From Octopus vulgaris (lineage: Eukaryota): DNA of 64,000 bases. Shown here piece by piece: positions 1 to 64,000 of the stretch (position 1 is the first letter of the stretch; each line of letters starts with the position of its first letter). The notes under the pieces were generated by a model. The model was given only the letters and a program-made list of their open reading frames with translations. It was not told the DNA's origin and did not search any database. The position numbers and the translations under genes were made by a program. The stretch lies in assembly GCA_951406725.2 (NCBI GenBank), contig OX597821.1, positions 41,416,001-41,480,000 of the forward strand. The letters are read 5' to 3'.

Positions 1-575
1 GCTCTGAGGGAGAGACCTTTTGTTGCCAGTAGGGGTAGGAGCTTTCTGAACTTTGCCCAGGCTATTCGTATTCTAGTGGTGATACTCTCTGTGCATCCAC
101 CTCCGCTACTAACTTGGTCACCCAGGTAGCGGAAACTATCAACTACTTCTAGTTTCTCTCCCTGGAGTGTGATGGAATCTGTTTTCTGAGTGTCTGTTGT
201 GTCTATTGTCCCTGTGCATCTGCCGCACATGAAAGCTATCTTATCTGTTAATTTCCCTTTAATGTTGCTGCACCTCTTATGTGTCCATAACTTACATTGG
301 GTGCATCTTATGGAGTTTCTACCTGTACCTTTCCTACAGATTGAGCAGGGCCACCTACCCGAGGGGGTGTGTGCTGAGTACCTCTTGCTGCTTACTAATA
401 CTTTGGTCTTTGCTACATTTATTCTAAGGCCCTTTGATTCCAACCCTTGCTTCCACACCCGAAATTTCTCTTCTAGTTCCGGTAGTGATTCTGCTATGAG
501 AGCTAGGTCATCGGCATAGAGGAGCTCCCAGGGGCATCCGTTTTGAATTCCTCTGTTATTGCCTGAAGGACTATT
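1..575 (-). mobile_element. RTE-clade LINE fragment (reverse transcriptase C-terminal part with inserted PHD finger), runs off window edge
   Basis: Minus-strand translation GCPWELLYADDLALIAES...GLRINVAKTK...CSIC..CTQC..HKRC..CGRC...EVVDSFRYLGD...RIRIAWAKFRKLLPLL; YADD at 518-507; one frameshift near 540. Confidence 0.92.
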
Positions 576-678
576 ATTCCAAATTTACATATTTAATCTT
601 TCTATATAATATGTAATTTTTCTAAATAGTATAATTTAATTTTTCATTATTGAATTGATAACATGTGTTTTTTTACTA

Positions 679-718
<40 letters not shown>

Positions 719-734
719 ATGTATAAGTATGTAT

Positions 735-932
735 GTTTGTTCCCCCACATCACTTGTCAGCTGATGTTGGTGTGTTTACATCCCTGTAACTTAGCAATTC
801 GGTAAAAGAGAGCTATAGAATAAGTAGTAGGCTTACAAAGAATAAGACTCTTAAGTCAATTTGTTCAACTAATGGCGGTGCTCCAGCATGGCCGTAGTCA
901 AATGGCTGAAACAAATAAAAGAGTAAAAGAAA
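735..932 (+). mobile_element. OK-type tRNA SINE, 3' half
   Basis: tttgttcccc...gatagaataagta...ggtgctccagcatggccg..gtcaaatggctgaaacaaataaaagagtaaaaga matches 3' half of the copy at 11212-11606. Confidence 0.85.
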
Positions 933-964
933 AGCCATGAATAATCACTCACTGGAATAATGGT

Positions 965-1165
965 GTGAAAGTTTGGCCAACAATTTCAGGGAAGGAGATA
1001 AGTCAGTTACATCAACCCCAGTATCTAACTGGTACTAATATTATCAACCCTGAAACGTTGAAAGACAAAGCTAACCTTGGCATAATTTGAACTCAGAGCC
1101 TAAAGCCAGATTAAATGCTGCCAAGCATTTTTTCCATTGGGCTCAGCATTCTACCAGCTCATTGC
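965..1165 (-). mobile_element. OR-type tRNA SINE, degenerate
   Basis: aactggtact..gaaagacaaagctaaccttggcataatttgaactcaga matches family core. Confidence 0.75.
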
Positions 1166-1206
1166 TTTCACTCACTGTAATAATGAGGAAGCAGTCTGCA
1201 AGTGGA

Positions 1207-1267
<61 letters not shown>

Positions 1268-1311
1268 CATTATTATTATTATTATTATTATTTTTATTTT
1301 TATTATTATTA
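1207..1311. repeat. (ATT)n microsatellite
   Basis: Direct reading. Confidence 0.95.
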
Positions 1312-1577
1312 TTTCTCTATATCACAGGTTTTTATGGAGCTCCTGGAGTTTTGCATGCATAGCAGGCTTGCTACTTGCTGCCACCTTCTGTAAGGATGCT
1401 AAACCAAATGGCTAAATATTTGTTTTCAAAGAACAAAAGATTTCTCAAAATAGAGTTTAGATTTTGAAACTCAGAAATTTTCTTTTGTGCTGCCTTTGTT
1501 CTGACATTTCTTTTTGTAAAGTGCTTTCAACCACTGAAAATCTTGAGGAAAAAACTACCAAACAAGTTGCTCATATG

Positions 1578-1723
1578 GATGCAGGAGTGACTGTGAGGTA
1601 AGTAGCTTGCTTGCCGACCACATGATTCTGGGTTCAATCCCACTGCGTGACACCTTGGGCAAGTGTCTTCAACCAAAGCCTTGTGAGTGGAATTGGTACA
1701 CAGAAACTGAAAGAAGCCAGTCA

Positions 1724-1758
<35 letters not shown>

Positions 1759-1968
1759 TTGTGAGTCTGTGTTTTTCCCCACCACCATTGCTTGGCAACT
1801 GATGATGGTGTGTTTACATACCCATAACCTAGCAGTTTGGCAAAAGACACTGATAGAATAAGTACAAGGCTTACAAAGAATAAGTCCTGCGGTTGATTTG
1901 TTTGACTAAAGGTGATGCTCCAGCATGGCCACAGGCAAATGACTAAAACAAGTAAAAGACTAAAAGAA
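1578..1968 (+). mobile_element. OK-type tRNA SINE, near full length, internal (TG)n
   Basis: Head gcaggagtgactgtgaggtaag...gggttcaatccc (A/B boxes), ccttgggcaagtg, tail aagtaaaaga. Confidence 0.9.
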
Positions 1969-3065
1969 CATACAGTGTGCTTATTGTTTACAGCAGTGAA
2001 TCATGACCTCCGCCTTTTTCTTTGCTACATAATTTAGTCCAAGGAAACGGTTGGTATTCCAAAACTATTTGCATTATTCGCATTATTTCTGGAAATACTC
2101 AACAGCAAGGTACAAGCAACTCACCAGGCAATAGTTCTGTTACAATTGTAATCTATAGCACCTCTGATATTTACTTACAGCTAGTTTAAACAGGTTTGTT
2201 GAGAGTTACATCCTGGCTATGATCACATTGCCACAGTAAAGATAAAGTTGATCAAATACAACCCCGAAAATTCCATATATTGCTTCAGGAAACGAAATCT
2301 GTATTGATACTAATTGCATGCGAATATCTTTAGACCTAATCTGCTTGAAGGTTTAGTAATTATTATTTATGCTGCTCAGTTTAAGCGCTTTGGACATTTT
2401 AATCTTTTAAATGGCATTACTTACATCCACTGGCCTCAATCTGTTTATCTCACCCTTAACTAACTTTCCTTATTGTCTCTTCATTTCATTCGCACTCCTT
2501 GCTTTACTGTACTGCAACTCATAATAACATTACAATTTGCCTGTCTTGTTGATTTCCTTGAATTTTTGTTCGCTTGCAGTGTTGCGTAAACACTTAAATG
2601 ACATCCAGATCGATATCCTTTAACTGCCTCGTTGTTCATGAGATTTCTATCATCTGTCTCTCTCCTAAACACATTTTGCCAACTTCTAAGCTATATCTAT
2701 CTTTTCAGTAAATGTACTTATCTGATAGAATACATTAGCTAAGATGTGTATCGCATCATTCTCTTTTTTTAAAAAAAATATATTTCTTGGAATAAACTTT
2801 GTTATATATCATTTACTTCCTACTTTTTTTTTTATTTTTTAAATTCTTCCATAAATATATTTTCTTCATTCAAAGGAAAGATTTATTCCTTTTCAACAAT
2901 AAACATTTTCTGCTTCATTTTGTGACTGTTTATTTATGTTTGATAGCAGGAGTTGAACTGGTGAGCAAAGTTAGAATTTCCAATGTATTCTTCATGCCCA
3001 CTTTTCTACTAAATCTCTCCACCAACAGCAGGTGATTTAATGGAACCATAACACTAATACCAACG

Positions 3066-3100
<35 letters not shown>

Positions 3101-3176
3101 TGCTATGCATGCATGACTCCAGGAGTTCTAACAAAACCCATGACAAAAAGAAACAATAATAGCGATGAGGATGATG

Positions 3177-3241
<65 letters not shown>

Positions 3242-3244
3242 TCA

Positions 3245-3600
3245 TTCAAATTTTGACACAGTGTTAGCAATCTTAGAAGTTTAATCAACTGTATCAACTG
3301 ATACTTTTCTATCGACTTCCACCCCACCCCCACACTGGATGAAAGGCAAAGTCAACCTTGACAGCATTTGAACTCAGGACCTTAAACGTTAGAAGAAATG
3401 CTGCTAAGCATTTTGCCCAGCATGATAACAATTCTGCCAACTTGCTGCTTTAGTAGGAATGGTAATAATAAGGATAATCCTTTCTACTATAGACAGAAGG
3501 TCTGAAATTTGAAAGTAGAAGTAAATCAATTGCATCAACCTCCAGTGCATAACTGGTACTTATTTTATTGATCCCCGAAAACATGAAAGGCAAAATTGAC
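3245..3600 (-). mobile_element. Two adjacent degenerate OR-type SINE copies
   Basis: gatgaaaggcaaagtcaaccttg..atttgaactcag (3340-3378) and aactggtacttattttattgatcccc..gaaaggcaaaattgac (3551-3600). Confidence 0.75.
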
Positions 3601-3611
3601 TGTACAGTATA

Positions 3612-3843
3612 CAGGGTGAGTTAAAAGTAGAACCCAATTGTTTTTTTTAGGGTTGATATGTATGACTTCTCAATTGGGAGAGAGTTTTGACTCCTAATTC
3701 TTGTTCTACAGATTGGGATTATCAAAGAGTATAAACAACATGATCCGGATTAAGTAACTTCCAAAACTGTCAGTAATAACCTGCAAAACAACAACAAAAG
3801 GCAAGACTTCCTTGAAACAGGACACTACTTTTGACTCACCCTG
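3612..3843. mobile_element. Tc1/mariner-type MITE
   Basis: TIRs CAGGGTGAGTTAAAAGTAG (3612-3630) / CTACTTTTGACTCACCCTG (3825-3843), TA on both sides. Confidence 0.88.
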
Positions 3844-4074
3844 TATATATCATATCACATGAGCACACACAAACACCCATGCATGCCCATACACGCTCAC
3901 ATGCACAAACATATAAATATATGTATGCACATATGCGATGTGCAGTGAAGGGCACTGAAACACTTAGAGAGCTGCTTCACTACCTTATGAGAGATCGTCT
4001 CTTATGTTTGATGATGGAGTACAACTGCACACTCAGCAGACAGGGGTCTACTCTAAATATGTTTGCATGTGTTC

Positions 4075-4345
4075 AGGGTGCATGGCCTTGTGGTTAAGGT
4101 GTTGCACACATGAATGTGAGATCGTGGTTTCAATTCTTGGACCAGGCAGTGCATTGTGTTCTTGAGCAAAACACTTTATCTCATATTGCTCTGCAATCAC
4201 TTTAACACCTGACATGTGGCACACAGTGCACCTGTCCAGGTAATATCGATTTGATGCAAGGAGTGAGCTGACACACAGCACAAGCATTCGCCCATTATAA
4301 ACAAATCATCTGAGCAGGCCATTCAGTAAGAACTGGCAGAACACC
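4075..4345 (+). mobile_element. tRNA-derived SINE of a third family
   Basis: tggccttgtggttaagg (A box), gtggtttcaattc (B box), tgtgttcttgagcaaaacactt; similar head at 51890-52032. Confidence 0.7.
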
Positions 4346-5606
4346 ATATTTTCTGAACTCTGAGAGACTACCATTATTAGCATCAGCATCTTCATCACGT
4401 ATGTATGTGTCTATGCATGCATGTGTGTTTGTGTGTATGCACATGTGCACGCATGTGTGTGATACCTATACAAATTATTTTAGCAATAGCAACCATTATA
4501 TTGTGGAAACTTGTCCCAAGTTATGTTCTTTGCTTCATGAAACATTGAAAATGAAAATAGTTATTGTCTAACATAGTTATTTCATTATTGCATCACTATT
4601 TCTTCAGAAATTTTTAATGACCCTTTCATTAACTATGTTAACATTAATTAAATAATGTAAATTAGTTGTAAGTTCTATAAAACACAACAACATCACCAAT
4701 TAATGATTACAAATAACATTGTCATTATTTATTATTGAATTATCAAATTCTCTTTATCTTTCTGACCAAACATATTAAGAAATTTATTAATGTATTTTCA
4801 AATATTTCTAATATATTTCGTCTGACAAGTTTACTTTGAAAGCCTATCAACAAAAATTTTCTTTTCGATTTGTTTTTAGCCATACAAAACTTAGATAATA
4901 TCACTGTTTTCACATTGGAAACATTTTCAAAATGTTTCCTGCTTGTCACCTGAATAAAAATACAGTGAACATTGGTTTCAAATTTAATTCACTCCTGAAG
5001 GCTGTTCATTACCTGAAATCTTTGTAAACCAATTCTATTTTACCATAGAAAATTCAAGAGAATCTATGATAAATTCAAGCAGGGATATAAACTGAGCCAA
5101 AGCCAGGCAGCAACTAATGCTCTCCCTTTGATTCTCTCAGCTTGGCGCCAACTGTTGTTGCTGGCTTGCATGTTTCTTATGCAAGACACCATTTGTCACC
5201 CAAGACAATTTATGTTTGAAAAATTGTTCATAAACCTATTTGTAAGCAATGAGAGGTGTTCATAAACTGAGGTTCTACCGTAAACTAATCTCTGTATTGA
5301 TCAAACTACCAAATATTGTTATACACCGCAAGTCACAGTGTGCTTCCAATCCTTTCTTGATTGCACCCGTCTTTTCCATTTTGTGCATGGGAATCACTAA
5401 AAATGTGTTGCAATCTACACATTTATGGATCCTGATGAATACAATGGCAAATTCGAAATGTTTCTTTGGGTCTCAGGAAACCAAGAATACAAGATGTTTG
5501 TATATTTATGGCTTTACCAGGAAAAATGGATTTTCCTGAAAAATACCCAAACAGGAAGGAGAGTAGAGTTTGAAATATGTTTTCATTTTAAAGCTTACAC
5601 TCACAT

Positions 5607-5660
<54 letters not shown>

Positions 5661-5792
5661 ATATGCATATCACATGCACACATACACACATACATGCTCA
5701 CACAAGCATATACATGCACACATACACACAAATACATATATATACACATATTTACTCTCACATACGCATATACTTACACACAACATTATGTG

Positions 5793-5834
<42 letters not shown>

Positions 5835-6415
5835 TGTGTGTGTTTGCATGTGTGTGTGTGTGTTTGTGTGTGTCAGTTGGTGGGTGGAATGTCTAGAATT
5901 GAAATGATTTACTTTGATATTTTGTTACCAAGAATATTACTTACATTTTATTTGCAGGTTTTCCTATATTTATATATTCGGCATATAATATATTCCATCA
6001 GAACCGAAATCCATTCATCTTTTCAGCATGTTGCTTTTGTTCTATAAAGATAATTTCTTTCTGGTGAATGCCGTTTTTTTTTTTTTTTGTTTTTTTAGTT
6101 AGTTTTTTTCTCTCTCCAGAGAAAACTTCTTTTATGACTGCACCCATATTTGAATCACAGCAGCTCGGGTAGACAGTTTTGTTTTAACCAACAATACTCT
6201 GTTAACAGATATAATTAACTATTAGTACACGTTGTAATACATATTCTAGACAGCTTCCATTTGTTTGTCTTGTTAGCATTTTTGCTATACATATATATCA
6301 TAGATAAAGAAGGAACTTTGCAAAGAAGAAAAGGGGGAAAAGAAGAGATGAAGACACTATCAATACCAAAAGGATAATAATAGTAATAATGATAATAATA
6401 ATAATAATAATAATA

Positions 6416-6458
<43 letters not shown>

Positions 6459-6460
<2 letters not shown>

Positions 6461-6925
6461 GAGTGAGAGAGCAGTGCATGCCATCAAAGTGACACAGGGG
6501 TAAAATATATGAATCCCAGTACATCTATCATGACAACCCGTCTGATAACGATACACCAGGCACATGCATCACAACCATATGTGTGCGACATGGTGGTCGC
6601 ATATCAAGATAAATACCGCATGGTTTTGCTGGTGGGGCCCAGTTAGAATTTTCTTCTGGTCGAGTAGCCCATCCGGCTCAAAAGGTCCCTGAATAAGGGT
6701 TGTTTAAGGATGTTGAATGAAACACCCATGTTTCCAGAGGTGAATTATTCAAACCCCAAAGAATTCCTCTCAACACATGGCTATGATGCTTCCCCACTAC
6801 TTCTGCCCATGATCAGATATGCACATATCGTCAGTCACTAAGGGACATGCTCAACTGGTTAAGGTCAAACAACTGACAAGCAAATCAGTGGTATTGAGCA
6901 GAATATTTGCTGTAGCCCATTTTTG
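6459..6925 (-). mobile_element. (TAA)n-embedded non-coding retroposon, 5'-truncated copy
   Basis: Highly similar to 6957-7420; flanked by (ATT)n. Confidence 0.85.
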
Positions 6926-6956
6926 ATATAATTATTATTATTATTATTATTATTAT

Positions 6957-7512
6957 TGAGTGAGAGAGCAGTTCATGCCATCAAAGTGACACTGGGGTAA
7001 AATATACGAAGCCCAATATACCCATCATGACTACCCGTCTGATAAAGGTACACCAGGCACATGCATCACAACCATATGTGCGCGACATGGTGATCTCATA
7101 TCAAGATAAACAGCACATGACCTTGCAGGTGGGGCCCAGTTAGAATTTTCTTCAGGTTGAGTAGCCCATCCCGCTCAAACGGTCCCTGAATAAGGGTTGT
7201 TTAAGGATGTTGAAAGAACCACCCATGTTTCCAGAGGTGAACTATTCAAACCCCAAAGAATCCCTCTCAACACATGGTTATGATGCTCCCCCACTACTTC
7301 TGCTCGTGATCAGAGATGCAGATATCGTCAGCCACAAAGGGACATGCTCAACTGGTTAAAGTCAAACAACTGAGAAGCAAATCTGTGGTATTCAGCAGAA
7401 TATTTGCTGTAGCCCATCTTTTATACCAAGACAAAACAATGTACATGATAACACTTCCAATCAGTTAAGATCAGAAGCCATGAGAGCCTCTGCCTGGTAC
7501 TGCATCAGGGCA
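6957..7512 (-). mobile_element. (TAA)n-embedded non-coding retroposon, longer copy (probably R4/Dong-associated)
   Basis: Shares end ...ctctctcactca(ata)n with 6459-6925 and 38009-38112; variable 5' ends; (ATT)n on both sides. Confidence 0.8.
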
Positions 7513-7544
7513 TTATTATTACTATTATTATTATTATTATTATA

Positions 7545-7770
7545 TGAAAACTAACAGCTTATTTTTCTGGGTATGATGGTAAGTGTCAGCTGTCCACAGC
7601 CAGCAGACTAAGGTGACACTTGTTTACTGGTCATGCTTCAAAAACCCTGTGAAGAATTCTTGCAGTTCCAAGCAATGCTGATTTTTGCATGTGTTCTATC
7701 TTCACACTTGCACCAATCTTTTTCAGCCATGCTGGTAGTTGAGTGCTGATACCTCCAAGTGCACCAATTG
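7545..7770 (-). mobile_element. R4/Dong-clade LINE 3' end (restriction-like endonuclease C-terminus)
   Basis: Minus translation IGALGGISTQLPAWLKKIGASVKIEHMQKSALLGTARILHRVFEA*; within (ATT)n. Confidence 0.85.
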
Positions 7771-7774
7771 CTGC

Positions 7775-7830
<56 letters not shown>

Positions 7831-8469
7831 TGCTCCTTATGGTTTATAAAGAGACGGAGACAAAAGGAGAAAAGCAAAAATAGAAATGGAGAAGAGGAGA
7901 CAATTTGAGAATCTTGACATGAGCAAAAGCAAATGGTAAACGCTAATGAAGACATGTATTGCTCAAATGCTAAGTTTCTAAATACAATTGCATTTTCTCA
8001 AGGAGATGCACCTGTATCAAAGGAATTCATGTTCGTTAAGGTATCAGTGGAACTATCTTCTCATCGCACTGAATAATGTTTTTTTTCCGGAAAGATGAAA
8101 GGGAGCTGAGATTTATTCTAAAGAAGATTTCCTTCAAGTGGGGAGACATCTGTTATGTTGTAGGAATGATTTGTTTTCAATGCAGTCATAGTTATGGATA
8201 AAAGAGCTGAAAAATGACTCACCTGTATAAAAAAAAACCAAAGTTTTTACTTTGTTGTTCAAATGAAGAAACACCAGCTGCTTCAAATCTATGAAATTAT
8301 GGAATTTGACTCGAACCGGCTCTGAACTTTGTCAAGATATTTGTAATTACAATACGGCATTAAGTTTCACCACATGCTGGGTAAACATTAGTCAGGATCT
8401 GGTTTCATACAGAAATTGAAGCAGCCGCATGTATAGACATCGAAAAATACATCAACAATAATTAAAAAC

Positions 8470-8564
8470 ATAAACATTTTTGCCATGAGAAAATTTGCTG
8501 AAGAGACAGTCGCTGTAAGAAATTTTGCCATTTAGGAAAATTTGCCACACGACAAATCCTCCAT

Positions 8565-8618
<54 letters not shown>

Positions 8619-9655
8619 GTTTAACATCTGCTTTCCATGCTAGCATGGGTTGGATGATTGACTGAGGGCTGGTAAACCGGATGGCTGCACCAGGCCTCAA
8701 TCTTGATCTGGCAGAGTTTCTACAGCTGGATGCCCTTCATAACATCAACCACTCCGAGAGTGTAGTGGGTGCTTTTACGTGCCATCGGCACAGGGCCAGT
8801 CAGGCGGCACTGGCAACAACCTCGCTTGAATCTTTTATACATGCCACCAGCACAGGTGCCAGTAAGGTGATGCTGGTAATGATCACGCTCGAATGGTGTC
8901 TTTTACATGCCATCAGCATGGAGGCCAGATAGCCGCTCTGGCAATGATCATGTTCGGATGGTGCTCTTAATACCCTACTTGCACGGGGCTCGAGTGCCAG
9001 TAAGGTGACGCTGGTAACAATTATGCTCGAATGGTGCCTTTTAAGTGTCACTGGCACGGAAGCCGGTTAGCCGCTCTGTCCATGATAAAACTCGTATGAC
9101 AATGAAAAAGCATATTATACCAGCATTTTTTTTAACTAAAAGAAATCTGAATAATATGATCAGAATAAACAATAATCTAGAAAGCTTTCTCAATGCAATT
9201 CAAATCTTTATTACTAAAATCCATTAAAATACCTGGAAACTCGTAAGTTATTTGAAAAAGGAAGAAAGTTTAGTGAGAAAGAAAGAATGTGATTTAGATG
9301 AAGGAGAAGCAGCAGAGATGGAAAAAAAAGGGTGTAACAATATTAATGCAAGACTTCAGAGACAGATGCTTCAAAACGATCCACAGCAAAAAGTACATTA
9401 TTTCATTATTTGTGAAGCATTGCTTGGAATTTTCATTCATTTTAAATGACCTCATCATGCTTTTTTTTATATTCAACATTGAATAAAAACTTGCCTATTT
9501 AATGCTTTTATGAAATCTTTTATCATTCTCATTTTTTTTATTTTCAAAACTGTTGATGGAATACACTCCATCGTTGTCCATACAGCAAAATTTCTTACAG
9601 CAAATTTTGCTATGGTAAATTTTCCCATGGCAAAAATGTTTACAACAAACTTTCT
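8470..9655 (+). mobile_element. MULE/Mutator-like DNA transposon derivative with subrepeated TIRs, interrupted by RTE 3' fragment
   Basis: aaacatttttgccatgagaaaatttgc (8472-8498) is the inverted match of gtaaattttcccatggcaaaaatgttt (9615-9641); internal RINNNLESFLNAIQ..KIH*NTWKLVSYLKKEE resembles MULE transposase RTNN...HPNIW motif. Confidence 0.75.
8565..9085 (-). mobile_element. RTE LINE 3' UTR fragment with (GAT)n tail
   Basis: ccatgctagcatgg hairpin, tttctacagctggatgcccttc, repeated gtgcttttacgtgcca units; same tail follows RTE coding sequence at 23245-24133. Confidence 0.85.
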
Positions 9656-9735
9656 GGGCATGATTACACTGCACTAAATCCAGGTGGGACCAGCAGGCAT
9701 GGGTATATGAATAATCCGCTAAACTGGTTTTTAAG

Positions 9736-9870
9736 ACAATTCTATATTTAAGAGATGAAGAATTATATACATTATTTACATTTGACAGATGTCTTCATCT
9801 TGCATATGGCATAGTGGTTAAGAGCGTGGGCTACGAACCCCTAGATTCTGAGTTTGATTCCAGGCGGTGA

Positions 9871-9908
<38 letters not shown>

Positions 9909-10088
9909 TTAATAATAATAATAATAATAACAATAACATTGAAAAATAGGAATGAGAACCCAGATTCGAAATTTCCCCAAGACACCTGATGAAGGCTGGA
10001 GGGTATATCAGCCAAAACATTGTGTTAACAACAAATAAGATGAGGATAAATATCCGTCAAATGTAAATAATTTAAATAATGTAAATAA
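9736..10088 (+). mobile_element. Non-autonomous element: inverted termini + tRNA-like head + (AAT)n + minimal hammerhead ribozyme
   Basis: 11-bp flanking repeat TGGTTTTTAAG (9725-9735 / 10089-10099); A box 9807-9817, B box 9850-9861; hammerhead motif 9982-10025; 9762-9802 inverted relative to 10037-10088. Confidence 0.8.
9982..10025 (+). ncRNA. Minimal type I hammerhead ribozyme (decayed copy)
   Basis: ACAC-CTGATGA-A-GGCTG(loop)CAGCC-AAAA-CATT-GTGT; GAAA core reads AAAA here, GAAA in the copy at 38191-38234. Confidence 0.72.
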
Positions 10089-10231
10089 TGGTTTTTAAGG
10101 GTAACATATTTAGAATAAAAGCAGAAAATCATAAATTTCACATATAGTTCATACCTTGTGTTCAACAGCTGTTTCATTAGGTTAAACATCATTAAATGTA
10201 TAATTATATAAATGCAAAAAATAATTAATTA

Positions 10232-10623
10232 TGGCTGTGTGGTAAGTATTTTGCTTATGAACCACATGGTTCTGGGTTCAGTCCCACTGTGAGGCACCTT
10301 GGGCAAGTGTCTTCTACTATGGCCTCAGGCCAACAAAGCTTTGTGAGTGGATTTGGTAGACGGAAACTGAAAGAAGCCTGTCATATATATATATGCATGT
10401 GTGTGTATATGTTTATGTGTCTGTGTTTGTCCCCCCCCCCCACCAACATTGCTTGACAACTGATGTTGATGTGTTTATGTCCCCGTAACATAGCAGTTTG
10501 GCAAAAGAGATCGATAGAATAAGTACTATACTTACAAAGAATAAGTCCTGGGGTCGATTAGCTCAACTAAAGGCAGTGCTCCAGCATGGCCACTGTCAAA
10601 TAACTGAAACAAGTAAAAGAGTA
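10232..10623 (+). mobile_element. OK-type tRNA SINE
   Basis: tggctgtgtggtaag..gggttcagtcccac..ccttgggcaagtg..aagtaaaagagt. Confidence 0.92.
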
Positions 10624-10944
10624 ATTTAAATTAAATTAATTTAAAAGCTGTGTTTAGCCAAATCATCAGGGATGCTTATTTGCTTTGTTAAACTGAAAAG
10701 CTGTCAGTAGAGCAGCAACCAAAAATGAGAATCAAAACTCATTACTGAAGGGAACATTGTGACTGAATTGACCACAATGGCTACAGCGGTCATTTTGGTC
10801 ATTGTGAAGGAAATAACTTTACTAACGAGAAGCAATAATTATTACAGTAATAAAGGAATGCATTAATAACCTAAAACATGTTAAGATTAGCAGTGTATTC
10901 AATGTTAAGAGGTAACAGGAAGATATTCTTCTCGTTGGGTTTAT

Positions 10945-11085
10945 CGTCATCATCATTATCATCTTCATCTTTTAACGTCTGTTTTCCACGCTGGCATGGG
11001 TTGGATGGTTTAACAGGAGTTGGAAGTCAGAAGATTGTGCTAAGCTCTGCTGTTTATTTTGGCCTGGTTTTTATGGCTGGTTGGA
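10945..11085 (-). mobile_element. RTE 3' tail fragment
   Basis: (cat)n tttaacgtctgttttccacgctggcatgggttggatgg. Confidence 0.75.
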
Positions 11086-11094
11086 TTCAAATAA

Positions 11095-11830
11095 TAATAA
11101 TAATAATGAAATTATTGTATACAGTGCTCAGGTGCACCACAACTTGTCAAAAGTGCGTATAAAGAATATGCAGTAATGTACAAATGTCTGGAAAGTGAAC
11201 AGTGAAAGTATAGGCGCAGGAAGGGCTGTGTGGTAAGTAGCTTGCTTATGAACCACATGGTTCCAGGTTCAGTCCCACTGCGTGGCACCTTGGGCAAGTG
11301 TCTTCTACCATAGCCTCGGGCCGACCAAAGCCTTGTGAGTGGATTTGGTAGATGGAAACTGAAAGAAGCCCGTCGTATATATGTATATATATATATATGC
11401 GTGTGTGTGTTTGTCCCCCTAGCATTGCTTGACAACCGATGCTGGTGTGTTTGCGTCCCCGTCACTTAGCGGTTCGGCAAAAGAGACCGATAGAATAAGT
11501 ACTAGGCTTACAAAAGAATAAGTCCCGGGGTCGAGTTGCTCGATTAAAGGCGGTGCTCCAGCATGGCCGCAGTCAAATGACTGAAACAAGTAAAAGAGTA
11601 AAAGAGTGTATGAGTCAGATACATGCTTGCGTGTGTATGGAGGGGAGAAAATCAGGTGTAGTGTTGGCAAATCTCAGGAAGCATAGAGGTTTTGAAGGAT
11701 GCAGTGCTCCGACAACTAACAACTGATGCCGGCAGTTTGTTCCATGATTCTGCAACTCTTAGTGTGAAAAAATGTTTCCGAAAGTCATGGGAGCTGTGCT
11801 GTTTTCTGACTTTGTAAACATGTCCATGGG
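11095..11830 (-). mobile_element. CR1-clade LINE 3' end, interrupted by SINE
   Basis: Minus translation GHVYKVRKQHSSHDFRKHFFTLRVAESWNKLPASVVSCRSTASFK, typical CR1 ORF2 C-terminus; (TTA)n tail; second copy 56690-56960. Confidence 0.85.
11212..11606 (+). mobile_element. OK-type tRNA SINE, full length, CpG-rich (young)
   Basis: ggcgcagga...ggttccaggttcagtccc...gtaaaagagtaaaagagt; inserted in CR1 3' UTR. Confidence 0.93.
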
Positions 11831-12359
11831 TGAATTCTAATTCCTGGAATCTGGTCTTTTCACAAATAAAGAAATCTAAAGTGAAGAAAAGATAAATGCA
11901 AATTTTGAAAAATTATCCAAGAAGCCTGAAAGAAGAAAAGAATGTTGTGACATTGTTGTTTCCCTAAAAAATGATGCAAATTAAACTCCTTCAACCAGGA
12001 ATACGTATAACCAGGATTTGGGACTTAACACAAGAGCAACAATAACAACAAAAACACATACAATATGAATTGTTGACAAGACAGCTAGTAGTAGTAGTAG
12101 TAGTAGTAGTGGGATGCAGAAGCTGCAGTAGCAACAATAACAACATCGCCAACAACAGCAACAACAACAAATTCGACATTGCAACTCATGACTCACATAC
12201 TTGATGCATGCACCAAGCTACAATAGCAACAACAACAACAACAACAAACAACAGGAACAACAATAACAACAACAGCAATAACGACAGCAACAACAGCAAG
12301 AATATTGTGTTGCTGTTCCTTTTTTCTTGTGTATTTTGTATATAAGCAATAGAAGCTCA

Positions 12360-12632
12360 GTAGTGGTAGTAGTAACAGTAGCAGCAGCAGCTGTGTTGGT
12401 GGTGGTGGTGATGGTGGTGGTGGTGGTGGTGTTGGTGGTGGTAGTGATGGTGCTGGTGATGGTGCTGGTGGTGGTGGTGGCGGCAGAAGTGATGGTGGTG
12501 TTGGTAGTGGTGATGGTGATGGTGTTGGTAGTGATGGTGTTGGTGGTGGTAGTGGTAGTGTTGGTGGTGGTATTGGTGTTGGTAGTGGTGTTGATGGTAG
12601 TGGTGGTGTTGGTGGTGGTGGTGGTGACGTTG
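12360..12632. repeat. Degenerate (GGT)n/(GAT)n tract
   Basis: Direct reading. Confidence 0.9.
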
Positions 12633-13017
12633 GTTATATTATTCGGCTACAAGTTAGCTACATTATGACAAGCCGCTAGAATTAATTCCAACACATGGAA
12701 ACCAGATAAATTGTAATGCACACATGGAAACGGATTAATTATAACAGGCGAGATTAATTGTAAACTGTACAGTTTGATTGATGTGAGCAGCACTTTGACT
12801 TCAAGAGAATTAAGTGAGGCCGAGGAATTGTCACTGACCAAGCATGGCAGTAAATCAAGTGCTTTTCTACAGGTGTTGATGATTTACAAGGAAAACGTAC
12901 CACCAGTAGCCATTATGCTACTAAAGTGATTGATAGAAGGGGTGGCAAGTGGCCAGGTGGGCAGGTGGACAGGTGTGCAGGTGGGGGGGGGGGAATGTTA
13001 GCATGTGGCTACGTGGG

Positions 13018-13465
13018 TCAGTGTGCTTTTGTGTTTGTGTGTGTCAGTGTGTCAGTGTCTTTTGTATAAGTATTAACATGGTGTGTTTCAGTGTGTGTGT
13101 GTGTACGCATGTCTGTGTGTGTTTGTGAGTGTGTGTGCGCGTGTGTGTGTGCGCGTGTGTGTGTACGCATGCCTGTGTATGTGTGTGTCAGTGTGTCATT
13201 GTCTTTTGTATAAATATTAACGTGTTTCAGTGTGTGTGTGTGTGTGTACGCATGTCTGTGTGTGTGTGCACATGTCTGTGTGTGTACGCATGTCTGTGTG
13301 TGTACGTGTGTGTGTATGTGTGTGTGTGTCAGTGTGTGAGTGTCTTTTGTATATGTATTAACATGATGTGTTTCAGTGTGCGTGTGTGTATGCATGTCTG
13401 TGTGTGTACATGTGTGTGTCAGTGTGTGTGTGTGTGTCTGTGTGTGTGTGTGAGTGTGTGTTTGT
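13018..13465. repeat. TG-rich minisatellite, about 3 units of 140-150 bp
   Basis: gtcagtgtgt..gtcttttgtata..tattaac..gtgtttcagtgtg recurs at ~13043, ~13187, ~13328. Confidence 0.85.
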
Positions 13466-13725
13466 AGCTTACATTTAAGAATGCTTAAGTATGCGTTTAG
13501 AATGCATGTCTGTGGGTAATTGTGTAGTTACATAGAAAAGTGTGTGAAGAATTTGGGTACCTGCAAAATTATTTGTGCATGTGTGCACGTAGGTGTGTTT
13601 GGTCATTGTAGTACGTACAAATATGTGTTAGTGTACACACAAATGTTTGTCTGTGAATAATTTTGTATGTAAGTGTGAATGGATTTTCACCTATCGAGTG
13701 GTGGGGGTTGGAACGTAACACCTAA

Positions 13726-14128
13726 GGCACAGGAGTGGCTGTGTGGTAAGTAGCTTGCTTACCAACCACACGGTTCCGGGTTCAGTTCCACTGCGTGGCA
13801 TCTTGGACAAGTGTCTTCTGCTATAGCCTCGGGCCAACCAATGCCTTGTGAGTGGATTTGGTAGACGGAAACTGAAAGAAGCCTGTCGTATATATGTATA
13901 TATATATATGTATGTGTGTGTGTATGTTTGTGTGTCTGTGTTTGTCACCCCACCATCGCTTGACAACCGATGCTGGTGTGTTTACGTCCCAGCACTTAGC
14001 GGTTTGGCAAAAAGAGACTGATAGAATAAGTACTGGGCTTACAAAAATAAGTCCCGGGGTCGATTTGCTCAACTAAAGGTGGTGCTCCAGCATGGCCGCA
14101 GTCAAATGACTGAAACAAGTAAAAAAAG
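13726..14128 (+). mobile_element. OK-type tRNA SINE, full length
   Basis: ggcacaggagtggctgtgtggtaag...gactgaaacaagtaaaaaaa. Confidence 0.93.
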
Positions 14129-14254
14129 ATCACTTGAGTATGTGGGGTGTGTATGTATGTGTGTGATTGTGTTGGTATGCATCTGAAATAAGTGCATATA
14201 AATGTGTATTAGTATATGTGTTAGTACGACTTAGTGTGTGTGTGTGTGTATTTA

Positions 14255-14479
14255 CAGTAATCCCTCGACTATCACGAGTGTTACGTTACAACCCCCACCA
14301 CTCGATAGGTGAAAATCCGTGATGTAGAAACAGTACTGTACTGTATATGTTTTTTTAATATTTTTATAATTTGTGTATATTTATTTTATTATAAATGCAA
14401 AACAACACTACGGGGGAATCAACGTAAGCTTAAATAATAGACCATGATAGGTGAACCGCGATTTGGTGAGGGATTACTC
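14255..14479. mobile_element. pogo/Tigger-type MITE
   Basis: TIRs CAGTAATCCCTCG / TGAGGGATTACTC, TA at left end. Confidence 0.8.
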
Positions 14480-15375
14480 TGTGTGTGTGTGTGTGTACAT
14501 ACGTATCTTTTTGTGTGTGTCGATGAGTGAATGCTTTGATGCGTATGCATATACGTGTGTGTGTGTGTGTACATACATATCTATTTGTGTGTGTCAATGA
14601 GTGAATGCTTCAATGTCTATGCATATACGTATGTGTGTATTTGCATGTGTGAGTGTGTGTGTGTGTGCATGAGTGTGTGTGTGTGTGTGTGTGTGTGCAT
14701 GTGTGTGTGTGTGTGTGTGTGTGTGTGCCAGTGTTAATACTTTGACCAAGAAGCCCGGTAAGTGTTGTATGTAGAATATTGCCCTTTAGACCAGGAATCA
14801 AAGGAAACCATTACAACATAGAACGGATTCGCTCTTATTCTCTTTCTGCTTTCAATCATTTGACTACGACCATGCTGGAGCACTACCCTCATGGGTTTCG
14901 GTAATCACATGGAACCCAGCATTTATTTTGGTTTAGTTCTTATTTGAAGAATTTATATTTACCAAGTGACAAAGATATCTTTTTTCTTTTTATATTTCTG
15001 CTTTGTTTTTGACAGATGTATTTTTTTTCCATTGATGGTGATGCAACAAACTCAAGCACAGTAATGAATACAAGTGTGGACATACTTACACATGCATAAT
15101 GTATGTACATAAATGGTTGTCCATGTTTTGGAGAAGATGTTGATTTCCCAACCAAATGGTTTCAGGTTTGGCTCCATTTTATGGAATCTTTATAAATATA
15201 TATATGTTTATAAATATAAATTGAATTACATAATAGTAATTTTATCTCTAATTTATATTTCATATATTTATACTGTGAAATTTGATTTAATACTAAATTG
15301 AATTTTTCCCTGTAAGTTTGGAGTTATACTCCCTAATATTATTATTATGTTTATAAATATATATATATATAGAAG

Positions 15376-15819
15376 GTGCAATTGGTAAATTGTCATCGTT
15401 TTATATTTTTAATTTCGTGTATGTGCATTGTTTGTTTTTCATTTACTTACAAACAACGAACAAAGTTTAAAATCAAGACCAACTTCTCTTGTTCCTCTGA
15501 GAACATCATTTACTTCCTTACATGCGCAGGTTGCCAACACAATTATATCAGACAGGTAAGCCTTCCTTTATGCAAAAGAGTAGCAGTCCATAAAGAACAG
15601 ATAAATCTCCCACAATACTGTCAAATTCTACTCAGTGGCCACATAGACTCTTGCACAAGAAATAAAAGTCCCAAATTTCTTATATTCCCTTTCTATCAAT
15701 GTAAAGACAGAATCTCTACACAAAAAAGAATCAACAAGGAGAATCTTTTTACTGAAAAATTCCAAACACTCCTTAATATGCAAACTTCACGTATTCCTTT
15801 TTCTAGCCTACCTAATTAA
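15376..15819 (+). mobile_element. Penelope-like element, GIY-YIG endonuclease remnant
   Basis: FSCSSENIIYFLTCAGCQHNYIRQ...L.KR...H...H...C..F.IFPF...R..KE..F...FQTLLN matches PLE GIY-YIG pattern (YIG decayed to YIR). Confidence 0.88.
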
Positions 15820-17440
15820 ATACAAATATATTTGTTACTTGTATTTCTAAGAACAAACATAAGCATCCTGCTGACAAAAAAATCCTACATTCCAATTAAA
15901 GGGTATAAAACCCACAGAATTGTCTCCCCTTATCCACAGGCACTGGATAACTCCTACCCCAATACATCTGTCAAAAACCAAGCAAAAATATTAAAAGAAA
16001 AAAGATATCTTTGTCACTTGGTAAATATAAACATCCAACCTTCTCAAACAAAACACTACTCTAAAACACATGCATCCTAATCCTTCAAACAAGTTTTTCC
16101 ATGGAATACAATTGAACTTTAAAAGCTTAAAGACACTATGATGTATTGGTATATCTATTTATTTATTTTTGTATATATTTATTGTTTTTTCGAAAAAAAC
16201 ATAATTTTTTCCCCCCTTTCTTATCCTGAAAATTTGCCATGCAATGAAAGTCAGTTTGAAATCCTTTTTAATCTTTCTTACACTCAATTATATCAAAATT
16301 TGCTTTCAGTTTAGCATTCTGCCTTATTATTATTATTTTTTTCTTTCCTATTTATATATATACAATATATATAAATCCAATTTAACATGAAACTAAAGGA
16401 TTACTCAATCTGTACAGAAGCTTATTAAATATTTAGAATGTCTGATGAAGGTGAGCAAGCTGGAACTTCAAAGTCATTATCAACCTTTACCTTGGAAAAG
16501 TTTAATATTATAAAGAACTAAAGAACTGTTCCGTATCAATAGTCCAGATGTTTAATCCTCAATGACTGTGTGTAGAAACCTGAAGGTGATGTGCTTTAGC
16601 TACAGTCAGCAGTGGAAGCACTAAATAATTGATGAATGTTTGATAGTTTGTAGTGTTGCATTTGTCTTCTCTTGTAGTTTGATGCAGTAATAGAAACCTT
16701 ATTGACATGGTCTTCACTTCAGTTCCATCCCTATTTCTCTGCATCTCCTTCCACATCTCCACATTCTCATACATATTTATTTAATAACAAATGGTTATTT
16801 ATCAAAATTCATAAGCATGCATTCTCTAATAACATAACTCTTTTATAAAGTCATTAAAACTTACACACACACACACACACACACACATACTTTCTCGCTT
16901 TATATAATTACGATCACATGTACTTAGAAATTCACATTGACAGGCACTTTATCATAGACATCAGCCGGCATGTAACGCACATGCTCATATGCACATATAC
17001 GTACTCTTTCTCACACACATATACACACTGCAAATATAATATGCACATACTCAACTTTGTTTTATTACAGCTTAGATAAAACCAATCTCAAACAGCTAAT
17101 CTCATTTGTTCCAAGAAGCAGTGAAGATGTTACATGTTTTAGAAAAACTACTCAAAGACATTTCTCTAGTCACTGAGAGTCTTCTCAAGTCCCTGAAGGA
17201 CAGCTTTCAGTAAGGGTTTCTCATGCTAATGCAGGAGGGGTCTGTAAGAATCGAAGGAAGAGTGAAAAAAATTGCCTCGTTTAATGATATTATTCTGTCT
17301 TAAGACTTTTTAAACTTGTCCAATGACAGCAAAGAAAGAAGAATTGTGTTTGGAGACAAACTCTATTTTACTTCGTTTCTTTTTTGGTACTTTGTTTGGA
17401 AGAAGCTGGATGTAATGAAACAAATTTTGTAGTGTCATTG

Positions 17441-17777
17441 GAGGGTCATTATGCTAATAATAATAATAAACCCACACACGGATTCAATTCCACTTCTTTA
17501 ATCATTAGTCAATTGGTTAAATATCTAACCAACTAACTAATCGTTCATTGATGTAATTCTTGGAAAGACTCAGAGCAGACCTCCAAGAGGGAGGGAAAGT
17601 TATAGAAAAGGTCATGAATAGCAATGGAAGGCTTTGACCCACAAATAGCCAATTGATTGTTTAACTAGCACATTAAACAAGTGATTGATTAGTTACTCAA
17701 TTAGATATTTAACCAATTCACTAACAATAAAGAAGTGATATTGAACCAATGCGTGTGTTGACTATAGTTAGCATAAT
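17441..17777. mobile_element. Foldback/MITE with ~100-bp imperfect inverted arms
   Basis: cacttcttta..ttagtcaattggttaaatatctaa..taactaatc versus gattagtta..ttagatatttaaccaattcactaa..taaagaagtg. Confidence 0.8.
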
Positions 17778-17782
17778 ATATG

Positions 17783-18012
17783 TTTCTTTATTACCCACAA
17801 GGGGCTAAACACAGAGGGGACAAACAAGGACAGACAAACGGATTAAGTCGATTACATCGGCCCCAATGCGTAACTCGTACTTAATTTATCGACCCCAAAA
17901 GTATGAAAGGCAAAGTCAACCTCGGCGGAATTTGAACTCGGAATGTAGCGACGGGCGAAATACCACGAAGCACTTCGCCCGGCATGCTAACATCTCTGCC
18001 AGCTCACCGCCT
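17783..18012 (-). mobile_element. OR-type tRNA SINE (tail A), full length
   Basis: Minus: ggcggtgagctggcaga..gagttcaaattcc..gccccttgtgggtaataaagaaa; TSD tagttRgcataatata (17765-17780 / 18014-18029). Confidence 0.93.
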
Positions 18013-18645
18013 TTAGTTGGCATAATATAATGACACTCATGGTGCCGGCATCGGTGTGTTTTTTACATGATACTAGTCCAGGTACTTTTTAAGTAGAACC
18101 AGCTGTATAAAGAAATGGGATTTGATCAAATAAATAAAGGAACATAATGGAGTAAGATTCTTTTTACGTGTTCAGTGTAGCTGGCAAATCTCCCTAAAAT
18201 AGATCCCTTATCGACATCTTTGTGGTGAATATATATTTATCCAAACCCAGAATATTAACTTGATAAAATGAACATGCTGTAACTTATATCGGTTGGAAGA
18301 TAATGCTTCAAAATCAATATGATAATCAGGATCAGTTCCCCATAATGCAATCACCCAACATGTTTTCTTTAACATATCAATTTCATTGGAACTCATCATT
18401 TTGTTTTATATTTGTTTGATTCTTTTTTATTTAAATAAATCTTATTCCAAATTTATCAAATTTGTTATGAAATCATCTTCAATCAATATTCATGAATGTG
18501 CAAGTGCATAAAATACATGTACAAATATATATGCATATAAACACACATATATATGCATATGTATATTTACATATGCTTATATCTATCTATATATGTGTGT
18601 GTATATACATATATATGCATTTATATATTATGTATATATTTATAT

Positions 18646-18693
<48 letters not shown>

Positions 18694-18764
18694 TCAATAT
18701 ATATATATATATATATCATCATATATATATATATATATATATATAAATATACATACCCAGAGCG

Positions 18765-19097
18765 GCTAACTGGCTTCTGTTCCAGTAGCACATAAAAGGC
18801 ACCATTCGAGCATGATCATTACCAGCATTGCCTTACTGGCACCTGTGCCGGTGGCATATGTAAAAGGATTCAAGCGAGGTTATTGCCAATACCACCTGAC
18901 TGCCCCCCCCCCCTGCCAGTGGTACGTAAAAGCACCCACTACACTCTCGGAGTGGTTGGCATTAGGAAGGGCATCCAGCTGTAGAAACTCTGCCAGATCA
19001 AGATTGAAGCCTGGTGCAGACATCCGGTTTGCCAGCCTTCAGTCAAATCGTCCAACCCATGCTAGCATGGAAAGCGGACATTAAATGATGATGATGA
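18765..19097 (+). mobile_element. RTE LINE 3' UTR fragment
   Basis: aggaagggcatccagctgtagaaac...cccatgctagcatggaaagcggacattaaa(tga)n. Confidence 0.87.
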
Positions 19098-19122
19098 TAT
19101 ATATATATACATACACATACAC

Positions 19123-19193
<71 letters not shown>

Positions 19194-21641
19194 TGTGTGT
19201 GTGGGGGGTGGCATTTATCAAATGGATAGATGCCAGTTTACCAGTTACTGCAATATTTGTCCTGACACAACATCTCTTATGGATGCTCTGTGGTATAAAC
19301 ACGCTAAATATCAGAAGTGGATCATAATTCATCGTAGCACTGTGCATCAAGGATGCTTGGGGTATTTTAGCCTTTTGAGATCTTTTGAATGATGTGTACC
19401 CTTAGCCAACCACATGCTCAGATGAATTTTATCATTACTGATATAGAAAAAAGTGATTAAGACATGTACTGATGTTGTAAATTGCAACTCTTCAGGATAA
19501 AAATCTGATATATGGAACTGAGGCAGAATTAGATTAAAACAGCTATCTATGTATCATACTTAATGTATACACAATGTTGAAATGCCAGTTATTTTGTCTC
19601 AAAATAATATCTCTTATGGATGTGCAGCGTTAAAAACACAATAAATAACAGAGGAAGGTAAAAATTCATCTCATCAGCATCCAGCAAAAATAGCAGATAC
19701 ATCTCAGCCTTTTTGGACCTTTCCGATGGTGCATACTCACATAAGATAAGAATTTGTCACCTCAGCACCTACCCAAGAGATGTAATCTCTGGACAAACCC
19801 TGCAGTAACTGGCCTCTCAACATTTGATATGATGCACAGGTAGCTATTTTGATTTGTTACTGCCTCAATTGCAAGCACCAGATTTTTATTCAGCTGAGTG
19901 GCTACTTGCAACATCAGTGAATGTTATATTCATTTGTTTCTGCTATCAGAAGCATTTGAAGATGGGTGATAAGATGACGACCATGATTATGATGACAATA
20001 ATAACAAAGATGATGACAACAAGGATGATGACGACGATGACGATGGTGATGATGATGATGATGATGATGATGATGGTGATGGTGTTGAAGTCACTGTTGT
20101 TGTTGTTGTTGTTAAGCAACAAGATGGGTAAGGGTGATTAGGTGATGGTCTAGGGCTTAGGGGTGGGAGACTCCAGACTTTAGAAAAAAAAACTTTGGTC
20201 ATCTTGTTGTAGTCGAGGGCTTTTCGTTGACGCCTGACACCACTGGGAGGTGGCCCTCGAAGTTGCTGGAAATGGAGATCTCAAGGTCCAAATTCTTGGA
20301 TGGCTGTAGCTGGTGGTGGTCGTCGTGGTGGTGGTCATGGTGGTGGTGGTGGTGGTGGTGGTGGTGGCGACGGCGGCGGCGGTGGCAGCAGTGATAACAT
20401 AGTCATATATCTTAGCTTATGCAGTTATGCAGAAAACGATGACCAATTTGAAACTTTGCAGATTAAATATTAATTGATCAATACTAAATATTAACTAATC
20501 AATAACAGTTTCTATATTTAAGAGAGTCGACACTTTAGTCGCACATCTCCTCTCTACAGCAACTGGACGCTAATTCTTTAGACACATTTCACATTTTACT
20601 GCTTCAGTAATAGTTTCCAAAATAGCCACAAAACTTTCTTCTTTAGAAGACAGAAATATCTGTGTGTCCACTCGTATAATTTAGCAGAGACCAACCAGCT
20701 TAATACGAGTCTATTTGGAGAGGCCAATATTAGGAAAGGCTCGACGTTGTGATTGTCTCCATCCTATTATGTCACATGATGAAAGCCAACGGACTGACAG
20801 CAATGATTGTGAAAGTAAAAGTGAAAATAGATGATAACTTTGTATCATATATGCTATGCCATTTGCTTTTGAATACAGAGAAATCAACAACTTTGAATGT
20901 TATTCTTTAAAGGATACTAAGCGTAAATTCAAAAAAAATAAATGGTTATTATGATCATAGCCGTTCTTAATGGCATATAATGTGATTTTTCACTATTGCT
21001 ATCACTATATTATACCTTAGCAATTTCTTTAGGAAATTTCCCTTATTTACTTTTGATATCAAACAATTGCCTCACAAATTGTTTAACAAACTTAAAAGGA
21101 ATCTTTCCCGGACAGATCGTCACCTTTCCAAATAATTGTCTTCTTCTTAGGACGTCTCAACTGTTTATATAGTTTATTATGCAATTTGGAAATGGTGCAA
21201 ATGTTGTTAGGATAACACTTGTTATTTCTCTTTGATCTCTCTCTCTTTCCTTTGCTCTTCTCTCCACTTAGTGTCTCGGCCTCGTTTATGGCTGTCTTTC
21301 GACTTATTTATAGACAGACACGCACAAATACACTGAAAAACACAAACACAAACACTGGAAAACACAGACAAACAGTCACTTAGTCACTTGCTGGTTATTC
21401 ATTTGTTAATAACACAAAAGAAATATATCGTGTCTATTATTATGTAATTGCACCTGTGTGTGTGTGTGTGTGTGTCTGTTAAGGTGTGCATAATATACAC
21501 AAGTGTATGTATATAGGTGTCTAGGCATATATGTGCATGTGTGTGTATGTATGTATATGTGTATATAGCTATGTATATATATATGTGTGTGTGTATGTAT
21601 ATATACATATATATATACACACACACGCCACATATACATAC

Positions 21642-21687
<46 letters not shown>

Positions 21688-21887
21688 AATGTATGTGCAT
21701 GCATATACGGTGTGTGTCTGTGTATAGATACATCCTTCCATACATACACATAAATATATGCATATATGCAGAGATAGAGAGGGAAGGAAAGAGAGAAAGA
21801 GAAAGAAAGAAAGAAGAGGAAGAAAAAAGATAGGGAGGGAGATGTAGATGGAAGTGAAATCCAATAACATTGTTTGTGTTTGAAATG

Positions 21888-21927
<40 letters not shown>

Positions 21928-22204
21928 TATGAAATGAATGAACAAAAGTGAAAATTGAAGAAGTAACAAGTCTCAACCATTCAATGTTCTTCGTCCGCCA
22001 AACAGACAGACTTTGAAATTCTGCAGCAAATGTTGTCTGCTGCTTCTTGTTCTCTTCTTATTGTGCGTAACAATTGTATTTGGCTTCTAATGTTAAGAAT
22101 TATGAATTTTAGTGAGGGTCGTAGACATAAACAACATGTGTACTCGTAAGCCGAGGTCAGGAGATGAAAAACGAGGCAGACACACAGCTTTGGTTTATAT
22201 AACA

Positions 22205-22352
22205 GCACCTTCATCGTCATCATCCTTCAACGTCCATGTTCCATGCTGGCATGGGTTGGACAATTTGGCAAGAACTAAGGAATCCGAGCACTACATCATG
22301 TCCCAGTGTTTACTTCAGCATGGGTTTTCTTGGATGAATACCCTTCCTAATG
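22205..22352 (-). mobile_element. RTE 3' tail fragment, degenerate
   Basis: aacgtccatgttccatgctggcatgggttgga...cccttcctaatg. Confidence 0.7.
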
Positions 22353-22353
22353 G

Positions 22354-22401
<48 letters not shown>

Positions 22402-22548
22402 TGTATGTATGTATGTATGTATGAATGTATGTATGTATATACATATATATGTGTGTGTATGTATATATGTATGTATATATCATGTATATATGTATATATG
22501 TATGTATGTATGTATATATGTATGTATGTATATATGTGTATTTGTTTT

Positions 22549-23006
22549 TTAAGGCTTAAGGCTGTATCATGCGCGGGGACATAGAAATAATCGGACTGAA
22601 TACCCGATCGCGCAGTTAAACCATTGGGAGTAAAGGACTCCTAGCCTTTGTCAGGGCATCCTTCTCAGAGAAGGTAACTCAAGTAACTGGGATAACTCTG
22701 ACATAAAACCTGCAGCTCAGTGGTTTCCGATGATGTTGACTTGTTCTTCTTTTCAGATTATGGCTGCTGTTGCTTAGTGAGTGGGATTGACTCAGTGCAC
22801 AGCCTTTCCTCACTCTAAAAAAAATCTTCTTGCACAGGCATTGCACAAAAGCAACATTGTTCATGATTGTTGATAGTGCTGTGTGTCTCAACTGAATAGA
22901 TGGCTGTAGCCTTAAAAAGCAAATAAAAGTCACATTCGATCTCAGCACCAATAACAGTTAAGCTTCGTGCAATGGCCATACTCGATAACGATGGGGCAGC
23001 CATCAT
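22549..23006 (+). mobile_element. Internally deleted non-autonomous RTE (5' UTR fused to 3' end)
   Basis: RTE-type 5' motif ggcatccttctcagagaaggtaactc..ataaaacc; 22925-23006 nearly identical to 63503-63585. Confidence 0.7.
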
Positions 23007-23244
23007 GTATATATGTATGTATGTATGTATATACATATATATATGTGTGTATGTATATATGTATATGTACAAACACGCACACACACACACATACACACAC
23101 ATACATGAGTAACAGCAAGGGAGGAATTTCGACTATTCCTATCTGGTAATATATATATAAAGAAGTAAAGAAGGAAAATGAACACACTTTACATAGTTTT
23201 AATATATTTTTAAATATATTATATATTGTGATTGTCAACCAAGT

Positions 23245-24133
23245 TATTAGTGGAAGTGGATGCTCCAAGAGTGTAGTTCTGAGAATAAGATTAGACTGGG
23301 CCAAAGTTCAGAGAGCTCCTACCTCTGCTGGCAACAAAAGGCATCTTTCTCTCAGAGTGAAAGGCAGACTGCATGATGGCTGTGAGTAAACAGCTATGCT
23401 ACATGGCAGTGAAACATGGGCTGTGAAAGCTGAGGACATGCGTAGGCTTGAAAGAAATGAAGCCAGTATGCTTCACTGGATGTGCAATGTCAGTGTCCAT
23501 GTTCGACAATGTGTAAGCATCTTGAGAGGAAAGTTAGGCATAAGATGCATTAGATGTGGTGTGCAAACAGTACGACTGCACTGATATAATTATGTGATGC
23601 ATATGGACGAGGATAGATGTGTAAAGAAGGGCTGATCTCTAACTGTGGTGGGAACCTGTGGCAGAGGTAGACCCATGAAGACATGGGATGAGGTGGTGAA
23701 GCATTATCTTTGAACTCGGGACCTCACAGAGGCAATAACCAGTGACCAAGACCTTTGGCGATATACTGCACACTTGAGAAGACCTTTCAAGCCAAGTGAA
23801 ATCATGGTCGTGGCTGATATTGGTGTCAGGTAACTTGGCACACGAGCCAGTGGCACATAAAAAGCACCATTCAAATATTGGGCCTCATGGAGACCCATTG
23901 AGAAGAAGACCCATCATGTCGTGGCAGACACTGGTGTCATGCAAATGGCACCCATGCCATTTCTACATACAAGCACCCATTACACCCTACCATTGGCGAT
24001 AGGAAGGACATCCAGCCATAGAAACCATGCCAAATCAGACTGGAATCTGGTGCAGCCTTCCAACTTGCCAGCCTTGGTCAAATTGTTCAACCCATGCCAG
24101 CATGGACAACGGATGCTAAATGATGATGATGAT
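23245..24133 (+). mobile_element. RTE LINE 3' portion (decayed ORF end + 3' UTR + (GAT)n)
   Basis: ..WAKFRELLPLLATK..MLHGSETWAVKAEDMRRLERNEASMLHWMCNV..GRGRPMKTWDEVV; overlaps homology with 1-110. Confidence 0.9.
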
Positions 24134-24384
24134 CATATATATCTACGTATATATATAGCATTAGAGGAGGGATATAATATCTAGGCAGATACCGAATTTC
24201 TCTATTTAAAATGCCAAGGCTGGTTCCTTAAGATGGTACAATTTTTTGGTAAACTTCCTTTAATTCTCATCCGAAGTTACAGTTTATTTCTTGTAAAGTA
24301 CAGTATTGATTATAAATAAGCTACCTGGAAATAAACTTAAAGTCTGAATGTTCAAATTCTTCATTCTCCTTATTATCAATAATA

Positions 24385-24487
<103 letters not shown>

Positions 24488-25115
24488 TTCCATTCATTGT
24501 CATTCCGCCATATAATGTGTGTGTACTATACACGTGATCATGTGCTTGAGTGTTAAGTGTGTGTCTTTGTATAGGTTCGCATGTATGTGTGTATATGTGT
24601 GAAGATAGAGTATCAAAAGTTGTGACGGTCAGAGCATTTTTCAGTTGCCCACTTAACTTTGACCGACATTATCGCCATAGCTAGCTGACCCAAGCCACCT
24701 GTCAAATGCAATTATTCTACCAACCCCCAATTTGACAATTTGTCATTGAGCTGACCAGCACAAGAGCAACACAAACGAAATGCTAAAGTTGTTTATTGAT
24801 ACGTAAAGTGGTTTCTTAGAAATACTCCAAGAATTACTTTCTTCTCATCATTTCAAGTGTGGGCGTTTGTGTTTGTCTGTCTGTTCATGTGTATGTTAAC
24901 ATGTGCGTGTATGTGTGTGTTTACGTGTATGTTTGTGTGTGCGTGGTTATGTTTATGTGTCTATGAGACTATATGATTGTATGATTAAGTTTCAGTACAT
25001 ATGTGTATGTTTATAATTCAGAATGTATGTGTACACACATACACACACACACATACATGTGTATATTCTTTTATGTTTTATATTTATATATATATATATA
25101 TATGTCTGTATGTAT

Positions 25116-25173
<58 letters not shown>

Positions 25174-25300
25174 TTATACATACATATATATACACATACA
25201 TATATACATATAAATGTATGTATGTGTGTATGTATGTCAGGTCACTTGTGAGGCTCTCATGAGTGTTACTGGTAACATAGAACTCAGCACAACCTGTTAT

Positions 25301-25605
25301 GTGGAGGCACATGGCCTAGTGGCTAGAGCAGCAGACTCACAGTCAAGGGATCGTGGGTTCGAATCTCAGATGGGGTGATGTGTGTGTTTATGAGCAAAAC
25401 ACTTAAGCTCCACGCGGTTCCGGCAGAAGGTAATGGCGAACTTCTGCTGACTCTTTCGCCAGAACTTTCTCTCACTCTTTCCTCCTGCATCTTGCAGCTC
25501 ACCTGTGACAGACCGGCGTCCCATCCAGATAGGGAGCCTATACGCCAAGGAAACCAGAAAAACGGCCCTTATGAGCCAGGCATGGCTTGAGAAGGAACAA
25601 ACAAT
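25301..25605 (+). mobile_element. tRNA-derived SINE (fourth family)
   Basis: tggcctagtggctagagc (A box), gggttcgaatctc (B box), tgagcaaaacactt; TSD cagYacaacctgtt (25285-25298 / 25611-25624). Confidence 0.85.
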
Positions 25606-25624
25606 GGGAACAGTACAACCTGTT

Positions 25625-26060
25625 GCATGGTCGGGTTGTCGGCGACTAAACTGGCACCCCCACCAGGCTAGCCTGGTGAGAAGGGTTGCTAGAAAGCCAG
25701 CAGGACTGAAAACAAGACCTATTAAAAGACCAGATGAACCTAGAGCTACCTAGCAATAGAATGGGCACACAGAAATTCCAGGATGGTGTCCAGCATGCTG
25801 AGCAACCACTGGGAGGGAGGCACCCCTTTAGCTCTTGTTGAAGCATGTCTCTAGGAGAAGGTCACTCTGATACAAAACCAGATTTGCAGGGAATGGTGTT
25901 GGACATTTGATGGGGAGGGGATCTTTAACTCATATTGGCACCAGACATCTTACTCGGGTTTGTCTCTGGATAACATCAATAGAGTGGGGAGGGCCTGTGA
26001 GGTGTTGTCCAAGCCTTATTGGACTTAAAACTTGGCACAGGCATTGCTGACCTCTGCTCG
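25625..26060 (+). mobile_element. Probable RTE 5' UTR-derived segment (host of the SINE above)
   Basis: ggcgactaaa motif and tctctaggagaaggtcactctgatacaaaacc, resembling 22655-22710. Confidence 0.5.
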
Positions 26061-26338
26061 ATATGTCATGTATGTATGTATGTATGTACGTATGTATGTA
26101 TGTGTGTGTATATATATATATACTTATGTTCTCTTCTGTTTTTAATTATTTGAATTCTTCCTCTGTGGAAGGGACTGGTTTCTAACAAAGCTAGAATGTT
26201 CCATCACTGGAATGGAAAATAACAAAAACAAATTCATATTCTAAACTTGTGAAAAGTTTTACACATTTATACTGTTCCACTTACAATGTGTATTTGTTAT
26301 GTGTGAGTTAGCTGGCTGATTTCTTTTTCATGTAGAAA

Positions 26339-26384
<46 letters not shown>

Positions 26385-26752
26385 CATGTATGTATGTATG
26401 TATGTATGTATGTATGTATGTTTGTTTGTATGTATGTATGTATGTATGCCATGTGTTTATGTATGTACATATGTATGCTAAGATATATGTATGCATATAG
26501 GTGTGTATGTATTTATGTGTGTATGTATAGTTAATAACAAGTACTTTTGTGTGCAAAACAACTGTGAACAATTACCGAAGACAGGACTCAATACAAATGT
26601 AGTGTGTAATATTTGTTAGTTTTATATACAGTAAATTTGAAGTCCTACTCAAATACGTAATTTACTCAAACTGCAAAATGGTTGAGTGACAAGCAACATA
26701 TTATGTCACATTCACCTCAATGGAAGTGAAGGAGAAACAGGTTTTAATAAAA

Positions 26753-26981
26753 GGCGGCCAGCTGGCAGAACCGTTAGCACGCCGGGCAAAATGCATAGCG
26801 GTATTTCGTCTGCCATTGCGTTTTGAGTTCAAATTCCGCCGAGGTCAACTTTGCCGTTCATCCTTTCGGGGTCGATTAAATAAGTACCAGTTACACACTG
26901 GGATCGATGTAATCGACTTAATACCTATGTCTGTCTTTGTTTGTCCACTCTATGTTTAGCCCCTGTGGGTAATAAATAAAT
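26753..26981 (+). mobile_element. OR-type tRNA SINE (tail A)
   Basis: ggcggccagctggcagaa..gagttcaaattccgccgaggtc..; TSD aggttttaata (26739-26749 / 26982-26992). Confidence 0.92.
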
Positions 26982-27634
26982 AGGTTTTAATAGAACCAGT
27001 GGGAAGCAATATGATACAACAGTGAGTATCATACGGGAAGTGTGTGTGTATGTGTGTGCGGGGAGGTAGGGTTTGGGGACAGGGTAATGTTTAAAAAGGA
27101 TTGGAAAGTTCCAAAGTGAGTTGTTGATGGACGAGGTTTTAGGAATCTGAAAGAGATAATAAATTAAAGGGTTAGGGCTCTTCATAGACTGGCAGAAGGT
27201 CGACTAAATGCAACAACTTTATACCAAAGTACAGGAATACTATCTTATATCTTTATCAGCATGAGTTTATGACAGTATTATTTGTGAATAAGAGCTCCGT
27301 AGGACAATTTTTTTTATGGTCTTTTAAAATAAGAGCAAGCGATATAGCTATTAACCTCTATAAATTGGAACCAGAATCTCGGTTCAGGTCTGTATTGTCG
27401 TATCCATTTCTGCTTCTTTTTCACTGGAACAGAACTGAAAGAGGTGGTGGCGTTGTTGTTGTTGTTGGTGGTGGTGGTGGTGGTGGTGGTGGTGGGGAGC
27501 AAAATTGTGCATTGGCAGATCAGTTTATTTCCTCTTATTCATTTCAAGTGTCACCACTGAGCAAGGTTTACAAACAACAACCACGTGAAACCTCAGGTAA
27601 TGCAGAAATATTCCATTTACCAATTCTCAGTTGC

Positions 27635-28190
27635 ATACACATACATGTGTACATGTGTGTGTGTATACATGTGTATGTGTTTGTGTATGCATGTGTGTAT
27701 GTGTGTGTATACATGTGTCTATGTGTGTATGTGTGTATGTTGTGTGTGTGTATGTGTATATATACATGTATGTGTGCATACATGTGTGTGTGCATACATG
27801 TGTGTGCATACATGTGTGTGCATACATGTGTGTATGTGTGTGTATACATGCATGTATGTGCATATGTATGTGTATGCGTGTGTATACATGTGTGTGTGCA
27901 TACATGTGCATATGTGTGTGTATACATGTGTATGTGCATACATGTGTGAATGTGTGTGTATACATGCGTGTATGTGTATGTGTGTGTATACACGTGTGTC
28001 TGCATACATGTGTGTATGCGTATGTATACATGTGTGTGTTTATGTGTGTACGTGTGTGTGTGTGTGTGTATATATGTGTGTGTGCCCACATAGTGTGTAT
28101 GTGTATACATGTGTGTGTACACGCATAGTGTGTTTGTGTGTGTATACATGTGTGTATGTGTGTATACGTGTGTGTGTGTGTGCGTGCGCA
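27635..28190. repeat. Complex TG/CA tract with recurring gcatacatgtgtgt unit
   Basis: Direct reading. Confidence 0.9.
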
Positions 28191-29357
28191 CATGAGGGCC
28201 TGGGTGTTCGGGTGTGACTTGATATGAATGTGTTCGTCCATATGCATGCATGAACTGGTGGGAAAATAGAGTTGATTGAAATTACTATCAGTTTACACTG
28301 CACAAAAGATTAACTTTTCTGCACAGAGATATATGTATATTTATATGTATGTACATATGTATGTACGAATGTATGTGTATGTATATATACATGTATGCAT
28401 ATATTCATGTATGTATGTGTGTCTGCATGTGTGTATGTATATATGTATGTGTGTGTGTGCACGTGTGTGTGTATGTGTGTAAGTATCTACATATGTATGT
28501 ACGTACGTCTGTACATATGTATGTATTTTCATGAATATTCATACGAAGAACAATATTATCAGGAGAAAACTATTGAATAAACTAAAGATATGCAATATAA
28601 TGGATTGCCCTTACGACTTGGTTTTGCTGGAAGTTATTTAATTATGTCATAAATTCGTGATCGTTGCATAAATGTTTACCTCCACTCTGACCTCACTTGT
28701 GGACACTGTATTATCATGTGATAATGATGGCAGCTATGTAAAATCATCGATTAAGATCAGACACATTGATTTCTGTTCGGGCTTGTGCTTCTTTTATAAT
28801 TCCTCATCTCCATATTCTATAGAATATGGCATGATTAACTAAAACATTTCAGATTGAAGCTAAACATAGTTATCTATTCTTGGAATCATACTGAAATTGT
28901 ATTCTTGTAAAACAAGACCAAATCTATTGGGAATGAGACAAACTCATAAACTAATTTTTCCGATTGTGAAAATTAAGGTCTTTTGTGTATAGTTCCGATC
29001 GTAATAAGTGTTAATGAATGTTTTCGCTTGTTATGTTTGTGTGTAAAGGTCTGATGAGGTTTCATTCGCGACACTGCTTTCAACCAATATGTCACTAACC
29101 TTCTTTGACCGTTTTACAGACCTCTGTGCATGAGGAATTCTTTATTTACAGAATATGGAATATATTGAAATTAATTTTATTGATGCATTGCCACCTATTC
29201 CTCTTTCTCTATTGGAATACAATAGAAAGCCACATTCTCTGTAATGGCAAACATTTGCAGAGTACAGCACTACAAAAATAAGCTGATGTTCAATTTCTAA
29301 TTGCAAATTGGTTCTGCTTCCTAGTTGAAAACTTTTCAGTTAATTTAAGTTGTGTAG

Positions 29358-29565
29358 GTCTTTGTGTCTGTTTGTCCTGCACCACCACTTGACAATTGGT
29401 GTTTGTGTGCTTACATCTCCATAACTTAGCAGTTTGGCAAACGTGAATGATAGAATAAGTACCAAGCTTTTTAAAAATAAGTACTGGGGTTGATTCATCT
29501 GACTAAAATCCTTTAAGATGGTGGTGCCCCAGCTTGGCCACAACCTAAGGACTGAAACAAGTAAA
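29358..29565 (+). mobile_element. OK-type SINE 3' half
   Basis: cacttgacaa..gatagaataagtacc..ggtgccccagcttggcc..gactgaaacaagtaaa. Confidence 0.8.
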
Positions 29566-29576
29566 TGATTTTATTA

Positions 29577-29640
<64 letters not shown>

Positions 29641-30261
29641 CATTATTATTATTATTGTTGTTGTTATTATCATTATTATTATCATTATTATTATTATTGC
29701 TCTTTCAATTTTGTTTCTATTTCTTGCTGAGTGTCTCCCTGACACCTAGGGCAAAGAAACTCACTGTATACATTGGTAGGCTGTTAAAATAAACACACCA
29801 GATTGTTCGTTTTCAAAGTCAAGTTATGCAATAGAAAAAAAAGAAAGAAAGAAAAAAAGGAAAAAAGAAAATATAGAAAATAAAAAGAAAAATGGTTAAA
29901 AAGAGAAATAAATTCACAGCAACGAATTTTTTTCAATTCATGAGACAAACCAGTTAGAACAATGTTTTGCCCTTTCTTGCATCTCAGAAGTAGATGAGGC
30001 AGAAGGATTCCAGCCCCCAGTGGTGCCACTCCATTCTTTTGCAATGATGTGAAGCAAATGGTTGATGTAGAAGTGCCAGTTTGTTACTCAGAGTTGTTCA
30101 TTGAAGAGAGGCACTGCCGAATATATTTCTGCATCTTCAAGGATAATAAAGTGGGATTCCACATAGCACCATGAAGATACTTTGTTTGAGACGTGACAGG
30201 AAAGGAAATGTGCCATACACGGCCAGGATTATGGTGCCATAGTCTTGGCGCTAAAAATACT

Positions 30262-30476
30262 CTTTTCTACTCTAGGCACAAAGCCTGAAATTTTTGTGGG
30301 AAGGGCACAGGTCGATTACATCGAGCCCAGTACTCAACTGGTACTCAATTTATTGACCCCAAAATGATGAAAGACAAAGTCAACCTTGGCAGAATTTGAA
30401 CTCAGACCATAGCAGCAAACAAAATACTGCTATGCATTTTGCCTGGCCTGCTAAGGATTCTGCCAGCTTGTTGCCT
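30262..30476 (-). mobile_element. OR-type SINE (tail B)
   Basis: TSD ttggYgctaaaaatact (30245-30261 / 30478-30494). Confidence 0.9.
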
Positions 30477-30704
30477 TTTGGTGCTAAAAATACTGAATAG
30501 GCAGTCAATCGAAACATTTGTACCCCAAGCTATGGAGTGAAGAAACATGTGATTCGTGTTCAGGGAGAGGACTGAAAATCTTATCCCATGGCTGATCGTG
30601 ATTTTCTCTAAACACTATGAGAGGAGATGGAGGCACATGCTCTAAGAACCAACAAAACGTGTTAGAGGGACTACAATTTTTAATGAACCATCAAAGGCCA
30701 TAAT

Positions 30705-30898
30705 CATTTCTACTCTAGGCACAAGGTCCAAAATTTTGGGGGAGGGGGCCAGTCGATTAGATCGACCCCACTATGCAACTAGTACTTAATGAAAGGCAAA
30801 GTCGACCTCAGTGGAATTTGAACTCAGAACGTAAAGACAGACAGAATACTGCTAAGCATTTCACCCGGCATGCTAACGTTTCTGCCAGCTCACCGCCT
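30705..30898 (-). mobile_element. OR-type SINE (tail B)
   Basis: Perfect TSD catcaaaggccataat (30689-30704 / 30902-30917). Confidence 0.92.
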
Positions 30899-31202
30899 TT
30901 TCATCAAAGGCCATAATGTCATCCAGTTGATGAATCATATGAATGGGTCACTGCAAAGCGTGACCTGTGATGGGGGTGGGGGCAGGAGGCTCAAATGCCA
31001 CCAAAGAGCTTTGAGCCTTGAAGAAAAAGAAAACAATAACTAGCAAGGAACAAAACTCTGAGATTACAAATTATAGTAACTCAGAGCAAAGCTTCAGCTA
31101 CTGTTACTTCTGCTGCTACTGCTGCTACTGCTGCTTCTGCTGCTACTGGTATTGTTAAACAACTGCTCCCCTTTCCCTTCTCAATATTATCTCCAGTGAA
31201 CA

Positions 31203-31392
31203 AGGCAGCAAGCTGACAGAATTGCTAGCTCACTGGGTAAAATGCTAGCAGCACTTCAAATTCTTCCAAGGATGACTTTGCCTATCATCCTTTGAGAGTC
31301 AAGAAGACAAGTACCAGTTGAGTACTGGGGTCGGCGTAATCGACTTACCACCCTCCCCTAAAACTGGTGGTTTTGTGCCAAAATTTGAAACT
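31203..31392 (+). mobile_element. OR-type SINE, degenerate
   Basis: TSD aatattaYctccagtg (31183-31198 / 31393-31408); aagtaccagttgagtactggggtcg. Confidence 0.85.
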
Positions 31393-31689
31393 AATATTAC
31401 CTCCAGTGGTCATGAAGATAAAGCAATCCCTATCAATATTGGGTGAGGAAGGGTGTGGAGCAGTTTCAAAATAGAGGACGTGGCAAAAGCATTAGGACAA
31501 ATTGTATGAGATATACCTGTCCACACGCTGGTCCTACAATATTTAAGAAGGATTAAAACAAGGGCCATCTCCAGAAAAATTGGTGCTGATGTCTGTTCCC
31601 AGTTCATGGTCACTTGCATGACATAATGTGGGTTTGTAGTTAGTGCTAATGCAACTTTCAGTGAATGTGGTTCAGTGATCTTCATAGAT

Positions 31690-31999
31690 ATACACCCTCT
31701 AATGAACCTAAAATACCACAAAATAATTCCAGAATTGCATCCTGTAGTAGACCTTCCTGCAAGGAAGACTTTAAGTCTTTCGTTACCAACTTGGCTGAAA
31801 CCAGCTCTGGCTCAGAATACAAATGTCTTGTTTTCATAAGTTTTGAATTAAAATCTTCCACCAAACCTTAGTCACAATTTAAGTTCCTAACAGTAGCTTA
31901 ATGATAACTAAGTTATTTTACTAAATTCTTTGTTATATTTAAAATGAATTGAAAGAAATACAGAGAATCTCAAAAGAAATATAGTAATGGAAGGGTTAA
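31690..31999 (-). mobile_element. TTAA-ended (piggyBac/Kolobok-like) MITE
   Basis: Ends ...gaaatatagtaatggaagggttaa; related copies in opposite orientation at 33381-33775. Confidence 0.55.
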
Positions 32000-32525
32000 C
32001 TCTTGGCATACAAGGTAGAAGAGCCCACCTCTTTCTACCAGACAGTAAAAACCATTTAAGGTGTTCCTGCCCAAAAGATTGAAAAGAAGAGAAATAGAAA
32101 AAAATGGCAACAAATCATGGGTTATAGGCACCCCCCAAAGCAACACCAGACATAATTCTAGGGGTCCTCATTGCCAGGAAGTAATTGAAAGACCCCAAAA
32201 TTCTCCTTTGTACGCCTTTGTACTCCTTTGTACTCTCAACCAACAGAGAAAATGAACCACCTGAATCAACAACAGCAGCAGGGGTGGGTGACGAAATCAT
32301 CAGGAAATCCCTTCTCACAACACGCTAAACATTATACTTTAAAAAGCCAATCTTCTTAAGGTTGTCACACAATATTTCATCTGTATTTCACAAAATTCTC
32401 TACAACAACAGTAGCTACAGCAGTGACACTAATAGCAACTAAAGTCGAAACAGCAGCAGCAATATTAACATTAACAAAAACTATTGGAACACCTATACAA
32501 ACAAACATTTGTTTACCGTTTCCTA

Positions 32526-33216
32526 TTAGTTTGGTGCAAAAATAATTGCTTTTTTTATTTGTTATTTCAAACTTTTATGCTTATTTCAGAATAAACTTTT
32601 ATTTAATTATATTCATGTAATATAGCATTTTGAAGCACAGATTCTATTCTATTGATTTATGCTAATGATTTTGTTTTCACTGTTTATTCTTTATTTTAGG
32701 CTGTCAAATTAAAGATGGAAAAGTAAAGCAAATTTGAGTGAGTGTATTGTATGAGTTCCAAAAATGAAAGCAAACCAACAGAAACTGTTTGTGATGTTGA
32801 CCAATATATATTTTACCAGGGGCCACTAACAAACGAACAGCTTAACATTGCTTCCAAATATTTCATCACAGAAACAAGAGCCTTAGTGACGAAGAAATTT
32901 CCAGACAGTTTTCTGTGACTAACAATGACCAATTAGCTGGCCTTTGATGGAAGCAGAACCTCACAAACGACTTGAGGTATCAAGAACATCTAAATGCTGA
33001 CCACTCAAAAGTTGTTTGATATTTACATCACACCAAAAAGTCAAAAGTCTTCACAGAAATTGAATAAGAAATTTGTGGGGGAAAGTGTTTTGTTTTACTT
33101 TTTCAAAAACGTTCAGACTTTAATAGTTATTATTTTGACTTAAAAATATATTCTAAGCAGAGGTTTATTAATAATATTGATGGTTAAAAACTGCAGTTAT
33201 TTTTGTACTAAACTGG
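32526..33216 (+). mobile_element. Mariner element, internally deleted and decayed
   Basis: TIRs ttagtttggtgcaaaaataattgc / gcagttatttttgtactaaactgg with TA; frameshifted MEK..LYEF..AET..NKRTA..FQIF..SL.DEE.S..NNDQL..EA.P..L.ADHS.V N-terminal HTH region. Confidence 0.85.
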
Positions 33217-33380
33217 TATGTCTTTTCAAGGTAATTTTGTCCAACCACATTTTTCTGTCAGGGTATTCTGTGAATGCCTTTAGGCATCCTATTTATATAT
33301 GTATGTACATCTCAAAATATATTTGAATTAGAAATCATATTTTTAATGTCAATTTGACATTTTTAACTATTTTAGTCTCT

Positions 33381-33775
33381 TTAACCTTTTTGCTACTATA
33401 TTTCTGTTTGAAATGATTTGATTTTGTTTCAAATTATTTTGAAAATGTTGGTGGTTTTAGTAAAATAACTTTATTATTATTAAACTGATGCTTGGAACAT
33501 AACATGGAATTTTGATGGAAGGTTTTAATTTAGATCACTTTTATACTTTTGTTACCATACTTCTGTTGAAGTTGCCTATTTCAATTAATTTTGAAAATAA
33601 TGAAGAATTTAAAAGAATTATTTTGTCATTATTTAGCAGGTGTTTAAAAAACAATTTTGTCATAATTAATTTGGTATTTGGAGGATAAAGCAAAAACTTT
33701 TCATGGGAAGATTTTAATTTGGGTCACTCAAAAGCAGTGAATGAACATCTTAGGCAGGTTGGTATCGAAAGAGAC
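33381..33775 (+). mobile_element. Two tandem degenerate copies of TTAA-ended MITE
   Basis: ttaacctttttgctactatatttctg..ttttgaaaat..ttttaatttagatcact repeated from ~33547. Confidence 0.55.
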
Positions 33776-34344
33776 TTCAAACCCAGCTGGAAGAAAATTA
33801 ATAAATGCACTGAATAACATTTTGAGATTGGTTCCATTGATATTTATTGTCACACTCCAATGCAGAAGATATGAAGTAACTAGTTTGCAGAATTTAAATT
33901 AGCATTAAGCATTGTCTTTTGAGTGTCAAAAATATATTTCTAAACACAAGATAAACCAGTCGTTCTTTACCTCATTATTTATAAACATTTACATAACTAC
34001 TTTTAACCATTCTACATAAAATTCTTCTTAGTGTTGGGATGTGTTCTGTCCTATTTAAGTAAATTTTCTGAAACACTGGGAAACTAAATAAATTTCGTTA
34101 CACTTTGAAGTGATAATCTGCACCAAGATAAAACCAATCAATGAAGAAATCTTAACTAATATGCTATAATACCATTCTAGATAAATTTCCATTATCTCTT
34201 CAATATAACCAACTTTTCTAGCTTAGGTCTCAAATTGATTGCATTATCAATTTTCCTTTCATTCCAAGATTTTATTTACAAAGCCATTTTCTATACTGAA
34301 TCATACAAATAAATAATTTTTTTAAATGTCTCTCACACGCTCCC

Positions 34345-34420
34345 TCTTTCCCATGCTCTCTCTTTCTTTCTCACTGTCTCTCTCCTTCTTTAAATTTACA
34401 TACATATATATGTATACATA

Positions 34421-34473
<53 letters not shown>

Positions 34474-34849
34474 ATGTATGTATGTATGTATATATGTATA
34501 TATATATATGTGTATCTATATAAATTCACATACACACACATTTCTACATATCTCAATATATATATATATGTTTATACTTTCTTCTTCCCTCTTTTGCTTG
34601 TGTATGTAAGTGTGAATGGCTACGTTCGTGGGAGTGTGTGGTGGGTAGGGATGCATTTTCTGACAGAAGAACAATGTGGTGAAAAAAGCTATGTTTTCCA
34701 TTTGATTTTTACAGACATACAATGGGAAAATTTTCTTCAATGACAATTTTATATACATACAAACATATATATGTGTGGGTGTATACATACATGCATATAT
34801 ATATATATATATATATGCATATATATATATGTATATACATATATGCATA

Positions 34850-34915
<66 letters not shown>

Positions 34916-35153
34916 ATCCAAACATACATATGTATATGTATATATATCTATATATCTATATCTATCTATATATGTATATTATACGTACATACGAATGTGT
35001 GTATGTGTGTGAATGTGTGTATATGTGTGTGTGTATGAATGAGGCATACATATATTGTTGCATAGATAGACAGACAGAAATATTGAAGTGTGGATATTGA
35101 AGTATAGATATAGAAATACACATAAATGTATGCCATATATATATATATATATA

Positions 35154-35188
<35 letters not shown>

Positions 35189-35250
35189 GATGATATATAT
35201 ATATATATTATACGCACACACACACACACTTATAGATATAGATATAGATA
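34345..35250. repeat. Compound (TA)n/(TATG)n microsatellite field
   Basis: Direct reading. Confidence 0.85.
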
Positions 35251-35899
35251 TTTTTTTTTTTTAGGAAAGATTAAACTCTTTACATTTATACATTTTTTCA
35301 TGGTAAACATTCTCTTACAAAATCACAATAAAATACTAATGGCCTTCCCTGCAAAAATCAATTATTGTTCTAGAAATTCATTAGGTTTGCTGCAATTTCT
35401 TATTTCAATTATTTATTAAAATCTTACTTGTATTGAACTTTTCCTAGATTTCTTTATATAAAGAACAAAACAATCTTATTGATTTTATTTGGCAACTTTT
35501 GTAAAGTAAAACAAATTAATTCTCAATTTGGTTTCTTCCTTCCTGTTTGTTGCATATTTTTGGTATTTTGTTGTTGGTTTTTTTTTTGTTTTGCTTTGTT
35601 TTCTTTAGGTCTTGCTATATCAAATTCAGAATTAGAATTTGGATATTACAAAGGAAAAATACATAAAAAGCTTTTCTTTTTCTTTTCCTTTTTTTTTTTT
35701 TTTAGCTTTTCAGAAATGATTTATCATAGAAAAGAATAAAACAAGATCTTTTGTTTCAAAATCTTTAATATACAATGTTAGGCATCTAAAACCCCGTTTT
35801 CAGTGTAACCGTTTCCTTGTTTCAAACTGGTCTTTCTTTACTGAACATTCCTGTCTAAACTGAGTTTTATTTTGAACAAAAATAAAAAAAAACAATAAC

Positions 35900-35958
<59 letters not shown>

Positions 35959-35984
35959 CGATGATGATGGTGATATATACAATC

Positions 35985-36257
35985 CTCTTAAGTACAAAAT
36001 AGCCCCGCTATGGAAAATGAAGAAGGTGAAGATTGTGCCGAATATTGATGATTCCTTGGGAACAGCATCAGAAGACATCAAGAGGAATACAAAGGAAATT
36101 GGAATAGAGTGCCCATTAGAACTGTTACAAAAGGTTTGCCTCCTTGGCATGGCCAGAATAATCGGGAAAGTATTAGCTGAAAAGAATGAACAGCATGGTA
36201 CCATAGGCTACAGGTAGTAAGCCTGCTATCATCTGGAAGTTACAACAAACCCTGAGA
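35985..36257 (+). mobile_element. R4/Dong-clade LINE 3' end
   Basis: LKYKIAPLWKMKKVKIVP..SLGT..LELLQKVCLLGMARIIGKVL followed by (TAA)n. Confidence 0.82.
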
Positions 36258-36304
36258 TAATGATAATAATAGTAATGATAATAATAATAATAATAATAAT
36301 AATA

Positions 36305-36844
36305 GCAAGAAACTGACAGAAAGATAGATGCAAATAGGCCAGACATTATACTGAAAGACTTCAGACAAAAATCATGCCTCCTTATCGATATGATTGTCCC
36401 AATTGACATAAATGTATCTGTCAAGTCCTACCAAAAACTGAGCAAGTATAAAGATCTTAAAATAGAAATTGGCAAAATGTGGAACCTCAAGACTAAAACA
36501 ATACCTGTTGTCAAAGGTGCCTTAGGAATGATAGCAAAAGGGGCTGGTCGCTACCTAGTTCAGATACGAAGAAATCCCAAAATAACAAAAATTCAAAAGA
36601 TAGTGCTCATGGGAACTGCCCATATCCTATGCAAAATACTTTCTATGTAATCTCAAATTTTAAAACAGACTTATAATTTTCTTATGGTTTCTTAAACATT
36701 CTCTAGACCAATACAGCATACAAAACCAAATATATGGCACCCTAGGCATATCACCAACATGAACTTTTAACTTGTTGTCTCTCGAGGTCTCTGGGTGAGA
36801 CTTGAAGCCAACTTGTACAAATACAAAGCAAAAGTCAAACATAC

Positions 36845-36845
<1 letters not shown>
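36305..36845 (+). mobile_element. R4/Dong-clade LINE 3' end (RLE endonuclease)
   Basis: TDRKIDANRPDIILKD..CLLIDMIVP..KLSKYKDL..IPVVKGALG..IQKIVLMGTAHIL*; PD..D..K motif; (TAA)n on both sides. Confidence 0.92.
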
Positions 36846-36879
<34 letters not shown>

Positions 36880-36897
36880 CAACAGCAACAACAACAA

Positions 36898-37170
36898 CAA
36901 AGCATGATAGAGTTGGTCAATATCTACATTGGATAATATGTCAGCATTATAAAATCAAAACTGCTGACGAATGGTACAAGTGCCACCCTGAGGTTGTAAC
37001 TGAGGGAGAAAATGTAACTATTCTTTGGGACTTCCCAGTATGTACAGATCGGATCATCAAGGCAAATAAACTAGATTTTGTTGTGAAAGACAAAAGCAAT
37101 AAAGTCTGTTTATTGATTGACATGAGCAAACCCTATGACCATAAAATCTCGGCAAAAGAATTTGATAAGC
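36898..37170 (+). mobile_element. R4/Dong-clade LINE fragment (RHD motif to RLE)
   Basis: KHDRVGQYLHW..WY..HPE.V.E...ILWDF.V.TDR.IKANK.D.VV..CLLIDM. Confidence 0.9.
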
Positions 37171-37171
37171 C

Positions 37172-37720
37172 CACACCCAAATGGTCCTTAAAATGCAATT
37201 CTTGCATTCTCATCTCGATTTTTTTCCAACAAATCTTGATGCTGTTAGTGATGAGCAAGGTGAGAGGTTCCACTAGGACATATTTGAGATGGAAACGAGA
37301 TATCAAGGCCGGTTCAATCCACACATGATGGGTGACTACTTCTGGTTCCTACAATAGGAGGCCAGCATGACACATAAGCACAAGAGCAAGTGTCTCAAAC
37401 ATTTCTGAGCTGATCATATCGAAACTAAAGTGAGCATTCCCTCGACATTAATATACTATGTGCCATTATATTATAATACTATTTGCCTTGAACATAAATA
37501 TACTATATATAGTACTAATATACTATTACAATAATTATTTAACTTGGACTTAAGTATTCCTAATACTAATGTAGTATTATTATATAATTATGTGCATAAC
37601 TCAAAATCCTGATGTGGTACAGCAATTCTGAGTTCAGATTCGGAATCAGCGTACTGTTTTTAGTTTAGTACAGCACCATTTGTCTGGGAAACAGACAATA
37701 ATTTTTTTTGCTACCCAGTG
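37172..37720 (+). mobile_element. DNA transposon 3' part (TcMar-m44-like transposase C-terminus + TIR)
   Basis: LKMQFLHSHLDFFPTNLDAVSDEQGERFH*DIFEMETRYQGRFNPHMMGDYFW; end ttttttgctacccagtg followed by TA. Confidence 0.8.
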
Positions 37721-38008
<288 letters not shown>

Positions 38009-38112
38009 GTGCCTGGTGTGCCCTTATCAGACGGGTAGTCATGATGGGTATATTGGGCTTCGTATATTTTACCCCAGTGTCACTTTGATGGCATGAACTG
38101 CTCTCTCACTCA
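38009..38112 (+). mobile_element. Short 3' fragment of the (TAA)n-embedded retroposon
   Basis: Reverse complement of 6957-7060. Confidence 0.88.
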
Positions 38113-38134
38113 ATAATAATAATAATAATAATAA

Positions 38135-38298
38135 CAACAACATCGAAAAATACCTTAGGAATGGGAACCCAGGTTCGAAATTTCCCCAACACACCTGATG
38201 AAGTCTGGAGGGTATATCAGCCGAAACGATGTGTTAACAACGAACAAGATGAGGACAAATATCCGTCAAATGTAAATAATGTAAATAATGTACATAAT
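38135..38298 (+). mobile_element. Second (3') copy of the hammerhead-bearing element
   Basis: Matches 9932-10088; hammerhead motif ACAC-CTGATGA-A-GTCTG..CAGCC-GAAA-CGAT-GTGT at 38191-38234. Confidence 0.85.
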
Positions 38299-38609
38299 CA
38301 ACCAATGTGAATCGAGTTCGCATATCAGTACATATATTAACAATATGAATTGATGTAATAATTTAGAGAGCACTACACAGCATTTTGAGATAAAAGAGAA
38401 TATACTGTGTGATTAAGATATTCGTTTCTTAACTGCATGGTTTTCGGTTCAATATTTCTCTGTAGTACCTATGTCAATGTGGCACTTGGGGAAGCCAGAG
38501 GCTGAGCGAAGATTTGTGAGTGGATTTGGAGTAGATAACTGAAGGAAGGCCATCATATATATGTGTGTGTGTATGAATGTGTATATATATATGTGTGTGT
38601 GTGTTTATA

Positions 38610-39006
38610 TCTCTTTTTACTCTTTTTACTTGTTTCAGTCATTTGACTGCGGCCATGCTGGAGCACCGCCTTTAGTCGAGCAAATCGACCCCGGGACTTA
38701 TTCTTTGTAAGCCCAGTACTTATTCTATCGGTCTGTTTTGCCGAACCGCTAGGTGATGGGGACGTAAACACACCAGCATCGGTTGTCAAGCAATGCTAGG
38801 GGAACAAACACAGACACACACACTTATATATATATATATATACGACAGGCTTCTTTCAGTTTCCGTCTACCAAATCCACTCACAAGGCATTGGTCGGCCC
38901 GGGGCTATAGCAGAAGACACGTGCCCAAGATGCCACACAGTGAGACTGAACCCGGAACCATGTGGTTGGTTAGCAAGCTACTTACCAAACAGCCACTCCT
39001 GCGCCT
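38610..39006 (-). mobile_element. OK-type tRNA SINE, full length
   Basis: Reverse complement of 11212-11606 pattern. Confidence 0.93.
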
Positions 39007-39719
39007 AATATATATATTAAATAAAAGTTTGACTTAGCTTTTCATGTTACTTAAAGTTTCATGGACATATGTATGGATGGATGTATAGATATATGTATGT
39101 GTGCATGCAAGCGTGTGTGTGTGTGTGTGTGTTTCAGTGTTTTTGTTTAAACTTATGTTTATATTTTTACTGTGTCTTACAAAAGTCATAACTTACAAAC
39201 GGTAATGATGTTTCTTCTGCCAACGAACTCTCTCCTTGCTGCATGCCTTTGTAGCCATGTGGAATAAGAGATCTTTTATTTAAGATACAAGTAAGGGTCA
39301 GTGATAGGAAAGGCATCTGTCTGCAAAACAATGCCTCAATAACATATATATATATATAAATCCGCACAAGTATAGACAGGAGACAAAATCAAATGAGCAA
39401 TTTTAGCTTCACTCTGAAAACCAAACAGTGACTAAATCACTGGTGTTTATCTCTCCATACACAGACAAATCGGGATCAATCTAATTAGTTTATATTCCTT
39501 TGGTGATCAATCGACTACTTTACACTCTTCTTATAGTTTCACCAGAGAAAGCCTGCTCACATTCTGTCTACAGAGACATTGGTGGTTTCTATTTATAGTA
39601 TCTACAATCTATGTTTTAGTAAAATTGGGTTGCCAACATAAGCACTGTATAGCTGAGTTTTTGTTTCTATATACCTATTGATTCAAGTATGTCAACACCG
39701 ACATCAAAATAAAAATGAA

Positions 39720-40068
39720 ATGGAAATTGTAGTTAAGACACCCGTGCCGGTGACACATAAAAAGCACCATCCAAACGTGGCAGATGCCAGCACCACCTGA
39801 CTGGCATCTGTATCGGTGACACATAAAAGCACCAACCGATCATGGCCGTTTGCCAGCCACCTCTGGCCCCTGTGCCGGTGGCACATAAAAAACACCCACT
39901 ACACTCACGGAGTGGTTGGTGTTAGGAAGGGCATCCAGCTGTAGAAACACTGCCAAATCAGATTGGAGCCTGGTACAACCTCCATAGCTTACCAATCCCT
40001 GGTCGAACCATCCAACCCATGCTAGCATGGAAAACAGATGTTAAATGATGATGATGATGATGATGATG
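39720..40068 (+). mobile_element. RTE LINE 3' UTR fragment with three internal repeat units
   Basis: ggtgRcacataaaa(a)gcacc x3, cccatgctagcatgg, (gat)n. Confidence 0.87.
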
Positions 40069-41226
40069 CCATAAATGGTTATTATATGTTATCAATTTGT
40101 CCATGAACAGAACTTGAGTCTACTCTCCCTGGCAGAACTCTTAGAATGAATGGAAACCCATAAATCTGATTATACAATTTTCTGCTTATAAATGAATAAA
40201 ACCTTTGGTGTTATGACTTTGTTTTTAATATTGAAACTAAAATTGTATGTTTATTTAAAATTTATATTTTACATTGACTTACATTTAAAATTTTCTACAA
40301 TTATTATCAGCAACAATTTTCTGCACAATTGTCCAAGATTCCTGCTGTGAGATCTCACTCAAAAACCTCGTAATCACAAAACAAACGTTTTAACCACACG
40401 GCTTTACATTTATGGAAATTAGAACATTGAATACTTCACTGTAAAGATATAACATATATACCAATTCTCCGAGCTATTAGCAAAAGTTAATCCTTTTATG
40501 ATATGTTAAGTGATTAATATTTTTCAAGTCTAACAAATTAATATAAGAAATATTTAAATTGATATCTCCACCATCAGTACCAGACCATTAATACTATTAT
40601 ATTGTCTCTAGCACAGATTTCATATCACAATACTTTATAGCATGAAAATAATACAAGTAACTATTCCTATCCTAACATCAAAATCATACACATTTTCTAC
40701 TATAGTTATCTAAAAACTGAACATGACTATTGAAAACCAATGATTAATATGTAGCTTCTAATCTATAGATATCCAATATCATATATTTAGATTCGAACAG
40801 ACAATTCATTATTTAACATTAAAAAGCTCTATCAGATTCTGGTGAATATAAATCATTATGATAAAGTGAAAGATGTTTCTTTTATTTGTTTCGAGAACTA
40901 TATGAATCACCAAAGAAGTGGCTTTCCTTAGAATATGGTTAAGTGCAGAACTAATTTATCCAGTTGTTAACTAAATAATGCCTGGAAATTAGTCTTCTTT
41001 TTATTTAGTTACTAATATACGTGTGTATATAGAAATGGGGGGGGGGTTGCACATGCGTGTATGTGTGTGAGTGTGTGTGAAAACAATTGTAGTGATATGA
41101 ATTAAGGAACGTCACTCAATCCAATTTCTTTTATACATTTCTTTGTATAAACTCTGCCAATATTAGGAAATTCTAGATGTATATCCAGTGACAGAAGTAA
41201 ACACATTGTATGGTGACATTCAGTAA

Positions 41227-41338
<112 letters not shown>

Positions 41339-41404
41339 CATATATATATACATATATATATATATGTGTGTGTGTATATATTGATGATGATGATGATGAT
41401 GATA

Positions 41405-41560
41405 TTGGGAGAGTTCACAAAAAAAAACAAAAGATGAAGACAGGTAGTGTAGAAAACAAACAGATGTATTAGTATAACGCTCAGGAATTGAAAAAGTCTT
41501 TTACGTTTCGAGCCTACGCTCTTCTACAGAAAGGGACACAGAAAAAATCAAGGAGTGAAA
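41405..41560 (-). mobile_element. Probable Penelope-like terminal fragment carrying a variant hammerhead
   Basis: Minus CTTT-CTGTAGA-A-GAGC(GTAG)GCTC-GAAA-CG-TA-AAAG at 41533-41498; adjoins microsatellite. Confidence 0.65.
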
Positions 41561-42067
41561 CAAGGAGAGAAAAAAAAATGTGTGTAGTGGCTACTAATCT
41601 ACCATGGCACACACACATATATATGCACACACACATTCGTGTGTATACATATGCGTGTAGGTGTGTGTGTTTGTTTGTATGTGTTTGTAGGTGTATGTGT
41701 GTATGTGTATGTGTGTGTAGGTGTATGTGTGTATGTGTGTATGCATGTGTTGGCACATGTGCATATATATTATATCAAAACTTGACTGTCTTCCCAGATT
41801 TTTACTCCAGCTTGGGCTGTTCTCAGCCATCAGGTAGACAAAAATTGCTTGCTGTATATAAAAGAGTGTGTGTTAATCTCACAAAGGGGTGTGTACATGT
41901 TGGGATGGTGGTGAGTGTCTTTAAAAACTAATTTAAAGATGTAGAAATTATAATAGAAAATTATTGTTATGAAGTGTGTAAGTACGAATGGTTTGTGACA
42001 ATTCTTAATTTTGTTTATATTGGCAATCGTTAGATTTAATTGAAATTATTACGAGAAGATTAAACTA

Positions 42068-42480
42068 TTCTTTTATTCTTTTACTTGTTTCAGTCATTTG
42101 ACTGTTGCCATGCTGGAGCACTGCCTTTTAGTCGAGCAAATTGACCCCAGGACTTATTCTTTGTAAGCCTAGTACTTATACTATAGGTTTCTTTTGCCAA
42201 ACCGCTAGGTTACATGGACGTAAGCACACCCGCACCGGTTGTCAAACAATGGTGGGGGACAAACACAAACGCAAATATACACACACACACATACACACAC
42301 ACGCACGCACATATATATATATATATGATGGGCTTCTTTCAGTTTCTGTCTACCAAATCCACTCAAAAGGCTTTGGTTGGCCTGAGGCTACAGTAGAAGA
42401 CACTTGCCCAAGGTGCCACACAGTGAAACTGAACCCGGAACCATGTGGTTTGTAAGCAAGCTTCTTACCACACAGCCACC
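42068..42480 (-). mobile_element. OK-type tRNA SINE
   Basis: cttttacttgtttcagtc...cttaccacacagccac. Confidence 0.92.
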
Positions 42481-43037
42481 CCTTTACCTAGATAGCCTTT
42501 CTTTTACCCTGTTGCGGGTTTCAGTGTATGGCCATGCAGGGATACCTTCATTAAAGGCTACAATTCATTTATGGACTCCAGTACATTTTCTGCTACTTAT
42601 TGTGCCAATTGGCTAAGTCCACCTAGAGACATAACTTGGCAAACCAAAAACTAGAAGTTGTTTCTGTTCAATTACTTATTTGCCATCCCCTTACCATTCC
42701 TCACACAAGCACAGACATACATTCTTATATATGTATGTGAAATAAGAGAAATATACAATATTTATGAGTATGTATATGTATGTGTATATATATTTTATAT
42801 TCAACATTTTATGTATTCAATAAGACAACCAATACTTCATTTCATTTTACTATATATATTATTTATACTATATATTCTATATTCTACATTAATATTATAA
42901 AGAATATAAGTAAAACATAAAAAACAGACAGAGTTGGAATTTCGCTGAATAATATATATACATATATACACAATCATACAAACCCCATTTTATTTATATA
43001 CATATATATGTATATACATATACAAACGACCTTATGT

Positions 43038-43460
43038 ATCATCATCCTCAGCATCGTTTAACCTCCGTTTTCCATGCTGGCATGGGTTGGACGATTTGAC
43101 TGAGGGATGGTGAATCAGAAGGCTGCACCAGGTTCCAATCTGATCTGGCAATGTTTCTACAGCTGGATGTCCTTCCTAATGCCAACCACTCTGAGAGTAT
43201 AGTGGATGCTTTTTATGTGCAATCGGCACATGAACCAGTCAGGCGGCTCTGGCATCGATCACGTTTGGATGGTGCTTTTTACAAGTCACTGGAACGGCAG
43301 CCAGTCAGGCAGACCTGGTATCAACCACATTCAGATGATGCCTTTTATGTGCCACCAGAACAGGGGCCAGTCAGGGGGCACTGGCCACAGCTGCAATTTT
43401 GGTTTTACTAGACTCAACAGGTCTTTCCAAGCACACCATATTACCTAACGCATCAAAGGT
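43038..43460 (-). mobile_element. RTE LINE 3' UTR fragment
   Basis: ttccatgctggcatgggttgga..tttctacagctggatgtccttcctaatgcc..repeat units. Confidence 0.85.
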
Positions 43461-44106
43461 ACTCTTAAATGCATACGTGTGTGTGTATGTGTGCGTGTGT
43501 GTATGTGTGTGTGTGTGTGTGTGTGCACTTATAAGCTACACAAACACACATACAAATAAATTAAACTACTGCTATGTTGTTTTGAAAGTATTATTTGTTT
43601 ATATAGTCACATTAAAATATTTCAAATATAATTAATATTTTGTCAAAGTTGCCGTCCCATCATTAGAACATTATTTTCTATGTGATACTGCTTATAAATT
43701 ATTGAAAATCTCTCTCTCTCTCTCTCTTTATCCCTTCTCTCTCCCTTCTCTCTCTTTCCCCTCTTTATCTCTTTCAAGTTTTATCATGACAAGCAGTATC
43801 AGACACATTGACCATATCTCTCAAATTTATTGAGAAAAAAAAAAAATCAATCAAATTAATTAATTACTAATACTTATGTAATGCAATGAAGAAATCATTA
43901 ACTCACACTCGGCTCTTTAGAAACAGTAAACCTAATTTATTTTGGAGAGTTAATTGATGGAAGAAAGGAATAGTTCTACTGTTGATTTTAGCATATCAGC
44001 AGCTGTAAATTTTAATGACTTGGCAATTCTTTAACGCTTCCATTACCATATTTCTGCTGTTGCATCTCAGACAGGTCATTATGCCAATAATGAATACATG
44101 CACTAA

Positions 44107-44318
44107 GGTGGCAACCTAGCAGAAATGTTAGCTTGCCAGGCAAAATGCTCACTGGTATTTCATGTCTTTATATTCCGAGTTCAAATTCCACCGAGGTTGA
44201 TTTTGCCTTTTATTCTTTCTGGGTCAATAAATTAAGTACCAGTTGCATACTGGGGTCGATCTAATCGATTGGCTCCCTCCCCCAAAATTTCGGGCCTTGT
44301 GCTGAGAGTAGAAAAGAA
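44107..44318 (+). mobile_element. OR-type SINE (tail B)
   Basis: gagttcaaattcc..aagtaccagttgcatactggggtcgatctaatcga..gggccttgtgctgagagtagaaaagaat. Confidence 0.88.
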
Positions 44319-44678
44319 TAAACACATGCAATTGTTGTTGTCTTTTTTCATATTCTCCTTTTTTTTTTGTAAGAAACATTTACCTCGACAAATACAATGC
44401 ATGTTCATAATTGGCAGATTCACTTCTGTGCCTTTTAGCTATTTACATCTATACAAGATTCTTTCTCAAGGTGAATACTGCAGTTTCATGGCTTTCTATG
44501 AGATATCTACTTTCAGTAAGACATACAGAATGCTCTTTTGAATTAATAATGCCTCTGTCTTTTATAAAGAATTTGCATCCGTCATGCCAGCTGTTTGTGA
44601 TGTCAGTGATTAGCTAATCAGTTTTTCTCATATCAGTGGAAGTAAAATTTGTTTAAACATGTGGCTGCTAATGGATAC

Positions 44679-44723
44679 TTGCTGCTGATGATGCCCAAAG
44701 AAGCAGAAATCCAGATTTAGCAA
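44679..44723 (+). ncRNA. Type I hammerhead ribozyme with intact core
   Basis: Stem I TTGCTG/TAGCAA, CTGATGA, stem II TGC/GCA, GAAA, stem III TC(CA)GA, UH = TT. Confidence 0.72.
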
Positions 44724-45000
44724 TTCCACCATCACTACTGGATACTTTTCATCTACTTCTGTACGTGATTCTTTCTTCAGCTATCTGGCTTTCTATAATA
44801 TACATCCATGTTAAATGAATTATACAGAATACTATTTACAAACAAAATATGTTTCAACACTCGAATCCACATCAAGGATCTTCCAAACCAAATACAAAAA
44901 TGGTTTAGAAATATACTTTAAAAACAGAAGAAAAACCAAAAAGGCAATCTGTAGAAGAAGGCAGCCATATTTTCTGAATTTTGTTTATTATTTTAAGATG

Positions 45001-45044
<44 letters not shown>

Positions 45045-45059
45045 TATTTGTATATGATG

Positions 45060-45097
<38 letters not shown>

Positions 45098-45448
45098 CTT
45101 ATATGTATATGATGTATGTATATATATATATATATATGGTCTTGTTTAATTGATGTAATTCTGTAACATAGTTTCTTTAACTATAAGACTATATATATAC
45201 ATATATATATATTGTTGTATTTTAGGATGGTCATTTTTCTTTTTTCTGTTTTCTTTTTGCCAAATAACCACATGCACTATATATTCGTTCTTCCCTCATT
45301 TATTACCGTTCTTATTCTAACTCATGTCCGTTGTCCAGACAAAACAGACCATTCTGAAATACAACGAAATTTGTTTCAACACATGACTTAAAATCAGGAG
45401 AATTGCAACACAAATTCATAAATGTATATACATATACATACATATACA

Positions 45449-45490
<42 letters not shown>

Positions 45491-45694
45491 TTAATATACA
45501 CTGTATCAAAATAAGAGCTACAAATGGTTTCTTGCCATTTGAGGCAGATTTTAATAAAATCTACCTGATAATGGGTCTCCATGGCAAGAAACTACTTTAA
45601 ATACTGTATACATTAAATGATATTTACCTCTTACTTAATCTTACTTAATCTATTCACACATTATTATTATTATCCTTATTATGATATAAAGGTG

Positions 45695-46070
45695 CACGGT
45701 GGCTGTGTGGAAAGAAGCTTGTTTCCTAACCACATGGTTCTGAGTTCAGTCCCACTGCGTGGCACCTTCAGCAAATGTCTTCTACTACTCTATGAAAGGA
45801 TTTGGTTGACAGAAGCTGAAAGGAGCCCGTCGTATATATATATATGTATGTATGTATATTTTTGTGTGTCTGTACTTGTGTGTCCCCCACCCGATCACTG
45901 CTTGACAACTGATGCTGGCATGTTTACATCCCATAACTTAGCTGTTTGGCAAAAGAGACTGATAGAATAGGTAGTAGGCTTACAAAGAGGTCGATTTGAT
46001 CAACTAAAGGTGGTGCTCCAGCATGGCCACTGTCAAATGACTGAAACAAATAAAAGAAAAGAATAAAAGA
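45695..46070 (+). mobile_element. OK-type tRNA SINE
   Basis: gtggctgtgtggaaagaagc..gagttcagtcccactgcgtggcacc..gactgaaacaaataaaaga. Confidence 0.9.
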
Positions 46071-46079
46071 ATATATATA

Positions 46080-46141
<62 letters not shown>

Positions 46142-46424
46142 TCTCAGCTTGGTTATGATATATCAAAGAGGTTTATTTTGATAAGTAGCCAAGACATAGT
46201 CTTTCATTCAGCTATGTCTCACGACTGTTAAAGCTTACCATCCTTGCTTGGATAATACTAAAATCTGGCTCCCAGAAGTTAAGTGTCCCCTGAATTGGGG
46301 CGGGGATTAGATATTCTGAAGGGCTCTATTTTACATGAAGGTACCATATGTAATGTTGTTGGAGAAAACAGCTGAATTAGAATTGGAACCTAGAGTTATC
46401 TGATAAGTGAGCTCTTCTCATTTT

Positions 46425-46635
46425 TTTTCTACTTTAGGCACAAGGCCTAAAATTTTTGGAGAGGGGCCAAGTTGATTAGATCGACTCCAGTATGCAACTG
46501 GTACTAAATATATCAACCCTGAATAATGAAAGGCAAAGTGGACCTTGGCAGAATTTGAACTCAGAACGCAAAGACAGACGAAATACCGCAAAGCATTTCA
46601 CCAGGGGTGCTAGCGATTCTGCCAGCTCACCACCT
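46425..46635 (-). mobile_element. OR-type SINE (tail B)
   Basis: ttctactttaggcacaaggcc..gaatttgaactcagaac..ctgccagctcacc. Confidence 0.88.
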
Positions 46636-47346
46636 TCAGTTCTACCTTTATTGACACCAAATGTTTTTATTTATCTTACTCAACAATAGCAATGTTGAGC
46701 TGAGTACAATATCCAAATCCTCCATTCCGTAAGCCCAAAGTATCACCTGTCGCATACACAATGCAGAGCAAATCCTACTTTATATTATACGAATAAACTC
46801 TGAAATAGGTTGTGACCTTTAAATGCATTGATTAATCAAACTACTTTGGAAATTAACTTAATCATTTAATTAAGAAGGTAAGATATTATAATCACGTTGA
46901 ATGGAGTTTTGTAAATAATGATGCTGACACTTATAACGATGATGATGAAGGTGCTGCAGCTGATGATGTTAATAATCACAATGATGATGATGGTGATAGT
47001 GGTGGTGGTGATGGTGGCCATGGCGATTGCGGTGATGACAAAGATGACAATGACAATGATGGTGATGATGATGATTATCATCTTCATCGTCACCCTGATG
47101 AAACTGCATGCAAAACTTTTGTACCATGAGATTAACAAATGACAACAAATGTTAACGATAACACTAATTAATTTGGGTTGGTTTCTTTTGATTCACAGTA
47201 ATTTAACTTCATAATTTGTCCATTAAGATTACCAGAGAGATCATCCTCACTGCATGCAATAACCTAACTTGTTTCGTTTTGTTAATATTTATCCATTAGA
47301 AGGGAATTGAAGAAGTGTTTAATTTTTTTTATTGATATTCTTGATT

Positions 47347-47573
47347 TTAACCTGTCTTCTAGCATTTAAACAGGTCACACCTGACCGAAATATTCTCCGT
47401 GTTCTATGGTCAAACTGGCTAGATCTGGCCTCTCACACCTACCCTACACTATCATTCTAAAAATAAAGCATTACATCATTGAAATCTCAAATTTTTTAGA
47501 TATTGCAGGATTAATTCAAAAGAATGTGAATAAGTATTATATTTGACAGAATAATCTCAATGCTAAATTGCTA
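47347..47573. mobile_element. Degenerate TTAA-ended MITE
   Basis: ttaacc..tagcatt at left, aatgctaaa..taa at right. Confidence 0.45.
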
Positions 47574-48189
47574 ACTCAACTCAGTAATGTCTTTCCGCCT
47601 TTGCACTCTCATGTTCCTCTCCTAACCATCTTACATGGCTTTTTTTGGGGGGAGGGGATTGGTGCCTGCAAAGTCTTGCTTTGGTCTTGTTAATAGAACA
47701 GTTTAACTATAGACACCTACATGAATGGCAGTCCTAATGGCGGTCACCACACTTCGAATGTCTCCTAGTCTTGTCCTGGTACTAATTTTCCCTTGAATTT
47801 GCTTTTCTTCATCACCAATCCTCACCATTTTTCTTCTTGACTTTTTAAACCCTTCTCTAGTTCCACCCTCCAGCTGGAGCAATCATCAGTAATATCATCT
47901 CGACTCACTTTTCAGTGTTCATATAAAGAGATTTCACGTCTCTCTTGCAAACATCTTTGAAAAGAAGATGGTGTTGTCATTATTTTCCCTTAGTGGAGGC
48001 CAGTTCACCATGCAGCAAGCTTTATGGAATTCTCTCATCTGACATGGTGTGCATGGTACCCCAATGGTGGTATCATTGTTGTAATGGGATGAGAAGGTTG
48101 GGTACATCATTTATACAGAATTATAAATGTAATCTCATAGCAACTAATTCATGTTACTGACTGGTTTTGTGTTAAAGAACCTTCCCAAT

Positions 48190-48350
48190 GAGGAAAGGAA
48201 ATTTAACGCTTATCAGACATGACTCAACGGAAGAGTACCATTTGGGTGCTGGCATAAGTTAATCTTTCAAAATTGCTCTAACCACACCTGATGATTGTTA
48301 GATCATCATTCCAGGCTGGGAAAATTCTTTAACATGAAACCGTTCAGTAA
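48190..48350 (+). mobile_element. Penelope-like ORF end plus degenerate hammerhead
   Basis: KFNAYQT*LN resembles PLE terminal FNT....GLN; CTGATGA 48288-48294, stem II TGTTAGA/TTTAACA, GAAAC 48336-48340. Confidence 0.55.
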
Positions 48351-48717
48351 CATGAATTGGCTGTTATGAGTTTAACTAGTGTATAAATAATACACACATG
48401 CATACATATATGTAAGTCTATTATAGTTGAGAAGTGTAAGAGAGACCTAAGCATAGTAAAAGATAGAAGGGATTGTTATGAAGAAACCAAATAAGTCGAT
48501 CAGGATTCCTGAAATAACCGCTTACAAATCTTAGATTGAATATTCTTCAGCGTCGTTTCTGCAGATTATAAAATCTATTTCATACAATCTCTTCTTGACA
48601 AAAATCAAAAGTCATGACTCTTCACTTAATATTAATTCTCTTCCTGTCTCTCTTGTTATACATGCGTGCATGTATTTGTGCATGCATGGGTATTCATATA
48701 TGAATCTATGTATTTAT

Positions 48718-48763
<46 letters not shown>

Positions 48764-48802
48764 TTATATTCATACATATATATATATATATATGTATATA
48801 TA

Positions 48803-48850
<48 letters not shown>

Positions 48851-50169
48851 CTTTCTCTCTCTCTCTCGCTCACACACATTTTCTTTCTTTCCCTCTCTTC
48901 TTTTTTATATATTTATTCATTTTTTTCTTTTTCCGTTCTCCCTTTCTGTCAGTCTTAATATGTTCCATATGCTATGCAATTTGTATCGATATTTTATCCT
49001 GGATACCACCTAATATTGAAGCAACTACAGATTTAGAATTTGACCGTAATTTACAGCAACACTGTAACTGCTTTTAGCTGAACAACTTACACTTCAAATA
49101 TAGGTGAAAGGCTTGTTGCCTGAACTTAATATCCAGAGATATTACATAGCTTAGGCATAAGACACATTTTAGGAAACAGGAGAATAGAATAGTTATTTGA
49201 CCCGGCTGCTATATATTTCTGATGCTTATTTTATCAACTGAAAAAAAAAATGATAAAAAGTAAAAATCAACACTAGATGTCTGTCTACCCAGCAATCCAG
49301 TTAACTGGTTATACGTTGGCAAAGAAGCAAGTCTAATTTCACTACGCCATTTGTTTAATATTCACACTTATCTTTTTATGGTTGATATACATCAAGTTTT
49401 CCATGTGATGGACTAAATAGAATTATCTAGCATAAACTAGAAAGGTGTAAAAAGTTGATCTAGTTAAGTTTATAGCACTGTTCTCTCAGTTGGCAGTCTG
49501 ACTAGCAATTTCTATGGACTTACTACAATAAAGAAGGCCATTGAAGCTGGAAAATTCCGATAGAAGTGAATGTTGAAAGAGAAATAAGAAATCTATGTTG
49601 CTTTATAGTGAAGTAAGCACTACCACATTTAATGTGGTGAACATGATACCTTTAATTAATCAAGATTATACCTGCATCAAGAAGAGGTAGACATTACTGA
49701 ACAATGCTTAACTCAACCAAACAAAAGTAAGGTATTGGTGGGGGTGCGGGGTGCGGGGGGGTGATAACTCAAAATAAAAAAAAAAGTATTTGAAATGAAT
49801 TGGCATCATAGATTGATAAAAGAAATAAAGGTGATTGGAGATGATGGTGGTGGTGGTGGTGGTGGTGGTGGTGCTTTGGCTTTATTAAGAAGTGTCACTT
49901 ACATCATCTCTGTATGAGTAGACCTACATTTTTGGCTATTAGTCATTAGTCTGTTTAGTCCTGGGCCATCCTTCTTTTTTCTCTCTATTCTAAGACAAAC
50001 AACCCTGAAATCTTGAATATAATTCTGTGAGTCTAATTTTAAAGGTGATAAAGAAGAAGTTTACTGATGTCAGAACTTGACTGTCACTCTGAGTATTGGC
50101 ACTTGGTTCAATTAAGTAGAACATCTTAGAAGTCAGGGTCAAGGCATTTAGATAATAACACTCTGTGAT

Positions 50170-50375
50170 TCCATGCCATGTAAAAGGAAGCAGTGCTGGT
50201 GCCACATAAAAAGCACCCAGTAGACTCTGCGAGGTGGTTGTCATTAGGAAGGGGATCCAGCTGTAGAAACCATGCCAAATCAGACGATGGAGCCTGGTGC
50301 AGTCTCCAGTCTTACCAGTTTCTGTCAAACTGTCCAACCCATGCCAACATGGAAGATGGATGTTAGATGATGAGG
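50170..50375 (+). mobile_element. RTE LINE 3' UTR fragment, tail expanded to (GAT/GGT)n through 50560
   Basis: ccacataaaaagcaccc..atccagctgtagaaacc..ccaacccatgccaacatgg. Confidence 0.85.
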
Positions 50376-50394
50376 ATGATGGTGATGGTGATGG

Positions 50395-50425
<31 letters not shown>

Positions 50426-51386
50426 GGTGGTGGTGGTAGTGGTAGTGGTGGTGGTGGTAGTGGTGGTGGTGGTGGTGGTGATGATGATGATGACGACGGC
50501 AACGAGGATGATGACAATGATGATGATGGTGATGATGATATTGATGATGATGATGATGAAGAAAAAGGGTCCACTTGAATTTTTACTTTACTTTCGACTT
50601 GTAAAAGCATGTTGCAATGTCTTCTCTGACCACCAACTCACTATAGATAAGGAATGCTCTCTTTTCTGTTGCCAAATTATATCTTTAAACACCAGCTTAG
50701 TGGTCACCTATTGTTGCTACAAGCAACACGGTCCCTATATTCTAATCATGGTTATAAAGATCTTAACCTCACCTAGCTATCAACTACATCTGTTTGAGGT
50801 GTGTCTCACCAATAGAAGACATTATCTGATTGAAATCTAAACTATTCAAGATTAGGAAATAAAAATTAAGAAGCTTATGATCAGAAAATGGAAAGAGAAC
50901 TAAAAGACATCAAAAACGAAAACAGTGTCAAGAGAATAAAATATTCTCGACATTTTTTAACTCTTTAAAGCTATGGCCATGACAAAATATACTTGCATTT
51001 GACATTATTATATTAATTTCAAACACAATTTTAACGGTTTGTTTATGGCTTTTAATTTGTATTTAAGTAGAACGGTAGCTTAGATCTAAGGTAAGTGATC
51101 TATAACCTGAACGGCTTGGTCTGCAGTTTATACAATAAGCACAACAGTAAGAGAGTCAGTAAGATGTGTATAGCATCAATGCAGTATTAAATGAATAAAC
51201 ACAACACATACAGTGCAGGCAGACTCTACTGATGGAACAGGAAAAAGGAAAAACTGTTTTGAGAATAGGATCAATACTAACAGAATACATACGTTCTTCA
51301 TAAAGTAGGTAAGATAGAATTCTTCGCATGCTGAGCAAAATGTTTAGCATCATTTGGTCCGTCTCTACACTGTGAGTTCAAATACC

Positions 51387-51618
51387 TATTTCTTTACTAC
51401 CCACAAGGGGCTAAACACAGAGAGGACAAACAAGGACAGACAAATGGATTAAGTCGATTATATCAACCCCAGTGCGTAACTGGTACTTATTTAATCGACC
51501 CCGAAAGGATGAAAGGCAAAATTGACCTCGGTGGAATTTGAACTCAGAACATAACGGCAGACGAAATACCGCTAAGCATTTCACCCGGTGTGCTAACGTT
51601 TCTGCCAGCTCACTGCCC
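51387..51618 (-). mobile_element. OR-type SINE (tail A) nested in an older plus-strand OR SINE (51315-51760)
   Basis: Perfect TSD tgtgagttcaaatacc (51371-51386 / 51620-51635). Confidence 0.93.
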
Positions 51619-52034
51619 TTGTGAGTTCAAATACCACTGAGGTCAACTTTGCCTTTCATCTTTTTGAGGTCAATGAATTAAGTACCAGTGAAACACTGGG
51701 GTCGATGTCATTTCAGACCTTGTGCATAGCAGAAAGGATCATTAATAAAGTGGGTACACTGGTAACAAAAGAGGCACAATACAAAGATAATGTGCAAACT
51801 ACTATGTATAAGGCAAGCTCTTAACATAGAGGTCATGTCACAAACGGAGAAAACATTGTTATTGATAGAATAGTCATGGTAGAATGAAAGCACATAGCCT
51901 TGTTGTTAGGGTGTTACAACCACAAATATAAGATGAAGGTTTCGATTCCAGGATTGGGTAGTGCTTTGCGATCTTGAGCAAGACTTTTTATTTTATGTTG
52001 CTCCAGCTGACTCAGCTGCAAATGGGTCACCCTA

Positions 52035-52300
52035 CTTGACTTGATTTGACTTTGAGACAGCATTCACCCAGGGTGGGTTGAGCTGGCTTCATTCATCCTC
52101 AATGCTGCATCTCTCACAAACGCCGACCAGACCTGGTGATTTAAGGCTAACGACCGTGTGATCTCTAACCACTCCTTATTCCAGCAGCAAATGCCGTAGA
52201 TATAGGGGCCTAGGTTGGGTTCCAGATCAGCCTTCACTGTCATCAGCCAGGCTTTTTCCTTGTCCACCACATCACTTTCGCCAACCCTGAAGGGGAGCTG
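52035..52300 (-). mobile_element. RTE LINE 3' end of a different family, (CAAGT)n tail
   Basis: WLMTVKADLE...WLEITRSLALNHQVWSAFVRD; tail tacttgacttgatttgact. Confidence 0.75.
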
Positions 52301-52774
52301 GGACAATTGCTTCGTAGATGAATTCTCCTGGTTGACGACGGAGGGCATGACCCAGCCAACACAGATGTCTCGTTAGGATGACTTGTTGGCGGGATGACTT
52401 GTCACCCTACAACAGACTGGTGTCCCATTCAGAGGGAGTGCTGTGGCCACAGTCACTTATATGCCATGAAAAGCAGGTAACAGGCCTAGCACTGAAGGCA
52501 CAACACAGATACATACAACCACACTAGTAACCGTGTGGTTACAATATTAACAGAGTAGACACTCTGTTAACAGAACAGACAGACTATTAAGAGGGAAAAC
52601 ACGATTCTATGAGGGGATAGAGTTAAAAAGAAAGTATAAAACAAATAAAGTGGGTACAGCTCTATCAAAGTAGGTTCACTATACTAACGGGGGAGGAATG
52701 CACTACTAACATGATATGCATAATATTAACTGAGTAAGCACACCCCTAATAGAATAAGCACATTAATAACAGGC

Positions 52775-53655
52775 AAAATATTGGTTTCAAATTTTGGCAC
52801 AAGGCCAGCAGGTTTCGGAGTAGGGCTATATCAATTAAATCAACCCCAATATTCAACTGGTATTTATTTTATCGACCCCAAAAGGATGAAAGACAAGGTT
52901 GATATTGGTAGAATTTGAACTCAGAACATAAATATGGACAAAATGTGGTTAAGCAGTTTGCCTGGAAATCTAATAATGCTGTCAGTTCACTGCCTGTCAA
53001 TAACAGGCACAATATTGGTTTCAAATTTTGGTATAAGACCATCAGGTTCAGGGGAGAGGCTAAGTTGATTACACCGACCCTCACTGTACAAATGCTACTT
53101 ATTTTATTGACCCCGAAAAGACGAAAAGCAAAATCGACTGTGGTGGAATTTGAACTCAGAACGTAAAGGCAACTGAAATGCTACCAAGCATTTTACCCAG
53201 GCAGCGAGCTGGTAGAATAGTTAGCATGCCGGGTGAAATGCTTAGCAGCATTTCATCTGTCTTTATGTTCTGAGTTCTAATTCCGCTATGGTTGACTTTG
53301 CCTTTCATCCTTTCGGGGTCGACAACTTAAGTACCAGTTATGCACTGGGGTCGATATAATTGACTTAATCCGTTTGTCTATCCTTGTTTGTCCTCTCTGT
53401 GTTTAGCCCCTTGTAGGTAGTAAAGAAATAGAAATAGGTATTTTGTCTGCCGCTACATTCTGAGTTTAAATTCCGCCAAGGTCAACTTTGCCTTTCATCC
53501 TTTTGGGGTCAATAAATTAAGTACCAATAAATTAAGTACCACTGGGGTCAATGTAATCGACTTGATACCTATGTCTGTCCTTGTTTGTCCCCTCTATGTT
53601 TAGCCCCTTGTGGGTAATAAAGAAATAGGTAATGATTCTGCCAGCTTGCTGCCTT
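52775..53655. mobile_element. Cluster of four OR-type SINEs (two minus, two plus nested in the second)
   Basis: Minus 52775-52995; minus 53010-53200 resuming at 53628-53655; plus 53200-53435 and 53437-53627. Confidence 0.88.
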
Positions 53656-54524
53656 CCGATAGCAGGCACAGTAGTAACCAAGTAGATACATTACTAAAGC
53701 AAGCAGACTATGAACAGAATATGAGCATGATTAGAGTTGGCGAACAGAGTCTGCACGGCACACTATCACACTCTCACTCAACTGCAGAGGGAAAGATAAT
53801 AATTAATTCAAGAAACATTTAATGAACTTGCCATGTGCCACAGAGAAAACTGAAAGCAATCTTCATTTTTCTCTTATTACGGAAATAAAGCAGCTGAAAC
53901 AGAACCCTGTTTAATGTTTCATTAATGACAAAATCCTATTTCATTACTAAGCCAAATATTTTATCTCTTAAAAGAAAAAGAAAAAGAGTAAAAGAAAGAG
54001 TTAGGATTAAACGTGGCTGCCACGATTATAATATTATTGTGCAGCAATAATCTGATGAAGTTTATAGCAAATATTTTAGCTTTAAAATAAATTACGTTCT
54101 AAACGTGATTAAATGAGGCTAATGGGGTAGGAAGCTAGTTGTAGATGACCAAGTCAAGAGGGTTAGGGTTTAATACTTGAGAGGGTCAGTGGTCTTGCTG
54201 CTTGTCATTTGCATTACAACTGATCCTTGTCATGACATTTAACCCTGAACTTATAAAATATTCATCAATAAATTAATTAGCCTTTCAATTGATTGCAGAG
54301 AAGAGTTAAATTAGGATTGTAACATTGATGCATGGGTTGAGATCTCGTTAAAAAGAAACATCTTAATTTGTTTGGTAATGAAAAGTAACTATGGTACAGG
54401 CAGGGTGACCAAGGAAGAGATGGGAAGAAGTGATGAGATTAGATCTGATGATGTTGGGCTTCGTGGATGGGGACGTTGACTCTGGACCAATCTAGTCTGA
54501 GAATATGGGAAACAAACAATAATT

Positions 54525-54526
54525 GG

Positions 54527-54559
<33 letters not shown>

Positions 54560-54614
54560 CGATGACGATGACGATGATGATGATGATGATGATGACGATG
54601 ACGATGACGATGAC

Positions 54615-54649
<35 letters not shown>

Positions 54650-54855
54650 CAATGATGATGATGATGACAGCAATGATGATGATGATGACGGCAATGATGA
54701 TGATGACGACGACGACGACAATGATGATGATGACGATGATGATGATGATAATGATGATGATGGTGTGATGGTGGTGATGGCAGCGGTGGTGGTGGTGGTG
54801 GTGCTGGTGCTGGTGGTTGGGTGGTAGTTGATGGTGGTGGTAGTGGTGGTGACAA
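54525..54855. repeat. (GAT/GAC)n then (GGT)n tract
   Basis: Direct reading. Confidence 0.95.
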
Positions 54856-55339
54856 GGAAGAGGAGGAATTATGACACATGGGAAGAAATGAGATACCTAT
54901 GGCAGGTAATCAATAGCAAACCATTAAGTCGAATCCTGGCTTCGCTTCCAAAAAATACCAAAGACATTCACCAATTAAGAACCATGGCTTGGTTTTCATG
55001 AATCAAACTTAGATAAATTATTTGATTACTTAATTAAAATGTAATTTACAATTGAACAAGTAAATGTGATGACAGACAACACACGTAGTCTTGTCACTGG
55101 TGAAGGGCTCTGTGTACGGCCAAAAGAGTTACCTTCCAAACAATCCAGTCTAGGGAACCAATTTGGTCTGACACAGATAAAGAGTGTGAGAGGGATTTGA
55201 GGACAGATTTTGGAATTTAATAAAATGACTCTAATCTGTGTATGTGTGGTGGTAGTGGTGGAGGGGTGGTGGTGGTGATGGTGGAGGTGGTGGAGGTTGT
55301 GGTGATGGTGGTGGTGGAGGTGGAGGTGGTGGTGGTGGG

Positions 55340-55755
55340 GGTCTTTGTGTCTAAGTTTGTTCCCCGCTGCCACTTGACATCGGGTGTTGGTGTGTTTATG
55401 TTGCTGTGACTTAGCAGTTCAGCAAAAGAGACTGACAGAATAAGCCCCTGGCTTGAAATAAGTAATAACTCCTGGGGTCGATTCATTTGACTAAAATTCT
55501 TCAAGGCTGTGCTCCAGCATGGCCACAGTCAAGGGAAAACAAGTAAAAGATGAAAGATTGCAAAAACCAAATGTATTTTAGTAAAAATTTGTGCATAGCG
55601 TGGCTCTGTGGTAAGAAGCTTGCTTCCCAACCATATGGTTCCAGGTTCGGTCCCGCTGCTTGACACCTTGGGCAAGTGTCTCTTACTATAGCCTCAGGCC
55701 AGCCAAAAACCTTGTGAGTGGATCTGGAAGACAGAAACTGAAAGAAGCCTGCCAT
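55340..55755 (+). mobile_element. OK-type SINE 3' half (55340-55558) followed by a 5' half (55598-55755)
   Basis: Family motifs gctccagcatggcc..aagtaaaaga, then gtggctctgtggtaagaagc..gaaactgaaagaagcc. Confidence 0.85.
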
Positions 55756-55768
55756 ATATATATATATA

Positions 55769-56016
55769 ATATTAAATTAGAGACAAAACCACTATTATGC
55801 AAATCAAACAATGAAAAACTTAAGCCAATACATATGATTAATTTATATTATTTAAATATGTAACAAAATTATTAAAAAAATATAATTGTGCGATATTAAT
55901 TATATTTTTTTAATAATTTTGTTACATATTTAAATAATATAAATTAATCATATGTATTGGCTTAAGTTTTTCATTGTTTGATTTGCATAATAGTGGTTTT
56001 GTCTCTAATTTAATAT
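55769..56016. repeat. Perfect palindrome, 119-bp arms, 10-bp spacer
   Basis: 55769-55887 is the reverse complement of 55898-56016; spacer gtgcgatatt. Confidence 0.95.
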
Positions 56017-56689
56017 AATATAATATTTTACTATAAAATTGGATTCAATCCTAAATCTGATTTTCCCCTGTAAGTTTGGATTTATTCCCTAATATTTATT
56101 ATTATATATATATATATATATTTATATATGTGAATGACAGTTTCTCAAGGTGCCATGCAGAGGGACTGAACTTGGAACCATGTGGTTGGGAAGCAAGCTC
56201 CTTACCACATAGCTATGCCTGTGCCTATATTATTGACATGCCTACACTAAATGGTCCCTGAGCATTTTGGACATCACTAGAAAAATAATAGCTTTCAACG
56301 AAGCTATGTTACTGTGAGACGCCAAACAGTTTCTCTTTCAATGACACTCCAAACATGGTAGTCCACTGGATTTAAGGCAAGTTTGGAAGCCACAGGCAAG
56401 TTAGAGGCCACAAGTTTGGGGTTACATGCAAGGATTATCTGACATTCATTACTCTTGAGCTTTGTGAAATATTATGGCCATCCATTGCCTACTTCGTCCA
56501 TCTAGGGTTTAACAGCTGTCTGTAGTGCCTCAGTGTATCCAGTAGCATCAGTTCTAAGACCCTGTAACAAAATGTGCTGGGTTTGACATAGCATTCACTA
56601 CTCACCGCTCCTAAAATCATAATTAGGGGTTTCTTACATCAGTAACAATAACAAGGTAAAAGTTTAAAATTATTTAATGACACAAGTAA

Positions 56690-56960
56690 TGATAATGAAC
56701 TTATTGTATACAGTGTTCAGGTGCATTACGACTCATCAGGAAAAAGTAGCTAAAAGTGCATGCATAGAACATAGAATAATGCACTGGAAGGGAACAGTGA
56801 ATGACTTGTTTATGGGGGAAATGTAGGGGCAGGGGGGATCAGGTGTACTGGTGGTGAATTTCAGGAAGCATGGTAGTTTGGAACTACTGTGAGTTGTTTA
56901 TTCTATGCTTCAGCAATTCTGAGAGTGAAAAAATGTTTCCAAAAGTCTTGGGTGCTGTGT
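56690..56960 (-). mobile_element. CR1 LINE 3' end, second copy
   Basis: ttattgtatacagtgttcaggtgca...gtgaaaaaatgtttcc matches 11110-11805. Confidence 0.8.
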
Positions 56961-56964
56961 TGTT

Positions 56965-57184
56965 GCCAGTAACACCTGACTGGCCCTCATGCTGGTGGCA
57001 TGTTAAAAGCACTCATTACACTCTCGGAGTGGTTGGCATTAGGAAGGGCATCCAGCTGTAGAAACTCTGCCAGATCAGATTGGAGCCTGGTGCAGCCTCC
57101 TGGTTCACCAGTCCTCAGTCAAATCGTCCAACCCATACTAGCATGGAAAGTGAACGTTAAACAATGATGATGATGATGATGATG
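56965..57184 (+). mobile_element. RTE LINE 3' UTR fragment
   Basis: acactctcggagtggttggcattaggaagggcatccagctgtagaaac..(gat)n. Confidence 0.87.
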
Positions 57185-57874
57185 AAGCGTACCCATGAGT
57201 GCTTGACATATGAAATTCAAAAAAGTACCCCAAAGTAGTTGTTGGAAAGTTGGTGGATAATGTTGTGCCTACCAAGTCAGTTGCCAAATGTTGGCGCTTT
57301 ACAGTGTCCATGCCCAGAGAAGCAAGACATTCAGCATATAGCAGATGCCTGATGGTGGATAATTAAGTATATTCTCATTTATCTGTTGATTCATTTCATT
57401 AGGAATATCTTTCTCTGGAATTTATTCTGTATTTAGATATTTTCATAAAGTCTAAACGAAATATCATGAAATAAAGGCTTTGTTTCCATGATTTCAGAAA
57501 TGGAATTGTATACTTTTAAGAAACAAAATTAAATCATTGGTAATAATTTGTTTCACGAATATAATAATTCCAATATTGTAATAATTAACATTTAGGTCCA
57601 CCTGGAGTAAAATGGTGGCGCTCAATTTGGTTATTTCTGCATATTTATATATTCAAGACTGGGATATCTAATTTGATAACAAACAATTTGCATAAATTTT
57701 AGAATAAATTTGATTATGGAACTATAAATTCATTTGAAAAGTACTTAATTTCCTTTTAAATGACTCATAGAATATATAGAGAGAGAGCTTCAGTGACAAA
57801 AAGAACGACTGAGAATAGATTCTTTAGTAAAATATCCTAACATAAAACAATATTCTGTGTAATTTTTTGTAATA

Positions 57875-58602
<728 letters not shown>

Positions 58603-58978
58603 GATGAATCCCAGCCAAAAGCCGTATTCCTTTGAAGAAAGAAACCCTTAAAAATGAAGTTTTAAATCTGCATTACATGAAGCTTGTCTCTATCAAATAT
58701 ATCTACTTAGTGTTTGTTAGTTTAAACCAGTTGAAAACTATTTCAAAGTACCATCTTTATAAAGTGACCTCATGTAAAAGAAAGAAAGAAAAATGATAAA
58801 ATATTGACAAAAAAAAAATAACAAAAAGCAAAAAAATGGAAGAAATAATATCAAATGTGAATAATGTGAAGAATTCACTAATCAGTATATTGAAATCTAA
58901 TTTTAAAATAAATTTCATTATCAACCTTTTCAATAATTCATTACATATGGCGAGACATTCAAATATATATATATATAT

Positions 58979-59014
<36 letters not shown>

Positions 59015-59037
59015 TTATAGATATACATATACATATA

Positions 59038-59081
<44 letters not shown>

Positions 59082-59144
59082 TATATACGCATATATATAT
59101 GTATATGTATATCTATAAATATATATATACATACATACATATAA

Positions 59145-59175
<31 letters not shown>

Positions 59176-59197
59176 TATTATACTTATGTGTATATAC

Positions 59198-59228
<31 letters not shown>

Positions 59229-59959
59229 TGCATATGCATATTATATTTATACTTATGTGTATATACACATATATATATGTGTATATGTATGCATATATAT
59301 ATATATATGTGTGTGTGTATTTAGAATTTTCTTTTAATTCACGTTTTTGATTTTGCTGTTTTTTTCAATTTCTCACATTATTTTGGTTCATCTTTTTTGT
59401 TTTTTGTGTTGTTACTTTTGCTTCCAAAACTAAAGAGATGATATAATGTTTTCTTATTGCTCATAAGATGTCTACTTTGTAACAGAATTAAAGCTAATGT
59501 ATTAAGCTGTGTCATTATTATTATTATTATTCATTGATAAAAACATTGTGTAAACCGATATTGATAACATCATATGTAAATAAGCTCTTGGTTTGTATAT
59601 AGATGTGACATAGTTATGATGTGGAGACACTGATGGGTGTATAACGTTGCTTGTTGGTCGATCAGTTTTGGAAGGGTGGGGAAGCCACAATCCAAGGAAA
59701 CTGGAGTCTTTGAGGAAGAAATTGGGAAGTTCCATTGCTGTGAGGAGCGAAGAGTCTAGTCTTTCTTCATCTGAAAGGGAAACTGTTGTTATCTCATTGC
59801 CAACAAGAACAACACACATATGCACAATGCACACACACATGCAAACTCACACACACACACACACACACACACACCATCATCATCATCATCTTCGTCATCA
59901 TCATTGGCTGACCATTTTCCATGCATGCAGCCACCTCCCTCAATGTGGCTACTGCCTTA

Positions 59960-60360
59960 CTTGAAGAATCTTGTTTTGCAAGTTGCTTGGGGACCTCTCT
60001 GATACTAGTGCCACATCAAAAGCATCCAGCATATTCTATAAAGTGGTGGTTGTCATTAGGAACGGCATCCAGCTGTAGAAACCATGTCAAAACTGACTAA
60101 TTGGAGATTCATGCAGTCTGGTAGCTTGCCAGTTCTCAACAAACCATCCATCACATGCCAGCAAGGAAAGCAGACATTGAAGGATGATGTTGTTGATGAT
60201 GATGATGAGGAGGAGGAGAATGATAACAATGGTCATATGTATGTTTGTATGTCTGTAAGTATATATATCATCATCATCATCATCGTCGTTTAACGTCCGT
60301 TTTCCATGCTGGTATGTGTTGGATGGTTTTGACCGGGGACTGGCAAGCCAGGAGGCTGCA
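59960..60360. mobile_element. Two RTE 3' fragments tail-to-tail
   Basis: Plus 59960-60205 (gcatccagctgtagaaacc), minus 60268-60360 (tttaacgtccgttttccatgctgg). Confidence 0.75.
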
Positions 60361-60427
60361 AGTGTGTCTGTGTGTCTGTGTGTGTGTGTGTGTGCGTGTG
60401 TGTGTGTGTATGTGTGTGTGTGTGTAC

Positions 60428-60687
60428 TCCTGTACTCTTTTACTTGTTTAAGTCATTTGACTGTAGCCATGCTGGAGCACCGCCTTTAGTTGAAGAAATC
60501 AACCCCAAGAATTATTCTTTGTAAGCTTAGTACTTATTCTATCTTTTGCCAAACTACTAAGTTGCGGGAACGTAAACACAGTGACATCGATTGTCAAAGC
60601 AATGGGCTTCTTTCAGTTTCCATCTACCAAATCTACTCACAAGGCTTTGGTCAGCCTGAGGCTATAGTAGAAGAGACTTGCCCAAGT
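60428..60687 (-). mobile_element. OK-type SINE, 5'-truncated, lacking the internal microsatellite
   Basis: cttttacttgtt..ccatgctggagcaccgcc..gggcttctttcagtttcc..acttgcccaag. Confidence 0.85.
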
Positions 60688-61084
60688 TGTGACAGTACTT
60701 TGGCAAGCTGCTGGTTCTGCTACTGTCTGTTGGTTGCAGTCTCCTGTGTCTGGTCTAATATATGCAATCCATCATCTGCCATAGTCACTAAAATGCACTG
60801 ACAATATTGTGGTGGTCTTGGTGAGATAAGCACACCAATGATGGAGTTGTTGTCAGATCTGGTTCCACATGAAGTCTTGAATGCCCAGATATCTTTACAA
60901 TGTTGGTAATATTCAAACAAACTGGGATCATATTTTTTACATTTTTTTTTGTATTAGGTAAAGTGATCAATTGCTAAATATTCCTGCTACAAGTTTAAAT
61001 ATCTGTAATTTACCATTCTACATAATTAACAGTGCCAAAGGAACCATGAGACATTTTAGCACATCTGTTCTGATGCCACCTATC

Positions 61085-61340
61085 TTATTTCTTTACTGCC
61101 CACAAGGGGCTACACACAGAGGGGACAAACAAGGACAGACAAACAGATTAAGTCGATTATACCAACCCCAGTGCATAACTGGTACTTATTTAATCGACCC
61201 CAAAAGGATGAAAGGCAAAGTCAACCTCGGCAGAATTTGAACTCAGAACGTAAAGACAGACAAAATACTGCTAAGCATTTCGTCCGGTGTACTAATGTTT
61301 CTGACAAGCTCACCGCTTTATCTGCCAAGCTCACCGCCTT
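61085..61340 (-). mobile_element. OR-type SINE (tail A) with duplicated 5' end
   Basis: TSD tgatgYcacctatc (61071-61084 / 61341-61354). Confidence 0.92.
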
Positions 61341-61907
61341 TGATGTCACCTATCTGGCCTCACTGATGTGATGCTGTCTTATTTGACATTAGACGTTTTA
61401 ATGTTGCCTTCTTTTTCACCTGCTTTTCCTCTTCTTTTTTTGTGTGTGACTATGTAGTTATGTTTGCATGAGTAACTCTCTCTCATGCTCTCTCTCTCTC
61501 TCTCCATCTGTACAAGTATATTTCTGCATACGTATGTGCATGTGCATTTCCTTCCTGTGCCAAAAAATAATCTTGCCAAAACAGAGCAAGTGTTCAATAA
61601 GCCCTGCCAAATCCACCAGCCCCCAAACAGCTGCGCCCAGTTATCTCATTCCAAAGTAAGAAGCAGCACACACATGTTATATTTTTGATGCTCTTTATAA
61701 TCATTCATTCTAACAATGGAAATATGGAAATATATTTTAAACATATCAGGAGATATATGAAAACATATTCAATGTTTAACAACATATTGATAGGCTCAAA
61801 ATATAATTAGTCTTGCTACAAAATAATAATTTTGAGGTTATAACCCCAAATATATTCAGGCAAACCTCTCCCAAAGTGCAGCAGCAGCAACAGTAGTAGT
61901 AGTGGTG

Positions 61908-61956
<49 letters not shown>

Positions 61957-62397
61957 GAGTTGGAATAGATGGTGGGTAATGTTAACAGTAGTAGGAAATA
62001 TTTTATTTACTGCATTTGAACTCATTTAATTTCATGCCATGATGGAAACGACAACACCAATAGATAATGCTGTATGTGTATGGGGGAGGTGTATGTGGAT
62101 GTGGGGAGGGGCATGCATGTGTGTCTTTGTGCATATATGTGTGTATTCATATGCATGTGTGTGCATGTGTGTATGAAAGTAATTTAAGAAAATGGCAAAA
62201 AAAAAAAGAAAAAAATGCTTCTATACAATTTTTCAAGGCAAACTATTTTATTAAATGTAATAGAAATAATCAACAGAAAGCAGCCCATTGTTAATAACTA
62301 GTTTAAATTGGTCTACATATACAAAATTTCATGAAAAATAATTCTATATCTTGCAAATTATTGGATGCTACGCATTGACAAACCAACTAAAAAAAAA

Positions 62398-62589
62398 TGA
62401 ATAATAACAACAACAATAATAATAACAATGACGATGATGAAAATAATAATAATAATAACAACAACAACAACAACAACAACAATAATAATAATAACAAGGA
62501 CGATGATGATGATAATAATAATAATAATAATAATGATAATAATAATAATAGTAATAATGATAATGATAATAATTATAATGATGATGATG

Positions 62590-62632
<43 letters not shown>

Positions 62633-62641
62633 TAATAATAG

Positions 62642-62725
<84 letters not shown>

Positions 62726-62735
62726 CAACAACACA
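62398..62735. repeat. (AAT/AAC/GAT)n compound microsatellite
   Basis: Direct reading. Confidence 0.95.
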
Positions 62736-63212
62736 GTTTTCATTTATTCAATATTTCTATAGAAAATAACTTGGCTGTATGATATTACAGCATAAAAAAA
62801 ACGAAATATGTTGTGGCTAGCCAAGCAGAGAGAAAGTGTTGCTTATGTGTTATATCAGCCATAATGTATGGATTCAACAAATCAAATAATTAAATTAAAT
62901 TAACGGTTGAATTGTTTCCAGTTTTTCTATCTACACGTGATGAAAACCACCACATCACCATGCTGCTCAATATATTCTATGTATCTAGTGTTTATATGGC
63001 TTAGGTGTGGCTGTGTGGTCAAGAATCTTGCTTCACAACCATGTGGTGTTTGGTTCAATTCCACTGCACAGCACCATGGACAAGTATTGTTTACTATAGC
63101 CCTGAACCAATCAAGGCATCATGAGTAGATTCGGTAAAAGAGGAAAACAGAAAGTAACTTGTTGTGTATTTCTCTCTGTGTGTGTGTGTATGTATGTATG
63201 TGCATGTATATA

Positions 63213-63585
63213 TCTATACATGCAGTGTCTGTGCAAGACCCTGCCTCAGTAAAGCTGGACTCAAGAGTCATCTTCATAGTCATAAAGCGAGACAGTTGAG
63301 TGACAACCTGGCCACTGGTGGTGGTGATACACAACATACTAATCATATCTGTCAGGCATGTGGAAGAGAGTGTAATTCAGCAGGAGGACTTAAATGACAT
63401 GCAAAGGTACATGAAGCCCAGTTACAACTACAGCCAGCTACTGCCGGTAAAGGTTTTAGCTGCCAATTCTGTACAAGACATTGTAGATCTTTACCTGGGC
63501 TAAAAAGTCACATTCGATCACAAAAACCAATAACAGTTAAGCTTCATGCAATGGCCATACTCGATAACGAGGGGGCAGCCATCAT
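63213..63585 (+). mobile_element. RTE (BovB-like) LINE 3' end with three C2H2-type zinc fingers
   Basis: CSVCARPCLSKAGLKSHLHSH; CQACGRECNSAGGLK*HAKVH; CQFCTRHCRSLPGLKSHIRS; internal stop; 3' end shared with 22925-23006. Confidence 0.78.
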
Positions 63586-63636
63586 ATGTACATAAATATG
63601 TGTATGTATACATACATATACATACATATATGTAAA

Positions 63637-63727
63637 TGAGGTGGTAGCAAAAAGTTCCTGGACTAGTTATGTTTGGTAAAAAATAACTTATTTACCAAAG
63701 TTTCAACATCATCTCCTTTGAAATAGT
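63637..63727 (+). mobile_element. Mariner terminal fragment
   Basis: tgaggtggtagcaaaaagttcctggactagt resembles mariner TIR cgagggggtatcaaaaagtt. Confidence 0.55.
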
Positions 63728-64000
63728 TTAGTAATTCTAAGATTAAGAATTCTATACACCAATGTAAAATTTCTTGTGGTACCGATGTCTATTTCTGCAT
63801 TGGTGCATCCTCTTCCCAGTTATCAAAGAGAATTTCCAATCATTATTCTTCATTTAGGGATAGCAGTAAACGTTATAGCACAGGGCTAAGTAAATTAGTT
63901 TGGTATCTTAAATTCAACAATAAGGATTTTAAGTTAGATTGGTTCATCCTGTCCATCTCTTTCTCTTATGACAAGGGCAAAGGATTTTGTAACATTTGCA

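Follow-up and report, generated by a model that had tools for sequence, protein, structure and literature searches.

Our analysis of the repeat unit at positions 9725 to 10099 of the window (the whole stretch of 64,000 nucleotides that was analysed) leaves hardly any doubt that the unit, its tRNA-derived head included, is the 3' UTR or pLTR of an autonomous Penelope-like element (PLE) of the Poseidon type. The original prediction had described it as a separate, non-coding hybrid of SINE and retrozyme. Instead, the head lies inside an autonomous element and the hammerhead within the 5' end of its ORF. Mobilisation by a Penelope RT/GIY-YIG protein had been proposed as well and is judged right. 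Not encountered in the papers searched is the presence of a tRNA-derived head with A and B boxes inside the pLTR of an autonomous PLE, whereas the rest of the anatomy is known from PLEs. Overall, the observations are probably best explained by an autonomous PLE with a tRNA-derived RNA polymerase III (Pol III) start in its pLTR.

The unit is bounded, as predicted, by an 11-bp direct repeat that forms the left (9725-9735) and right (10089-10099) copies of a target-site duplication, both on the forward strand. This repeat occurs twice in the window against 0.05 times by expectation, and 0 of 100 shuffles reach two occurrences. Next to the left copy lies an inverted arm on the reverse strand, consisting of a 33-bp PLE tail (9736-9768), which is the same as the ORF sequence directly past the pLTR, and the remainder of the 5'-truncated arm (9769-9802), which is a copy of the post-hammerhead segment and has G9802 in common with the head. 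An inverted left arm had been proposed for 9762-9802; it is present but longer (9736-9802), and includes the 33-bp tail that is absent at the right end. The arm is a 5'-truncated inverted copy of the 3' end and no terminal inverted repeat, and inverted ends of this kind are ordinary PLE insertion products. On the forward strand follow the tRNA-derived head (9802-9874), which covers tRNA positions 3 to about 75 and contains an A box (9807-9817) and a B box (9850-9861); an (AAT)n tract of variable length (9875-9936); the pre-hammerhead segment (9937-9981); a minimal type I hammerhead (9982-10025) with a predicted cut after 10021; and the post-hammerhead segment with 9-bp repeats (10026-10089), which makes up the tail-less 3' end. 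A box, B box, (AAT)n and hammerhead motif were all found in the order originally given. The inferred start codon of the ORF is located at 9952-9954, in frame with the Penelope N-terminus in natural copies and aligned to the N-terminus of P0003, a relative at 55% identity. Positions 9952-10089 make up the first 46 codons of the element's ORF, so that the unit is not wholly non-coding as had been described.

A second copy of the 3' part, expected near 38135-38298, was found at 38141-38298 on the forward strand. It comprises the 3' part of a headless pLTR with a hammerhead at 38191-38234, and has (AAT)n and the 3' end of a different repeat in front of it. The (AAT)n tract is an insertion site for other elements, which sit in it in the window (38010-38112) as well as at L033, L043, L057, L240 and L245; judging from a motif, the inserts at L043, L240 and L245 resemble what may be the end of an R4/Dong-type LINE. 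A 185-codon frame at 36771-37328 of the window (forward strand) likewise resembles, by its motif, the C-terminal part of what is presumably an R4/Dong-type LINE protein. ARAGORN found no tRNA in the window, and neither a tRNA nor a hammerhead is present among the best 150 of 290 Rfam matches for the window or, at E<=10, among those for L020:1300-1800.

The tail of the unit continues into common sequence at two loci (L049 and L060). Loci found by a search with this sequence translate to a Penelope-type N-terminus, followed by RT and GIY-YIG-like motifs, and the passage from tail to Penelope N-terminus is present in L049, L060 and L121-L150. Among 29 loci selected by the GIY-YIG end of the element, 26 carry the tRNA head directly 3' of the ORF, with tRNA position 1 at 29 bp past the stop codon; in one of the three remaining loci (L159) the head is partly deleted. 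When loci are selected by the head, the 3' module follows it in 29 of 29 cases (window locus excluded), so that the co-occurrence of head and hammerhead, proposed earlier as a check, is confirmed. The order of the element is ORF stop, 29 bp, tRNA head, (AAT)n, start codon, hammerhead and then tail/ORF, the optional tail of 31-33 bp being ORF sequence. The ORF of ~810 codons begins upstream of the hammerhead and reads through it, and each unit measures ~2.6 kb. Between tail and stop the majority letters of the aligned copies leave a single frame of 773 codons open, natural copies carry the frame further upstream to an ATG 30 bases before the hammerhead, and P0003 encodes the same peptide across the hammerhead. 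No natural copy has a complete open ORF, the longest natural frame being 569 aa; L231 and L237 are near-full copies. Hammerhead-bearing pLTRs are found on both sides of the ORF at L186/L246, L122, L237 and L231. The family is also present in contigs of four other organisms, in two of which (runs X17 and X19) head and ORF end are bridged with at least 31 bases on each side.

The natural 569-aa frame matches RVT_1 with an E-value of 2.7e-6 and 27.7 bits, slightly under the cut-off of 29.6, and 2,744 relatives were obtained at E<=1e-30. The C-terminal motif VYxIPCSCG..YKGET is present and common to the closest relatives; the Pfam GIY-YIG model yields no match on the query and is recorded for 3 of the 120 relatives listed. 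A Cys-rich linker before the endonuclease is described as a Neptune trait and used as a criterion (PMC8557442). CX2-5CxxC is absent from the L235 frame and present in the other PLE family, L368. Since the protein is without the Cys-rich linker found in this Neptune-like family of the same genome, the element would be placed with Penelope/Poseidon, by the linker criterion rather than an RT tree. The Neptune-like family was itself returned by a Pfam GIY-YIG genome search for a partner and was rejected as such. It includes many intact frames of 781 codons (L368 and L369 on G000 C16; L067, L070, L072, L074, L079, L083 and L085), and its 3' end shows a hammerhead-like motif with a U3-A8 swap, followed by (AT)n; swaps of this type in PLE hammerheads are on record (PMC4209133). 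Ten loci of lower identity, considered as a sister family, turned out to be decayed copies of the same family.

The hammerhead consists of a 4-bp stem I, CUGAUGA, one extra A, a 5-bp stem II and a palindromic stem III. The consensus that had been derived from the two local copies agrees with the column majority of ~360 arms, and the classification as a minimal type I hammerhead with palindromic stem III holds: the core CUGANGA/GAAA/UH and stems I and II are all present in the column majority. The exact hammerhead has 2,200 genomic matches (N7 limited to T or G) against 0 in the control, and is intact in 9 of 97 unselected arms. As predicted, both local hammerheads are substituted, copy 1 with G12 and G16.2 changed to A (both CpG positions) and copy 2 at a stem II base and U16.1. 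The Rfam matches listed include no hammerhead model; both copies tested are substituted in the core or stem III, and the motif comes without stem III. Minimum-energy folds of monomer and dimer do not show the active hammerhead, but the copy folded (L018) carries the G12 change and this result therefore says little. An excess of copy ends at the cut was not found, as 2 of the 22 ends inside the 3' module lie at the cut site. Also observed were a 3-bp deletion that recurs at the cut site in 38 of 369 arms, keeps the frame and is unlinked, and, behind the cut site, variation of the 9-bp repeats in whole codons.

If CpG decay and N7 (T 82%, A 15%) are set aside, core columns are 96-99% conserved. 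Variation at N7 shows linkage with two further variants (p 7e-10 and 1e-6) and is the sole linked non-CpG variation of the core, which argues that the source copies differed only at this free position. Nonetheless, core conservation is no proof of selection on the ribozyme because the hammerhead also codes for protein, and compensatory pairs in the stems are absent from this pile-up of one young family. By sequence the ribozyme is an ordinary member of the class of minimal hammerheads described for metazoan PLEs (PMC4209133), which have the same layout: a stem I of 4-5 bp, an extra base between 9 and 10.1, G10.1-C11.1, a palindromic 15.2-16.2 and, as here, opposite-strand pairs 100-700 bp apart.

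The post-hammerhead 17-mer has 14,145 exact genomic matches against 1 in the reversed control and is intact in 46 of 102 arms that were chosen independently of it, from which we estimate ~31,000 arms. These diverge from the column majority by 6.0% on average (4.9% outside CpG; lowest value 2.1%; n = 95). Insertion anatomy was scored in 84 units, which stem from the first 100 matches to the pattern on contig C1. Two outward-facing 3' ends are present in 41 of the 84 units, with the tail at one end in 35, at both ends in 2 and at neither in 4. Duplications of at least 8 bp accompany 24 of the 41 two-ended units, against 3 of the 43 others and 1.7% of shuffled pairs. Inverted truncated arms and a 30-40-bp tail are known PLE traits (PMC8557442). 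For the Poseidon element of anole it has been reported that the ORF start overlaps the hammerhead, that RT begins at two internal tail-flanking sites, and that the hammerhead is protein-assisted and dispensable for insertion in vitro (PMC11167929). None of these features is new for PLEs, as the literature already describes minimal hammerheads and target duplications as well as one-sided tails and inverted arms with 5' truncation. Internally deleted mini-copies with common junctions occur at L126-L129, L138 and L139, where a headless tandem unit of ~276 bp (tail, ORF start and hammerhead) has a retrozyme-like appearance, with three hammerheads in L127. In a second group of mini-copies (L121, L122 and L124) the ORF start is joined to the head.

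The head is colinear with tRNA genes of the host genome, the best of the 11 genes of few isotypes compared being Arg-TCT (49 of 77 columns, z 7.5 against shuffles), which does not fix the source tRNA. Searching 84 loci with a profile of 8 host tRNAs returns the head as the two best matches (E 2e-4 and 7e-4; the next is 0.016), and the column majority shows both the A and the B box at consensus. Among 80 metagenome PLE loci no tRNA-like head of comparable score was found; in many cases the contig stops short of the 3' UTR, and the loci are distant (28-48% identity to P0003). At L286, six tRNA-Cys-like genes form an array within 3 kb, together with one that is read as Ser.

At the start of the head the copies show a pronounced step in their 5' ends. 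Exact 17-mers occur genome-wide 6,502 times for the head, 1,216 times for the spacer directly before it and 1,035 times for the ORF end, so that copy number drops 5.3-fold at the head start and only 1.2-fold across the next 130 bases upstream. In a sample of 100 arms, taken from the start of one contig with both arms of an insertion counted, the head is missing from 46 and 12 stop within it; a further 31 have their end between -12 and +12, 3 between -13 and -60, and 8 in the ORF (4 of these 8 long arms being possible duplicates). Of the 42 arms that extend as far as tRNA position 12, 31 stop in the interval from -12 to +12, and the end hazard at the head start is 0.056 per base against 0.004 and 0.007 on the flanks. 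The 31 hot-spot arms comprise 10 head-to-head fold-backs, 8 arms joined to an inverted 3' piece and 13 without an inverted partner within 60 bases; hence 21 are not joined to an inverted head, and one of them (L358) is a clean single copy with a 16-bp duplication. A 5-bp palindrome at -7 to +5 spans the head start, and together with the 10 fold-backs it suggests that part of the step may be an RT artefact. In three copies the front pLTR reaches the head; none extends further upstream and two begin at the head. Short (140) and long (47) arms do not differ at any column below p 0.002, and the short copies are therefore no separate SINE lineage. Two further ideas were dropped: a 10-nt leader as a SINE-only hairpin from inverted dimers (the six bases before the head belong to the autonomous 3' UTR), and RNase P-type processing behind the step, which is unlikely as on inspection of the sequence the T and acceptor stems of the head pair poorly.

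Pol III stops at runs of at least four T (T4). The 2,604-nt unit, composed of the ORF region by majority letters and of spacer, head and pLTR from natural copies, contains 0 T4 runs against 4.7 expected (P 0.009 by composition); a synonymous shuffle of the 607-codon core alone gives P 0.09 for their absence. In 18 natural stretches 12 runs were counted against 64.5 expected. Related PLE ORF stretches show the opposite: the 64 controls, which are those of 80 metagenome-contig stretches that measure at least 1,400 nt, contain 564 runs against 374 expected (1.5-fold), and 1 of the 64 is without any. A Neptune-like PLE ORF of the same genome and the same length has 8-9 runs. Because the family constitutes one observation, the absence of T4 is supportive and not decisive. 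The one control without T4, an unrelated PLE ORF stretch of 1,906 nt (L386), shows a T-rich UTR, no tRNA-like piece and an ordinary minimal hammerhead.

We consider a working Pol III start at the head quite likely. It is rather unlikely that the head is instead a fragment of a tRNA or SINE, carried passively in the 3' UTR of an ordinary PLE transcribed by Pol II, with the pile of 5' ends produced by RT stalling or fold-back at the palindrome and the lack of T4 due to chance. The palindrome at -7 to +5 with its many head-to-head pairs, the lack of sequence difference between short and long copies, the Pol II-like nature of the known PLE promoter and the one T4-free control ORF among 64 all agree with a passive fragment. 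Such a fragment fits poorly, however, with the 21 of 31 hot-spot arms that have no adjacent inverted head (the clean single L358 included) and with consensus A and B boxes in the column majority. Moreover, the step falls where a tRNA-type promoter begins transcription, and ORF, spacer and pLTR are all free of T4. Still less probable is a division of labour, in which Pol III would make short pLTR RNAs only, as a built-in SINE, and the protein would come from Pol II read-through of full copies. This would account for both the 5' step and the preponderance (5:1) of short copies without the need to translate uncapped RNA, and the RNA-seq signal of the family does track copy number along the element, yet both the T4-free ORF and the front pLTRs starting at the head (two of three) are left unexplained.

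That the short copies form an independent non-coding SINE/retrozyme lineage, made of a tRNA head and a borrowed PLE end, is highly improbable and largely refuted by the junction of ORF and head. Although most copies are short and start at the head, as such a lineage would have it, the head is part of the autonomous element at 26 of 29 loci and is bridged to it in contigs of two other organisms, the comparison of 140 short with 47 long arms yields no column below p 0.002, and no tandem arrays of the head-bearing unit were seen. A tRNA-derived SINE is expected to be a distinct lineage that shares only its 3' end with the autonomous partner; here the head itself occurs in the autonomous element and there are no diagnostic columns. 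Pol III transcription, which the original prediction had assigned to a separate SINE, is the best reading of the head in view of the 5' step and the T4 absence, but within an autonomous coding PLE.

Under the preferred reading of a Pol III start in the pLTR, transcription would begin ~7 bases before to 4 bases into the head of any copy and proceed to the first T-run. Short copies would give an RNA of 300-400 nt ending past the tail, which may be copied in trans by the RT/GIY-YIG protein of the element, the pLTR thus acting as its own SINE. A pLTR in front of the ORF would yield the full 2.9-kb RNA, which would explain selection against T4. By analogy with the anole Poseidon, RT would start at two internal tail-flanking sites and so produce the one-sided tail, after which a second inverted copy would close the insertion between duplications of 8-13 bp. 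The hammerhead is predicted to cut only as a dimer or with the element protein, at 70 nt behind the start codon. A cut of this kind would silence or circularise the RNA rather than be needed for each insertion, and only uncut or re-ligated RNA would code.

That Pol III also supplies the translated RNA is put forward tentatively. The same reserve applies to the complete scenario, in which a captured tRNA promoter would have replaced the Pol II promoter, the whole 2.9-kb RNA would be made by Pol III from an ORF purged of terminators, the message would be uncapped (perhaps circularised by the hammerhead) and solo pLTRs would be SINEs. An RNA made by Pol III without a cap is poorly suited as message for a protein of 810 residues, and this is the weak point of the Pol III reading. 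According to Kojima, Pol II is obligatory for autonomous elements (PMC10886601), and the only PLE promoter studied, that of Drosophila virilis Penelope, comes with a DPE and an intron and belongs to the LINE/Pol II type (PMC2377424), unlike the element described here. Self-cleavage is reported to induce cap-independent translation in viral UTRs, though the geometry differs from that of our element (PMC13725137). RNA-seq data of organism D (three raw runs of one study, ~6% of each run) show equal signal on both strands and no pile of starts or ends at the head or the cut; the reference copy is gapped in the hammerhead, (AAT)n was skipped and the library is unsuited to RNA ends.

In comparison with known systems, the element resembles PAc of Anolis (PMC11167929) and Penelope of D. 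virilis (PMC2377424) in its single ORF, RT, pLTR and a C-terminal end of presumed GIY-YIG type. With Penelope/Poseidon PLEs as described in these papers it shares a hammerhead-overlapping ORF start, an optional in-ORF tail of 30-40 bp, inverted 5'-truncated arms and target duplications. It differs by the A/B-box tRNA head in the pLTR and by the T4-free unit; the two descriptions, as far as accessible, mention no tRNA head. A tRNA-derived Pol III head followed by a hammerhead, with a promoter upstream of the cut that drives the next unit, is also known from Sm-alpha and Sj-alpha of Schistosoma (via PMC6765202 and PMC2770079). According to these sources, however, the schistosome repeats are non-coding, tandem and without a head-sharing autonomous element, whereas here head and hammerhead are part of a coding element's pLTR and most copies are single or inverted. 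The capture of a Pol III promoter derived from a small RNA in a terminal repeat recalls the TRIMp3 elements Cassandra, Helenus and Ajax, but these are described as non-autonomous LTR elements of <1.3 kb (PMC10886601) and the present element is an autonomous PLE with 2.6 kb per unit. Short hammerhead-bearing derivatives of PLE pLTRs are likewise known as animal non-LTR retrozymes, which are reported to form head-to-tail tandems with a hammerhead per unit (PMC7229834; bioRxiv 10.64898/2026.07.22.740005), while the unit in the window occurs singly and carries an arm in inverted orientation. Tandems were seen only in the headless 276-bp derivative (L126-L129, L138 and L139), which fits the definition of a retrozyme better than the window unit does, and not among the head-bearing copies, all of which were of the single or inverted kind.

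A literature search, carried out without Repbase, Dfam and most subscription journals, returned no paper that describes an autonomous PLE with a tRNA head or an autonomous element driven by Pol III. Ohshima and Okada reportedly described three octopus SINEs in 1994. A recent annotation of octopus repeats comprises 190 Penelope-like families besides many unclassified SINEs, with no mention of hammerheads in its supplement as far as accessible, and its repeat library may well hold the element family (PMC13282606).

Summarizing what the finding would mean, autonomous retrotransposons are assumed to depend on Pol II, on read-through by Pol I or on a host transcript, and Pol III promoters are known from non-autonomous SINEs and TRIMs. 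Should the Pol III reading prove wrong, the element would be no more than an ordinary, decayed Poseidon family. For annotation the element holds a warning, as ~30,000 arms that look like SINEs are PLE ends. With a PLE that combines a tRNA promoter and an ORF free of terminators it becomes testable whether Pol III can supply translated retrotransposon RNA, and also how tRNA-headed hammerhead SINEs such as Sm-alpha arise. If the reading is true, the element would be a living intermediate between LINE-like and SINE-like elements, and would provide a route to SINEs of the Sm-alpha type.
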